A stretch of 63,951 bases of DNA, counting the filler, from Dimargaris cristalligena (taxonomy: Eukaryota), in NCBI GenBank assembly GCA_003614675.1. It is 3 parts of 3 records of this genome, joined end to end, with 100 filler letters (N's around TTAATTAATTAA, not from the genome) between each part and the next. Parts side by side here need not be neighbours in the genome. Positions count along the whole stretch, not along the records: positions 1 to 23,044 come from ML002622.1; 2 more parts are not named here. The stretch is one strand, 5' to 3'. Below, piece by piece: positions 1 through 63,951 of the stretch. The notes under the pieces were generated by a model, which did not search any database, was not told where the DNA came from, and worked only from the letters and a program-made list of their open reading frames with translations. Each line of letters begins with the position of its first letter. Positions within the stretch are counted from its first letter, which is position 1. The position numbers and the translations under genes were made by a program.

Positions 1-385
1 AATTAGCGAACGAGTCGAGTAGGGCCTGGGCCGAATCGACCACGGGAGCGGGCATGCCGGGGGCGGGGAAAGACAGGGTCGATTCGCCCGCCAGACGCGC
101 CAGAGCGGAGTCAACGACCAGAATCACGTTGGAGCGCTGGTCCTCCGCGACATTGGACAGGACGAATGGGGTGACTTCATCCTTGGAGACCTGGAAGAAG
201 GACTTGAGCAGGTCTTCGTTGGCGAAACGCATCTCCTTCAGACCGAGCTGTTTGGCCAGAGCAGAGAGATTAGTCGGAGTGTCGTCCAGGGCCACGATCA
301 TGACGGGGGTCACGGGGGCGGACTTGGCCGTCTTGGGCTTAAGCACCAGGGTCTTGGCCTTTAGGGCTTGGGCGGGAGAGCTCAT
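1..385 (-). CDS. Cytosolic prolyl-tRNA synthetase, N-terminal YbaK/ProX-like domain (partial, runs off the window start)
   Basis: Manual translation from CACC-ATG at 385 is open to position 1: MSSPAQALKAKTLVLKPKTAKSAPVTPVMIVALDDTPTNLSALAKQLGLKEMRFANEDLLKSFFQVSKDEVTPFVL. The KTLVxKPKTAK...PVxxVA...R.A.EDL...V.P pattern matches the fungal ProRS N-terminal domain. Absent from the ORF track because it is truncated. Confidence 0.8.
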   Translation of the reverse strand, partial: MSSPAQALKAKTLVLKPKTAKSAPVTPVMIVALDDTPTNLSALAKQLGLKEMRFANEDLLKSFFQVSKDEVTPFVLSNVAEDQRSNVILVVDSALARLAGESTLSFPAPGMPAPVVDSAQALLDSFAN

Positions 386-1592
386 GGTGGTGGTACGATG
401 AAGCAGTAGCGGTGAGTTTAAAGGATAAGGAGGGGGATGGTTGCCAAAGTGCCGGGACGAGTGGGTGTTGAGGTTGGTTTTTTGCTAGTAATATATATAT
501 ATGTGTGTGTAAGGAGTATACTGCGGGGACCGACAAGGAATAACAAAGGTCTAATTAGCACCAATGGCTAAAGCTAATAACAAGCAAAAAAGAACAAACC
601 AATCTAAACCAACTGAAGAGAGATGACCTGAATGAGCTGAGGACTGGCGTTATGCATACAGGGGGGGGGCATTATAAAATTGATAAATTGGACCCCACTA
701 CCACTTTTTGGGTATACCGCAGGTGGTGACTCTTCAACCCACACAACCCACAATTTTTTTACCAGTTGGCTGTGCGATCAACTGGAGTTGTGAAGCTCCC
801 TATTACAAAGCCCGCAGCTCAACCCCATGGCTGAAATTTGGGACCGCCGTGGGAGAATATTTAACGACGGAATGTGCATTGTCATATAGTAATGGCTTTC
901 TTAGGTGTTTATATATATATTAGTTATTACCTTTGCACACTCATATAAGCTTACCCAACAGCATACACCCAATTGAGGCACAAGGCCATATACCTACCTG
1001 CTTAACCGGGCCACCGCAGTCCGAGATACTTCACCCCCTTCTATTGTAGTCACCCCTGCTGATGGATTCGCTTTAAACACTGCATTCATTTTTAAATGAG
1101 AATAAAAGAACCCATCCGCGAACAGCCTTTAATATGCAAATAATGGGAATACCGACCAGTGGGAGAGTAGCCTTTACCTCTCCCCCTCATAACTACCACC
1201 AATACCAAGGGGAGAAGGATAGGAGGAGACAAGGGCGATGAAGAATTTCCCAGCTACCCAAGCATACCCGCATGCATTCTTAATCACTATTCAAACCCAA
1301 AGAAAAAGGGCACATGAGAGAGAGAGAGACTTCTTCGCTGTTCTCCATACACTGGAACACATATATATCACGAGTAAGGTTTACAGTTGATTCCGCCTTG
1401 AATGCCCAAACATCTCTACACAAAGAAAGACAAGGGCGGATGCGTCGTTACAACTGGGCAGACAAGGCGGACTAAAAGGGGGACATTTATTATGGATTAT
1501 AGGGGACATCGAAGGGGTAAGTGGTGGTGGCGGTGTGGGTCGAACAAAGTGGGAGAAAGGGACAGGACCAACTGGCAGTACACACACGCACA

Positions 1593-3474
1593 CTAGCCTG
1601 ACACTTTCAGGTTGACATTGCCCTTGGGTTGGTGAGAGGGCACGACGGCTGCGGCCGGTTTAGGGGTACGGTGGGAGGAGGAGGACGTTCCTTCACGACC
1701 GGTGTTCATACGGGGCGAGGGGACCATCACCATCCCTACCGGGGGCGAGGCCTTGCGGTTGGGAGTACGTCTCGGGGCCGCGGGGGACTGGCCAAAGACA
1801 TCGTTGGCGCTGTCGGGGGAGTTCGCCTTGGGGTAGCGCCGGTTGGCTTTGGGGCCCGCTTTGGCGGAAGCGGAAGCGAGTTGGCGAGGAGTACGCTGGG
1901 GAGTGGCAGTGCCCTTCGCCGGAGTGGAGTGATTGTTAGGGGTGGTGGGGTTGTTGTTGTTACCTAGTGGCAAGCGCTGACCGTTGGTCTGCTGCGAGGC
2001 CTTGCCAGTAGTGGTAGTAGTAGTACGCGGGGAGCGTTCGGGGGTCGCCGCCACAGTGGAAGTGGGAGAGGAGGATCCTGACTTGGTCGCGGGGTGCTCA
2101 CCCCCGGAGCGAGGGGATTGCGGGGAGGAGGAGATAAGCTTGGAGAAGAGGCTGGATAGGTTGGCGACCGGCCCAGGGGACAGATCAGACGATGGCAACA
2201 ACCCACTACCATTACCACCATTGGAAACGGTAGAAGAAGTCGACGGGGGTGGAGCATTCTGACGATGGGCGTTATTCCCGCCACTTCCCTGGATCGACTT
2301 GGCGGTCGCGGGTGGGGGCGACTCAGTGAGTAGACTGAGAAGCTTGCGTGACTTTTCGCGAAGGACCTCCTGAGACGTTGAGTTGGAACGGACCGGCGGT
2401 TTGGCCTGAGGGGGGCCGTTGGCAGTTGAGCTAGTTTCGAGCTCGGTCCGGCTGGGTAGGTTAGTCGACACGCTGTGGGTCCGAGCGGGGGTAGTTGACC
2501 CGGTGCCGTTGGCAGCCGCACGCGCCTGGAGACTCTGGGTCAGCTGGGAGCGGATACGGGCGGCGGAGAGAGGGCCTGGCGACGCAGAAACGAGGTTGCC
2601 GCTACCCAGTGGGTCAACAACTACGGCCGGGGGCTGGAAATTGTCCCCAAACAGGGCCCGGATGGTCGAGCTATTCTCAGGGGAGTGCTGCTGCTGTTGG
2701 GGGTCCGAGGTTAGTGGCTGGGGCGCACCGCTGTTGTTGCTGTTGCCAGTACCCCCCCCCCTGGAACAGGGGAATGGGGAAGGGCAGAGCACTGGGTTCG
2801 GGGGAGTTCTGGAAACTCGCCCCGGCATACCGAGTCACGGCCTGCTTGGCTCCACCCAGGGGGGTCTTGGACCCTCCGGCGTGGCGACCGTAGTCGTTGG
2901 CGTTGGTGGTGGTGGTCAGGAGGAGATCGCTGATTCCCACATCGACGGCTAGGCTGGAACGACGGCGTCCGCGACGACCCGCCGCCGGTAGGGCCTGGGA
3001 CCGTTGGAAATTATGGCCGTTACCGTTGGAAGTGTATCCGCCCTGGGACTTGCCGTTGGGGGTGTTGTTTCCGTTAGGACCACCACCACCGCGGGGATTC
3101 TGTTGGAAATAACCGCCTTTGGCGTTTTGGGCGTGGAGGGCAGGCAAGTGGCGTTTCGACGCTGGCGGGTGGGCGTGGTGGGTGAAGTCTACCCCATTGC
3201 CGTAGGCGCGGCGCGTGGAATGTTGCTGGTGGTGGTTATTATTATTGTTGTTGTTGTTATTATTAGAGCGCTGGGGTTGCTGATACTCTTCGTTCGACTG
3301 AGAGTGTTGGGGGATGGTCCGGCCATCCGATACGGTGTAGCGGCGTCGACCAGCCCTTCTAGAACCATTACTGGCCTGGCTGGGTGGGGGTTTTTGAGCC
3401 GAAACCGACTGGTGCGGGGGGCCATGATGGCTGGTGCTGGTAGCGGGGGCTGTTGGGGTTTGAGTATGGGCCAT
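1593..3474 (-). CDS. Edc1/PNRC-like enhancer of mRNA decapping, low-complexity; reading frame broken at a G10 run (2752-2761)
   Basis: ORF from ATG 3474 carries YAGASFQNSPEPSALPFP, the YAG-x-x-F...LPxP decapping-activation / Dcp1-binding motif. The frame then continues naturally only in the overlapping ORF 1593..2828, which has Leu-rich short helices (KSRKLLSLL, LSSLFSKL). Confidence 0.75.
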
Positions 3475-6400
3475 ATGGTGGGGAGGTAAGGGGGCTACTA
3501 GGGCAAGGGGGTCCAAAAGAAAGGGAGAAGAGGTGAGGAGCATTCAGCCACGGTGAAAATTCGGGAGAGGGGAGAAGGGTAGTATAGCAAGCGTTATATG
3601 AGCTCGAGAACGAATACAACAAGGTGCTGCGGGTGGGGCCAAGATTAGAAGAATATACGAAGTCGGATACGGTATATATATAATTAGTTTACACAACCAA
3701 ACAAAGGAGAGTAGATATAAAAAGAACTCAAGCGCGTCTTTAGGTAAAAATAGAGGGCCCGTCGCCGTGGTTAATAAAGGGACGCGGACAGGGTTCGGCT
3801 CTGAAAACGAAACGAAGGAGCCAAAAAAGAGCCACCGGGTATGGAGGGGGTCAAAAGCGCGAATAGTAGAGAAGCGTTGGGAGGGAGGGGGTGAGATTGG
3901 GAATGAGTGGGTAGTAGTGCTCAAGTAAAGAAGAAGAGGAGAGGACTTGACTTATAAAGGCAAACGATAATATGATAAAGTTGCGCAGACGGGTCGGTAA
4001 AGAATAAAGGAATGGAGGAGTAAAAAACGGAGGTTTACAGAAAGAAGAGAAGAGGGAGAGGTCTCTGAGTATGTAGTATATAATAACTCTTCTCTTCTCT
4101 TACTTGCCACACGCGGTCACCCCTGCCAAGTGTATCCATATTCCTCCTATTGGCTCTCCCAGACCCAAGCCATAAGGGAGAGAGGGGCTTCCCCCAATCT
4201 ATGGCCATAACAAAGCTGTTTTACGCCCTACCCACCGGCAACGGAGAAAAAGGTCACATGGTGGACAACACGTAAAAACCTCTCATTGACCCGTCCAAGC
4301 AGATAGAGATACTCCGTACATAGTGTAGAGAGTAGTAAAAGGGGGGAGATGAATTACTACTACTTATTATACTCTATACTCTCCCCCTCCCTACTTACTA
4401 CATAAAATAGCCTATGAGAAGAATATCCTGCAGGCTGACGAGTCATTGTTGCCGCCTACTTCAAGGAGAATGGATAGTAATAAATCCCTCCCTTTAAACT
4501 AGCCAGCTCTCATTCCTCTCGCTTTCTATCGATCCCGACCCTGGAAATCATTCATCATCACTGCTCCAACACCAAGCAATCCCTTGGACCCCTCTTGACC
4601 AAAGTGAAGGTAGTAGGGTGTGTGGGTGTGGCTCAGCCAGCCAATGTGGGGCTGGGTCACATTATTCACACCATTGGTGGAACATTGGCCTACAAAATGC
4701 AATATCCACTCCCTTGGGCTACTACTGGCCCACATACTACTACTCTTTTGGCTTATATAGCAGTTGGTTACTCTTTTTCCCCCTCCACTGCCAAGCTTGT
4801 GGAATGAATGATTCAAACAGTCCAGGTGACCTTCTAATAGCTGCTGTTTTTGAACATCCAGGGAATGGGAGGGGAGTGGATAATAAATAAGCAACCAGGG
4901 CCGTCGCGGTGGGATTGGTTAGGCCTTTTTCTCAAAGGGGAATATATATATATATATATATATACCACTTCTTGGAATGATATTGGGGTCTAGGCTTTGA
5001 ATTCGTATGGGAAAACGTAGACCAACTATAAACACACAACAAAACCCCTGGTTGATGGGCTGGATTTGACTATTTTATAGCCAGTGAATTTCCTGTCCGG
5101 GTTTTCCTATTGACTCCTCCCTCCTCGTTCAAAGCCCTAAGCAGCTGGTATGGAAACTAAATAATAATCGGGAAGGGGGAAAATGTGGCTGTTATCATTC
5201 CCGAGACGGTACAACACAACCATCCCTCCAGTAAATAGGTCCGAGTAGCACTTGTGGGCAAGTCACCGTGGATCGGCTCGTAAACACTCCAGTAGAATGT
5301 GAAGGGATGGCTTATAGTATCAGAGTAGAGGAGGTCTCCGCTTTAAAGCGATATTCACCTCCATGTATATTACCTATACCCAATACAACTCTATTGTTTG
5401 TATGTAATGTTTTTGGGCGGAAGCACCACCACACTAATTATAAAAACAATCCACCGACTCTTTTTTGACACCTGTGGAGAGCTAATAGCCGAACCCAAAA
5501 ATTAAAATCCACAAAGTGAAAGTGAAGGTGAATAAACCGGAGAATTTGTCATGCTTGAGCGACACATCAGGAAATCAGGCCTTAATACCACTTCCCCGTT
5601 CTGCAACCAAATGACTACATATCAGTTACTGTACCAGGGCCAAGTTTTGTAGGAAGGACCACCACTAGTGTTATTAACATGACCGCTCGAACGGAATATT
5701 AGGATGTCCGGCCGGGCTGTGAGGGGATGGGTCCGCCGATTCTCTTTATTAGAAGAGGCGGCAATCCATCCGCTAAGTTCCGATAGGCTGCATCTATATC
5801 GGTAAGTGGAGCGGGGGTGTCTGTCCTCCTCTCTTCCCTGTCCACGGGATTTGAAGCTATGGACTGCATGGATCGAGTACTGAAAAGAGGCAAGGAGGTC
5901 GACTATTCCTCGTCGGCCTTTATATTCAGGTCCGTCCATAAATGGCTGGATCAGGGGACCCCCTGGTGCTGTATCTGGAATCAGAGCCTGGCTACAGTGG
6001 TGACCAGCCGTTAAATTGCCTAGTAATAGCCACCACATAATATTACAAGGGTTAATTGATGGGGAGGGGGTTCTTCTTGGTAATAGGTTGGACTGGAGGT
6101 GTATATCGTACTGCTGTGTTGCATGCTCTATTGATGATGGTCTTTAGATCGTATACGGTGGATGGTCAATTATGTAGTTGGGGATTGTTTTCAAACATAG
6201 ACCTGGACCTGAGTGGTTAAGTTTCAAAGTCTTCGACACCATTGAGTAATTCCATGTTTATCCTTCTTTGAAACTTATCTAACCCACTGAAGCCAAACCT
6301 AAAAGTAGAATGACTTACGGAAGAAAACCACGTGACCACATCCCTGGTCAATAGTTGGTTAATTGCCCAGCGAGTCTCCCTCACTCGTTCCGATATGGAA

Positions 6401-6703
6401 GTGCCTAATATTGTAATGAGTCAACAACGGATGAGAGAGAGTGGAGTTTGGGCAATGGGTGGAGTATGTATTAGTGGATTTGTCGAGAAATTAGTGGGAT
6501 TTTTCAAGTGGATATCCCGCACAATTAAACCCCGAAAAAGGGGAGCAACTAATACACGGCTATTCCAAAAAAATTAGGGAGGTAGGCGAGGTTATTTGCT
6601 TCTACCCAAGCTCCTCTATATCCACTCTTCGTTCACCCCCCAGCCTTACCCCATTGTTGTATTGTTATACATAACCCCCCCATACTTTTGTTCTTTTTTC
6701 ACC

Positions 6704-8236
6704 ATGGCGTCTACCGATCTCATCTCCCATTTGTTGCAGACTCTCGATCTCAATGGCTCCATCGACGACACCCAAACCCTCCGGCTGCCGGGCCAGACCG
6801 ACCAGCCCCTCGACCAAACGACCATACGGGGTGCCCTATCCAGTCTGCAAAGTCGCCTAATGGTCGATTTCGCCCCTCTCGAACGGGAGGTGCTCCAACT
6901 GACCCCCGAGGGCCAGGCCATGGCCGACACTGGTAGTCACGAAGCCAAGGTGTTCCACGCCGTCCCCGCTGGCCCCGAGGGCATCCTGGTGAAGGACCTC
7001 CAGGCCCAATTAGGCGCCAGTGCCAAGATCGGTCAGGGTAAGGCCCTGGCCCAGAAATGGCTCAAGTTTGCCGATGGCCGTCTCACTCGGCTGGTGGATA
7101 CTATTGTGGACCAGACCCAGGCCGATTTGCGGACCATCCAGCGGACCGGGACCCTGGCCCAGCCCGCGGCGGTCAAAGACCTCCTGAAGCGTAAATTGTG
7201 CACGAAACACAAGACCGTGTCCTACCGTGTTGCTAAAGGTCCCCAATTTGCCCTGTCCGTGACGAAACAGGCCACCGACATCACCGCCGAGTTATTGGCC
7301 AGTGGGGAATGGAAGAACCAGTCCTTCAAGAGTTACAATTTTAACGCCGTGGGTATCCAACCCCCCAGCGGCCATCTGCACCCCCTCATGAAAGTCCGCG
7401 AAGAATTCCGGTCCATTTTCTTTGAAATGGGCTTCACCGAAATGCCCACCAATAAGTTCGTGGAGTCGTCCTTCTGGAATTTCGATGCCCTCTTCCAGCC
7501 CCAGCAGCACCCCGCCCGGGACTTGCAGGATACTTTCTTCCTGAAGGATCCCGTGAGCAGCGCCGACTTGCCCTCGGATTTGGTGGCCAAGGTCGGCCAG
7601 GTGCACGCCGAGGGGAACTACGGTTCCATCGGTTACCGGTACCCCTGGGCCCGCGCCGAAGCCGAGAAATTGCTGCTCCGCACCCATACGACCGCCGTCA
7701 GTTCGTATATGCTGCACCTCCTGGCCCAGCAGAAGCCCTTCCGTCCGGCCAAGTACTTCTCGATTGACCGGGTGTTCCGTAACGAAACCCTGGATGCTAC
7801 CCATCTGGCCGAGTTCCACCAGGTCGAAGGCGTTATTGCCGACCGTAACGTGACTTTAGGTGACTTGATTGGATTCATGGACGTATTCTTCCGTAAAATG
7901 GGCATCACCAACCTGCGCTACAAGCCCGCCTACAACCCCTACACCGAGCCCTCGCTCGAGATCTTCTCCTACCATGAAGGGTTCAAGAAGTGGGTCGAAA
8001 TCGGTAACTCGGGTATGTTCCGCCCTGAAATGTGCCGTCCGCTCGGATTGGACCCTGATGTGCGGGTCATTGCCTGGGGTCTGTCCCTGGAACGGCCGAC
8101 TATGATCAAGTACGGCGTAGATAACATTCGGGAACTTATGGGCCATAAGGTGGACCTGGGCATGATCCAGAACAACCCCATCTGCCGCCTGGATAAGAAG
8201 ATGGGTAAGGAAGTGATGGAAGAGACCCGGGCCTAG
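6704..8236 (+). CDS. FRS2: Cytosolic phenylalanyl-tRNA synthetase alpha subunit (510 aa, intronless)
   Basis: GHLHPL, FWNFDALFQPQQHPARD, LRTHTTAVS, FSIDRVFRNE, YNPYTEPS, EIGNSGMFRPEM and AWGLSLERPTM motifs. ACCATGG start at 6704. Confidence 0.98.
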   Translation: MASTDLISHLLQTLDLNGSIDDTQTLRLPGQTDQPLDQTTIRGALSSLQSRLMVDFAPLEREVLQLTPEGQAMADTGSHEAKVFHAVPAGPEGILVKDLQAQLGASAKIGQGKALAQKWLKFADGRLTRLVDTIVDQTQADLRTIQRTGTLAQPAAVKDLLKRKLCTKHKTVSYRVAKGPQFALSVTKQATDITAELLASGEWKNQSFKSYNFNAVGIQPPSGHLHPLMKVREEFRSIFFEMGFTEMPTNKFVESSFWNFDALFQPQQHPARDLQDTFFLKDPVSSADLPSDLVAKVGQVHAEGNYGSIGYRYPWARAEAEKLLLRTHTTAVSSYMLHLLAQQKPFRPAKYFSIDRVFRNETLDATHLAEFHQVEGVIADRNVTLGDLIGFMDVFFRKMGITNLRYKPAYNPYTEPSLEIFSYHEGFKKWVEIGNSGMFRPEMCRPLGLDPDVRVIAWGLSLERPTMIKYGVDNIRELMGHKVDLGMIQNNPICRLDKKMGKEVMEETRA

Positions 8237-8806
8237 TTATCGTGTTTATCATTGCTTTCGATTCCGGTTGAACTCTGGGTGTGAGAGGGACATGTTAGAA
8301 AACCCCATCTCTTGGAGGAGTATAATGGTTGGTAATTATATATATATATATATATATATATACAATATTATACTAAAAAAATGACATCAATAAACACTTA
8401 TTTCTAATAGATTTAGAGTTGAATGGGGGTATGTATATATGTGGGCCGATTGCATTTATTTAGACGCTTATTGAGAATGCATATAATAGGAAGTGTGTAA
8501 ATATATATAGCCCATGTGTGGGGGGGGGGAGATCCTTTAGCCAAGGTGACTTGGTCGGTGATTTTCAGTGGGATTGGAAGCTTTTTAGAAGGTGGAAGAT
8601 ATTGGATAATTTCTTGCTTGTTGCATTGCATTTCCCTCCCACAACCATTTGTATTCCTAACTACACCCCGATCAGTTCCCCCAACTTTTGGGTTCGTATA
8701 CCTCTTCTTTACCTGATCGTCCATTTATCCAACCCTTGTCGCATTCTTAGTGAATAACCCCCCTTTTATTCTCTATACCCTTTCCGACGAATCCAACTCC
8801 CCCTCC

Positions 8807-10123
8807 ATGAGCTCCCTCCTCGGCCTACCCTTGCGTCCTTGGGGTGCTCTTGCACGCTCCTCTAGACCCCTTCGGCCCGGTTTTCAACTGCAGCCGTGGC
8901 AACGCCCCCATGTGGTACGGTCGTTCGGCAATCGGGTACCCAAAGCCCTGCCGCCTTGTTCGCCTCTGTCGATTCAACGCTTGGTCAGTCCTTCGTCTCC
9001 CCTCGCCTTACCCCGTCGCCTGTCGTCGTCATCGTCGTCCCCCTGGTTCCACCGCTTGAATCAGTCGGTCGCTAAGCCGCTATCCGGTTCAAGTCTCGGG
9101 ACCGGAGGAGCCGTCCCCCGCCAAGCATGGCTTCCTAACCTAAAGCTAATGTTCCGTCTCCAACAGGGCCGGTTCTACCGTCGCCCAGCGTCCATTACCG
9201 GTAAAGGAGCCTACGGTGGTAGTGGTGGCGGGAGTGACTCTTTCCGCCGGGCCCCTGATTCATCCCGGTTCGGGACATCGTTCGAGAAGGCCAAATGGAC
9301 CATCTTTACGATCATTGGGATGAACGGGGCCGTATATTTGCTCTGGGGGTATGCTTCCAACCTCGCTAGGATGGAAGGCAACCTGGAGATGTTCAATATG
9401 ATGAAGCACAATTTTACATCATCGCTGGAAAATTACCGTTGTGGTTACTACTGGAGTGTGTTGACGTCGTCCTTCAGTCACAAGGATTTCCTCCACCTGG
9501 GTGTTAATATGGTGGGCCTGTACTCCTTTGGACTTCCGGTAAGTTCGACTTCACAGTGAAAGGGGGGGGGTTCCCAACTCCATGGTGAATCAGCATCTGT
9601 GTTTTTTATGGTATGCTCCGGCTTCCATCTTCTCCGCACCTAACTCCATGGCGGAGTCTTTACTTTGAGACTAATGCTGCCCCTACGTAATACCTTCCTA
9701 TTCATTTTCCCGGATTCCGATTTTGTTTTTTAGGTGGCCCAACTACTAGGCGTAGCCCCCTTCATGGGCATTTACCTCTTGTCGTGCCTCGCCTCCTCCA
9801 CGGTCAGCCTAGTGGCCAATAAAGTGCGGGAGTCATCGGGCAGCCACCCCATGATTGCACAGCACTCCTCGCTTGGAGCCTCGGGGGGAGTTTTAGGGAT
9901 TATGGCGATTGCGGCCATGGTCTACCCCTCGGCCAAAGTTATGGTGATGTTTGTCATTCCCGTGTCCTGTCGTACGGCGATTTTCGGTTTGTTCGGGTTT
10001 GATGTTTACAACATGTTCACGAACTCAGCCAACATCATTGATTCGGCGGGCCATCTGGGCGGTACGATAACGGGCTTTGGTTTCTGGTGGATCTTCCTGC
10101 GCAAGTTCTTGCGTATCAGCTAG
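8807..10123 (+). CDS. Mitochondrial rhomboid protease (PARL/Pcp1-like)
   Basis: Exons 8807-9538 and 9734-10123; phase-0 intron CCG|GTAAGT...TTTTAG. Arg/Ser-rich presequence, FSHxxxxHLxxNM, catalytic GASG and SAGHLGG. Confidence 0.92.
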
Positions 10124-11956
10124 GTTGATGCTTTTTTGAGTAGAGCAGATGGGAATCCCCCCGGCCGTAGAACCGATTATTTTTAGCTAGAGTGGGCCTT
10201 CAACAGCATGGCCAATCCTCACAGTATATGTGGCTAAATCATTTTTAAAAAAGAATAAAACGGGGACCTTTCGATAATGGGGAAGTTGTTTTTTTCATAT
10301 ATACCATTATTATGTATGTATGTATGTATGTATGTATGAATGTATTAAAAAACCATAATAAACCCTATCGGTTGTTGTCATTTGCGACTATAGACCAAGG
10401 GTCCAATGGGCTTTCAAGCCAAATGTTTTTTTGCTGAGCTGCTGAATGTATAGATCAATAGGCGTCCGGGATAGTATCCAAACATTCATGCAGTCCAACT
10501 GTACTATGGATCCCGACGACTTTACATCAGTGCGCCCAGATTAGCACACTGTAGGTTAGTGCGGCTGAAGTGGGCCAGTGCGGTCACTCGTTCGGTCTAA
10601 TATTTTTTTTGACATGTTCGTACATCATCATGGCTGAAGGATGTGTGAGTATAGTAAATAGGCCAAGCCAAGGTGACTATTCCTCGTCACTAGCGCAGTG
10701 GGTTTGAAATAAAAAAACACATACACGCTTTCGGACACAGACATTGTCAAACAGAAATACGCGCGATTGCCCCTTTTCCCCCATATACACATCGTCACGG
10801 CCTAAACAGGGCCCATAATTTTCATTCCGACAGATTATGTCAACACAGGGGTCTTTCCGGTAAACGAGGACAGCAATAACGGAGCTGAAATTGGAGCACA
10901 CGGGGAGGATGTAGCCAAGACTTTAGGAAGGTGAGGGGAACTAGCAACTGTCATAGCCCAATACACAGGCTGGAATGGTCCTTTTGGTGCATCTCCAGGA
11001 GATTCCACTATAAAGAGGGATATGGATATTAATATGAATAATAATAGGGGCGCACGGTTTCTGGGGGACATGAGTCAAAACGGAGCAGCGTCACTCAGTC
11101 AGAGGCAAGCGTGGAAAAAGGGATAAAAATTCAAAACAAGAGGGAGGCTATTAAAAGCTTTCAAAAATGGCTGTCATAGGGCGCGGAGAGAGTGCAGCAA
11201 GGGGCCTGTGTTTGCCCACCCCTCGTCCACCAATGAGGGGAGGGCGGTTGTTTTGATTTTGGAGACGGAGAAGGGAGGGTAGTCCCCCCCACTGGAGCCG
11301 CGGCTATAGAGGTGAACCCCACTGACTGAATAGCATACCTCTCTCCCCCTTTACCACTAATTCATCTGTGAGGTGGATGATGTCTATACTCCGCCAACGA
11401 ACAATACCACCCACCGACTAGCCTAAGCCGGGGACCTCACTCCGTTCTTGAACCGGTCTACTTATCGCGCTGTATACTATACTATACCTTCATGTGCTGG
11501 CTTCTTCTTAACCTCATCCCCTTTTCACTACATTCCCTGTCCAACGGTTGCAAAGCACGACTTCCTTCGTATTTTTCCCCTTCGTTTTTGCATACCCACG
11601 CGAGTAGATAGGCCTTGTACGAATCCCCCGAATACGTTCAACACCTCCCTCCGTACCTGTCTACTATACTTTATTGGCCTCCATCCAGACAAGGATCTTC
11701 TAAAAAAACCCCACCTACCCTCCTCGACCTTACATAGCAAAGGACGGCTTCTACAATCTAGGGCAAGCCACTCTAGACTCCCGCGTGTCCCGTTGAAACT
11801 CCGACCACTACCTCCCCCCCGTGTCTTTTGACTCGCCGCCCTCGATTGGGGCACCGGCTACCTTGTACCTGTACTAAGCGGTGCCGTCCGAACTCCCCCA
11901 AGTCCAAGAACCGACCTATCGTCCGTATAGTCGTCAAGCACAGACCCCCAAAGGCC

Positions 11957-14900
11957 ATGGACGACCTCACCCCCCAGGTAAGCCAGGCGGACCTGCTTTA
12001 CCCTGCCAAGGCCGCATTATTTAACATGCATTTACTTGATATATGCCCATGGTGATACCATCGGGACGCAGCCCCTTTTGAGTCTCTAATTTCCTATACC
12101 CCCCCTTTCCCCATATACTTTATAATATCCAACCGGCATCTTGACATTCTTTCTCATTCTCTCCTTTATTTATTTATTTATTTATTATTGTTGTTATTAT
12201 TAATTGACGTCCCCTCTATCCGATAACCTCCTACTGAACCGTATCAGCTCTTCGAGGAGTGCGGGTACCGTCCACATAGCGAAATCAACCTGACCGAGCA
12301 ACCCGCCTCGCTCGCGTCCCTATTCCCCACCCCACCGGCCCTTCATCCCGCCTACACCCGGGAGCGGCAGAATAGCACCGCGTCTGAAAGTCACCGCGAT
12401 GGTGGAATACCATGCCACCCCGCACAAGGGGGGCGTCGGAGGGCGGATACCGAATCCGGCGAGCCCCGCGGCCCGTCCTCCCAGTTAGATGTCAACACCA
12501 ACGGTTGCGTCTATTCCCAACTGTTCTGGCTCAATCCCTTGCTCCCCAAAGACCACCTCAACTTTTTAGGTTACCATGATGTGGTGGGTCCCGTCTGTAT
12601 ATCCACCCTCCCCAGCGGCGAAAGTGGCTGGTACCACGTTTTCGTTCGGACCCCTTTGAAGTTTTCCTTAGTCCAGGTTCCTCTGTCCCGCCTTGAAGGC
12701 GCGGAGGCCCGGGCCATCCAAAGATTCCTGCCCGCGAAGGCTCCCCACAAATTACTCCTCTATTTCGTACTCGATACCTATTTCCAGCAGGTGGATATCT
12801 CACGGGCCCGGTACCGGGACTGGCAGGCCCAGGCCGAACAGCTCACCGGTGGACTTTCCGGTTTAAGTTTGTTACCTAGCTTCGCCGAGACGGTGGCCTC
12901 CGGACCACCCCACTCAGCGGCGACTAATACTCTAGTGACCCGGGTGGCCATGTCTGACCCCCCCTCTTTCGCCAATGACTCCGCCGACACTTCCCCATCC
13001 CCACCCCCCATGATGCTCCCCGAACACTACGATAACCTTGAAAGTGACCTCGTCCCTAATCCCCAACACCCTAATTCACCCGCGCGGGGTACGTCGCGCG
13101 GGAATACCACCCCTAACAAACATGTGCGGTGGCCCCCCCTTAATGTATGCGGGGGCGACGAAGGGTCCTCCTCCACCGGCTCGACTTCCCAACCGTCCAT
13201 GGCCGTTTCCAATGCCAGTACCCTCTGTGATATGATGGCCGAGTCGACATTGCAACCCGATGAAGCTCCCCCTAAGTCCTCCCTAAACGCCCGGCATCTA
13301 CTCGACCTCGTCCTTGCCATTGAGCCGCTAAACGGGGAAAGTCTCAAACCGGCCCTTCGTAACCTAGAACCCCGCCTCATTCGGCGTTACCACGATGTGG
13401 ACATCGTCGTTTGCCACTCCGAAAATCACTCTTCCTCCCATTTACAGTTTCAGCGGTTCCTCCAGATTCTGGGCCAACCGTTTACCTACCAACAACTCTG
13501 GGCCTCTATCCCACGGTCCAATATGATTCCCGGGGCCGTGAATCCTGTCAACCATCCCCTTCCGGCCGATACATTGGATCCAATAGAAGAAACCTTTTAC
13601 CGCCCCACCAAGGTCCGATCCGCTGCTAGCATGGCCGAGAAACGGGCGAGTATTATCCACGAGCTGGTTTATACCGAGCGCAGCTACGTGCAGAAGTTGC
13701 AGGCCTTAATCGCCGTCTACGTAGTGCCCCTTCGCTCGGCTTCCCGGTCCGGTAAAAGTCAGCTTATTCCGACGTACATGGCCAATGCGATTTTCACCAA
13801 CGTGGAACAGCTGGTGGCGGTTAACGAGGCCTTTCTGGCCGATTTAGAAAAATTGGAACATGAGAATGAGGTGCGGGAGCGGGCAGCGCCCTCATATTAT
13901 GGCCACGGTCATCGCCCTGATGAAACTGGGGTAGGTCACTTAGGGTGTTTCTCGGACGATGGTAACGCTATGGATGGGAACTGGTCCGAACATCAGTCTG
14001 TTGGTCAAATCTGCCTCCACCACGTGAGTAATTTTGACGTGTATAAGCGGTATATTAATGGTTACCAGCACGCCCTCGAGTGCTCCAGCCAATTGGAGAA
14101 GAAGAACGAATCCTACCGTCACTTCCTGGCTCGCAGCCGCGATCATCCGTCGTGCCATAAGTTGGGTATCTCGGACCTTCTTGTTATGCCTGTCCAGCGC
14201 ATTCCCCGCTACACCTTACTTTTTACCGACTTGCTCAAGAACACCCCCGTTGGCCACCCGGACCATTCCGAAATCCAGCGGGCCCTCGACCGAGTTCACG
14301 AAATTGGCCAGCTAGCCGACAATCAAATCACCGATGCCCTCACCGAATTGCATACCATCCACGGACACATCGCGGAATGCCCCGCCAGTTTGATTAGCGC
14401 CTCCCGCCGACTCCTAATTTCGATTGATGCAACCGAACTGGACTTTAGTACCTCCACCATTCTTAAGCACGTCACCTTGTATCTTTTCACCGACCGCATC
14501 ATGATCGTGGAACGGCCTCCCCACATCACGGGTTCCCAGAGCACCAGTAAAAAGAAGGTGTACAAGTTCCTGACCTGGATGGACATTTGCTCCATGGAAG
14601 TTTTGGAGACAACCGGGCCCGGTAGCACCAATCGATTCTATATGCAATGTCACGAAACGCCCTGTTTGGACCCATACTGGGAAGCTAAACCCCTGCACGC
14701 CTTTTCCGTCAGCGGCACGAACGACCGCCAGCGTTGGGTTCAGCGTTTTTATGCCGCCCATGCCCTGCGTCGCTCGGCCATTCTTATGGACGATCCCCGC
14801 AGCCCTGGTATCCCTAACAATAACATGAATTTCCTCAACCCCATGAGTTCTGGTACATCCACCGCTGCTTCGGCCTCTTCGTCTAATCCTAGCACCGCGA

Positions 14901-17436
14901 CGGCCAATCAATCGTCTACCGGGTCGTCGAGTTACCGTAAACACCACAGCAGCCACCACCGCCTCTATCGCCAGTTTCATCAGGACGAGTTTCAAATCGT
15001 GTTCCACGTGCATTATGATGTAAACGTATATCTCGATGCCCGACACAAGTGCGATACCGTTTTCTTGTACACTGATGATCAAACGGGCCATAGCGGTGGA
15101 GGGGCCAATGGTGAAAATGAGTCGGGTGATTGCGATCAGGGCGAGTCCCCCTTCCATCACTTTGTTAATAGCGTCCTAGTCCAGCCCCGCGAAGCCCACC
15201 TTAATCCCCATATGGTCGGTGTCGTTAAATCCCAGCGTGGGCGTATGAGTTTATCCGTTTTTAACCGGTCACTAGCCCCCATGGACTTCGCTTCCAATCC
15301 CCTAGGAGCTGCCGATTCTACCCCTCCCCCAATGCCGCCACCCATGCGATCATCATCGTTGGCCGCCGATGAGGATACTGACTCGCCCCAAACCGCAGCA
15401 ACCGTGGCAGCTGCCCTAATGCGGGCATCCAAACTGTTCGGTAACTCCCCGTCATCCACTGGGTTGAAAATAACGAAGGATAAATTCGATTCGGCTAACC
15501 CGTCGGCAGCTAACTCCAATGTCAATTCGTTTATCGGAGAGGAGGATAAAACGGTCATGTCGTCCATGGTCACTTCCGTGCCCGACGAGGGTGAATTAGT
15601 GCGACCGGCCAAAGCAGTGACCTCGTTGGGTGACTTTGAGCGGGAATTTCTAGATGAAGGTAGGTGAATTTTTATATTGCATACTCGTTGATGGCTGGAT
15701 CATGGTGGTTCCTTTATCATCGATTGTATGATTAACCCCCCTATTGTATATTAGTTTCCTTTCTATTAGATTTTGACCTCACCTTATTTTTATTCACTCT
15801 AATTAATACTAATCAACTTTTATCGTACATCTTTGACTACTTTCTTTTGTGGTTAATACACATTTGTATATTTTCCTGCTGCTTAGTTCTCAACTGCAAG
15901 TCCGATTTACTACACTCGATGGTTCACTTACCAACTCAGCAACTCTATAACCAGCTGTTTCTGGAAAGTCTCTTCGGTCTTCATTTAACACCCGTTCAGT
16001 CGTACGCTTACACCGCCTATACCCCTCTGAAGCGTTCCAATGCCAGCCAGTTCTCCATCGCTAGCCCAAGCTCATTTACGTCGGCCCCTATCCCCATCAC
16101 CCCCTCATCCGCCGCCTTTATTCACCGGTCTCCCTCAACCGGATCCATTACCCAACCGACTACCCCCTCGTCGGCTGCGCTGCTGTCGGCCAAGAACACT
16201 CCTCACCATACCCCGTCGAGTCATGGGGCGGGAGCCCCTGGTACCACCACTTTTATCGTAAATACTAATTCACCACCCGCCTCGGGGTCAGGTAATATAC
16301 TACGGAGAGCACGTAATTGGACCTCCCGTCTCGTTAAGACCAAGAGGTCTAATCCCGCACTAGCCGCCCATCAATCGTTCGCAATGGCTAACGAAGGTCG
16401 TAACATGGAGCCCTCGGGTACTATGACTCCCGCACGTAATGCCGTTTCCATTGACGGCCAGTCCGTTGGTTATCATCCTCAATACCATCCTCATCATCAC
16501 CACCCTCATTATATTCACCACCAGCAGCAGCACCATTTACCACACATGCAACATAGTCAGTCAGCTACCAATGCGGGGATGGACCTGGGTTACATCAAAC
16601 CCACCTCTCTAGGCCTTTCGGGCGCATCTGGCAAACCCTCTGGAAGTATCAGTTCGACCCAGTTAGTCGGTGGTGGCCCCGGAGGCGGTCCTATGGGTAA
16701 ACCGCCGGCACCGGGTTTCATTAGTCGCAATTCATTCGCGTCCATTTCGTCCACGGCTTTGGTCGATCCCATGGGCGGCACTAACGAGAATTCGTCAATG
16801 GTGCGTAGTTCGGTGTATTCATCGGGGGCCGGTCTTAGCGGCATGGGCGGATCGGGTGGTGGCGGCCCTGGGTCTGGTGGTGGTGCCGCAGGGGGCCGTC
16901 CGCTCAGTATATTCGGTTCGCCAGGCGGATCGATCTTTGGCCCCCTCCAGAGTAACGCCTATTTTAGTATCCTGGGCAAATATAAGATTAAGTCAGGTAC
17001 TTCGCGTCGGAATTTGACGGACCGACGACCCAAATCGATGGTCATAGGCAATGAACATGGTAATAACGGTGGTCATGGGGCAGTAGGTGCGACCAACAAC
17101 AGCCCACTAGCTGTAGTTCCCCCCCAGCAGCATGCCAAACCTTATCACTCGGCGGACCCTAATGGGCCTAGCCGCAACAGTCAATCGCCGCATAGTGCGA
17201 GCACCCGGCCGCTCAGCATGGTCATGTCTATGTCTCCGCCGAATTCGACCGATTCCAATACTTCCATCGTCGGTGGCTGTATGACTCGGCCCTCGGCTGG
17301 AATCCCTAAGCCGGAACTGCCTGATATCACCTCGTCGCCTCTTAATTTCCCAATGGAGCTGATGGGCAGTGGGTCTTTTCTCAATAATTCATCCTACCGA
17401 TCCTCGCCCGATAACAAGCCCTTCAGAGACAACTAA
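11957..17436 (+). CDS. Large Rho guanine nucleotide exchange factor (DH-PH) flanked by RapGAP-like segments, with a disordered C-tail
   Basis: Exons 11957-11977, 12248-15659 and 15887-17436; GT-AG introns in phases 0 and 1 join in frame. DH motifs IIHELVYTERSYVQKL, IFTNVEQL and LLVMPVQRIPRYTLLF; PH-like LYLFTDRIMI...RQRWVQRF. Confidence 0.88.
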
Positions 17437-18593
17437 TTCGTACTCGCCCACATTATGTGGCTCATTGTATATGGGTAAATATCAAATACTTCCACCTAGC
17501 ATCCCATCTCCTCTCGTATTATTGCTGGTTATTTTCCAAAAAAGTATTGACCAAATTAGTTTATTCCCTTAACCAAATTTTTCGTTTATTGTTCAGGCGG
17601 GAACCTCTTTCTGCCTTTCCCTCACCTTACCCTAATTTCCTCGCTTGATAGCATATGTTTTAAAGCCTACCATTTTGATATTTCGCGTTTGTCCTTCTAT
17701 CCATTCTCCTCTATTTTACGTATATATTCATTTATATAGATATATGTCATTGCCTTCAGCTAGACAATTCCTAAAACCTTTCCGTTTCATCTCTTCCACT
17801 CACCCGTCGAATGACTCAATTTTTAATGCTTTGTTTTTTTATTTTTATTTTGCCTACTCTGTTTATTTTTATAATGACCGGAATCCTATGGGCTAACATT
17901 CAATGCCACTCCCCTCTAGATATTAATTATTTTATTACATACTTCAATAAGCTATCTTTAATTTTATACTTACCTTTCGGTTAAATCTATCTCGCTACCC
18001 CTGTACTTTGCCAAATCACCTCGGTCTCTTCGCGTTCCTTACTCGTTTCATTCGATTATTATTCATTGCATGAGCGATTATTATTATTATAATTATATAA
18101 GTCGTTAGCGCAATCTGAACACTACATGTTCCTCTATTCCTCTCCCACACTTTTGCATTCATTGTATACATTAATCGAATCATTGTTTTACTGTGCTTCG
18201 ATCCCTGGCCGCGTCCCTTTTCCTATTACTCCCAAAAGAATATCACTACCCATTGTGATTCATTATTTAATAAACTTTCCAAGTGTATCCTGTTTTACAC
18301 TTTCCTCTCCTATTTTACGATTATCAACGTGTATAGATTTAACCTTACACCATTCATAAGGCTTAACTGGAGGGTACTTTGGGTGTATGCCTTAAGAGAA
18401 ATGCACAACTGATGTCGCTTTTACAATTCAAGTTACATTAATATATTAATTAATAAACCAATAAGGTGGAGAGGGAGTGTTGGTTGTGAATTGGTCAGGA
18501 TCAATTACCTGCACATTGATAGTTAAGAATAAGTATATATATATATATATAAATTTCCCTCATGCTTGGTAGGATTTTTAGTTGTCAGATATA

Positions 18594-21500
18594 CTAGGAC
18601 GAGAAGGGATCAAACATGCGTAGGCTTTCCGAGTTGACCTGGGAGGCCGATGGGGCTTGGGGTTTAGGGATCGCATTGTTGGCCGGGGTAAGCGGTACTA
18701 GTGACGGTGTAGGAATGTTAAACCCCGCTGTAGACGCGGTTGTTGGTGCAATGGGCCTACTGTTCATAGTGGCTATAGAGGAAAGCGGGGGGCTTTTCAT
18801 ATTAGACGGGGTCAACACTGGTGTGGTCCAAGCGTTCGATGAAGCCAGGGCGGATTGTAGGGGGGCCGTGGAGGTCGATGCAGTGGGCGTCGGTTTAGGG
18901 GCAAACGAGGACGACGACGACAATGACCACGCCGGTGTGCCGGCCCCATATCCTGCACCGGAGGCCACCCCCACCCCACTGCCCGATGATATCGAGCCCC
19001 GGGGGGATGATCGTGGTGGTTTAGGGAGGGCAAAAGCCGATAGTCCGGCCGCATTAACCGTCGGTGATTTATGGGTCGACCGGACCGGGGCTGTGGCCTG
19101 AGGTGTACTCCAATGACTCGTGCCGGCGTAATTTGTGGGAGAAGTGACCGTGGTTGCCGTCGTCGGAGTCAGCACGGAACCCAAGGAGGAGGTTGATAAC
19201 GAAGAAGGCAGGTTACTATTATTACTTCCGAGGGTCTGCTGCTTATACTGCTGGTATTTGTTCTTGAGGGAATGATTGGCCAGGCTACCACTGTTTTGGT
19301 TAAGGCCCAGACTAGATGGCTTAGCGGTTGACCACGCGGGTGTGGCCGAGTGCCAGTCACCCATATCTCCACCACCACCGCTGTTGAACATCGAGTTGTT
19401 ATTGGCCGACTGCGGCGACAGAGGTGTGTTCCACTGGGATTGACCCGCGGGTGAAGCGGTTGAGGTTGATGCCACGGGAAATTGGTTGGAGGATGCCCAG
19501 TCGGTGGTTCCGGGCGCCGCCCCCGACGATAGAGTGGGGTCCAAGGTAAGGTTCCGGAAGGGGTGGTTGAAGTCGACACCCCCGACGGCCGTGGGAGTCG
19601 CCATCGAAGCGGGCTTCTTACCCTGCACTAGGCTTTCAAAGGCATCTAGTCGATCGCCCGAGGCGACACTGGCGCCGTCCAGTGCAGAGGCAGACACTAT
19701 ATAATCAATAAAGTCAAAATATGGGGTTGTCAGAAACACAGTAAAACAAAGCATTAGTTTAAACGTAGTATCGCAAGAGTAACCACATGCCGAATTACCT
19801 TAGAAGGCCAACAATCCAGTGGAATTCCTCGCCTTTGGTTGATTGAAAGAGGTAATGCGCAAATATTAGGGATCACCCCCCCCCCTCATTATTTTGTCAA
19901 ACACCATAAAAACGCTCATAAATATAGCAAAATAAAATGCACTTACTGGCTGGGGATACCCCAACGGGGGTTCCCATCATGGGCGGGGCCGCTTCGCCAT
20001 TTGCCTGGCCGAGTCGGGAAATATCCTGTAAATGCTTGAGCTGTTGCTCCTCCACCCGTTTCGACATATCCCGGATGACGCCCATGAACCGCTGGAACTG
20101 CGCGGGGTTCAATTGGGGTTCCATGCACAGCCGCCACAGTTCCGGTATAATATCCGTGGCCAACGTCTCCTTCTCCAGGTATTTCATGCCCATTTCTTCG
20201 TACACGATCATAATGGCCAGAATCACCCCGGGTTCGCGGGTCTTGGTCCGTTTGAGCATCGGTACCAATTTCTCCGTCATGGTAAACTTGTCCAAAATTT
20301 TGAGCATGGAGTGGAAGCATTTAAGGGCATTGACCTTCACCGAGAGGACCGTCGCTTTGGAATACACCGTTTGGACTTTGGGGAACAGGGCGTTCTTCAC
20401 AATGGTGTAGTCCAGGGCCTCCGAGAGTTGCGGAATAATCAAGAGGGCCTTGTCAATCACCTGAGGGTTACTGGTTTCGAGCGCAGAATGGACCACGGGC
20501 ATCACATCCTCCCGGAATTCCTTTTCGGGGGTCTTGTCCTTGAGCACGTCGAGTTTATCGAGAAACACCAACAGGTTCTGGGGGGGATCCCGTACAGTCA
20601 GAATGGGTTTGAGGGTGGGGAAAACCTTGTCCATAAATTCCCGGGAATTGAGTTTGCCGATGATGAAGAAGACGTTGGGGAGGGTATACGGGAGCAGGCT
20701 ATGATCTTTTAATTCCTCGAGCAGACCCACGAGGATTTTGCGTTTGAGGACCCGTTCCGGGTACTGGGGTAGGATACGCGGCAGACCCTGCATGAACAGG
20801 ATTTTGTTTTCCTTGGACTTTTCGCAAAGTGCTTCGAGGTAGCGAATGGTCGACATGAGGACGTTATCGAAGAATTGGCTACTCTGAAATGACTCGAGAC
20901 TCATACGGGCTTTGGGGTCGCGGGATAAAAGTAGACGCACAACGGGTTCCAAAAAACGGGGCAGGAAATCCAGCTTGGCCTGGGGCAGACGCTGGATTTG
21001 GCGGCGGTAGGCATCGACATCGTTGCGGCAGAAGAGGATGGAATTACCCAGCTGTTCGACGGAATCCGTGCTTTCGTCGTGTCGCCCGTGAACAGCGACG
21101 GCAAAACAACCTAGGGCGAATACATCGTTGCTGACATCGCAGACGCCGTCCAGCACGTATTCAGGGGCTGTATACGTATCCAATGGGTATAGTAATAGAC
21201 ATAGTTTGAGGAGAATGAGTAAAGCGCTAGCGGCTAATATGTATATAACCAAATATATACGCTGATTATGCACGACCGACGTTCCATACTAGTGTACCGA
21301 AATAAGCATTGCGTCCTCCATAGTTAAAGTTCGCCGGGTTCCCTAATAATTATAACACAGCTACTTACCCAGGTAGTCCAGTGCGGGTTGGCAGTGTGGT
21401 GGGAGCTGGTGGGCGAATTCGAAATGGATAGATGTGGGGAACAGAGTGCCGTTCTGGTAATTGAGAAACGTACTGAACCCAAGGCCGCCTAATTTCCAGT

Positions 21501-22301
21501 CACCCTTGACGTTGACGAAGATTGAACTGGGGGTTAGGTTGCCATGGACTAACCGGGCATCATTATGGCAAAACTGGAGAGCCTTGGAGACTTGTAGCAA
21601 CCCTTTTTGAATCTACCGTATGGGGAATAGCGCCAAGAGAGTGGGTAATTTGACCAAATCATTAGTAAATAAATCAGTGGGACGAAACGAACGGTATGTG
21701 TTACGTCACTGGAGGGGTCTTATGTATGAAAAAAAGGTCACGAACACACACACGCGCACTCATGGTGAATAGATGATGACCACCTCTATTGAGTTGCAGT
21801 CGGAATAACTTGGACTCCAGTAGTTTGAATAGTCTCACCTACCTCTAGTTCGTCCAGTTCGAATTCGTCTTGGTTAGTCCCATCGCTCGAGTTCCACTGG
21901 CGCGACCGTTGACCATACTGAATATCCTTGGCAATAATATCGGCCAGACAGCCCGTCAACGGTTCGGTCACGAACGTCAACGCTGACCGAGTATCTTCCA
22001 ACGGCTCCACCACTTCCAGAATCGATGGGTGCCGTAGTCGGGTCAACTGACCAACTTCTTTCTTGAGCGTTTCCAAAATGCCCTCCTGTTCGGCCCGAGA
22101 AATGAGTTGGCGATGCACCCCCGAATCGAAGTACTTCTTGTCGAACTCGAATATCGCCACTGGTTTACCGGTACTCCGCTTCTTTCCCGTATGGATGGTC
22201 CAGAGTCCCGCGCTACCGAGTTCGGCCCTGGTTTCATACTCCCGCCAGATGGCGCTGCCGGTGGGCACAAAACGAGAAAGTGAGCTAATATAGCTCTGCA
22301 T
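18594..22301 (-). CDS. SCY1: SCY1-like (SCYL2/Ppk32-type) pseudokinase with HEAT repeats
   Basis: Exons 22301-21843, 21612-21369, 21167-19947 and 19696-18594. Splicing rebuilds ELEIQKGLLQ and DYLAPEY; also RLRHPSILEVVEPLE, HGNLTPSSIFVNVKGDWKLGG, HEAT region and S/T/P-rich tail. Confidence 0.93.
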
Positions 22302-22753
22302 GGCGGTGGTTGAAGCACTAAAGGAATGCGGGTGGGAATGGGGTACGCTATAAAGGGTGAAACACCAAACTAACTATTAATATATATATATATGTATGTA
22401 TATAACACTAGCCCTGCCGGGTCAGAAAGCGATTGCTGAAGTTTTACAAAAAGCGAGATGGTGGGATGGGTACACCGTTACCTACAGAAAGGGTCCCTGT
22501 GCTCAGCTTGCTTGGGACCTGCCTTTTCCCTCAATTCACTGTTGCCGAATCTTTCTTGGCGAAGTGCATTGGTAAGCCTAAGATGTATTCAACTGCCACT
22601 CAAACTTCACTATAGGATTGAGACTAGTCAGCAATTACTCACAATAACAGGGAGCAGGGTTCTATAAATATAACATGGGGAATAAATGAGTATTACTCAA
22701 GATGGCCCATGAGGCACCAAACAGGTTAATAGGTAAAATAAACAAAATATAAA

Positions 22754-22828
22754 TGCCTCATACAGGGATCGAACCTGTGACCTTCGCGTTATTAGCACGA
22801 CGCTCTAAACCAACTGAGCTAATAAGGC
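22754..22828 (-). tRNA. tRNA-Ile(AAU)
   Basis: Minus strand GCCTTAT-TAGCTCAGTTGGTTTAGAGC-G-TCGTG-CT-AAT-AA-CGCGA-AGGTC-ACAGG-TTCGATC-CCTGT-ATGAGGC-A. Full cloverleaf, followed by a T-rich Pol III terminator. Confidence 0.96.
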
Positions 22829-23044
22829 ATTTTTATTATTGTTGTTGTTGTGGTAGGACCTGAGACCACTTAGTTAACCATAGTATTCCCTGATTAATCA
22901 CATATATCCTTTTATCAACGAAGTTCTGATTTATTATTTTATAGCCTTGCAATATCATAGCAAGTGAGAAATACATCAAATATCATTCGCATTTATATTT
23001 GATATCATCATTAGCCAGATATATTCGTAAACTCGTCATTATGT

Positions 23045-23144
23045 NNNNNNNNNNNNNNNNNNNNNNNNNNNNNNNNNNNNNNNNNNNNTTAATTAATTAA
23101 NNNNNNNNNNNNNNNNNNNNNNNNNNNNNNNNNNNNNNNNNNNN
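23045..23144. other. Assembly spacer N44-TTAATTAATTAA-N44
   Basis: 100-nt gap containing a six-frame stop linker; identical to the one at 46052-46151. Confidence 0.97.
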
Positions 23145-25596
23145 ATTGTGGTGGTGCTTTTTTATATGCCTTTACTGGTCCGGTTGGGTTGCAGGGAAAG
23201 TGGGCGGTGGTGCGTTTTACAGAGGCGGTGGGGGCCACCTTGTTTTGCGGTTTGTTGCTGGGTTTTATTTAGTTTTGATGTTTTGGTTTAGAATGCCATT
23301 CTCCAGCAATATCACTGATGGCCATTCTTTCGGGGATCTGGCCTTTATTCTATATTTGGGCTCCAGTTTGCTCACTGTCGAAGTAGCCTTTAATTGACGG
23401 TGTGTACCAAATATATACATATCCAACTTGGCGTAATCTCATATACATATATTTACGTAATCTTTTTCAATTTGTATTTTTGTAGGATATTGTTGATCTT
23501 TCTCGGTTTTAAGACTTTCTTAGCCAAGTGGCACGACCCATAGCTTACCCGCCCGCATTTGTCCAGGTTTGTTTATGCAATTGTTGAATCTTCTAGATTG
23601 CTGATGGCGCAACTTCCTAGACTTTTCAGTATAGTTGTTCTGCTGGTATTGTCGGGGAAAGTCCACCCGCAAATATTTTATGCAGCCTTCACTAACGCCC
23701 TACAGTTACCAGTCGTTTGTATGATTTCTGTATTCTTTGAAATTGTAAGGGTGTATTTTTGCCATCTCCTACCTCACTGTCATTTAGACATAGGCCCAGT
23801 CTTTCCAAACGTCATGGTAGTACATATGGGTGAAGTTCAGCTTGGTTGTATAAGGGTTTAACTGATATGTGTATGGGAAAATCGGTGGGATGTTTATTTT
23901 CAACCAGTAGTATTTGCCTCATCAAATGGACTTTTCGTTATACAGCCTTGTTGAACTACTCTCATATTGATATTAGCAATAAGCTGCAAATTCCCTACTG
24001 TTTGCTGTCCATCATGCTCAGTGAGCATGTTGACCTGCTTCCCAGGCCTCACTTTATACTCTTTGTTGCCCCTGTCTGAACTAGTGCAGGATGTAGTACT
24101 GGTTGAAATGATTGCTTGAGTGGGATTTTCAGTGGTGTAATTTCTAATCCCAATTCGGCTGCTCACGCATGGATGACCAATATTTATGACCAATCAGCGA
24201 CTGCTACATCATTCGGAGACTTTCCCAGGCAAGCTGGGACTGATTGGGATGTCCACCGGTATTGGATGGCCCAAGTCTCAACGGGGCTCATTCAAGGGGG
24301 GCTTATATTTGGGTCATGTGAGATTCTCAACTACCATCGGGTGCAATCGGCTAAGTTGAGCTGGTCAATGTTAATGAGTTAATGGGGGGGATGAGGTTCT
24401 AATTATACACCTCATTTATATTACTCAGAATCCCGGTCTAATGGATCGTTCCGCACCCATATGTTACAATACTGGTGTTTTATTTCGACTATGCTGGATT
24501 TTTCGCCGGACCAAGTCACTGGGTTCTCTGTATTGCTGTGCGAAACCCCCTGATTCAAAATTGCATATATGCCTCTCGCCAACATATCCTCATTATTGGT
24601 CGTGTTTTCACGGACTTTTATCAAGTAGCAGTGTATTCGATTGTTTTTGACGATGTGTGAATTGTACATCAATGTCACAGTTGGCTAATGGCTCTATTAT
24701 GGCGATTTTTGCCGCAATAATTCCATTTTCAGAATAATCGACATGATTCGAATATGGAATACAGCCCTCATACTATCGCAGAGTCACTCTTTTGTGAATC
24801 TTCGTGGCTGTCCATATTGAAATAATAATTTTGGGACCAGTGTTTGCTGCTGAAATTGTAATATATATATATATCATCAGCTTATTAACGGGTATGGTCA
24901 TGTTTCTGGTTCTAGATCCCTATTGCAAAGCGGTCCTATGAACATTGGCCTTACTATTTAGATATCCAATTGCTATTATAGCCACATATTAGAGTATTCC
25001 TAATACCTTAAAGGTATACGAAATTAGCTCTTCCAATGCATTTACTAAACCAGTCGTCGGATATGAGCTATGGTATCAATAAAAATACTGTATTTCAGTT
25101 AAATAGCCCCCAGAACCCATTGCTCGATAGATGATTACCCACGAATTAAACGTAACGCTATACAAGGTAGTTTATTCAGTGGAGCGTATTGTTCATGATA
25201 GTGAGAATGCTTCTAACAATTTCTTCATAAACATTAAATCACCATGCGGTTTAATAGCTTGGTGTCTATTTTCTTCATACAGACTGGACTTGGGTTGATC
25301 AGCGGGCGGAACTATACGGTGCCAAATGCTGATCTTCTAATCTCTAGAGTATTACTGAAATGATGGAGTGAATTCTTATAGAGTTTATTATCAGTGGGGC
25401 CTCTAGCATATCCGGACTTACCCGCTATTTACTACCTGAATAGCTGCAACTGAAACAGAATAGACACTGCGGAAAGGTCATTACTGATTTGCTTAAAAGG
25501 TTTATAAGTCATAAATTGGGGTCTTTGTTCCGGAACATGTATCAAAGAGCCACCCTCACTTTTATATGCGACTGTACATGATACGGAAGGTGTTAT

Positions 25597-27729
25597 TCAG
25601 GTACTAAGTATGATTTGTTGAATTTCTTGCCAGGCTTCTGACATCTTGTCCAAGTCAATCTTATAGTACAATGGTGTTGACCCAGGATGGTAATATGAGC
25701 GCTTGTGTATTAGCCCATAGCCTACTACGGGGAATGGCGGAGTATCGGTTTGGCCGAAAATGCGAGTTAAAGTTGTTTGATCACTCGGGTAAAAGGGACA
25801 AGCAAAAAAATTGTACTGGCGTTGAAGGGGCTTAGGCGGATCAAGTTCCTGTAGTTTCGTGGTCAACCAAAACTGGCTAATCACACCAATCGATCATTAA
25901 AGATATATTCGAAAATACCGACAATTAGTTAGTGGCGGTTAATGAGTAGCAGATATATATATATATCAGAGATACTGTCGTCGAAACCATAGACGAGAAA
26001 TACATGCAGCTTGTTGACGGGCCTTACCGAAAATCAGCCTCACAGTCGTAAAAGGGCTGTCCTCGCCAGTACATGAGGTCGTGGGCAATATACCGGTTCA
26101 AGTCGCTCTGGAAAGTGCAATCAAGTATGCACATGTCAGTTCTTTGACTGCCCCTACGCCCACCCATCCAAAGTGTATTGTAAGATTGATAATAGATGAT
26201 TATATTCGACTATTAGAAGTAGTAATTGGGTATTTTCTCTATCTGCCGGAATACCATTTAGTAGATGTTCTCAGTCGGAAATCGATATATTTATATTTAT
26301 CCATTAATTTACCTGTATAACCCTGACCCGGCGGGCAGATTCGAATCAAACTCATGAAGGCGAATTCCTATTAGTATACGGCAATGTTTTAGTTAAATCA
26401 GGGGGAATATGGTTGTCAAACAAAAGTCAGATAAGAACACCCCACAGTATGCAACCTATTGAAGCCCTTGCCAGCTATGATAGATATATTATGAAAATAT
26501 CCAGACTATTGAATTACCTACCATCGGGTAAATACGATGTAGTCTTGCCTAGAAAGGGTGTAGCGTAGACACAATGATTGGATTTTGGCGAGAATAGGGT
26601 ATTAGTCATACAATAAAACATATCACAATGAGTGAATATCGGCTCAGTAGTCGGCCAGAATATGCATTTTGACGAAAGAAGCAGTTCTAGTGAAAGACTC
26701 GTAAAAGGTTGGCGGAGTGCTTACCGTTAACCGATACTACTAAGCAATGGTCGCCCCTTGGAAGTGGTGAAATTAGCCAGTCAGCTAAGAGATCGTCCGG
26801 TATTTCAGCCAGTTTCTGGGGTAACATGAGTTGGTTTCTATGGGAGGATACACGACAATATTACCCAATAGTCTTGTTATGGTAAGTATTCGGGGTCCGA
26901 TTGAGCATGGAGTGGACTGTAATCATAATAACATACACCGTGGGTACGAAACAGACAATCGGTAAAATATAATTTCGAACTGGGATACTTACCGAAACTG
27001 AAGCTGCTTGCGAATAGATTTGTGTGCTCTTTGGCGGTTGGTAAACCGGCCCTGGGCGCGAATTTTCTTGGCTGATTCGGGAAACGAAGTGGTCAGTAGA
27101 GCTTTTCCTTCAGCCACACCATTGCCATCGTCGCTTGAGTCTTCTGCCTTGCGTTTTTCCTGAACCTTTTGCTGCTCTAATGCAGGAGTCTCACCTTTCG
27201 CGGATTTATTTGATACATGTGCCTCGTCATCACTGGCGGTTTCACCGTCATCGTCGGAAGGTTGTTGAGACCCGCTTAGGTATCGAGCAATCTCGTAGAA
27301 GTTATTGCGGCGCTAATGGTCCATGTAAAAATATATTATTATTGTATGTTGACCCAAAAGAATAATGAAAGTGCGATAGGTTAGAGTCACGCATCTTGTA
27401 ACGATGGTGGGTTAAGATAAATGGTTCTTCTAATGTAGGTTTTAGATGAGGGACATAGAAAAAGGGAGGGCAAATGCAGCTCATTCGATGGCGAATTAAA
27501 ACCAATTTCCCGGGGTTCTATTTACCTCTTTCTGGGCCTCGAGGTAGGCCTCTCGTTTCTGTCTCAACGCAGGGTCCCGCGTACGCATAGGCGTGGGTGC
27601 TTTATAAGCGGCCTTGCGATGAGCAAAGTCCGGGTTGGTAGTGTCCAGCACAAGACCGCTCTCAAGCTCCTTAGCTAAGGCAGTAGTGGCCTTAAAGTCC
27701 TGTTCGAGTTTCTTCGGTTCGGTGGACAT
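25597..27729 (-). CDS. SNUPN: Snurportin-1 (snRNP import adaptor), 7 exons, about 374 aa
   Basis: Exons 27729-27526, 27312-26993, 26837-26725, 26548-26522, 26367-26313, 26153-26028 and 25876-25597; all GT-AG, phases consistent, total 1125 nt. The product has an IBB-like segment HRKAAYK...KREAYLEAQKERRNNFYEIARYL, then NQLMLPQKLAEIPDDLLADW, FDSNLPAG, CILDC...[26 protein letters not shown] and HKRSYYHPGSTPL, collinear with snurportin-1. Confidence 0.92.
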
Positions 27730-28468
27730 GGCGGAAGGGCGACGCTGGACTTGGTAGAAATATATGCTATAGGCTTAGAAGGGATGAGGCCAGTTCGGTT
27801 AACAAAGCTAGAAATGAGAAGAGCAATGGGGAGAGAAGCAAGGTGTCTCTAGTCCCGGGGGAAGGGCAAAAGTTAACCTCACGATGGGTGGCCAGGCGAA
27901 TGTTCATGAGACCATGCTGGTCATCACGTTCATCGGCCAGCTGGATGCACACATGACAGCAACGAAAAAGAACGGGAAATGGAAGCCGCATGGCTAGTAA
28001 ACCAGCACGAATGGTGGGGTGGGTTGGATTTAATTATTGAATGTTCTAGTCTGGCTCACTGGCTATTTACGAAAAGGGATATAGATCATTTGATGGGGTT
28101 TGCTGAATTCATAATATTAAAGCATCTGAACATCTATAGCAATAATTGGCATAGCTTATGCCCCGTTTGCCATTCCAGCCCCAACCAACTAAATTTCACT
28201 GATACTTTACTAGTAAAATTATCCAGCTCAGCTTTCTTCCTGCTGTTAGCAGAACGGCCCCCTAATCCCCGACGATGGACATTGTTTTCAGCGGATTAAT
28301 GGGTGACATTTTATTTCTGTATATAAAAACGCGAGCTACAGATCATTGTCCTTAATGACCTTAACTTTCATTAAAAAGTTGGTTTATTGACCCTCGCGTA
28401 ATCCAAAAAAAGTAATACAGTAGTAAATGTGAAGAAGGGGTTAACTGAGACCCAAAGGGCAGCCGGAC

Positions 28469-29720
28469 TTATTGTTTGGTGGCCCTATAAGGAGGTAAGG
28501 CAAAGTGTGGAAATGCAATTGGATACAGTGGAGTAGGGTTAAAGTCAGTTTACAAGAGACTTGATCTTAGCAGTAAATTAATTAAAAGCCGAATAGGTTA
28601 TGCTATACGAAATGGTTTTACACTTACTTTTCCGACACATCCAAAAGCAGCGCGTCCGAGGTCAGCATGATCTTATTGTTAGAGGCGGACAAGACCTGGG
28701 AAATGTCGCGGGCGGTTTCGATACGGCGCAGTTCCAGGAAACCGGGCTTATTTTTGATGGCTTCACCAATCAATTCAGCAGACCGGGCCTCACCCTGGGC
28801 CTTGACAATCGTGGACTGCTTCTCCTGATGGGCCCGTTCCACCACAAAGAACGCGCGCTGGGCCTCCTGCTGAGCGATTTGCTTGGCCTCGACAGCGTGG
28901 GTGAATTCGGGGCTGAAGGTAACGTGGGTGATGGACACGTCGTCCAGGATGATGTTGAAGCGCAGACCGCGGCGGGTAAGGTTCTCGCGCACCAGTCGGC
29001 TGACCTTTTCACGCTGAGTGATCAATTGGGAGGCGTTGAACTGAGCCACGACGCTCTTGAGCACTTCGTTGACAATGGAGGGCAGCACGCGCTCGTCGTA
29101 ATCCAAACCCAGGGTACGGTAGATGGTGGGCAGGGCATCCACGCGAGGCCGAGAAAGGACACGGCAAGTGATGTTAACCATTTGAAGATCTACGAGTACC
29201 GTGAATAGGGGGGGAGGGGGTAGGTGTATAAATCGTAGGTCAGCGAGGGGTGTTGTTTACAGATAGTCATCGCATATAACGCCATTGGGGCGGAAATATA
29301 TTACAGGTGTTTATTGCAAAATGAACAGGCACGCAGCAATGGATCACAACCGGGCAAATGCGTAAATACCGGGATAGCCGGGGTAGACCTACCTTTGGTA
29401 CCGGTCAGGGAGGCAATGTTGCGGGGCTTAGCGCGCACGTCGTAAATGACGGGGGTCTCGAGCCAGGGGATCCGGATGTGGGTGCCTTCGTTGTAGATCA
29501 CTTCCTGAACACCCGTGAAGCGGGAGTACTTGACGGCCCGGTGACCACCATCCACATTGTACAGACTGGCGTAGAAGCCATAGGCACCACCGGCGAGCAA
29601 CAGGGCCCCGCTACCGACAGCGAAGCTGGGGCCACTGGGCGCACCACGGCTGGAACTAGCCCGACTGGCCTTCAATAAAGCCTGGCTAAACTTGCGGAAA
29701 GCGTCCTGGGGGTTCGACAT
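28469..29720 (-). CDS. PHB2: Prohibitin-2
   Basis: Exons 29720-29393 and 29189-28628, plus a probable tiny last exon 28484-28469 (unspliced stop would be at 28624). Motifs [34 protein letters not shown] and [15 protein letters not shown]. Confidence 0.96.
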
Positions 29721-30212
29721 GATCAAGCGGGGGAAGTCAGGGACAGGCGGTTGAAGAAGGGAGAGTAATTCAGACACAGTAAAATGGATCAAAAGAGATT
29801 AAGTGGGTGAGGGGAAAGAGGGCAAGTGGGGGATCTAGCTTCAAAAGGTGTGAGGAAAGGGGGCAGCGGAGGGAAGGGGATGCTGGTGTACCCAGTCTCC
29901 AGAAGCCAGCATCCTCTGCACTGCAGTTCTGGAATTGACGCTGTACCGGCCCGAGCTGAGTAAGCTACACCACAAGGCCAACGTCACTTTGGTTTAATGT
30001 TCTTCAATATCCGCCCCCCTCTTATTAATGGGGGGATTTGATCATTGACCAGGACGTCTATCCTAATCCGCAGCAAAGACGTGGACCCAACTCACTAGAG
30101 TGGCAATGCCATCACGTGAATTTGAAGGGACCTGGTAATTGGTAAAAGGGTGCCAATTTGGTTAATTAGTAATATTAGTATATACATTAAATTGGTGAAA
30201 TTTGTTCAGCAA

Positions 30213-30295
30213 GCTAATTTGGCCGAGTTGGTCTAAGGCGCCGCACTCAAGTTGCGGTCTCGAAAGAGGCGTGAGTTCGAATCTCACAGTTAGCA
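30213..30295 (+). tRNA. tRNA-Leu(CAA), intronless
   Basis: GCTAATT-TG-GCCGAGTTGGTCTAAGGC-G-CCGCA-CT-CAA-GT-TGCGG, long variable arm TCTCGAAAGAGG, GTGAG-TTCGAAT-CTCAC-AGTTAGC-A. Confidence 0.96.
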
Positions 30296-30897
30296 TGTTA
30301 TTTTCCTTTGCATTTTGGCGTAAGGCAAAACGACATTTTCTTTTTGATACACCTTAATAATGTCAAATTTGAAAATCAGATTGGAAACTGCATTGGTGTT
30401 GTGTAATGAAGAGAAACCCACCTTTAAAAGTAAATAAAAATGTTATTACTCTTTCCAAGTTAGTAATCAATTGTCCCTCCATAATGGCCGCGCTATATCG
30501 TGTCGTAGCAATGCCCTTTGGCGCTTAGTAAAAACAATACATTTTCTTATGGCCATGCATAGCTAGCCGGCCGCCTAACTAACCCGAACTTTATTCACAG
30601 ACCAGTGGTTATTCGCGCTTGACTGAACCAGTTTCCAGCCTCTCTCCAAGCAGTGGGTGGGATGCGATAAACCCAAAGCTCCTTTTTTATTTATAGGCCG
30701 TGTTTTTCCTCGCATTTACATTGCCCCACTTTCGTTTCTTTATCACTTCTCTCATTTGAACCACTTAACCTCTTTTATCCAGCGCGTTTCGATCTCATCC
30801 CATTATCTTCCATTTGGTCCCATAATCCATCCTACTTTATCCCTGTCTTTAATTTCACCACCGTATCTCTCGCATCATACCCCATTGACGACTCGCC

Positions 30898-32730
30898 ATG
30901 GCCGACCAATCTCATTTGGCTCTCATCAAGCAACAATTTGCCGAGAGTTTTGGCCTAGGCGATGACGACACTGTACTCAGCTTCTTCCAGACCTTGGTCG
31001 GAAACGGCAATCCCCTCGAATCCATCAATGCCGAAATGACCGATATGCTGGGCGACATCTATAATCCGGAAGTCGGCCGCTGGGCTTATGACCTGCTTCT
31101 GCACGGACCTTCGGTGGCTCAGCCCGAAGTTACCTCGGCCCCTACTATGGACTACCATGAGCAACCCATGGCGCACGTTGAGGAACACAGTGCACCGCAG
31201 GCCCAGCCTGCTCCCGCTCAGCCCTCTTCGACCATGCAAGCGCCCACGATTTCTTCTGAGATCCGGATCCGTGGAGTTAGTCGAACACCGGGTTCGGCCG
31301 GTAAAGGTAGGTGAAGCACAGCCGCCCTTTCATTGATAAATATATATTCGGTGTAACAACGACCTGCTTTTACCCTCGCGACAGGCAGTCGCTCAGCATC
31401 TCCCGGGTTTTCATCATTCGTCACTGGAACCATTCCCTTCTGCGCTGTTTATTTTTTCTATAGTTCCCCCTAGCATAATAGTCTACTAACTTTTCGCCTA
31501 GTTTTATCCATGAATTTATTTTTGTTGTACTCCCAATATAGCCCGTCAAACAGCCAAACCATATCAAACCGACAAAGCCCTGCGCTCTTCTAAGAATGGA
31601 GGAGTCGGTAAAGGGAATGATCGCAAGAGTGTGTTTGATCGACTTGGCACAGCCGTAAATGTTACCCAACTTCTTCGTGATGAAACTGGTAATAGTGGTC
31701 CCCCCGGCCGCTTCTCCAAATCCAATAATATTCTACGAGATGCTGAAGGGCACAAAATCCGTTGTCCGGAGTGGCCTAGGTGCATGAATCAGGCCACTTG
31801 TTTTTACCACCATCCTTCACGGCTCTGCGGGTAAGTCATTTGATAATCACCTCTACAACTGTACCTTTAAATAACTGAAATACGCTTTTGGTGGCCAAGC
31901 ATATTATGTGCATTTCAATGTTGTGATTTTTTCCCCTTAAAATTGCACGACTAATACCCCACCCTATCTCCTTTCTATTGCTGTTAAAATACGCACCTCT
32001 ACCACACCTCTTCAATCGTTTTTAGGCTACTTCCCAACTGCCCATACACCGCCCAAACTTGTGATTATATTCACCCGGAGATGGAGCCCCCCCAGCACGC
32101 GCCTACGACTACCTTGTGTCGGTTCGGGGTGGCCTGTACCAACCGGTACTGTACCTTTGCCCACCCGAACTCTACAAAGGCGCCCATTTGCGCCTACCAT
32201 CCCAACTGCCTCCGCCCGGACTGTAAATATGAGCACCCCGGTCGGGGCAGCCTGTCGATCGGCGCGAAGAAGGTCCCCGTGCTATGTCGGGAGGGCACCA
32301 AATGTCAACGGCCCAACTGCTTCTTTACTCACCCAGGCGATACTCCTATTGAGGTAAGAGCACCTCTTCGATCCTATATGTTATTTTACCCATGATGGTT
32401 TGCATTCGCCCCTCCCCATTCCCCACTAGACCCATATTTTAGTATCACTTCTCAGGGCTTTGTATTAATTGTAATTTATCTTTTTCTGTGAATGTGTCTA
32501 CTATTTACTGATTTTAGTGCAAATACGGTCATTACTGCAACCGCAAAGACTGTCCTTACACACACACCAAGCCCCCCGGCGATGCCGAAAACGGCGGAAA
32601 CGACATGCAGGTCGAATCGAAACCTCACATCAGCGATCGGCCCTTCGCTTCTAGCGTATCCGAGTCGTTCGACTCCACATCCATGGCCGACGCTGTTTCT
32701 GTTGAACCCTCCTCTACTACTCCAATGTAG
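30898..32730 (+). CDS. NAB2: Nab2/ZC3H14-like nuclear poly(A)-binding CCCH zinc-finger protein
   Basis: Exons 30898-31306 (alternative in-frame donor at 31301), 31542-31830, 32026-32353 and 32518-32730. PWI-like N-terminus, SVFDRLG, six CCCH fingers (first CPEWPRC) and a C-terminal HISDRPF motif. Confidence 0.85.
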
Positions 32731-34645
32731 ATAATTCGAGCCAGTGTTTTGTTTATATATATATATATATATATAAACGTATACTCCCCACCTCGAACAC
32801 AAGAAGCACTATCTTACTGTACAGCCTGCACGCGTACCTTTGACCTGTTCATCCAATTACCTAACTTAACCATACCATCAATCAAAACCTTAACCTGTCG
32901 CTTATGCCAACCCCGACTACGGTTTTTTAAACGGATAAAGCATTCACCCAGGGACGCCCCGCTGCAATCCTGCTAAACCTGCCGTCCATCTTTGCGACAA
33001 ACTGCGACTTTCCCTTTTAATACTATATTATATTTTTCATATTTTTACCCAATAGAATATTGCAATTTGGGGGATTTGCCATGTGCTGTCGATTGTGTTC
33101 CATCCTGTTGAAAGACCTTTTTGCTACATTTAAAAACCTGGTAATAGAGGGTTTCTTGAATAGAAGGACTTGTAGAAAGGTTGAAAGAGTAATGAACTTG
33201 TGATTAAATGGCGCCTGATAAATGGGAGCGTTCAAAGCCAAATCTAGAGTATACTGGCCATTTTGCTTTCTATCAATTGTTGTGGCAGGCCTTAATACCG
33301 GCCTTAAATAATGAAACCCTTAGATCAGCTCCGGCCGGAGCAGTGGCAGCCTAGTTGGAAACAGATATCTCGGGAAGAAAATTTGCACTCGGTGGTGACT
33401 ATTTTTGTCTGGAGTTCAGACAGGGCCAAACCGGGGATCACTGTTAGATCTTTACTGGCACATGGCGGACTAGACACCATGGATGGGCAAGATAGTCCCG
33501 GGTATTAGAAAAACCAATTATGAATTGAATGTTACAAAATGGTGTATTTTAATTGAGAATAGCCGTAGGGTATTTATACGAAAGCTGTTAAAATAAAAAT
33601 CACCAATAGTACGGGCAAATACTGCGATGATACCGGGGTGCTCAACCTGGCTGCAATTAATAAGGAATGAACATGTCGATAAAGTTAAATGAAATGAAGA
33701 CGGCTATGGAGAACAGGGGCTGGGGACACGCTCCAACCTCCCACAACTGGGAAGTACCCTTCTAAGGTAATAAGGGATGCTGGTAGACCTGCCCATACTG
33801 CAAAAATGCCTGTCAGTGCGGAGAAACGATAAGGCCCACCTCTGGTAAGATGGTCTTCAACTTTTCCAAGGTCCAGAAATGATGGGGCCGATTTACGCTT
33901 TTACAGTTTGTGTAGGACTGGCCACACCACTATTCTGCGTACAATCCATCGTATACAATCCATCAATAGCTAGATAGACGAAATTTAGAATGGGACAATA
34001 CAGTATTGAGAACTTAATGGAAATGGAGACACGGGCAGTAAAAGCAAATCTATACAATTTAATCTGTCTCATTAAACAAACTATCTGTTACATAACCGAA
34101 TTAAGTCCCCCTCCAGATGACGGCTGATTCCTACCCTAATTACAGCTGATGAATTGCCGATGGATGTACTTGACATGCACTCCCTACCATCCGTATCACG
34201 GTTTTATCGGGCGGCTATTGCCACGGAGCCCACTATTACAGCGTTTAGACTAGGGGCTTGCGTTATTCACCGGTTGTACCGAAAAATCGGAAATGTTCAA
34301 GTCTGCCCACGCTGCGTGTAACAAGGCGGAGTATTGGCCAAAACGACGACCACGACGTATTGCAACCATAGGTCAGGCCTGGGGAGATTTGCAACCACTT
34401 AATCCAACCCAGGCATTGTATCCCCAGGCTTATTGTGATAAAGTTACGATTGAAACCATACCCCACCTGTTGTCTGCGCAACCCTTCTTTATCACGAAGC
34501 AGGGCAAATTTATCAAACGAGCCCAGCTTCCTTCTTAACGGCCATGTTAAGTGATAAACTTCAAGAATGGGGGAATGTAATATTAAGGGGGATTACCAAG
34601 CGAGATTGGGCCGGGAAACCTTCGGCACTGGTGCGGTGCGTGCTG

Positions 34646-34652
34646 TATAAAG
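34646..34652 (+). promoter_or_regulatory. Candidate TATA box of tyrosinase gene
   Basis: TATAAAG about 135 nt upstream of the ATG. Confidence 0.4.
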
Positions 34653-34783
34653 AGCAAGCTCGATGGCCTAGCTTTAGAGATTCATCGTGATCCATTGCCA
34701 TATTTCCACTGGGTAGTCCAACCCAACTCAATTTAAACCCTTGCCACTCAGCGACCCAACCCTCCGGTGACCCGCCCTACTTC

Positions 34784-35716
34784 ATGCCGAAGCTCCCTTT
34801 TACCATGTGGCTAAATGTTCTAGTCGCCGTATTGCTCGGCGTCTGGATGGCCACGGCCGCCCTGGAGGACGGGTGCTCGGAGATCCGTGTACGCCGTGAA
34901 ATCCGTCAGCTCAGCCCCCAGGAACGCCGCGATTTTTTCCAGGCCATTAGGGTGCTCAACCAAGGGGCGCCCCCCACTGAATGGGACCAACTGGCCGTTC
35001 TGCACGTCAGCCTCAACCACACCATCCACGGCAACTCTTTCTTCCTACCATTCCACCGTCGCTACGTGTACGAGATGGAAAATCGGATCCGGGAAATGAT
35101 CCCCGGGTTCGCCATACCGTATTGGGACTGGTCGATTGACGCCTACGATGCCGCATCCAGCGAAGTGTTCCGGGGCACCAACGACTGGCTTGGTAGCCAG
35201 GGCCAGTGTCTCTCGGACGGAGCGTTCGCCGGTTTCGATGTCTTCTACTCCCAGGAAGGGATTCGCCCGCACTGTTTATCCCGCCAGTTTAACATGGGGT
35301 CGCAAATTGGCTATCTGTACCCCCCCGCCGCCCTCCACAACACCATGCTGCGTACCGTCACCTACGACCAGTTCCGCTCGTCCCTTGAAATAGGCCCCCA
35401 CGCCACGGTGCACCGCAACTTGGGCGGCGACATGAACACGCTGTCGGCCCCCAACGACCCCATCTTCTGGCTGCACCACTCGTTCATTGACAAACTGTGG
35501 AGCGAGTGGCAGACCCTGCCCGGCCGCTTTTACCTGTACGACGGACCGCCCGGGCCTAACCCCGTGTCCGTCTCCGACCGGGTGCCGTATTTCGGAAATA
35601 CCGTCCGGTCTCTACTGGATATTGGCGACATGTGCTACCGCTATGCCCCCGACGGTGCCGACCTGCCCCGCTCGGCCGGCTCTGGTAACCAAATCGCCTT
35701 TGGGGGCCACGCTTAA
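34784..35716 (+). CDS. Secreted tyrosinase / type-3 di-copper oxidase
   Basis: Signal peptide, RVRREIRQLS, CuA H...HGNSFFLPFHR, IPYWDWS, CuB HATVH...APNDPIFWLHHSFIDKLW, terminal CYRY. Confidence 0.95.
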   Translation: MPKLPFTMWLNVLVAVLLGVWMATAALEDGCSEIRVRREIRQLSPQERRDFFQAIRVLNQGAPPTEWDQLAVLHVSLNHTIHGNSFFLPFHRRYVYEMENRIREMIPGFAIPYWDWSIDAYDAASSEVFRGTNDWLGSQGQCLSDGAFAGFDVFYSQEGIRPHCLSRQFNMGSQIGYLYPPAALHNTMLRTVTYDQFRSSLEIGPHATVHRNLGGDMNTLSAPNDPIFWLHHSFIDKLWSEWQTLPGRFYLYDGPPGPNPVSVSDRVPYFGNTVRSLLDIGDMCYRYAPDGADLPRSAGSGNQIAFGGHA

Positions 35717-36405
35717 GGATCCACCCCCCTCCCATCCGGCCCTTCGTTTCACGGGATACCCTATTTAACCTTGGCTGCCAAGAAGATGGCCAATTTGATT
35801 ACATCGGTGGGTGGACAGCCCACTCACCCCATCGAAAGGCGACGGCTAAATAAACCGCCGGATATTTGCTTCGAAACCCAATCACCTGATGCAACCGATG
35901 GCGTCCTTGCACCCGGCCCATGAAGAACACCTTGAATTTGCTCTATTTATCTATTTATTTACTTATTTAACACCCGGATGTGTCCATATTTGGGCAATCC
36001 TGACTCGCTTTACCATCTTGGCAATAAATACTTGCGACCCTTACCTGCTCCAGGGGAGAATATTAATAGGCAGAACGAGTACGGGATATTTGAACCCAAA
36101 GAGGGAGTATAGTTCCACTGGGCCCGCAGTTCAATAAGGGGGAGGTTTGTGTAGGCAGCGGCGGACCATATACAGAGGTACCCCCCGATGGAGGAAAGGG
36201 TGGCTCGGTAGGTCTGGGGACCGCCCTACACTTTATCCGCAGAAACGCCTGCGTTGGAGTGGGCCTGGTTCGGGGATAGATACCCGCACCGGCATCAATT
36301 AGTTTGGGGCGGGGCCCAGGAGGAGAAGGGGGGCGGTGGGTTCAAGAGTCGCATATATCAGCACAATCTTGACTCGGCGGTAGTTGCGAGAAGTGGGGGC
36401 GTCGC

Positions 36406-36720
36406 TTAATTACTGGAGGCACTGGGACTATTCTTCGCAATCTCCTCAAGTTCGGCTAGCCGTAGCCGGAGCTGATCCAACTCGCGTTCTTTTTCCTCCC
36501 GAACCTCATCGGCTAGGAGGAACTGGAATATGAGATGGTAGGTGTAGGCAAAGCCGGAGCTGTAAAGGAGCACCGTCAGCAGCGGATTCCCGTATTGGTA
36601 AAAGAATGAGCTTGACGAGCTACGGCTTGCTGGGGTTGTGGCGTAAGTCCGTAGGGCGAGGCGACGGGGGTGGGCCAAGGTACCAAGGAGCCGAGGGTAA
36701 CGTGAAAGCAGGCGAGTCAT
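36406..36720 (-). CDS. Small mitochondrial single-pass protein with coiled coil (Ina17-like)
   Basis: Arg/Leu presequence ending RTYA, then FYQYGNPLLTVLL hydrophobic helix and an acidic coiled coil (DEVREEKERELDQLRLRL). Family assignment is tentative. Confidence 0.6.
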   Translation of the reverse strand: MTRLLSRYPRLLGTLAHPRRLALRTYATTPASRSSSSSFFYQYGNPLLTVLLYSSGFAYTYHLIFQFLLADEVREEKERELDQLRLRLAELEEIAKNSPSASSN

Positions 36721-39700
36721 GCTGGATCGAGTGGGGGGGGTGTGAATGGCGGAGGTGCAAGGAAATCGAATAGAGAACGTGGGCGCGGGGGTGTCGATGT
36801 AGGGAAACCCTTTGCAAATTAAGAATAGTAGAACATGGGAGGGGGCTAGACAAGAAAAGAAGACAATCCCTGGTGCTATAGTGAATCCTAGGAGTGGCTC
36901 TTACTTACCACCGCCAGCCCATGGCATGGGTTGTCTTACTGATGAGCCCCATTCATTATACAATCAAAGAGTACACTCGTTCTCTAACTATGCTGCAGCA
37001 GAATAAAAGAGCTGAAACCCCACCTGTATATGACCACTACTAGATTGTGCTGAACATAGGCTCTATGTTTGGACTGACTAAAACTTGGGTCTAGAAGCAA
37101 ACCAGGGTGCTTTTAGGACATTGCTGAAGAAACATGGCCAGCCGGTGTCCAGGAAACTGAAATCGATATGGCCACCGTCCAAATCGATTACTAGTTAAAA
37201 TGCTGGATTAAGCAGGGCAAAATTCGACCGATGTCGCCATCCCGGTTGCCTTATTTGGCCGCATTTCTCGCGACTGTTTCCATCTGCCGAAGACGGCAAA
37301 ATGAAAACAACTGCTAGGGCACGGCAGCGGAGAAAGACTCGCGGTGGTTTGGTGAAGGTGGCAGGACGGTGGATTCTGCAATATAGCCAAGTGGGCTCCG
37401 CTAGTCAGGTGGGAGGGAGGAAGTACTGGCTTCGCAAAACAACGTAGACAGCTTTACGTGTTAATCTTATTGACGAATAAACAACAGACAGCGGATTCCC
37501 TGACAACCGCGCACTCTTTCGAATAGGGAAATGATAGCTCCAAGGCCTTCGCAATGATTCGACCCCCGCTTTCCCATGCCCCATGCCTTTCGACTACTGT
37601 CTTCTAATCCTACCCATCCCGTAGTTTGGTGACTTGGAGTAGCAAAAGCGAATGGTCTGGGCAATCATACTCTGGGAACAGCTCCCTTGGCGACCGATGT
37701 CCATCCCAAAAGGATCCGCTCGCTTAGCCCACGGTGGGTGATTGCAGTTGGTTTGGTTGCAGCACCACCGTGACCTCGATTGGTCCCCAAACTTAATTCA
37801 GGCACCGGGGATGAAAGGGCCAGGCGCGCCTAAATTGCTTACTAGGCAGCTGGTCAATTCCATTAGGCTTCCAACTCAGGCAATGCTTCCCGGCCCAACT
37901 ATCCCTCCAAAACCGACTCACCTTTGTCTACTAGTGCGTCGCATGTGGTACTGCAGCTTGAGTCCACAGCCGCATTGCACTCATAAGTGCCACCGGTATT
38001 CCATTTAAGCGCTAAACCAGTTGGTATATTGAACGTGTGGGATTTACGACAATGGCACCCTAATCTGCAAACAACCTGCACATATATGCCCGTCAACATG
38101 TATGTATACGATTTTCTACTGACCCATCCGGGTTAAATGAAGTCCCCCAAGTAGTGGAGCGGGGTTGAACAGCAATTAGGCCTTGCGACAACATCGTTTA
38201 GTGGACCACTACTACACCGGCCAATCCCCTTCCCTAACTTGCCGATGATCCCCCCATTCGTCGTATATTGGAACAACTAGCTTCTTTGATGCGAATCCAT
38301 TCCTCCCCACCTTCCTATTAAGGCCCTGCCGCAAATGCAAACCAGCCAAAAAGAAAGCATTAGTTAAGGTGTAATAATACCTCAAGTTGGCCAAATCTAC
38401 TACACCCCTTTGTAGCACGGAAGGGTGCCAATTGGTTTTCGGGGTGGTTTAGAATAATTATCACTTTCTAGGAATTCTTCGGCTTGACTGCGCCTTTAAA
38501 TTTTTTAAACGCAAAATCAAAAAGCTAAACTCGATGCAACTGGTCCTCGTGAGCTCAATAGGACCAGCGGTAATGTCAGGGTGACCAACTGGGACGACTA
38601 ATTAGCAGCCGTCTATCAATAACTTATTTCCTTCCAGCCACATGTATTCTGGACAGCTAGCCGATGGCACTGAATCATACTGCTCAGTAGCAGCGAAAGC
38701 AAACAGCCCCCAATGGTGACAAGGTAGTGTTGACTTATTGGTGGTATAGAGATTGCTCTGATGGCTCATGGATGTGCAGTTTCTGGAGAGGAGGGACTGT
38801 CAGTAGACAATCCAAACAGTGATATCTATTATCCCGGCCCATCACATAAAGATGATGCCATCAAGCCAGACGGATGCTGACTGGAAAACCAAAGGGGACA
38901 CGCTATAAGGCCTTTGACCTGGGTGATAGGTACGTTCGCGGTAGGATAATAGTATGGCCGAGTTCCAGCAGCACCCCGGCCGAGGACAGCCCTTTAAAGT
39001 AACAGTGCGTCTTACTTCATGCATCTGGCGCAACCGACAGTTGTGAGCTACTTTGACTCCTGGCTCACCATACAGAACTGGCCGTGACGCTGCCCCGCCC
39101 GTCTCCTGAAATGAAGAACAGCCCGGGTTCACAAGGGGCTGTTTACTTCCTGGACAAATAGTTCAGCAGTTGTGCTCTACCCCCTAGTCATGATCCATGC
39201 ATATTAGGATTAACCTCTAACATCCCAATATAATATTACGGTGCGGTTCTTCACACTGGCCAGTCCCAATTCTCCGAACTAAACAGTTTCATATACCCAG
39301 CTGACTCAGCCGCTGTCACCCAGTGTGCCACCACGGCGGGTGGTATTGATAGCACATGGTTTAATTGTACAGGCCTCACACGTTGAAATGAACAATAGCC
39401 ACCACCGTTTTCAGTGTCTCAATCCGGCTGAACCGGGTTTGTTTTGCTATCTTCCAGCAGTTAATGTTTTTCTAATTCGCCGGCCAGTTCCACAATATGC
39501 CCCAGGTAAGAGAGGCTCGGCTGAGAAACAATCAGCATGAGAAGGAGCGGGGGAATGGTACTGGCTTTGTTAATAATCCCCGACGTCACACACATCGTGA
39601 TCCTTGGGGTGTTTTGTGGCCCGTTCCTGTGTGGCCGCAAGTCCCACTGTGGAGGGATGCCGAGCAGTGTAACGAAGAGATGGAGAATGGGGTAGATATT

Positions 39701-42700
39701 GATTCGACCACCACTCCCCCCCCCTCCGTTGTATATTCCAATTTTTTGCATCACCAGTGGCCAATCCTTGTCCCACTCCCACCCCTTCCGTCATGGGCGA
39801 ATTTAGACCCAGACAGTTACGCATGCTGAATGATACTAATTGATAGGTGCGCTCTCATCCCTATTGTTCCGCCTGGGTATTTAATTTCCCGTCTTCTTCC
39901 AACACCAGTGGATTGCCGATTTCGCTGATACTATTTATTAATAACCCCAAAAAGCCGAAGGGGGTCTTCTCAATGCAGGCCATTTACGGCACGAAAGGGA
40001 GGCCTACTAAGCCCGCTGGTCCATGTAGTTACAGACATACATTGCCCGAGAGGGAAGCCGGCTACAGATATTAGTAAGTTGCTAGGAACTTAAAAATAGT
40101 CTCCGAAATTAGCCAGGGGCCGGAGCAAATGACGCGATCCTACCGCTATCCGCTGGAGCGCTAGGCTTGACCGCCCGAGGTGGATATCAGACCAGGCTTA
40201 TTTGCTGTTGGCTAACTGTTATCTGGCCAATAATCACATCTTCATCAGCCGACTTGAACTATGGGCAGCCTACCGGATTGGATTTCTTGAATGGAGGATG
40301 CCACGGTCCCCAGTGAATTGAGTGGTTAAGCCTCTCCACTGCGGGATAAAAATAGATCCATGGGGAGCGCAGGCCCATTCCAGAACAGTAGGTAGTGGTT
40401 GACTAGGGGGGCACTTGGTGCAGCGGAATGCCTAGATGAGAGCGTAAACCACCTTGTGTATCACTCCCCCCTTTGGATATGTAGCCAGTTTAATGATTAG
40501 ACGGCTAATCCAGTTGACCATTGGGAACAACCACCGGCTATTTTTAGTCGCGTCCCTCCCCACCAACAAAAGAATCTGTCGGCGAGTAGTTTCAACATCC
40601 CCATTTACCCAACAATCAGTCTTTAGTTTTCGGAAACCACCCATGTCATTTGCTAAGGTTCCGCTAAATAATGAGCTACGGGAAATAATTTATCTTTGAT
40701 ATAGTAGCGGATATATCAGCTACGCCTGGCGGGACTCAGATCATACGTTGATTTGTACCCCAACGGGGGCTGTACGTTTGTGACCGGATTTAGTGCGATC
40801 TATTTTTACCACGAAGTAGTATTACTCCGTTAGGCAAGGCAGGCGCGGGCGCCGACCGTGAAGTAGGCTAGGCCCGCCACCTTGGTCTTTAAAGCGACTT
40901 CTCTCTTCGTATTGCACTAGCAAATGCTAAAGGGGCTAACGCGTGTACATTAGAGGCGACTAAAGCCTTCCTTCTCTCTAACAAAGTTAGGGCGCTCGAT
41001 AATACTTAGCTAATTGAGTGGGAATCTATTATGCCCATGGCACCCCTTCAAGGATTCATCAATTAAAAGAAAAGAGGGCACATTTGGAGTAATGATGGTC
41101 CACTTGTTCGTTTTTACCTTTGGATATTAATAGGCCATGTTTTTATCATTTTCAAGGCATTCCATCGGCCGTTCTTCACAATAGCCGAGCAATGATTGCT
41201 TATTCGCGGATGATTCGGGAAATAGTCAAAGGCGGATTTGCCCCCCAAAGCCCATTATATTGGATTCCCGTCGTATATCAACGACTATCCTTCGACGGAA
41301 TCTAAAATAAACCATCGGCTCGATTGACCAACGCCAACGTAGCATGTGCCGTTTAGCAGCTATGGGCTGACCCCCAAGTTTACCTCCCCGTGGAATGAGT
41401 TGCTGCCGTAGATGATTGTAATAGCATCTCCCACTGTACACCCCACTATTTTACACTTACGAATAACCGAATCCTCCGCGTGGCCGATCTTGGTAAACCT
41501 GGCAATACCAAGGATTTCCTAAAATAGTAAACACGGCCAATTCCACCAGACCAGCTAAAGTCAATAGACATACCCCTCTTTGAATGAGGCTCTATAGCCG
41601 CCTGTAGCCTGTAGCTGGTGCTTATGCGGGCCAGGTAGGACCTTGTAATGGAGTGAACCTAAAGGAACAGCGGAGGTCAGCCAGAACTTCCTGTCTTCAG
41701 ATAATGCAGGAGAGCCGCTAGCTATGGTTGCTAGCTAAACTATGCTTTAGTGCACTCCAGGCACCTTAACCGCCTGCATCGCCAGCCACATTTTGCTCTA
41801 ATTACGTGAGCTTCCACTGGCATCCAGCGAAGAAGCCGTATAGTAGTTATTGCCGACTGGCTCCCCCAACCAACCAACTAACTGACCAGCCGGTATAATT
41901 GGACGGTCCAGAGCAGCGGTGCCCCGTCTATAATATTGTAATTATTTTTAACGAGGGGCCCGGTCATCCTTCATCAATCAGAAACAATCAAGCCCACCAC
42001 ACTCTGGACCCGTAGATGCCTCTTTCTCCGGCCACCATAGGTGCTGACGGTGGGACCCCCAAGCCCAACTGATTGCCTGCTGCTGGGCCCCAGTATTAGC
42101 GGGTCTGCGAAAAGGAGACTGGGTGGGTGGTAGAAGAGAGAAAGAGAGAAAGAGAGAGAGAAGAGTGTATTATAGCGGAATTGAGGCCAGACCCCGAGTG
42201 ACGGGATCTCGGTCATTTAGATGCCGGTACGTGGGGCCCGCCTCAATTAATCCATGTTATAACCGACAGTCGGAATAGAGGAAAGCGAAGCATCGGGAGA
42301 CAGAGTTGGATAGAGAGAGAAGGGGGCCCGCGCCAAGATAGACGGCAGCCGTTTTCCTGTGATACGGACATCACCCGCCCGAGAACCCCTTCAGGATGGC
42401 GTAGACCTCATCAATGGGTTATCGGCAATTCTTCGCTCATTGAAACCACTAGTTATGGGGGAGGAAGGGGATAGTGGCATCCGAGACCCATACTTAGAAA
42501 ATGACCCGGTTCATTTTGCTAACCCTGGGGCCCACTGGCTATGTCTCCGACCATTCCCTCCTTGGGCCGATACCGCCACATTCTCCAACACAAAACGGCT
42601 GTCCTTGTAGTTTTTTTTATTAAGCGTTGCTATCGAAGGGGTACCCCCAATATGAAGCGGGGCTGGAGCCCAGACATCGGTTAATATTATCAATGAATTC

Positions 42701-45048
42701 CTATATATTAAAAAGCAAAACATTTTAAAAAAAAAATTGCACCGGAAAACCACAGGGGTTGGTCATTTCCGGTGTTCTCCCCCCATCTCCAGTCCCCGAT
42801 GCAGCAGCACTGTGTAAATGTGGCCCGGCCCAATTGTACAGAATCGGTGATGCCGCAGACTCGAATAAGGAAACCCGCCGGACCAGACAACTCTGAGTAG
42901 TAGCCGTTCTCCGATCCATCGGCTACGTTCCAACTCGCGCTTCAGTAGGAGTTTATAATGTACATCGTACTCTGAAAATCGCCATAGTCCGGTGATTAAA
43001 TAACCCTCCAAAGTGACAGTTGCATCTGTGCACCCTTGCTTAAGAACCATGGCGGGCGCAGGCCTTAGTAATATAGGGGTGGGGTTGCAGTAGAGACCCA
43101 ATCGACTTGCCATTACAAACGGGTTAATCAGCCTGGCTGACACCAACAACACCAGCTAGACATGGGATTGCCCTTGGAAATGGTCGGAGTTTATCAGCCA
43201 GCACCGTCTCCCCAATGGCATACAACAATAACAGCGTGGGGTGTGGACCAGTGCGCTAGGAACGGGGTCGGCAGGCGTGATCATGGGGAGTATCCGCCCG
43301 TGAAGGCGGGGGGATGTGGCCCACCCCGACCTTGTACTGCACATGGCCAGTAGGGGTATCCCGCCGAGTAATAAACGCGCAAATCCACTCCAGTTCCCCA
43401 TCATTCACCTCTCCGAAAAAAGAAACAAGGTGAAACCAAGTTACTCATCAGCGCACATCAGGTACGTCCTTCGCTGGTAAGCCCCCCTCCTGGTGTATAT
43501 AGAAATGATACCAGCCTAGTGAACTCCATAGAAGGATGGCCGCCGAATGATGGACAGAAGCTGGAGCCTTCACATTGGCTCAAACGAGGGTGGGAGGCCC
43601 ACTATTGTTATATTATTTTTTTCATTTGCCTTATTCTACATCTATATGGCATGGGCAACGGGGGTTGGCCGCCAGCCTAATGTCTAATCGGAAGCCCAGC
43701 CTTTCTACTCAAAATAGACGGCCGACCACAGAGGAGGAGGCAATTAGCCGGCCGTGGCCAATAGGCATTCAGACGGCCACAATAGTCGACCCCCAAGGAT
43801 TTGCGGCGGTGATTATCGGACCAACACACCTACAGAGGGAGAAGATATAAGTGATGATTGCCATCAGCCTCACTTATAGGTCAATAAGGCCCCTGGCCAA
43901 TACGGTTCCCCCCTTCTTTGGCCGCCCAGCCTGTCGCCGTCTCCCCCCGAACATGTAGGCCACCATTTAGTCAGGAGGCCGCTAACCATACCTACTCCCC
44001 CCTCCTCCTCCTCCTCTGCTTAATCGCTATTTTCCTCTTTCCTTACCCTTGGGCCGAACGACTACACTAGTGCTGCATTACGGCCAGGTATAGGAAGGAA
44101 TAGGAGAGGGATATGGCTGAGCTGATGGATATTGGCTACTACACGGTGCAATGGGCCAAGTTAATTAGATGGTGTTACTCGGCCCGCCCCCATGGATCTA
44201 TGGGCGCCTCCTCCCCCTTCATCGGCTGCAAAACACTGGTACAATGGCCACCACCTCCTTCCAGCCCAGCGGTAAAAATAGCCCACAGATGGATATGGGT
44301 CGGAGTGACTGAAATTGCGAACACGGCGTATTCTCTCTCTAGCGGTTAATTGCGTGCAATTTGCTAGTCACCTAAACGGCGCATTGGTGCCCAATCCTTC
44401 GCCTCTCCTATACACCTATCAACCCCCCTGGCTGGTCCAATCTCCAACCAACCATACACAGACCGCTCCAGTAGTGGGGAGGGGGAGTTGCTTCTATCGC
44501 TCGGTCCTTCCCGCGTCATCCCTCTATTTTATTTGGGCCCAACAACCGTTGAAGCATTCCGGCCCACAGCCAATACAGTGTCGATCATTTAGACGAATAC
44601 TCAGCAAGCCACTCCAGCCCGGGCAACACAACACGACGGACGGGAAAAGGGGGAGGAAGAGGAGGGAAGGGGCGTGCTTGGGACCCGGTGGCCGGGGCCA
44701 TTGGTGATGCCCCCTTCTCCTCGCCCTCCTCCATTTCCCCCTTGTTCCACTCTCCCTTCATCCCGCCAGCTGGCCGCACATCCTCACGGCTGGACAATGG
44801 TTCGCTGGTGCGTTCTTGCGGATGGAATGTACCACTCGCCGCTTTCCCTTTGGCCTTGCAGCTCTGCACATCCTCCATTTCCCCCCCACCTCAGCCAACC
44901 GCTGATCAGTCGCAAAATATAAAAAGCGACCTGCCGCCCGCTTCTCATTGATTCTTCAGTTGGCTTCATCTTCATTTCCCTCTATTCCCCCATCTAATTT
45001 TGACTGTGACACAGTTGGTTATCTTCGACTCTTCGACAGAGCCCCGAT

Positions 45049-45055
45049 TATATAA
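45049..45055 (+). promoter_or_regulatory. Candidate TATA box upstream of the secreted repeat protein
   Basis: TATATAA followed by a pyrimidine-rich leader, about 310 nt before ATG 45362. Confidence 0.35.
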
Positions 45056-45361
45056 CCCTGCCGCATCGCTCGCTTTTTAACGCCCTCCTCCTCACTCCAT
45101 TCTTCCCTCCTTGAATATATCTGCTTGTGCCTCACACATCAGCTCTATTCTCCGAGCCCATCTTTTGTTCTTAGCTTTAATTCCTATCTCCCTTCCTTTA
45201 TCTGATTTTTACTGTTCTTTGAAATCTGAGCGATTGCGATTTACGACCCTTTTTAGTGCCACAGTCAATTATTTGGCATTTATGATAACGACCGACTAGT
45301 CTAACTATCCCTATCACCACTCTCCCCCTACCTAATCACCCGCATTCCATTCTAATTCATC

Positions 45362-46051
45362 ATGAAGTTATTCCAGGCATTTATGATCCTCGCCTCGGTG
45401 AGTGCTACTCTGGCCGCCCCCAAGGGCCGTCTCCAGAAGCGTAACTACGAGGTTATCCCTCCCCCAGATTCCTCCATGACCCCTGTCGCTTCCAGCACTC
45501 CGGGATACCCCATCGTCACCCCTCCCACCGAGACCATCCCCGTCTCCAACACTGACGTGGTCCCTACCGACTCGATCACCGCCTCTTACCCGATCGTCAG
45601 TCCCCCTAGCGAAACCTCGCCCGTCGTCCCCAGCGAGACCACCCCCGTTTCCAACACTGATGTCGTCCCTACCGATACCCCTACCGATACCCCCACCGGC
45701 CCCGCCGAGACCACCCCCGTCTCCAACACTGATGTTGTCCCCACCGACACTCCCGTCGACACCGAGACCCTGCCCTGGTGCGACGAGGAAACCGAGACCC
45801 CTACCGGCCCCGCCGAGACCACTCCCGTCTCCAACACCGATGTCGTCCCCACCCCTACCGACACTCCCACATACCCCATCATCACTCCTCCTGGCGAGAC
45901 CACCCCCGTGTCCAACACCGATGTGACCCCTCCCGCCACCGGCACCACTCCCCCCACCAACCCTACCAACCCCGATGAGTGCGTGGAAGATGATGCGGAC
46001 TGCTGCGAGGCCGAGACTGTCACCGTGACTGTCCCCGCTGTCACCGTCACC
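45362..46051 (+). CDS. Secreted Thr/Pro-rich repeat (mucin/cell-wall-like) protein, truncated by the gap
   Basis: Signal peptide MKLFQAFMILASVSATLA, Kex2-like LQKR, five ET(T/I)PVSNTDV(V/T)P repeats, three YPI(V/I)(T/S)PP repeats, strong C-ending codon bias. Confidence 0.88.
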
Positions 46052-46151
46052 NNNNNNNNNNNNNNNNNNNNNNNNNNNNNNNNNNNNNNNNNNNNTTAAT
46101 TAATTAANNNNNNNNNNNNNNNNNNNNNNNNNNNNNNNNNNNNNNNNNNNN
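46052..46151. other. Assembly spacer N44-TTAATTAATTAA-N44
   Basis: Same artificial linker as at 23045-23144. Confidence 0.97.
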
Positions 46152-47310
46152 AACTTCTCTCCCTTTCTCTATTATCTATCTATCTTTTCATTTAGGCTTC
46201 CTCTTTTGAGTATAAATACTCCCACTTGCTGCCACCTCTTGGAACAGCAAGTCTATCATCACCTTTCCCTTTTTATCACCTATCTTTTTAAATAAAGTTC
46301 AGTTTTTAAGGATTTGAGTTCAGTTCTTTACACAAGGACATTGGTATAGGTGGTGGTAGTCTCAAGGTTAGTATCTGGTTCCATTTGGATTTTGTGTTTG
46401 ATTTCCATTTTTAGGCCTCAGATATAAGTACAGCATTTCTCATCATCACTTATGTTGGGGATTCTGAGGCAAAATTATCAGAACTTTATTTCATAGTCAG
46501 CTACTCCTCCAGTTTATTTAAGCTTTTCCAGGCCATGTTCTGCCATTTTGGAGTTGGAAGTATAGCTAAACTGGTTGGTAAGGCTGTTGGCTAGAGTGGT
46601 AAAGTCAGGGAAGATGTATAATTCTTCTGCTTCTTGGGTGACCATTTTGAACCAATCATAAGCATGTCCAGTTAGGTTATTGACAGCACTATCTAGTTTG
46701 GATTGTTCATTAGTGACTACTTGGAGGCAGGAGTAGCAATTCATTTGGCTTATCCATCTCTTGGCATCACCAGTCCCATTGAATTAGGGTAGTTGCTCTC
46801 CATGGAGGTGGTGGGTTAAGGTTAGAGTTAGGTTGGGAGTACTCATAGTTGGGGAAGGTGGGAGTGAGTAGAAATTAGTGGATTCAGTGGTATCAGTATA
46901 GGTATCAGACTCAGTAGAGTCAGAGAGAATGCCAAAAGTCATCAGCTTAGGTATTCTGGTAAGGGGGGGGGTAAGGTATGTTTTAGTTTATCAGTAGTTC
47001 AAGTAGTTAAGTAGTTAAGTAGTCAAGTAAGTAAGGTAATCAAGTAGTAAATTAATTAGGTGAAGTAGTCAAGTTTAAAGTAACAGAGTGTATAGTTGAT
47101 TTTCAAGTTTTACAGTAAGGCAAGTCTTTTAGGGGATCAGTTTTAGCAGTGTCAGGTCTAGGAGGATGGATGGATGAGATACCCTGGTCCTCCACCAGAT
47201 GTTAGCATTAAATCAATTAAGAGAGAAAGAAAAGACCAACGTTTATTGATTAACTATTGATTCGCTATATATCTCCCATAGCGGGATTTCTATTGGTTAG
47301 TCCTCTAACA
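46152..47310 (-). mobile_element. Degenerate Ty3/Gypsy LTR retrotransposon 5' end (LTR, PBS, gag pseudogene)
   Basis: Frame from ATG 46942: ...LP*FNGTGDAKRWISQM...AVNNLTGHAYDWF...LEKLK*TGGVADYEIKF**...IPNISDDEK...YI*GLK (retrotransposon gag with in-frame stops). PBS TGGTGGAGGACC lies 2 nt after the LTR. Confidence 0.88.
47200..47310 (-). repeat. Putative 5' LTR (111 bp)
   Basis: Bounded by a perfect TGTTAG...CTAACA inverted repeat. On the minus strand it contains CCAAT, TATATA and AATAAA, and is immediately followed by a TGG-starting PBS. Confidence 0.75.
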
Positions 47311-49389
47311 GAATATCTCATATGGCATTGTAACCCGTTTGCTCTGTTGCCTTTGAATTCATTCCCTATTTACTTTACCTTTTGTTATCTCCTTATCGCA
47401 ATGGTAAGTGAATTCACTCCCTTCATGAATAATGTGCCCTTCCCTCTAGTTGGATTGCTACTCTCAACCATGTAACTGCTGGAAAGCAGACGCGCATTCC
47501 TTAGGAATCGGCGTCCTTTAAAAAAACTGACTAGTCCTCACTAACCCAACAACAACTAGCTGTTTATGTTTATATATATATATATTTCATTTTCCGTCTG
47601 ACGATTTCATTTCCATTACTTTACATTCCATTCCCCACCCTTGCCTCCCCTCAACCTGTAGGCTAACCCCGTTCCCCCGTGTCAGAAACAGGCCTGCGAT
47701 ATCCAGGCCTGTCTTCAAAAACACAACTACCAAGAGTCCCACTGCCAACAGTATCTGGAAAAACTCCGCCAGTGCTGTGCGACGCTCCTGGCCAAGGGGG
47801 GGAGCTCTCCGTGTTGTTCCAAAAAGATTGCGGGTCAGAGTACTTGACTCAATATATTGTTATTTTCCGTACGCGCACCTCCCACCACCCACCCCCTCGT
47901 ACGTCTTTACTCCACAGGGGCCTCCTTCCCTTCACCCTCCAAAAGCGGATTTATATGATGCGCTAACCAACCTTCTGGGGATATATACATTCGAACACTA
48001 AGGTGCTGCAATTCTACCACCTTTTACTCACTCGGCGGTGCTGAGGGGGGGGGTGCTAGGGTTGCTGGCTCCGCATTAAGGCACATGTCATGTAAAAGTG
48101 AGTGGGCGTTGTATTAAATTAATATTACTTTATTCAATGCCTATTGAGTCGTAAACAGACCTCCTCCTGTGGAGTGCCTGGCTTCGTTGATTCGACTAGA
48201 CAATTTGCCTGACATTAACTTGCCCGCTACGCCCAAACAATACCGTTTTATGTATTACACCTATTTTATACAAAATATATTAAACAGTAAACCCGAATTC
48301 AGATTCACCAATTGAATGGTCGGGGGGTAAAACGCCTTGGAGTTGAGACGTAATTACGTCAATGATCTATTCGCTAACCGATTTTGGGGGGAATGGGGTG
48401 CGAATAGAAGTTTTATTGTGATGGTACATTTCTCGTTTGTGTGGTGGCATTGGATTCAAGCGCCTAGCTCAACTACGTCAATAACCAATAACGCCTGGGT
48501 TTATGAGCATTACTCCGACTTAAAGTACGTTACAAGGCAAATAACTGGGTAATAGATTAATTTCCACCATTATAACGCTTACATGTACAGGGGTGATCAC
48601 CCCAGGATGAATGGATCCGGTGAATCGATATGTTTTTATATATACATATATCTATCTATATATGGATTCTACGTACGTGGAGTGGCCCAACCAAGATTAT
48701 GGGGCAGATGGTCAGGAACCCCCTGGTATTAAGCACTCTAATAAGGAGCAATTCCCCCTCCTCCTAGCTGGGACCACCGGCATTCAGCATTCGGACATGC
48801 AGGAGTATAGTATTGGGGGGTGAATGGCTCTACCAAAGGAGATGCATTGGAGCTGGTAGTGTGACCGGGGTGCCGTGTTTTCCGTCCATGACACTACTAA
48901 CGAAATCATGGGAGCGGGGGTGGAGAGGGCAAAGTTAACTGATTACCGGATGAGCATAGTGGGTAGGGAATTATTCGGCGATTTGAAATCCGGTCGAAGC
49001 TAGAAGAGGTACAAGATGGTTAATCTGGAAAAGTATTTAAAGGCGGACATGGCCGGAGTCTAGAATATCTTTATATTGAATACATTATCCCGCCATACCC
49101 ATTTTGTAACAATCAATGCCCTTTATGCCCGGAACTCTCTATGCTCACCTATTCATTAACGCAGTGCCCTGATTTAACTATTGACTAGTGCATCAATCAG
49201 GTCCATCCATTTTATTTTTATATATAGCCCAATATATCTATTACTCGCTGACACTTAAGAAAGGTTCAATCCACTTACCAGAGCTTATAGTGCAATTTCT
49301 TGTCGAAACCACCTGTAATAATCAACCCCTTCCCCGCCGTTACATAACCGCATTCTCCACCACTCGGCCTCCATCCAACTATCATCGCG

Positions 49390-50079
49390 ATGAAGGTTTT
49401 CCGTTTAGTTGTCGTAACCGCCTTAGTCCTGGCCTGCGCCAGCACCGCTCCCGGCGTCGGGGCCTCCGCCAGCACGGGGCTTAACATGGCCAAGATGGTC
49501 GATTTAATCAACCGCGAGCGCGCCAAAGCCCACGTTCCCCCAGTTTCCTATGACCCGACCCTAACCCGGGACGCCAACCACCACTCCATCTACCAAAGCC
49601 GCATCGGTACCATGACGCACGACGACTCCCGGGGCGATACCCAAGAACGCCTCGAACAGGACGGCGTGCCCAGTGTGGCTACGGGCGAAAACGTGGCCTG
49701 GAACCAACGGGACGAACGGGAAGTCATGCGCGATTGGATGAATTCCCCCGGTCATCGGGCAAATATTCTGAACCCCCAGTTCACCCGCTTCGGCGCGTCC
49801 CGCATCAATGGGTACTGGACTCAAGTATTCTCAAAATTCTCCGGGGATGCCTCCGGCTCCGGTTCGGGTTCGGGTTCCGGTCGGCGGCCCAGTCGCTTCG
49901 GGTTGATGACGTCTTATGACCAAGATGATAATGATGATAGCTTCGGGAATTGGACCCATATGGTGGAATTCCGGCGTACCCCCGTGATCAACCTCGATAA
50001 ACGGGAGCCGCGTAACCCGGAATATCCCTGTGAACATCCCCTGGCTGAAGAGGAGCTGGAGTGCTGTGAATGGGAGTGA
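49390..50079 (+). CDS. Secreted CAP/SCP (PR-1-like) protein
   Basis: Signal peptide, LINRERAK, GENVAW, WMNSPGHRANIL and YWTQVF; GS linker and acidic tail. Confidence 0.93.
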   Translation: MKVFRLVVVTALVLACASTAPGVGASASTGLNMAKMVDLINRERAKAHVPPVSYDPTLTRDANHHSIYQSRIGTMTHDDSRGDTQERLEQDGVPSVATGENVAWNQRDEREVMRDWMNSPGHRANILNPQFTRFGASRINGYWTQVFSKFSGDASGSGSGSGSGRRPSRFGLMTSYDQDDNDDSFGNWTHMVEFRRTPVINLDKREPRNPEYPCEHPLAEEELECCEWE

Positions 50080-51061
50080 TATTGGTAAATGGGCTTTTCT
50101 TACTTCCTACTCTTTACACACACTCTTTCTCTTACCCCCTCGCTTCTCCCTTGCCTTTAGAATAATCCCACTTGCAGCTTCGGACCATAGCTAACATTGG
50201 CCAATCCCATTGAACTCCTTCTGTTATGACGCTCCAGTGTCTCCACCCCCCCCTTCCCCTATCCCTCCTAAAAAGAGGTATCATGTCGGCGGTATCCACT
50301 CTTTCCTGCAACACCCTCCCCATACACTTGATTCGGTCACTCATTCTCACTCATTTCTGCCCCAGGCTTACATTTATATTTCAAATTTTCGTTGGCACCT
50401 TCACTTAAGGTCCAATCCATTTTATTATTATAAACCCATTCATATAAAATATTTTGTGTCAATCGTAGGCAATAATCCTAGTAATGCCTGAAATGCCTAT
50501 GCCCAGATTAACAGGTTATACACAAGCCAATTATGTGAAAGGCGCTTTTTAGATAAAGAGGGTATTAGCTAATCGCTAATCAATTAAAGAATAAATATAT
50601 GAATTGGCTCGGCTTTATATAGCCGAGCAGACTGAAGAAATAAATATTGAATCAGCGCAGAGCATGCTGGAAGACGCTACTGGACAGTAGGATATAGAGG
50701 GTGAAAATGACCAAGGTGTAATAATGAAAATGTGTTATAGAATATACAAATCAAGCGGTGGAAATGACTTATAGGAAGGTGATGATTATTCAGTGATGGA
50801 ATTTCCGCGTTCCATTAATTATTATGCACAATAGTAGCAAGTCCATATAAAGTATACAATGTCCGTTGAAGAGCGGATATACCTGAGAGTGTATGACCCC
50901 AGTTTGTTACATGATTTATTAAAGTAGTTCGAAAACAACAGCCCTTTTCAAAAACAGTACATATATATATATATATATATATATGCATATGTACGCACCC
51001 GTATACCGTTAACTTACTTTACTGGTCATAATCTACCACGTAACCAAGTATAAATATTGAT

Positions 51062-52781
51062 TCAACCCGATTCGGATATGGCTAGTGGTGCACTATCAGT
51101 TTCAATTTCACTGAGGGACCGCTTCCGCCCTGATACATCCGACGGCGGCGAAAACTGGCTAGTCGTTACTAGTAGTGGCTCCTTCTTGTACATCACATTG
51201 AGTCGATTACGGGCCTCGGTGGGTATTTGGAAGCGATGGTCATGTAAAAAGCGGAGGAGCAGGAACCCAGTCATGTACGCGTCAAATCCCGATGAATGCG
51301 AATCGTCCTTCTCCCGAACCGGGGAGGCGACTGGGTCGGCGGAGTTGTCCTCAGCGGACGGTTGGGGTGGTTGAGCGGATGCCGGGAATTCAATCCGCAT
51401 AGGGGTCGACGAAGGAGCCGTGGTGCTGTCCCCGTGCGTTTCGAGGGGGGAGCGGGTTTCTAGATAGAGTCGGGCGTCATGCGAATTTTCGCATTGGTTT
51501 CCTTGTTCGCAATGACCATGATCCTAAACATGGCAGAGCGTTTGGTTTACAATAGGTTAGAGAATAAAAAGGGAGGTTAGAAGAATGGTATAGCAAGAGG
51601 GTGTGTCATAATTAATCCGAAATAAGGCATGGTTATCGGACTATTTCGATAATCAAGTCCTGCATAAAAAACCTAAAGTAAACAGCTAACTGATCGTGAG
51701 TATAAAACCAAGACCAAGAATATAATAATAAAAAAGTCCAACTAACCATATATCCTTGACAGAAGACCACCTGTGGCTCCACTGAGCCATTTGATTCTGG
51801 TGGTGTGACGAGTGCTGGCTTACTAGCCAGGAGCCATTTATAGTATATGAATGAGAGAAAAGTGCGTGGCTCCCTTATAATATAGTCGGCGATATATTTT
51901 GTATCGTAAATGCCGCCGGGAAACATGCGGTCTAAATCACTCAAGAATGTGCCGAGCTGGGCAGGCAACCCGGCGTGAAAACTATGGTACAGGAACACCA
52001 GGTCAAGTAACCCGTTGTGAAGGCCTAGGACCGCCGTACGGTTACTCGCGAGGGCCGTCAAAATCGAGCGGACTAGGGGATTACCCGTCGGATCAATAGC
52101 GGACTTAATAGCCCGTTGGGATTTCTTGGTGCTGGTAGGGAAGGTGGTATTTTTATGCCCATTTTTGGATTTCTTAGACTTCTTCGATTGCTGCTGTGAT
52201 GATACTTGGTAAACGTGGTCACCGGGGTAATAGGGAATGCCGTATTGGAATAGATATCCCAGATCCATTCCGTGATCCCGGAGGAAGCAGAGGGACAGTG
52301 GATCGACGATAAACGAGTCTGCGCGGTACAAGAACAGCGTATAGTTTTGGACGTCATAGCACAAGTCGGCGGGCTTCGCCATAGGTTCGTCGGCATCATT
52401 CGAGTCACCATCTACCGGCGGATCGCGCCACCGTGCCAAGCCTGCGTCCACCTCCAGCGCCGCAAAGGCATTCGCTGCCGAGTCCTCAGCCGTGGGTCCG
52501 TCCGTACGCCGTTTAAAAATGCTAATACCCAGGGAAAACACCGAATGGGTCTGGGCAACATTGCGGTAGGCCCGGTAGCGTTCCTCCATGTCGGCGGCCC
52601 GGCTATTCCAATTGTGGGAGCTTAGCGACGTGTCATCCACCGTGAGTTCCGACCCGATGCGACCGAGTCCGGAAAATTCGAGATCGATGGCCACAACATC
52701 GGCGACCCGCAGGGCTCGCTTCAGTTTCGGTATCTCTTTGGTCATGTTGCGACGGTCAATGGTAGTACAATGGAATGCCAT
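51062..52781 (-). CDS. TOE1: TOE1 (CAF1-family DEDD deadenylase with CCCH finger)
   Basis: Exons 52781-51747 and 51523-51062. AIDLEFSGLG, MEERY, HNGLLDLVFLY, GIYDTKYIA and HSSGFDAYMTG; splicing rebuilds the CCCH finger C-QGYMDHGH-C-EQGNQ-C-ENS-H. Confidence 0.88.
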
Positions 52782-55700
52782 GGTGATGAACGCGACGGGG
52801 TGGAGGGGGGGAGGGGTCAAAAGGCGAGAATTCGCCGAGAATTATATTTAATGATAAAATAATCGACTGGTATACAGGCTAATGGGATTGTAAAGGGGCA
52901 AAGACGAATCAATAGATAAAATCAGATCTCGGCTAAACTACTAGCGCTGGTGTAAAAATAGTCAAAGGTATATAATTCTAGCATGTGAATGGCCGAAGAC
53001 AGCTCTTCTTAAAGTTCCCCGGTCAACTTTAACTCTAGATATTTTAGCTGTTGGTTGTGGGAGTGTGGCACATTGCATCAGTGATTCTGGTTGAGAATAC
53101 CATTGACAGGCAATAGTTGGGCTTTGGAGAATTGGTTTCCCACCGTGGGATTTATTATTGTCATGGTGTTTGGTAATATAGAAGGGATATTGCCATTTGT
53201 TATGGAGGCACTTAATGCCACAATATAATATGCCCTGATAATCTTATCAGGACTGGCTGGAGCAGTGCCAGCCCGGTAGTAAGATATATAATTCTGGGGA
53301 AAACGCACACTCGGCGGGGACGATTCTTGTCTGGTCTTCAGACAGGGACGACTAGGCAACCAGGGATCACTCAGGGATCCTTCTAACACGCGTCGGATAA
53401 GGCACTATGAATGGACTTGGGCCAAATGCTGATGAGGATGCGACAATACCGGGGGCCGGGGAAAACTAATAGCAATCTGTACTGGTGTAAAACTGCTTGC
53501 CTTTATTGAGAGAATACCCGGTGGCTATTTATATAAAACTTAGTAGAAATGAATATAATATAGCAACCTGCTGGTATTAATATAGTAATAGAATACCCAA
53601 TAGGCAGTTGTAGATACTAACTTAAGCTAACTAGAAGAGTAAATGGAATAATGAAGGCCGTCAATCCTGGCTGCTTGGAGATGCAAAGGCTAGGGATACG
53701 CTCCAGCCTTCTATAACTAAGAAATCATCCGAATATAAATATTGACTAAAGAATACTGAATAATGAATAATGCATGTTGGAAAGTGGGACCAAGCCTCTG
53801 AAGTACCCATCTTGGTGGGAAAAGGTGAAGACCAGCCTTCAGTGACGTTCTTCAACTATTCCAAAATAAAAATAGTTTGGCCAGAATATGCTCTTACGGA
53901 TTAAGCAGGCCCAGCTATAACACATTGGACTATAGTCACTTTAGATTCTATTTAGCTAGGTTGGCCAGATGCCCCCCAGTCGAATTACACTTTATAGAGT
54001 AACCGTACAGCAGGGAACGGACTGTATCACTTACCCCTGAATTAGGCCCAATTAGGTGTCTGGTAAGCCCCTGGCCTAATTAGAAAATATCGCTAGAACC
54101 TGATATACTATAAACGCCACTTAAGGGTATTATCTGAGCATGTTTTGAAACATGGAGACAAAGAACCAGGCTACCCAACCAGCCATCTAGCAATAAAATT
54201 CGCCTAGAGCTCTGATGATTTTAAACAACCGGTAATATATAGTTTAGCAATAATCAGTTCGCCTCTAGATATCCCCCAGTTTTCAGTCGGATAATATATA
54301 AAGTGTTGGGACTATTCTGGGCTTCTGTCCTTAAAACCGGTTGACGTGGATTCCCCCTCTCCTATATCCGTCCTCCATGAGCTTCCAAATCCGTACGAAG
54401 CTCCACGTGCATCATAGCCATTCGTCACCCTTCCCCTTTCCCCTGGTGGTGCACTTTGGGAGCCAGGGGAGGTGGCTGTCATCGGCATCATATATAGCAA
54501 AGTAATTGCATTTCAGGTCGTATGGCCAGTAATCATTGGGTGGTCCATCCCTATGCCTAATTTATGGACCTACTTTGACATCCTTCGCCTCCCCTGGCAC
54601 TCCCCCTTCCACTAATTAATATGCAGTAAAATTAATTTAAACGCTGATCCGACCCTTGGTAGAGAAAAGGGCCATTACTTCAATGTTGCTAGTCAACAAG
54701 ACGATATAGTATGTCCCCGTTTTACCCCCCCCTCCCGGTTTACCGAAACTACAAATCTATTGAAAGGGCAGATAGCAGACAGCCTATCAAAACAGTATAG
54801 GTTCTCATTGTGGAAATCCCACTAAATCCAACATTTACAAAGGTTAACCGGAAAGCACTATAAGGGACTAGGAAGAGGGGAGGTGCTGTGCGAGCTAATC
54901 CACCAAACTGGTAAGTCCCCCGAGTAGGCATGCCAAGCAAAGGAGGCGTTCGCTGGGTGGGGGTACAGAGTAGCCTACCAAAATTCACATTAGCCCCGTC
55001 GGTACAGAAATACCTTAATTCGGCCGAAGTACCACAATTGGCGGCCGAGAGAACACCTCTGGTCATAGTGTTCACCTCCGCACCAGATAATAGAAGTATG
55101 TAATAAATGGGGAAGGGAGGCGAGGGGTGGGTGGGTACAGGAGAGAGGCATTATGCCAAGTAGACCGGGGTGGTTATGGACCATTTAGGTGGTCTCGCTT
55201 TCTGGAAACTAGCCAACTTGGTATTCACCCTGTGCTACACCGTCTCCTCCGTATAAACTTTATCCGGTACATCTTTTACGGCTTATTCTATGGTTTCGTA
55301 CGACCCAAATTACAATCGACCGCATGCAACTCAACCTTCCCACTTCCTCCTCTCGATGCTCTTGATGCGACTAGCCGATACTTCCGTATGCTATTGAAGC
55401 GGTAGATAATTTAACCGTTTTATCCCAACTGACCTTTATAAGATCCAGGCTAGTCACTGAAAATAAACCCCAATTTTGTCAGTATAATAGTCTTGGGCAC
55501 GGTGGATACGCGTGGGTTGTATTTCTCTTATTGTTGCTCTATAAGATGAAGGAAAACAATACGCGAATGCGAACTTTTGACATTTGACATTCACGATAGA
55601 CATTAACGAGTATCAGTCACACCCACCGAGTAGCAGCAGCAGTCGCCTTCACTTTGGTATGAATGAGGACGGGAGGGAGAGAAGCCTTCTTCCCTTTGCT

Positions 55701-58222
55701 TTCCTTCGTGTACTTGGTCTAATTCACAGCTTCCGTTTGAATCGGCCGGAGGAAATCCTATTTTCGGTTGAGATATATCCTGCCCCTTGGAGCTCTTGTT
55801 CACGCCCCTTATTCTATAATATGACTGTTATATGGCTCCCATTGTTTGGGGTTCTATTTTAGCGTGCCCCTGGCGATGATTCCCACATTCCAATAGCCGC
55901 TTTTATATATATATATTTTCAAATTATTTAATAATAGTATTAAACAATCACCCGATAGCCCCTAGAGGCCGTCCCTGGTAAGTATCTAGGTCACTGATTT
56001 GGGCATCGGGGGTTTGGTGAGTGCCCTGGGCAAGTGCCCGGATTTACTTTAACGCGATTTATACCAAGCGATATGTCACCTCGCCATCACCCCTCCCCGC
56101 TCACTGCGCTGGGAAGAGATTTCATTTTAATCATAGTTTAAAGCCTACGGATATGATGAAAATATAGGCAAGAGCAGCCGGCATTGGGGGCTAGTAGAAC
56201 CGGAACTGTTTTACAAGAAGAGGCCAATGACGTCGGTCGGATAGACTAGGTCATATATATTCCCAATCATCAGTATTGGACACCAGTATAGTATTTGCCA
56301 ATTGAATGTCCGGATTATACGGGGGTGTAACCTGGAGCAAGAGGGGGAGGCCTATTGGAGTGTTAGCCGAAACTAAAACCGAAGTAATGATTTGAACCAA
56401 TGGTACATGCGATTCTATCGATTCCAATCATACGGGCAAAGGGAATACGGCAGCGGGTAGTCGAGAAACAATAAGAGAGGACGGGGAGGGGGGGGATATG
56501 TGGAGAATCAAAAGGCCTAGAGCGAATGGGGGGAGGGAAGGGTAGGGGGCGGCAGGCCTACTTTTACTCATCAAGCCGGACTGTGCGTCGTTCGGGTGGG
56601 ACAACGGGGTTACATGGGGCACACCTTTGTGCGAAGACCTCTTCCTGTTATCCATTAGTTTAGTCTATGAGGTATAGATGTACAGGGTACATTACAATCG
56701 GAAAGAAGGGGTGACGGCGCATATCTATCCGTCAACCCATTTACTATTTTACATATATATATATTTCGCTTTTCTGTTATTTTCGTTTGGAGGTGCCAAA
56801 CGGCCAGTTGCAGGAAAACTGTGGGGATGGGGAGGAGATGCCATGCGATCCTCCTTGCATAGCATAGTGTATTCAGATGGGGTATGGCCCTCAATGTATC
56901 CCAGTGTTCGCGCGCGAGAGAGAGACGGAGTGAGAGAGTATGTGTGTGTGTGAAAAAGTGGGAGATAGTCATGGCGTGGACAGTGGAATGCAGGCCGCCA
57001 TATAGTCGGTCGAAGGTGAAGGGAGGGGGAGTCAAGGGCAATGACAGGCATGTCAATTGCCCTCGGCCACGAGTTGTATAATTGCCCCAAGGGTGGGGAA
57101 GGTGAGTGAGGGGGAAGGAGACTGCTGTAATGGGCGCAACCGGCTACGGCCTATTTTGGTGGGAAGGGGGTGTGATAATAAATATCGACCTGTACTCAGT
57201 GGGGGGCATTGCACCCCCCTCCCTCCTTCTCTTCCCGACCGGACAATGGTAATGGTATGGCGGGTGGCCGATGGACAACAGCCTGCAGCGGATAAAGTCA
57301 CGCTTGGTTGCCATGCCTATTTCCCATAGACATGCGGCAATAATAAGCCCACTGTGCCCACGCGGCCGCTGCTTGCGGTTGCAGAAAACCGTGAAATAGG
57401 GTCATGTGTCATGCTAGTTGGAACTCAAGAAATGCCGAAGCGGAAGGGACAGTGGTGCTTGCCTCCAGGCAGGGAAAAGGGGGGTAGTAGAAAAGAGAGA
57501 CCGAAAGGGGCTTGGTCGGTGGGCGGGATCAAGGAAAAAGGTACAGGGAGGCGGATCTGAGAACACGGGGTCCCTGATTAAACGATGCTCTTGGAATAAT
57601 TGTTGGTAGACGGAGCGAAAAGTCTGCTTAAGTCCAGGGCGGAGAACGGGGAGAATAAGCAGGGCAGGGGGGGGAATGACAAAGGGAAGGGGGGTGACCC
57701 AGTACGAAGGAAATGCAGATGCGCAAGGGAGATGCCGTGCTATTTTTGAATAATACTATTCAGCGAAGTCGACGACGAAAATCAGAAATGGAGAAGCCAC
57801 GACGGCTACTTACGACCTGTTTTTTTAATATATATTTATCATTAATCGCCCTGCTCTTTAATATAATATATAATATAATTGAGGAGCTTTAATTAGGACT
57901 TGGCCACCTGTGTCCCTATTTTAACGGATGGTATATATTTAGAGCGGGAGAGCGGGCGGGGGAGCCGTGTGTCACCCGCGTAGACGCGCCCCCTCGTATT
58001 GTTCTATATTATGAAGCGACCTTTGCCCCTTAGAACTTCCTATTGTAAATATAGCGTATATGAATGGAAAAAGCTCCAAAACCCACTCCCCTGGCCCTCT
58101 CTCCCCAGCACACACCCATATACTTACTATACTCCCCTCCTCCACACTCCCCCTTCAGTGAACCTCCTTTGGGCTGTACTACCCCGTCGTTATAAAAATA
58201 TCATCAGCGGCCTTTCGCTTCA

Positions 58223-58231
58223 TATATAAAA
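58223..58231 (+). promoter_or_regulatory. Candidate TATA box
   Basis: TATATAAAA about 460 nt upstream of the ATG at 58691, followed by a pyrimidine-rich leader. Confidence 0.35.
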
Positions 58232-58690
58232 GCCGCACCCCCTCTCCGCCCTCCAAAAAGGCAACCCTATCTCCCCCGTTGATGAGAAGTTCGTTAATGT
58301 TCCCTATTGCACACCCCATCCCGCCTACCTTATCCTTGGTCTACTTTGTTTCCTATTACATTGTTCGTCTCCCATTGTTTGGCCCACTTTCCTTTCTTCC
58401 CCCCTTTGGCCATTCCCACACTCTATCCCCATACCGTTGTCATCTTGGCAGAATACGTTGATTATTTATAAATACTCACGCCCCGCCCACCTCCCGCTTT
58501 TTATTCGTTCCCCATTTTTCGTTTCATCGCCTCAGTCCTAGAGTAGCTTCCCATACATCATTTATTAACTTATTTTTCAACTTGTACTAGAGAGAGAAAT
58601 ATATATATATATATATATATATAAGGACGAATCCGCCCTAATAGCACCTACCCCTTTGCCCTCTCGTTTCTCTTTTAACCACCGCCCACT

Positions 58691-59209
58691 ATGATTGCCC
58701 AATACCCCTCGCCTGTCCATACCACCAAGAAGCCCCACTTTATCTCGCGCTTTTTGACCAAGCGGTTACAGTCTAAGCGCAGCGCTTCTGACCTCCTGGC
58801 CCAGATTCCGGGTCCTATGGAGTCTCGTCCCTCATATGCCACCGACGCCGTCACTCTATCTCATTCGGCTTCGACTGCTTCGCTGCCCTATTCTTCCGGC
58901 TCGGTGCGCTCCCGGGGCGGTGCCAACCACCGCCAGCACGACTCTCCCCATGGCCATAGTAGCCACCAGTCGGCCCACCCTCGTACCCCCGGCCACTCCT
59001 TCTCCCTGCCCCGCCGGTTCCATGCCAGCCCTTCGTATAACAAGGACCCCGCCGTAGTCTTTACCCCCAGCAAACAGATTTCGCGGGCCGGTAGTCCTAT
59101 GCTCACCCCCGTGGACGAATTCGCCCGGATTTCGTTTGACGACCTTATCGATAGCCGGGGCCAGGATGTCACCATCAAGTTCACCCTGACTCCTAATGTG
59201 GCGAAATAA
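58691..59209 (+). CDS. Small Ser/His-rich protein of unknown function
   Basis: Codon bias like the neighbouring genes; ends in FDDLI.S...TIKFTLTP, which resembles a C-terminal motif I recall from uncharacterised fungal proteins. Confidence 0.65.
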   Translation: MIAQYPSPVHTTKKPHFISRFLTKRLQSKRSASDLLAQIPGPMESRPSYATDAVTLSHSASTASLPYSSGSVRSRGGANHRQHDSPHGHSSHQSAHPRTPGHSFSLPRRFHASPSYNKDPAVVFTPSKQISRAGSPMLTPVDEFARISFDDLIDSRGQDVTIKFTLTPNVAK

Positions 59210-62200
59210 GCTAGACGGAGCCCCCCCCTATCTCCTCCTTACAACACCCGCTGTACTGCTGCCCAGGCGCTCCAGAAATACAGTGGCTTCAACCAGTTTG
59301 GCCCCGAACATTGTTAAGTAGTGGTGCTGGCTAGTCGGCCGGTCCTTTGGGACTCTTTGAAGCGGCAGCCGACTCTCAGTCCATCCTAATGCCGTGGCTT
59401 CGTTTTCCGGCTCTTCTCTCGCTCTCTTTCTTTCTGTTTTGTTTTGCTGTCAGCCACCCCTGCCTTTAAGTTTAGTTTCCGATTCCTCTGTCCATGCGCA
59501 GGCAATGGCTCCGCAATGCCGTGGATGACGCCCCCCCCTCTCTCACTCCCCACTGCGCTTTGACAGCCCGCCACCGAGCCCACAGTTCTGGGTCGATCCC
59601 ACCACAATGGGCCGGCTTCTTTATGATCATATCGGGAGCGTTCCAGTGTTGGGGCCTTTTAACACAGTTGGACCCATCGCTCCGCTTGGGAAGGTTAATC
59701 GTTTTTCTTGCCCACACACATACACATACACACACACATACGCGTGTGCGTATGTCATCATTTTCGGTGCCATCTGTCTCACCAGGCCATTCCGGCGGAT
59801 TTCACGACGGGTATTTCCTTCGTGGTGTTCCAATGACCTTCGAATCAAACCAAACTGAACCGAATACACCCGACTTCCCTCTCTCCAACTTCACAATTGG
59901 ATGTCGAGGCCTTCCATTGGCAGCCTTCACCATCGCGTCACTTGCATCTGGTCCCGCTATGATCAACTTCCACCATTCGTTATCCGAATTCTTCCTCCTC
60001 CTACTTCTTCTCCTTTTCCTCGCATTTCTCTCATGTTCGGTTCCTCCTACCCTCCTCGCATCACGCTCAATTCATTAGTTATTCGTTTCCCTACTCTTCG
60101 ATATTTTACCCTCTAAGAACCCACACGCACACATTGACTCTTCCTACTTCCACTGTTTCCATCCATTTGTTTTTTTTTTTGGTTCCCTGATGACCTTTGT
60201 AAATTATAAGCTCGAATTCATTCGCCATTATCTCTATTTATTTTTATCCCTTTCAATCAATATGTTACCGCGTCGCTCGATTCTATTTTATTACACTTTA
60301 CCTATACCTTTCCAAGACTACTCTGCATCACCCAATACTACTTTAGTTTATTTTTATATATATATATACATATAGATAGATGCGCCTCTTGTTCCGTCTT
60401 GTTACTTTATATTGATCCTCATAGTTATTTCCTATCTCCGACATTATGCTTATTTACTTTGAGATCTTGTAAACGGGTTTGTTTGTATTTTTGTCTGTTC
60501 CACCAATAAACTAGAAAGAAGACTCCCAACTAATCCTTATTTATTTTTTATGGAGCTAAATTGAGGGCAATCTACGGTGTGGGGTGAGCAGAGAGGGAGT
60601 CCACCCACACCCCACCAAGTTATCGTCGACATTTGGGACGATTCTCTGACTACTTTTTGGGGGCTCACAGTTTCCACATGGAGAATTGACGTTCAGCCAT
60701 GCTGAGTAGCACTGTGACGCCGGATTTACCTGAACTTTGGGTGCCCTACCCTATTCAGGTCCGAGTTCCACACGATCTGCTCTCTGATCCACGCTATAAT
60801 GATTGACTTGCCATTTCCCATTTCCAATAGGTATTTGTTTTCCTCTTGCATTGAATATATATATATAAGCTCCCCCACCGAAGATCTGTAGAAAATCCGA
60901 ATTTCACTCCGTTGTTCAGACGGATACGGAAATGGTCGGAGCGGTGCTGGGGAGAGTAATAGTGGAGGGGAGGGAGTGGTCAACGTTACTGGCTCATCAA
61001 GTCGAGGAGTTATACCCCCTCTCCTTTCAACCATCCAGCATCGAATCCCCCCGGGAGGAAATCCGCTTAACTGTTTAGTTCTACAAAGGTCAGTCTTCTC
61101 CAATTCCGAGTATCCTGGTATTAATAGTCGACTGTACAGAGGAGGAGAGGGGGGCGAAGGACATGCTGCATGATGTAATAATAGTATAACCCATATGGCT
61201 CCAATAATAGGGTCTCCTCCCACATTGCTGAAGACCACGCTCCAAACTCGTTGATCAATAGTATATAGCATCCCCCCCATTCATTTCTCCCAGGTGTATA
61301 TCATCATTGGCCCACACATACCCTCCTTCCACTAGGTCTGCCTCCGTTTCCGTGTTGGGTCACTGAGAGACCCCTTGGAATCGTTGTTGAAAAATATATC
61401 TATTTTTTTTTACGTAACTGTGCTTTCTGGCGTATGTATTATACTACCATTCGGGACTGGTCAGAAGCGAAGGCTTCCAAATGCGAGTACATTCCACTCA
61501 ATTCTAGGGGCCCCCATTCTCCCCCTCCTTCCCCCGCGTCACTGTGGAGCTTGACAATAATTACATATAGTAACTGCCAACAAAAAAAAAGGCTGGATAG
61601 TAATATGTAACCCCATATCCCGCTTCTCTGTACAAACGGCTAGTCCAGGAGGACCGGTTAGTCAACGCAACGTAAATGTATTGTAGTGGCGCGTGTACTA
61701 GATATTTAGAATCCATCGTTCAAATTGCCGGGGATAGTATGGAGTGGCGAAGAAAAGCCGTTCGTGTAGGTTTGTCACATACCCCCCTTCAACCCATGAC
61801 CAGCACAGCTCGCTTGGGAGTTTGTCAGGGGCTTCCTTGATACCCATCAGTATATGGTGCTTTTTAGGTTAAAAAGGCTTGACGTGCAACAAATAGCGCG
61901 TCCGGTTTTAGAAGCCCGGTGCCCCTCTGATCGATCACCTGTTCAATGATTTGACGCGTTCTAATTTAGCAGTCCCAAAACCAACTTATTTGCCTTGGTT
62001 CGGAGTGCGCCACCAATCAACAGTTTATTGTAGTTCTATTGAATTATTGCTCGTGTGGACTAAGTAACAGGTGGCAAAGGGAGGAGGGTGGTATTGGGGT
62101 TGGGGTTGGTTACCATTTAGGAGGCCGGATTTCATCGGTTTAGTCCATTATTTATTAAAACTTTGCAGTAAAGATAGCCTATACGGTCCTCCCCCTCCCT

Positions 62201-63695
62201 TGGCAGCCAGCCATGATTTTTGATATTTTGGAGTTAAGTTTCACCAATCTAGTAGTATATTTGAGCGCAAAAACACATACCACTAACTAATAAGAGCGGC
62301 TTCATTCGCCCTTCGGGGCTGCCTAGCCGTTATTGGTAAATTATTTTGGCCGCGACTCCATTTCCCCCTTCTTTCAACCCAAAAACCGGTCTTTTCTAAC
62401 ATTCTTCGACGCGGATTTAAGGGGACTGGGACCCCCCGTATGTTTGCATACGATTGGTTTATTATCCCGGGCCTACATGTACTGCCGGGCTCCAAGGGGA
62501 GAAGAGAGGGGACCCTGAGCCCAACTAGCCTTTCAATTCTTGTAGTTCGGCGAGTCTGACAGGGTCATTTCCATTGGTATTAAAATTTTCCTTCCGTATT
62601 TTATTATATACCAAAAATAGACCAATTGGGTTTGGTAATACGCCATAAGACGGCAACATTATTTGAAGGAACACAAAAGAGGGATAGAAAGAATTGGGAG
62701 GGGGTGGGTGGGATGTAGAGTGTATTACTTTGAGAAGGATCATATGAGCGTTAGAGTAACGTCAAAGCCAGCCCGATTTAAATTGCAAATACATTTACTA
62801 GTGGCCAGCTGTATTTGAATTGAGGGCAGAGTAAATAATAATAATAATAATAATTAAATATCGCATCAAGTTGCGTTAGTTTAGCCGACTCGTTAGACGT
62901 ATCCCACCCCCTCCCATTATTCGATTGGACCAAGGGCATCCATTATCCTTTAATTTCCGCCGAGACTTCGGCCGTGGTGCGAACGTTGGTGTCCGGGATC
63001 CCGCCGAGATTCCGGCGGAGATATCGCCATTGGACTAACCGCCTGTTTCCAAGAGTTGAATAAATTAGTATTGCATTTTTAGGTTTTATTGATTATTACT
63101 TTTTCTTCTTGGTCACTGGATTTTCGAAGTTATAGGTCGGTTAAGTAAGTGAGGGGCAAACCTAATCCGCCTCTTCCCCCGGCTTTGGGCATCGGAATGT
63201 GGGGGGTACTGAGAACCGCAAACCCTGTCTGTGCATTAGGGAAATTAGCCCAGTGTCGACGAGGCCCCTTAACCGCAACTAGGTTCATCAGGCATTTCGT
63301 ATAAAAATGCTGCTGCGGGCTATGCGCAAGTCCTCGCTTTATTATTTTATTTAAATATAATTAATGAGCTTTCCTAAAGGCTTACCTAATGCAACTCATG
63401 TCACCTTGGTGTACAACTATTTCTACCTTCTTCGCCCGCCCTCATTGTACATTATTTGTGATTATACCACTGACATGATAGGCTGGAACCTAGCTTTATT
63501 TTATCCATTACCCCCCACGATAGCCTAGCCGACTAGTCATTTTAACTTATATCATTTATAATACAGCCACCACCAATCATTTAGGATTCTACTTATTTTA
63601 TTGTAGTACCCATTTATTGGTTCGGACAAGAACAACCCCTTTCGGTCAAAACACTCGGAAAGCACCTCCCCCTTCGCTACGGATCACCCGACCCC

Positions 63696-63951
63696 ATGGC
63701 AATTTCTTTACTTAGCACGCAGACGCAAGTCTGGATTCTTTCGTTGGTGTATTTCTTCACCGGCGGGTCGTACTATACCCTAATGGGGATGGGCGGCGGC
63801 GGCCTGGCCGACAGTTCGGTATCCAGCAACGCCAATACCGCCTTATACGTGTGCGCCGCCGTGACGGGGTTTTTGGCCGGCACGGTGAACAATCTGTTTG
63901 GGCCCCGGATTGCCTGTTTCCTGGGCGGCGTCGCCATTGCCCTGTACGTGA
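63696..63951 (+). CDS. UNC-93/DUF895-like MFS transporter (Ngt1/NOPE1-like), partial
   Basis: Manual translation MAISLLSTQTQVWILSLVYFFTGGSYYTLMGMGGGGLADSSVSSNANTALYVCAAVTGFLAGTVNNLFGPRIACFLGG, open to the window end. The GMGGGG...NANTALY...G..N..GPR pattern is characteristic of the family. Confidence 0.85.
   Translation, partial: MAISLLSTQTQVWILSLVYFFTGGSYYTLMGMGGGGLADSSVSSNANTALYVCAAVTGFLAGTVNNLFGPRIACFLGGVAIALYV

Follow-up and report, generated by a model that had tools for sequence, protein, structure and literature searches.

Does the RhoGEF module encoded at this locus of Dimargaris cristalligena lie inside a split, catalytically dead RapGAP domain, or does it follow a fragment of one? 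The locus lies in the first part (ML002622.1) of the window, by which we mean the whole stretch of 63,951 nucleotides that was analysed. Small-GTPase regulators usually consist of domains in tandem, and a first-pass annotation had proposed here a dead, split RapGAP that hosts a RhoGEF. Our analysis supports this proposal as regards the homology of the N-terminal part, the DH-PH module and the missing Asn thumb; the C flank as the other half of the RapGAP reaches marginal significance only (hhalign E 0.0093-0.097).

Gene structure

The locus is a genuine gene with three exons, and a hypothetical protein of 1628 aa from Dimargaris cristalligena corresponds to it. Its parts are arranged as follows.

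11957..11977, + strand: exon 1, MDDLTPQ, then a GT donor (from the sequence; equals the N-terminus of the deposited protein P0003)
12248..15659, + strand: exon 2, a single open frame of 1137 codons that encodes the N flank, then DH-PH and then the greater part of the C flank
15660..15886, + strand: intron 2, AT-rich, GTAGGT ... TTAG (junction as in P0003 and P0005-P0007)
15887..17436, + strand: exon 3, in which the conserved helices end (VLNCKSDLL...QQLYNQLFLESLFG, up to about 15994), the rest being a long tail of low complexity closed by the stop codon

The translation of exon 2 (P0001), which provides the residue numbering used here, is 100% identical to P0003 by BLASTP. It contains all 14 peptides that the first-pass annotation had quoted, each where it had been placed, including VYSQLF (12509-12526), KDHLNFLG (12548-12571) and FQRFLQILGQ (13448-13477) before the DH domain, and LYRQFHQDEFQIVFHV (14963-15010), ARHKCDTVFLY (15038-15070) and FEREFLDE (15635-15658) after the PH domain. 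The last splice, FEREFLDE|VLNCK, with its donor after 15659 and its acceptor before 15887, is the same in P0003 and three orthologs. Exon 3 matches no Pfam family at E<=10, and it contains a His/Gln-rich stretch that the deposited model removes by splicing.

An ECT2/Bud3-like DH-PH module

The DH-PH module between the two flanks is certainly present: Pfam RhoGEF matches residues 469-686 of the exon-2 protein with an E value of 9.1e-46.

13652..14305, + strand: DH (RhoGEF) domain, full-length, with a species-specific low-confidence loop at residues 552-580
14396..14785, + strand: PH domain of the ECT2/Bud3 type with a C-terminal helix, directly after DH

In the AF2 model the PH region forms strands at 722-801 and a C-terminal helix, and VIA alignments of 6l30_A, 7rx9_A and 3mpx_A cover residues 458..806. 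Pfam ECT2_PH is sub-threshold on the window protein (E 0.003), and the nearest solved relative of the module is ECT2 (PDB 6L30). Whereas ECT2 carries BRCT domains, the window protein has none, and its flanks appear RapGAP-derived instead. The module is also distantly similar to that of fungal Bud3-type GEFs, which are built as Bud3_N - DH - PH_BUD3_C - Nod1 (for example P0014, E 3.6e-5), and three Kickxellales members show weak PH_BUD3_C matches. Unlike Bud3-type GEFs, which carry Bud3_N upstream of DH, the window family is devoid of this domain: Bud3_N (PF12015) gave no match at E<=1 in any member, and an hhalign comparison of the N flank with P0014 returned a Prob of 0.2. On these similarities the product is a Dbl-family exchange factor, for which activity on Rho/Cdc42 is predicted. 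Fold searches with the full-length model returned only DH-PH chains among the matches listed and have no bearing on the flanks.

A RapGAP-derived module in the N flank

What, then, is the origin of the sequence that precedes the DH domain? It is an N module of RapGAP origin, to which DH-PH is fused.

12494..13384, + strand: Rap-GAP dimerisation-domain homolog, residues 83-379
13385..13483, + strand: start of the RapGAP catalytic core, its first strand and helix, YHDVDIVVC ... FQRFLQILGQPF; RapGAP homology stops here

The parallels to RapGAPs that had been noticed by eye in this part are borne out by profile-profile alignment. An N-flank profile aligned by hhalign to Rap1GAP-type proteins scored 74.3 over 138 columns (E 5.2e-10), whereas the maximum in 50 column shuffles was 19.0. 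The match runs through the Rap-GAP dimerisation domain into the GAP core, of which it takes in the first strand and helix; another hhalign run placed a PF21022-type dimerisation domain N-terminal to the core (E 8.5e-8). When block 2 alone was aligned to 33 RapGAPs, it scored 29.7 (E 3.7e-4) at template positions 214-278, with none of 50 shuffles above 18.4. With this alignment, the strand and helix that open the GAP core (KFGVxY...FLExLG) are established in the window protein; within the matched template piece, Pfam Rap_GAP begins at 257. Both blocks separately match the expected template region, and the folded N flank retrieved Rap1GAP as the first-ranked structure by both Foldseek and VIA-align (chain 79/87..188). 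The dimerisation-domain homolog is broken by a poorly conserved, low-confidence linker of ~140 residues (about 201-343). The RapGAP homology ends at the FLxxLG helix, partway through the Pfam Rap_GAP domain, and a short linker of ~50 residues leads from there to DH.

This ancestry is missed by Pfam and HMMER and is seen only through profile-profile and fold comparison. With Rap_GAP (PF02145, curated cut-off 27 bits), the exon-2 protein as a whole, each of its flanks and exon 3 all stayed without a match at E<=10, as did 17 relatives at E<=1, whereas the same search found Rap_GAP in 33/33 control RapGAPs at E 1e-51 or better. No RapGAP was returned from PDB sequences by phmmer with either flank or with P0019, or by hmmsearch with the flank profiles A3 and A4, and a home-built RapGAP-core HMM gave only negative scores against 13 family proteins. 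The ESM Atlas contained no usable match to the N flank of P0003; for the compact N flank of P0021, the best scores were 0.75-0.77, under the lead level.

The C flank as a candidate second half

If the RapGAP core breaks off before the DH domain, does it resume after the PH domain? A complete RapGAP core has a mixed alpha/beta fold with a seven-stranded sheet, to which both flanks would have to contribute in this protein. Two segments of the C flank are relevant here.

14957..15268, + strand: C-flank core, predicted to form strands and helices; candidate for the remaining RapGAP core, with ARHKCD where the catalytic helix would lie
15626..15659, + strand: conserved terminal helix, of which DFEREFLDE is the start, running on into exon 3 (AF2 H1127-1136)

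The C-half parallels put forward in the first-pass annotation hold as to register, which is collinear as proposed, and remain marginal as to significance. Aligned to RapGAPs by hhalign in that register, the C flank gave E values of 0.097, 0.038 and 0.0093; shuffled controls reached the real score in 2/100 cases for the second and in 1/60 for the third. In the best alignments, QIVFHVHY lies opposite EIMFHVST and CDTVFLYTDD opposite GNDIVAIVFQE. The hairpin part alone performed at chance level (45/100 and 20/60 shuffles reached the real score), a sub-profile of three compact homologs was not significant (20/60 shuffles), and joining the C flank to block 2 brought no gain in score (20.1, against 20.0-25.9 in 60 shuffles). 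The terminal helix is conserved in Dimargaritales and lacks a significant RapGAP match. A full-length structure, which had been suggested as a check, delivered the DH-PH module in the AlphaFold model; the C flank came out at low confidence (pLDDT about 35-68), with elements at E904-910, E916-922, H925-929, E937-943, H968-977, E989-995 and E1000-1006. An ESMFold2 complex prediction of N flank plus C flank (score 0.00, partner pLDDT <50) speaks neither for nor against co-folding.

We consider it somewhat more probable than its alternatives taken together that the C flank represents the rest of the same RapGAP core in diverged form, so that a split, co-folding pseudo-RapGAP would surround DH-PH. 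A less probable but serious alternative is fusion rather than insertion, whereby an N-terminal RapGAP fragment was joined to DH-PH and no more of the GAP core was kept; the C flank would then be an unrelated, lineage-specific and partly disordered sequence that resembles RapGAPs by chance. Consistent with a fusion, the C flank fails to reach significance in most tests, is modelled at low AF2 confidence and diverges strongly between orders, and its best P values (0.01-0.04) arose after several query designs and are thus weakened by multiple testing. On the other hand, every significant or near-significant C-flank alignment falls into the predicted collinear register. Moreover, the core strand and helix that remain are conserved family-wide, with D385 and F404 invariant across 16 family sequences, and a lone strand would need partners. 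The core strand DVDIVVC (residues 381-388) forms in the full-length model and is absent from the model of the N flank only, which hints at pairing with something downstream.

The Calcarisporiella C flank contains a GGLDV string that looks like the GGLD motif of RapGAPs. We rejected this candidate: hhalign did not align it to control residues G288-L289-D290, which are invariant in the RapGAP controls.

Absence of the Asn thumb

RapGAPs carry the KRH[IL]GN motif in their catalytic helix (K1638RHLGN1643 in TSC2), and two reports describe its asparagine, N290 in Rap1GAP and N1643 in TSC2, as essential (PMC7804450, PMC2265111). The corresponding Asn thumb, N336, is invariant in our 13 Rap1GAP-type controls. 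It is absent from the window protein in all three hhalign registers, where the residue is D or C, in agreement with the earlier claim that the thumb position reads HKCD.

Might the split RapGAP nevertheless still be active, at least in some members, making these proteins bifunctional Rap/Rheb-GAPs and Rho-GEFs? Such activity could be suspected since the R-H of KRH[IL]GN is retained in the window protein, and since Asn occurs at one candidate thumb column in Thamnocephalis and at the neighbouring one in Calcarisporiella. However, each of the two columns holds a single Asn among seven family members and neither is conserved, and the catalytic helix falls 2-4 residues short of its length in 33 RapGAPs. 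The asparagine is reported as essential, and we regard an active GAP as very improbable.

Least credible of all is that the flanks form a family-specific domain of no RapGAP ancestry with coincidental motif parallels, a reading that, for the N flank, the comparisons come close to refuting: the profile-profile match (E 5e-10, 0/50 shuffles above 19), the two separately matching blocks and the first rank of Rap1GAP in two different structure searches stand against it, as do sub-threshold PF21022 matches at the same place in 9 relatives (E 0.007-0.25; none in the window protein).

Comparison with known GTPase regulators

How does the proposed split pseudo-RapGAP compare with known regulators? In Rap1GAP (PDB 1SRQ, 3BRW), the dimerisation domain is followed by the core strand and helix, as in the N flank of the window protein, and the C-flank motifs follow the same order as in the remaining core of Rap1GAP-type proteins (Pfam Rap-GAP_dimer + Rap_GAP). 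The window protein differs by a ~140-residue linker inserted in its dimerisation domain and by the ~400-residue DH-PH module that comes after the FLxxLG helix and the short linker. It also differs in lacking a Pfam Rap_GAP match and the Asn thumb, in its shortened catalytic helix and in a C half without demonstrable homology. In BCR and ABR, DH-PH and RhoGAP occur in one chain; BCR has tandem domains with an active RhoGAP, whereas the window protein has a degenerate GAP-type domain of the Rap class that is apparently wrapped around the GEF. In TSC2 (tuberin), the GAP core with its Asn thumb is preceded by a dimerisation domain in which helices flank a four-stranded antiparallel sheet (PMC7804450); such a sheet with helices is likewise seen in the N-flank model. 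TSC2 was not among the listed fold matches, and the window protein differs from it in having neither a HEAT region nor a KRHLGN helix and in the apparent interruption of its core by DH-PH.

A possible mechanism

How might such a protein work? We envision a pseudo-RapGAP domain that has the DH-PH cassette nested, as an insertion, in one of its loops and whose shortened catalytic helix would read ARHKCD instead of KRH[IL]GN. The RapGAP-derived part would then support no hydrolysis because the Asn thumb is missing, and the DH domain would provide the sole catalytic activity. Conceivably, the RapGAP-derived part acts as a scaffold for dimerisation and may also offer a docking site to a Rap/Rsr1/Rheb-like GTPase, which upon docking might position or gate the embedded GEF. 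In its most elaborate form, both flanks would fold into one pseudo-RapGAP that still binds a GTP-loaded Rap/Rsr1/Rheb-like GTPase without hydrolysis, and the GEF in its surface loop would be opened allosterically by GTPase binding or dimerisation; we deem such a single-chain Rap-to-Rho relay unlikely. Coupling to Rap, Bud1 or Rheb, as suggested at the outset, is pure inference.

In this protein, a RapGAP-derived module breaks off mid-domain; next comes a RhoGEF cassette, which may be nested within that module. If it is nested, then the protein would represent a natural case in which a domain insertion gave rise to a pseudo-enzyme scaffold around an active enzyme, and it would suggest a direct signalling link from Rap/Rsr1-type to Rho-type GTPases in early-diverging fungi. 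Since the family is small and found only in little-studied fungi, its general impact will be moderate unless the allosteric relay is real.

Family and literature

Within the full-text literature searched, as far as its texts were covered, we found no description of a nested or fused RapGAP-RhoGEF architecture, and to that extent its presumed novelty stands. In the covered part of a Dbl survey (PMC5499878), 'rapgap' occurs 0 times and the named DH partner domains include no RapGAP. Database annotation of the family, in names and precomputed Pfam assignments, records the DH domain only.

The proposed search of early-diverging fungi for the same architecture was productive. Among 1.84 billion representatives, phmmer with the N flank gave 12 matches, 11 of which form the family, from Zoopagomycota plus Calcarisporiella. 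The twelfth, P0023 (E 5e-4), was dropped as a low-complexity match in five short stretches with no DH domain. Word-indexed searches for bridging or unsplit relatives, with residues 680-830 and 61-252 of P0021, returned P0021 alone. Among the more compact homologs, that of Thamnocephalis measures 898 aa and that of Calcarisporiella 1187 aa. Orthologs with equal domain order occur in Dimargaritales, Kickxellales, Zoopagales and Calcarisporiella, and the DH domain is present in nine of the 11 representatives, the remaining two being fragments named 'partial'.

Gene and protein family

The gene under study lies on the + strand and comprises three exons, and all 14 peptides that the first-pass annotation had quoted from it were recovered in place.

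Exons of the gene
11957-11977, + strand: exon 1, encoding MDDLTPQ
12248-15659, + strand: exon 2, one open frame of 1137 codons, translated as P0001
15887-17436, + strand: exon 3

Both splice junctions are those of the deposited 1628-residue 'hypothetical protein' of Dimargaris cristalligena (P0003), to which P0001 is 100% identical by BLASTP. Comparison by eye revealed a single residue difference, EHYDNL (window ~13020-13040) versus EHHDNL in P0003, and the window therefore derives from a different isolate, or a different assembly, of this species. The difference sits in the disordered linker of the N flank, the part preceding DH.

Orthologs are 54-57% identical in Tieghemiomyces, Dispira and Dimargaris verticillata and 34-41% identical in Coemansia and Kickxella. 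A phmmer search of 1.84 billion representatives with the N flank (338 residues) yielded 12 proteins at E<=0.001, none of them a canonical RapGAP or an unsplit form. Eleven are family members, from Dimargaritales, Kickxellales (Coemansia, Spiromyces), Zoopagales (Syncephalis, Thamnocephalis) and Calcarisporiella thermophila; the twelfth, P0023, was discarded as a low-complexity match. The order of N block and downstream Pfam RhoGEF recurs in nine of the 11 members of this fungal family; the remaining two are fragments (505 and 186 residues, named 'partial' by NCBI). In source databases the members go under the names 'hypothetical protein' and 'DH domain-containing protein', and PF00621 (RhoGEF) is their only precomputed Pfam domain.

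The Tieghemiomyces parasiticus ortholog (P0004, 1173 residues) stops at ...DFEREFLEE, the exact end point of window exon 2; annotation probably overlooked a final exon there. In Kickxellales orthologs (P0008-P0011, P0016), an additional conserved segment (RILYPAE...YGEHGYWFPQSLHEF...FFEFLNTAWERS) separates PH from the part that follows it, the C flank; this segment is missing from Dimargaritales and the compact homologs.

The DH-PH module

The presence of a DH-PH module, as first proposed, is certain. Pfam RhoGEF covers P0001 469-686 (E 9.1e-46, profile positions 1-175 of 180) and is followed by a sub-threshold ECT2_PH match at 717-781. ECT2 is the nearest solved relative by sequence (E 1.6e-23; next 1.6e-18), and Foldseek, given the full-length AlphaFold model (mean pLDDT 52.3; DH-PH mostly 70-91), returned DH-PH structures with ECT2 6l30 on top (E 5.3e-13). 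The catalytic part of the protein should be the intact DH, accompanied by an ECT2/Bud3-like PH. A DH loop of ~30 residues (P0001 552-580, window 13901-13987; SYYGHGHRPDETGVGHLG...NWSEHQS) is modelled at low confidence, and its place is taken in orthologs by variable sequence or a gap.

The N flank derives from a RapGAP

The first-pass annotation had read the gene as a RhoGEF inserted into a split, catalytically dead RapGAP domain. For the window protein, Pfam reports no Rap family at any E up to 10; in nine relatives, Rap-GAP_dimer (PF21022) appears at the same place below threshold (E 0.007-0.25, 12-17 bits, cut-off 27). RapGAP controls were collected by scanning metagenome contigs with a degenerate catalytic-helix motif pattern, keeping 33 matches with an open frame of at least 170 residues upstream and at least 110 downstream of the motif. 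Pfam finds Rap_GAP (PF02145) in all 33 (E 1e-51 to 1e-66) and Rap-GAP_dimer also in 15.

Aligned by hhalign with 13 Rap1GAP-type control pieces (A5), the 11-row N-flank alignment (A3) gave Prob 94.4 and E 8.5e-8 over 62 columns, pairing YSQLFWLNPLLPKDHLNFLGY..VGPVCIS...YHVFVRT with the controls' Y..HF.G.EH.N..G.DE.LGPV.LS...R.ILR. Comparison of all 33 RapGAPs with a profile of 13 family sequences, whose master was the compact Calcarisporiella protein, reached Prob 96.6, E 5.2e-10 and score 74.3 over 138 columns (template 131-278), against a maximum of 19.0 in 50 column shuffles. Each of two conserved parts also matched alone: block 1 with score 56.8 (E 5.9e-8, template 131-195), and block 2 with score 29.7 (E 3.7e-4, template 214-278), where none of 50 shuffles exceeded 18.4. 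The proposed RapGAP identity of the N half thus holds, register included, and it is hardly credible that the motif parallels are pure coincidence. Because Pfam places Rap-GAP_dimer at 132-236 of the template piece and Rap_GAP from 257, the homology comprises the dimerisation domain followed by the KFGVxY strand and FLExLG helix of the GAP core. Its end lies ~22 positions inside Pfam's Rap_GAP model, which in the window corresponds to FQRFLQILGQPF (13448-13483); DH starts at 13652. From the dimerisation domain, a dimer is predicted.

Folded alone from A3, the N flank (mean pLDDT 56.6; block 1 ~76-94) shows a helix, four consecutive strands, more helices, a disordered linker and a helix-strand-helix. 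Among 350,542 PDB chains, Foldseek ranked six Rap1GAP chains (3brw, 1srq) first to sixth, with E values from 5.3e-3 to 1.8e-2 and prob from 0.90 to 0.99; the next match, at rank 7, scored E 0.2 and prob 0.21. The gene encodes a conserved, lineage-restricted RhoGEF whose DH-PH is placed after a RapGAP-derived module that ends mid-domain.

The C flank and the Asn thumb

Pfam, phmmer and hmmsearch found nothing in the C flank. Its family alignment (A4: three Dimargaritales, Syncephalis, Calcarisporiella, Thamnocephalis) and several sub-profiles were compared with RapGAP control profiles.

C-flank profile comparisons
A4 against A5 (hhalign): one alignment, 83 columns, score 20.5, E 0.097, Prob 0.6
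100-column C core against C half of the 33-sequence profile: score 17.1, E 0.038, register as A4/A5; reached by 2 of 100 shuffles
Dimargaritales-only sub-profile against C half: score 20.2, E 0.0093; reached by 1 of 60 shuffles
Sub-profile of three compact homologs against C half: best match is the hairpin, in the expected place, score 12.0; reached by 20 of 60 shuffles
Hairpin segment alone against C half: real score reached by 45 of 100 shuffles
Block 2 and C flank joined, against the trimmed template: real score 20.1, 60 shuffles 20.0-25.9, no gain over block 2

The A4/A5 alignment is identical to that originally proposed: it matches LYRQF..EFQIVFHVHY to VY..F..REMMLHVST, CDTVFLYTDD to GNDIVAIVFQE and PHMVGVVKSQRGRMSLSVFNR to HAYIVVQ...YKVSVAAR. 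E values in this register are 0.0093-0.097, the joined and hairpin tests are null, and the best P values are to be discounted because several query designs were tried. The C flank resembles the second core half in order and register, a likeness that falls short of established homology.

The C flank of the Calcarisporiella homolog P0021 starts, at residues ~688-700, with YRQLGGLDVYANIY, whose GGLD resembles the invariant GGLD of RapGAPs. In the controls this motif appears as G288-L289-D290, and hhalign puts the P0021 stretch on the EIMFHV strand instead; the likeness may be chance or the trace of a deleted loop.

According to passages in PMC2265111 and PMC7804450, the catalytic helix reads K285-R286-..-G289-N290 for Rap1GAP and K1638RHLGN1643 for TSC2, and its Asn is essential. 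K331, R332, H333, G335, N336 and D337 are invariant in the 13 controls. The window thumb region (15038-15064) reads A-R-H-K-C-D-T-V-F, in a helix that falls 2-4 residues short of that of the controls. The thumb residue is D in the A4/A5 register and in a gap-free match of ARHKCD to KRH[IL]GN, and C in the registers of the family profile (via the family alignment) and of the sub-profile comparison; as suggested, no register obtained puts an Asn at the thumb. Across the six A4 proteins and Tieghemiomyces, the two candidate columns read D/D/D/D/D/H/N and C/C/S/S/S/N/S, neither with a conserved Asn. If the C flank is RapGAP-derived, the window protein would very probably be catalytically dead there, and we consider an active GAP very unlikely.

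Nested domain or fusion

We lean towards a scenario whereby the C flank represents the rest of the core in diverged form, with DH-PH nested in a pseudo-RapGAP domain; the shared order and register would accord with it. The main alternative, tentative yet serious, is that an N-terminal RapGAP fragment was fused to DH-PH and the rest of the RapGAP was lost, which would be compatible with the null joined test. For the nested reading, the models offer an indirect hint: the full-length model forms the DVDIVVC core strand (P0001 381-388), and the N-flank-only model leaves the matching residues unstructured (pLDDT <50), a pattern that would be compatible with pairing to strands further downstream. 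The full-length model places C-flank strands (E) and helices (H) at E904-910, E916-922, H925-929, E937-943, H968-977, E989-995 and E1000-1006 (pLDDT ~35-68). One might speculate that the module docks a Rap/Rsr1/Rheb-type GTPase.

Full-text literature searches found no description of a nested or fused RapGAP-RhoGEF architecture, which supplementary tables might list; the accessible part of the Dbl-family survey PMC5499878 lacks the word 'RapGAP' and names DH partner domains without it. We regard a RapGAP-derived module with DH-PH as a new domain architecture built from known kinds, one that would gain significance should the nested fold be proven together with a Rap-to-Rho relay.

Sequence surroundings

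Among the 12 long window frames scanned, there was no RapGAP, Ras-family or Rho-family gene; the neighbouring frames match ordinary eukaryotic families.

Neighbouring frames
6578-8233, + strand: phenylalanyl-tRNA synthetase alpha core
8717-9556, + strand: rhomboid
34691-35713, + strand: tyrosinase
49348-50076, + strand: CAP/cysteine-rich secretory protein
51636-52841, - strand: CAF1 ribonuclease

Within the gene, intron 1 is AT-rich at 12160-12215, with a short TTTA/TTAT repeat run, whereas the exons are GC-rich. Exon 3 contains a His/Gln-rich stretch (window ~16459-16557; QSVGYHPQYHPHHHHPHYIHHQQQHHLPHMQ...), across which the frame stays open and in place of which P0003 reads ...AVSIDGHQSATNAG; its absence there means either that the annotation has one more intron or that the strains differ.
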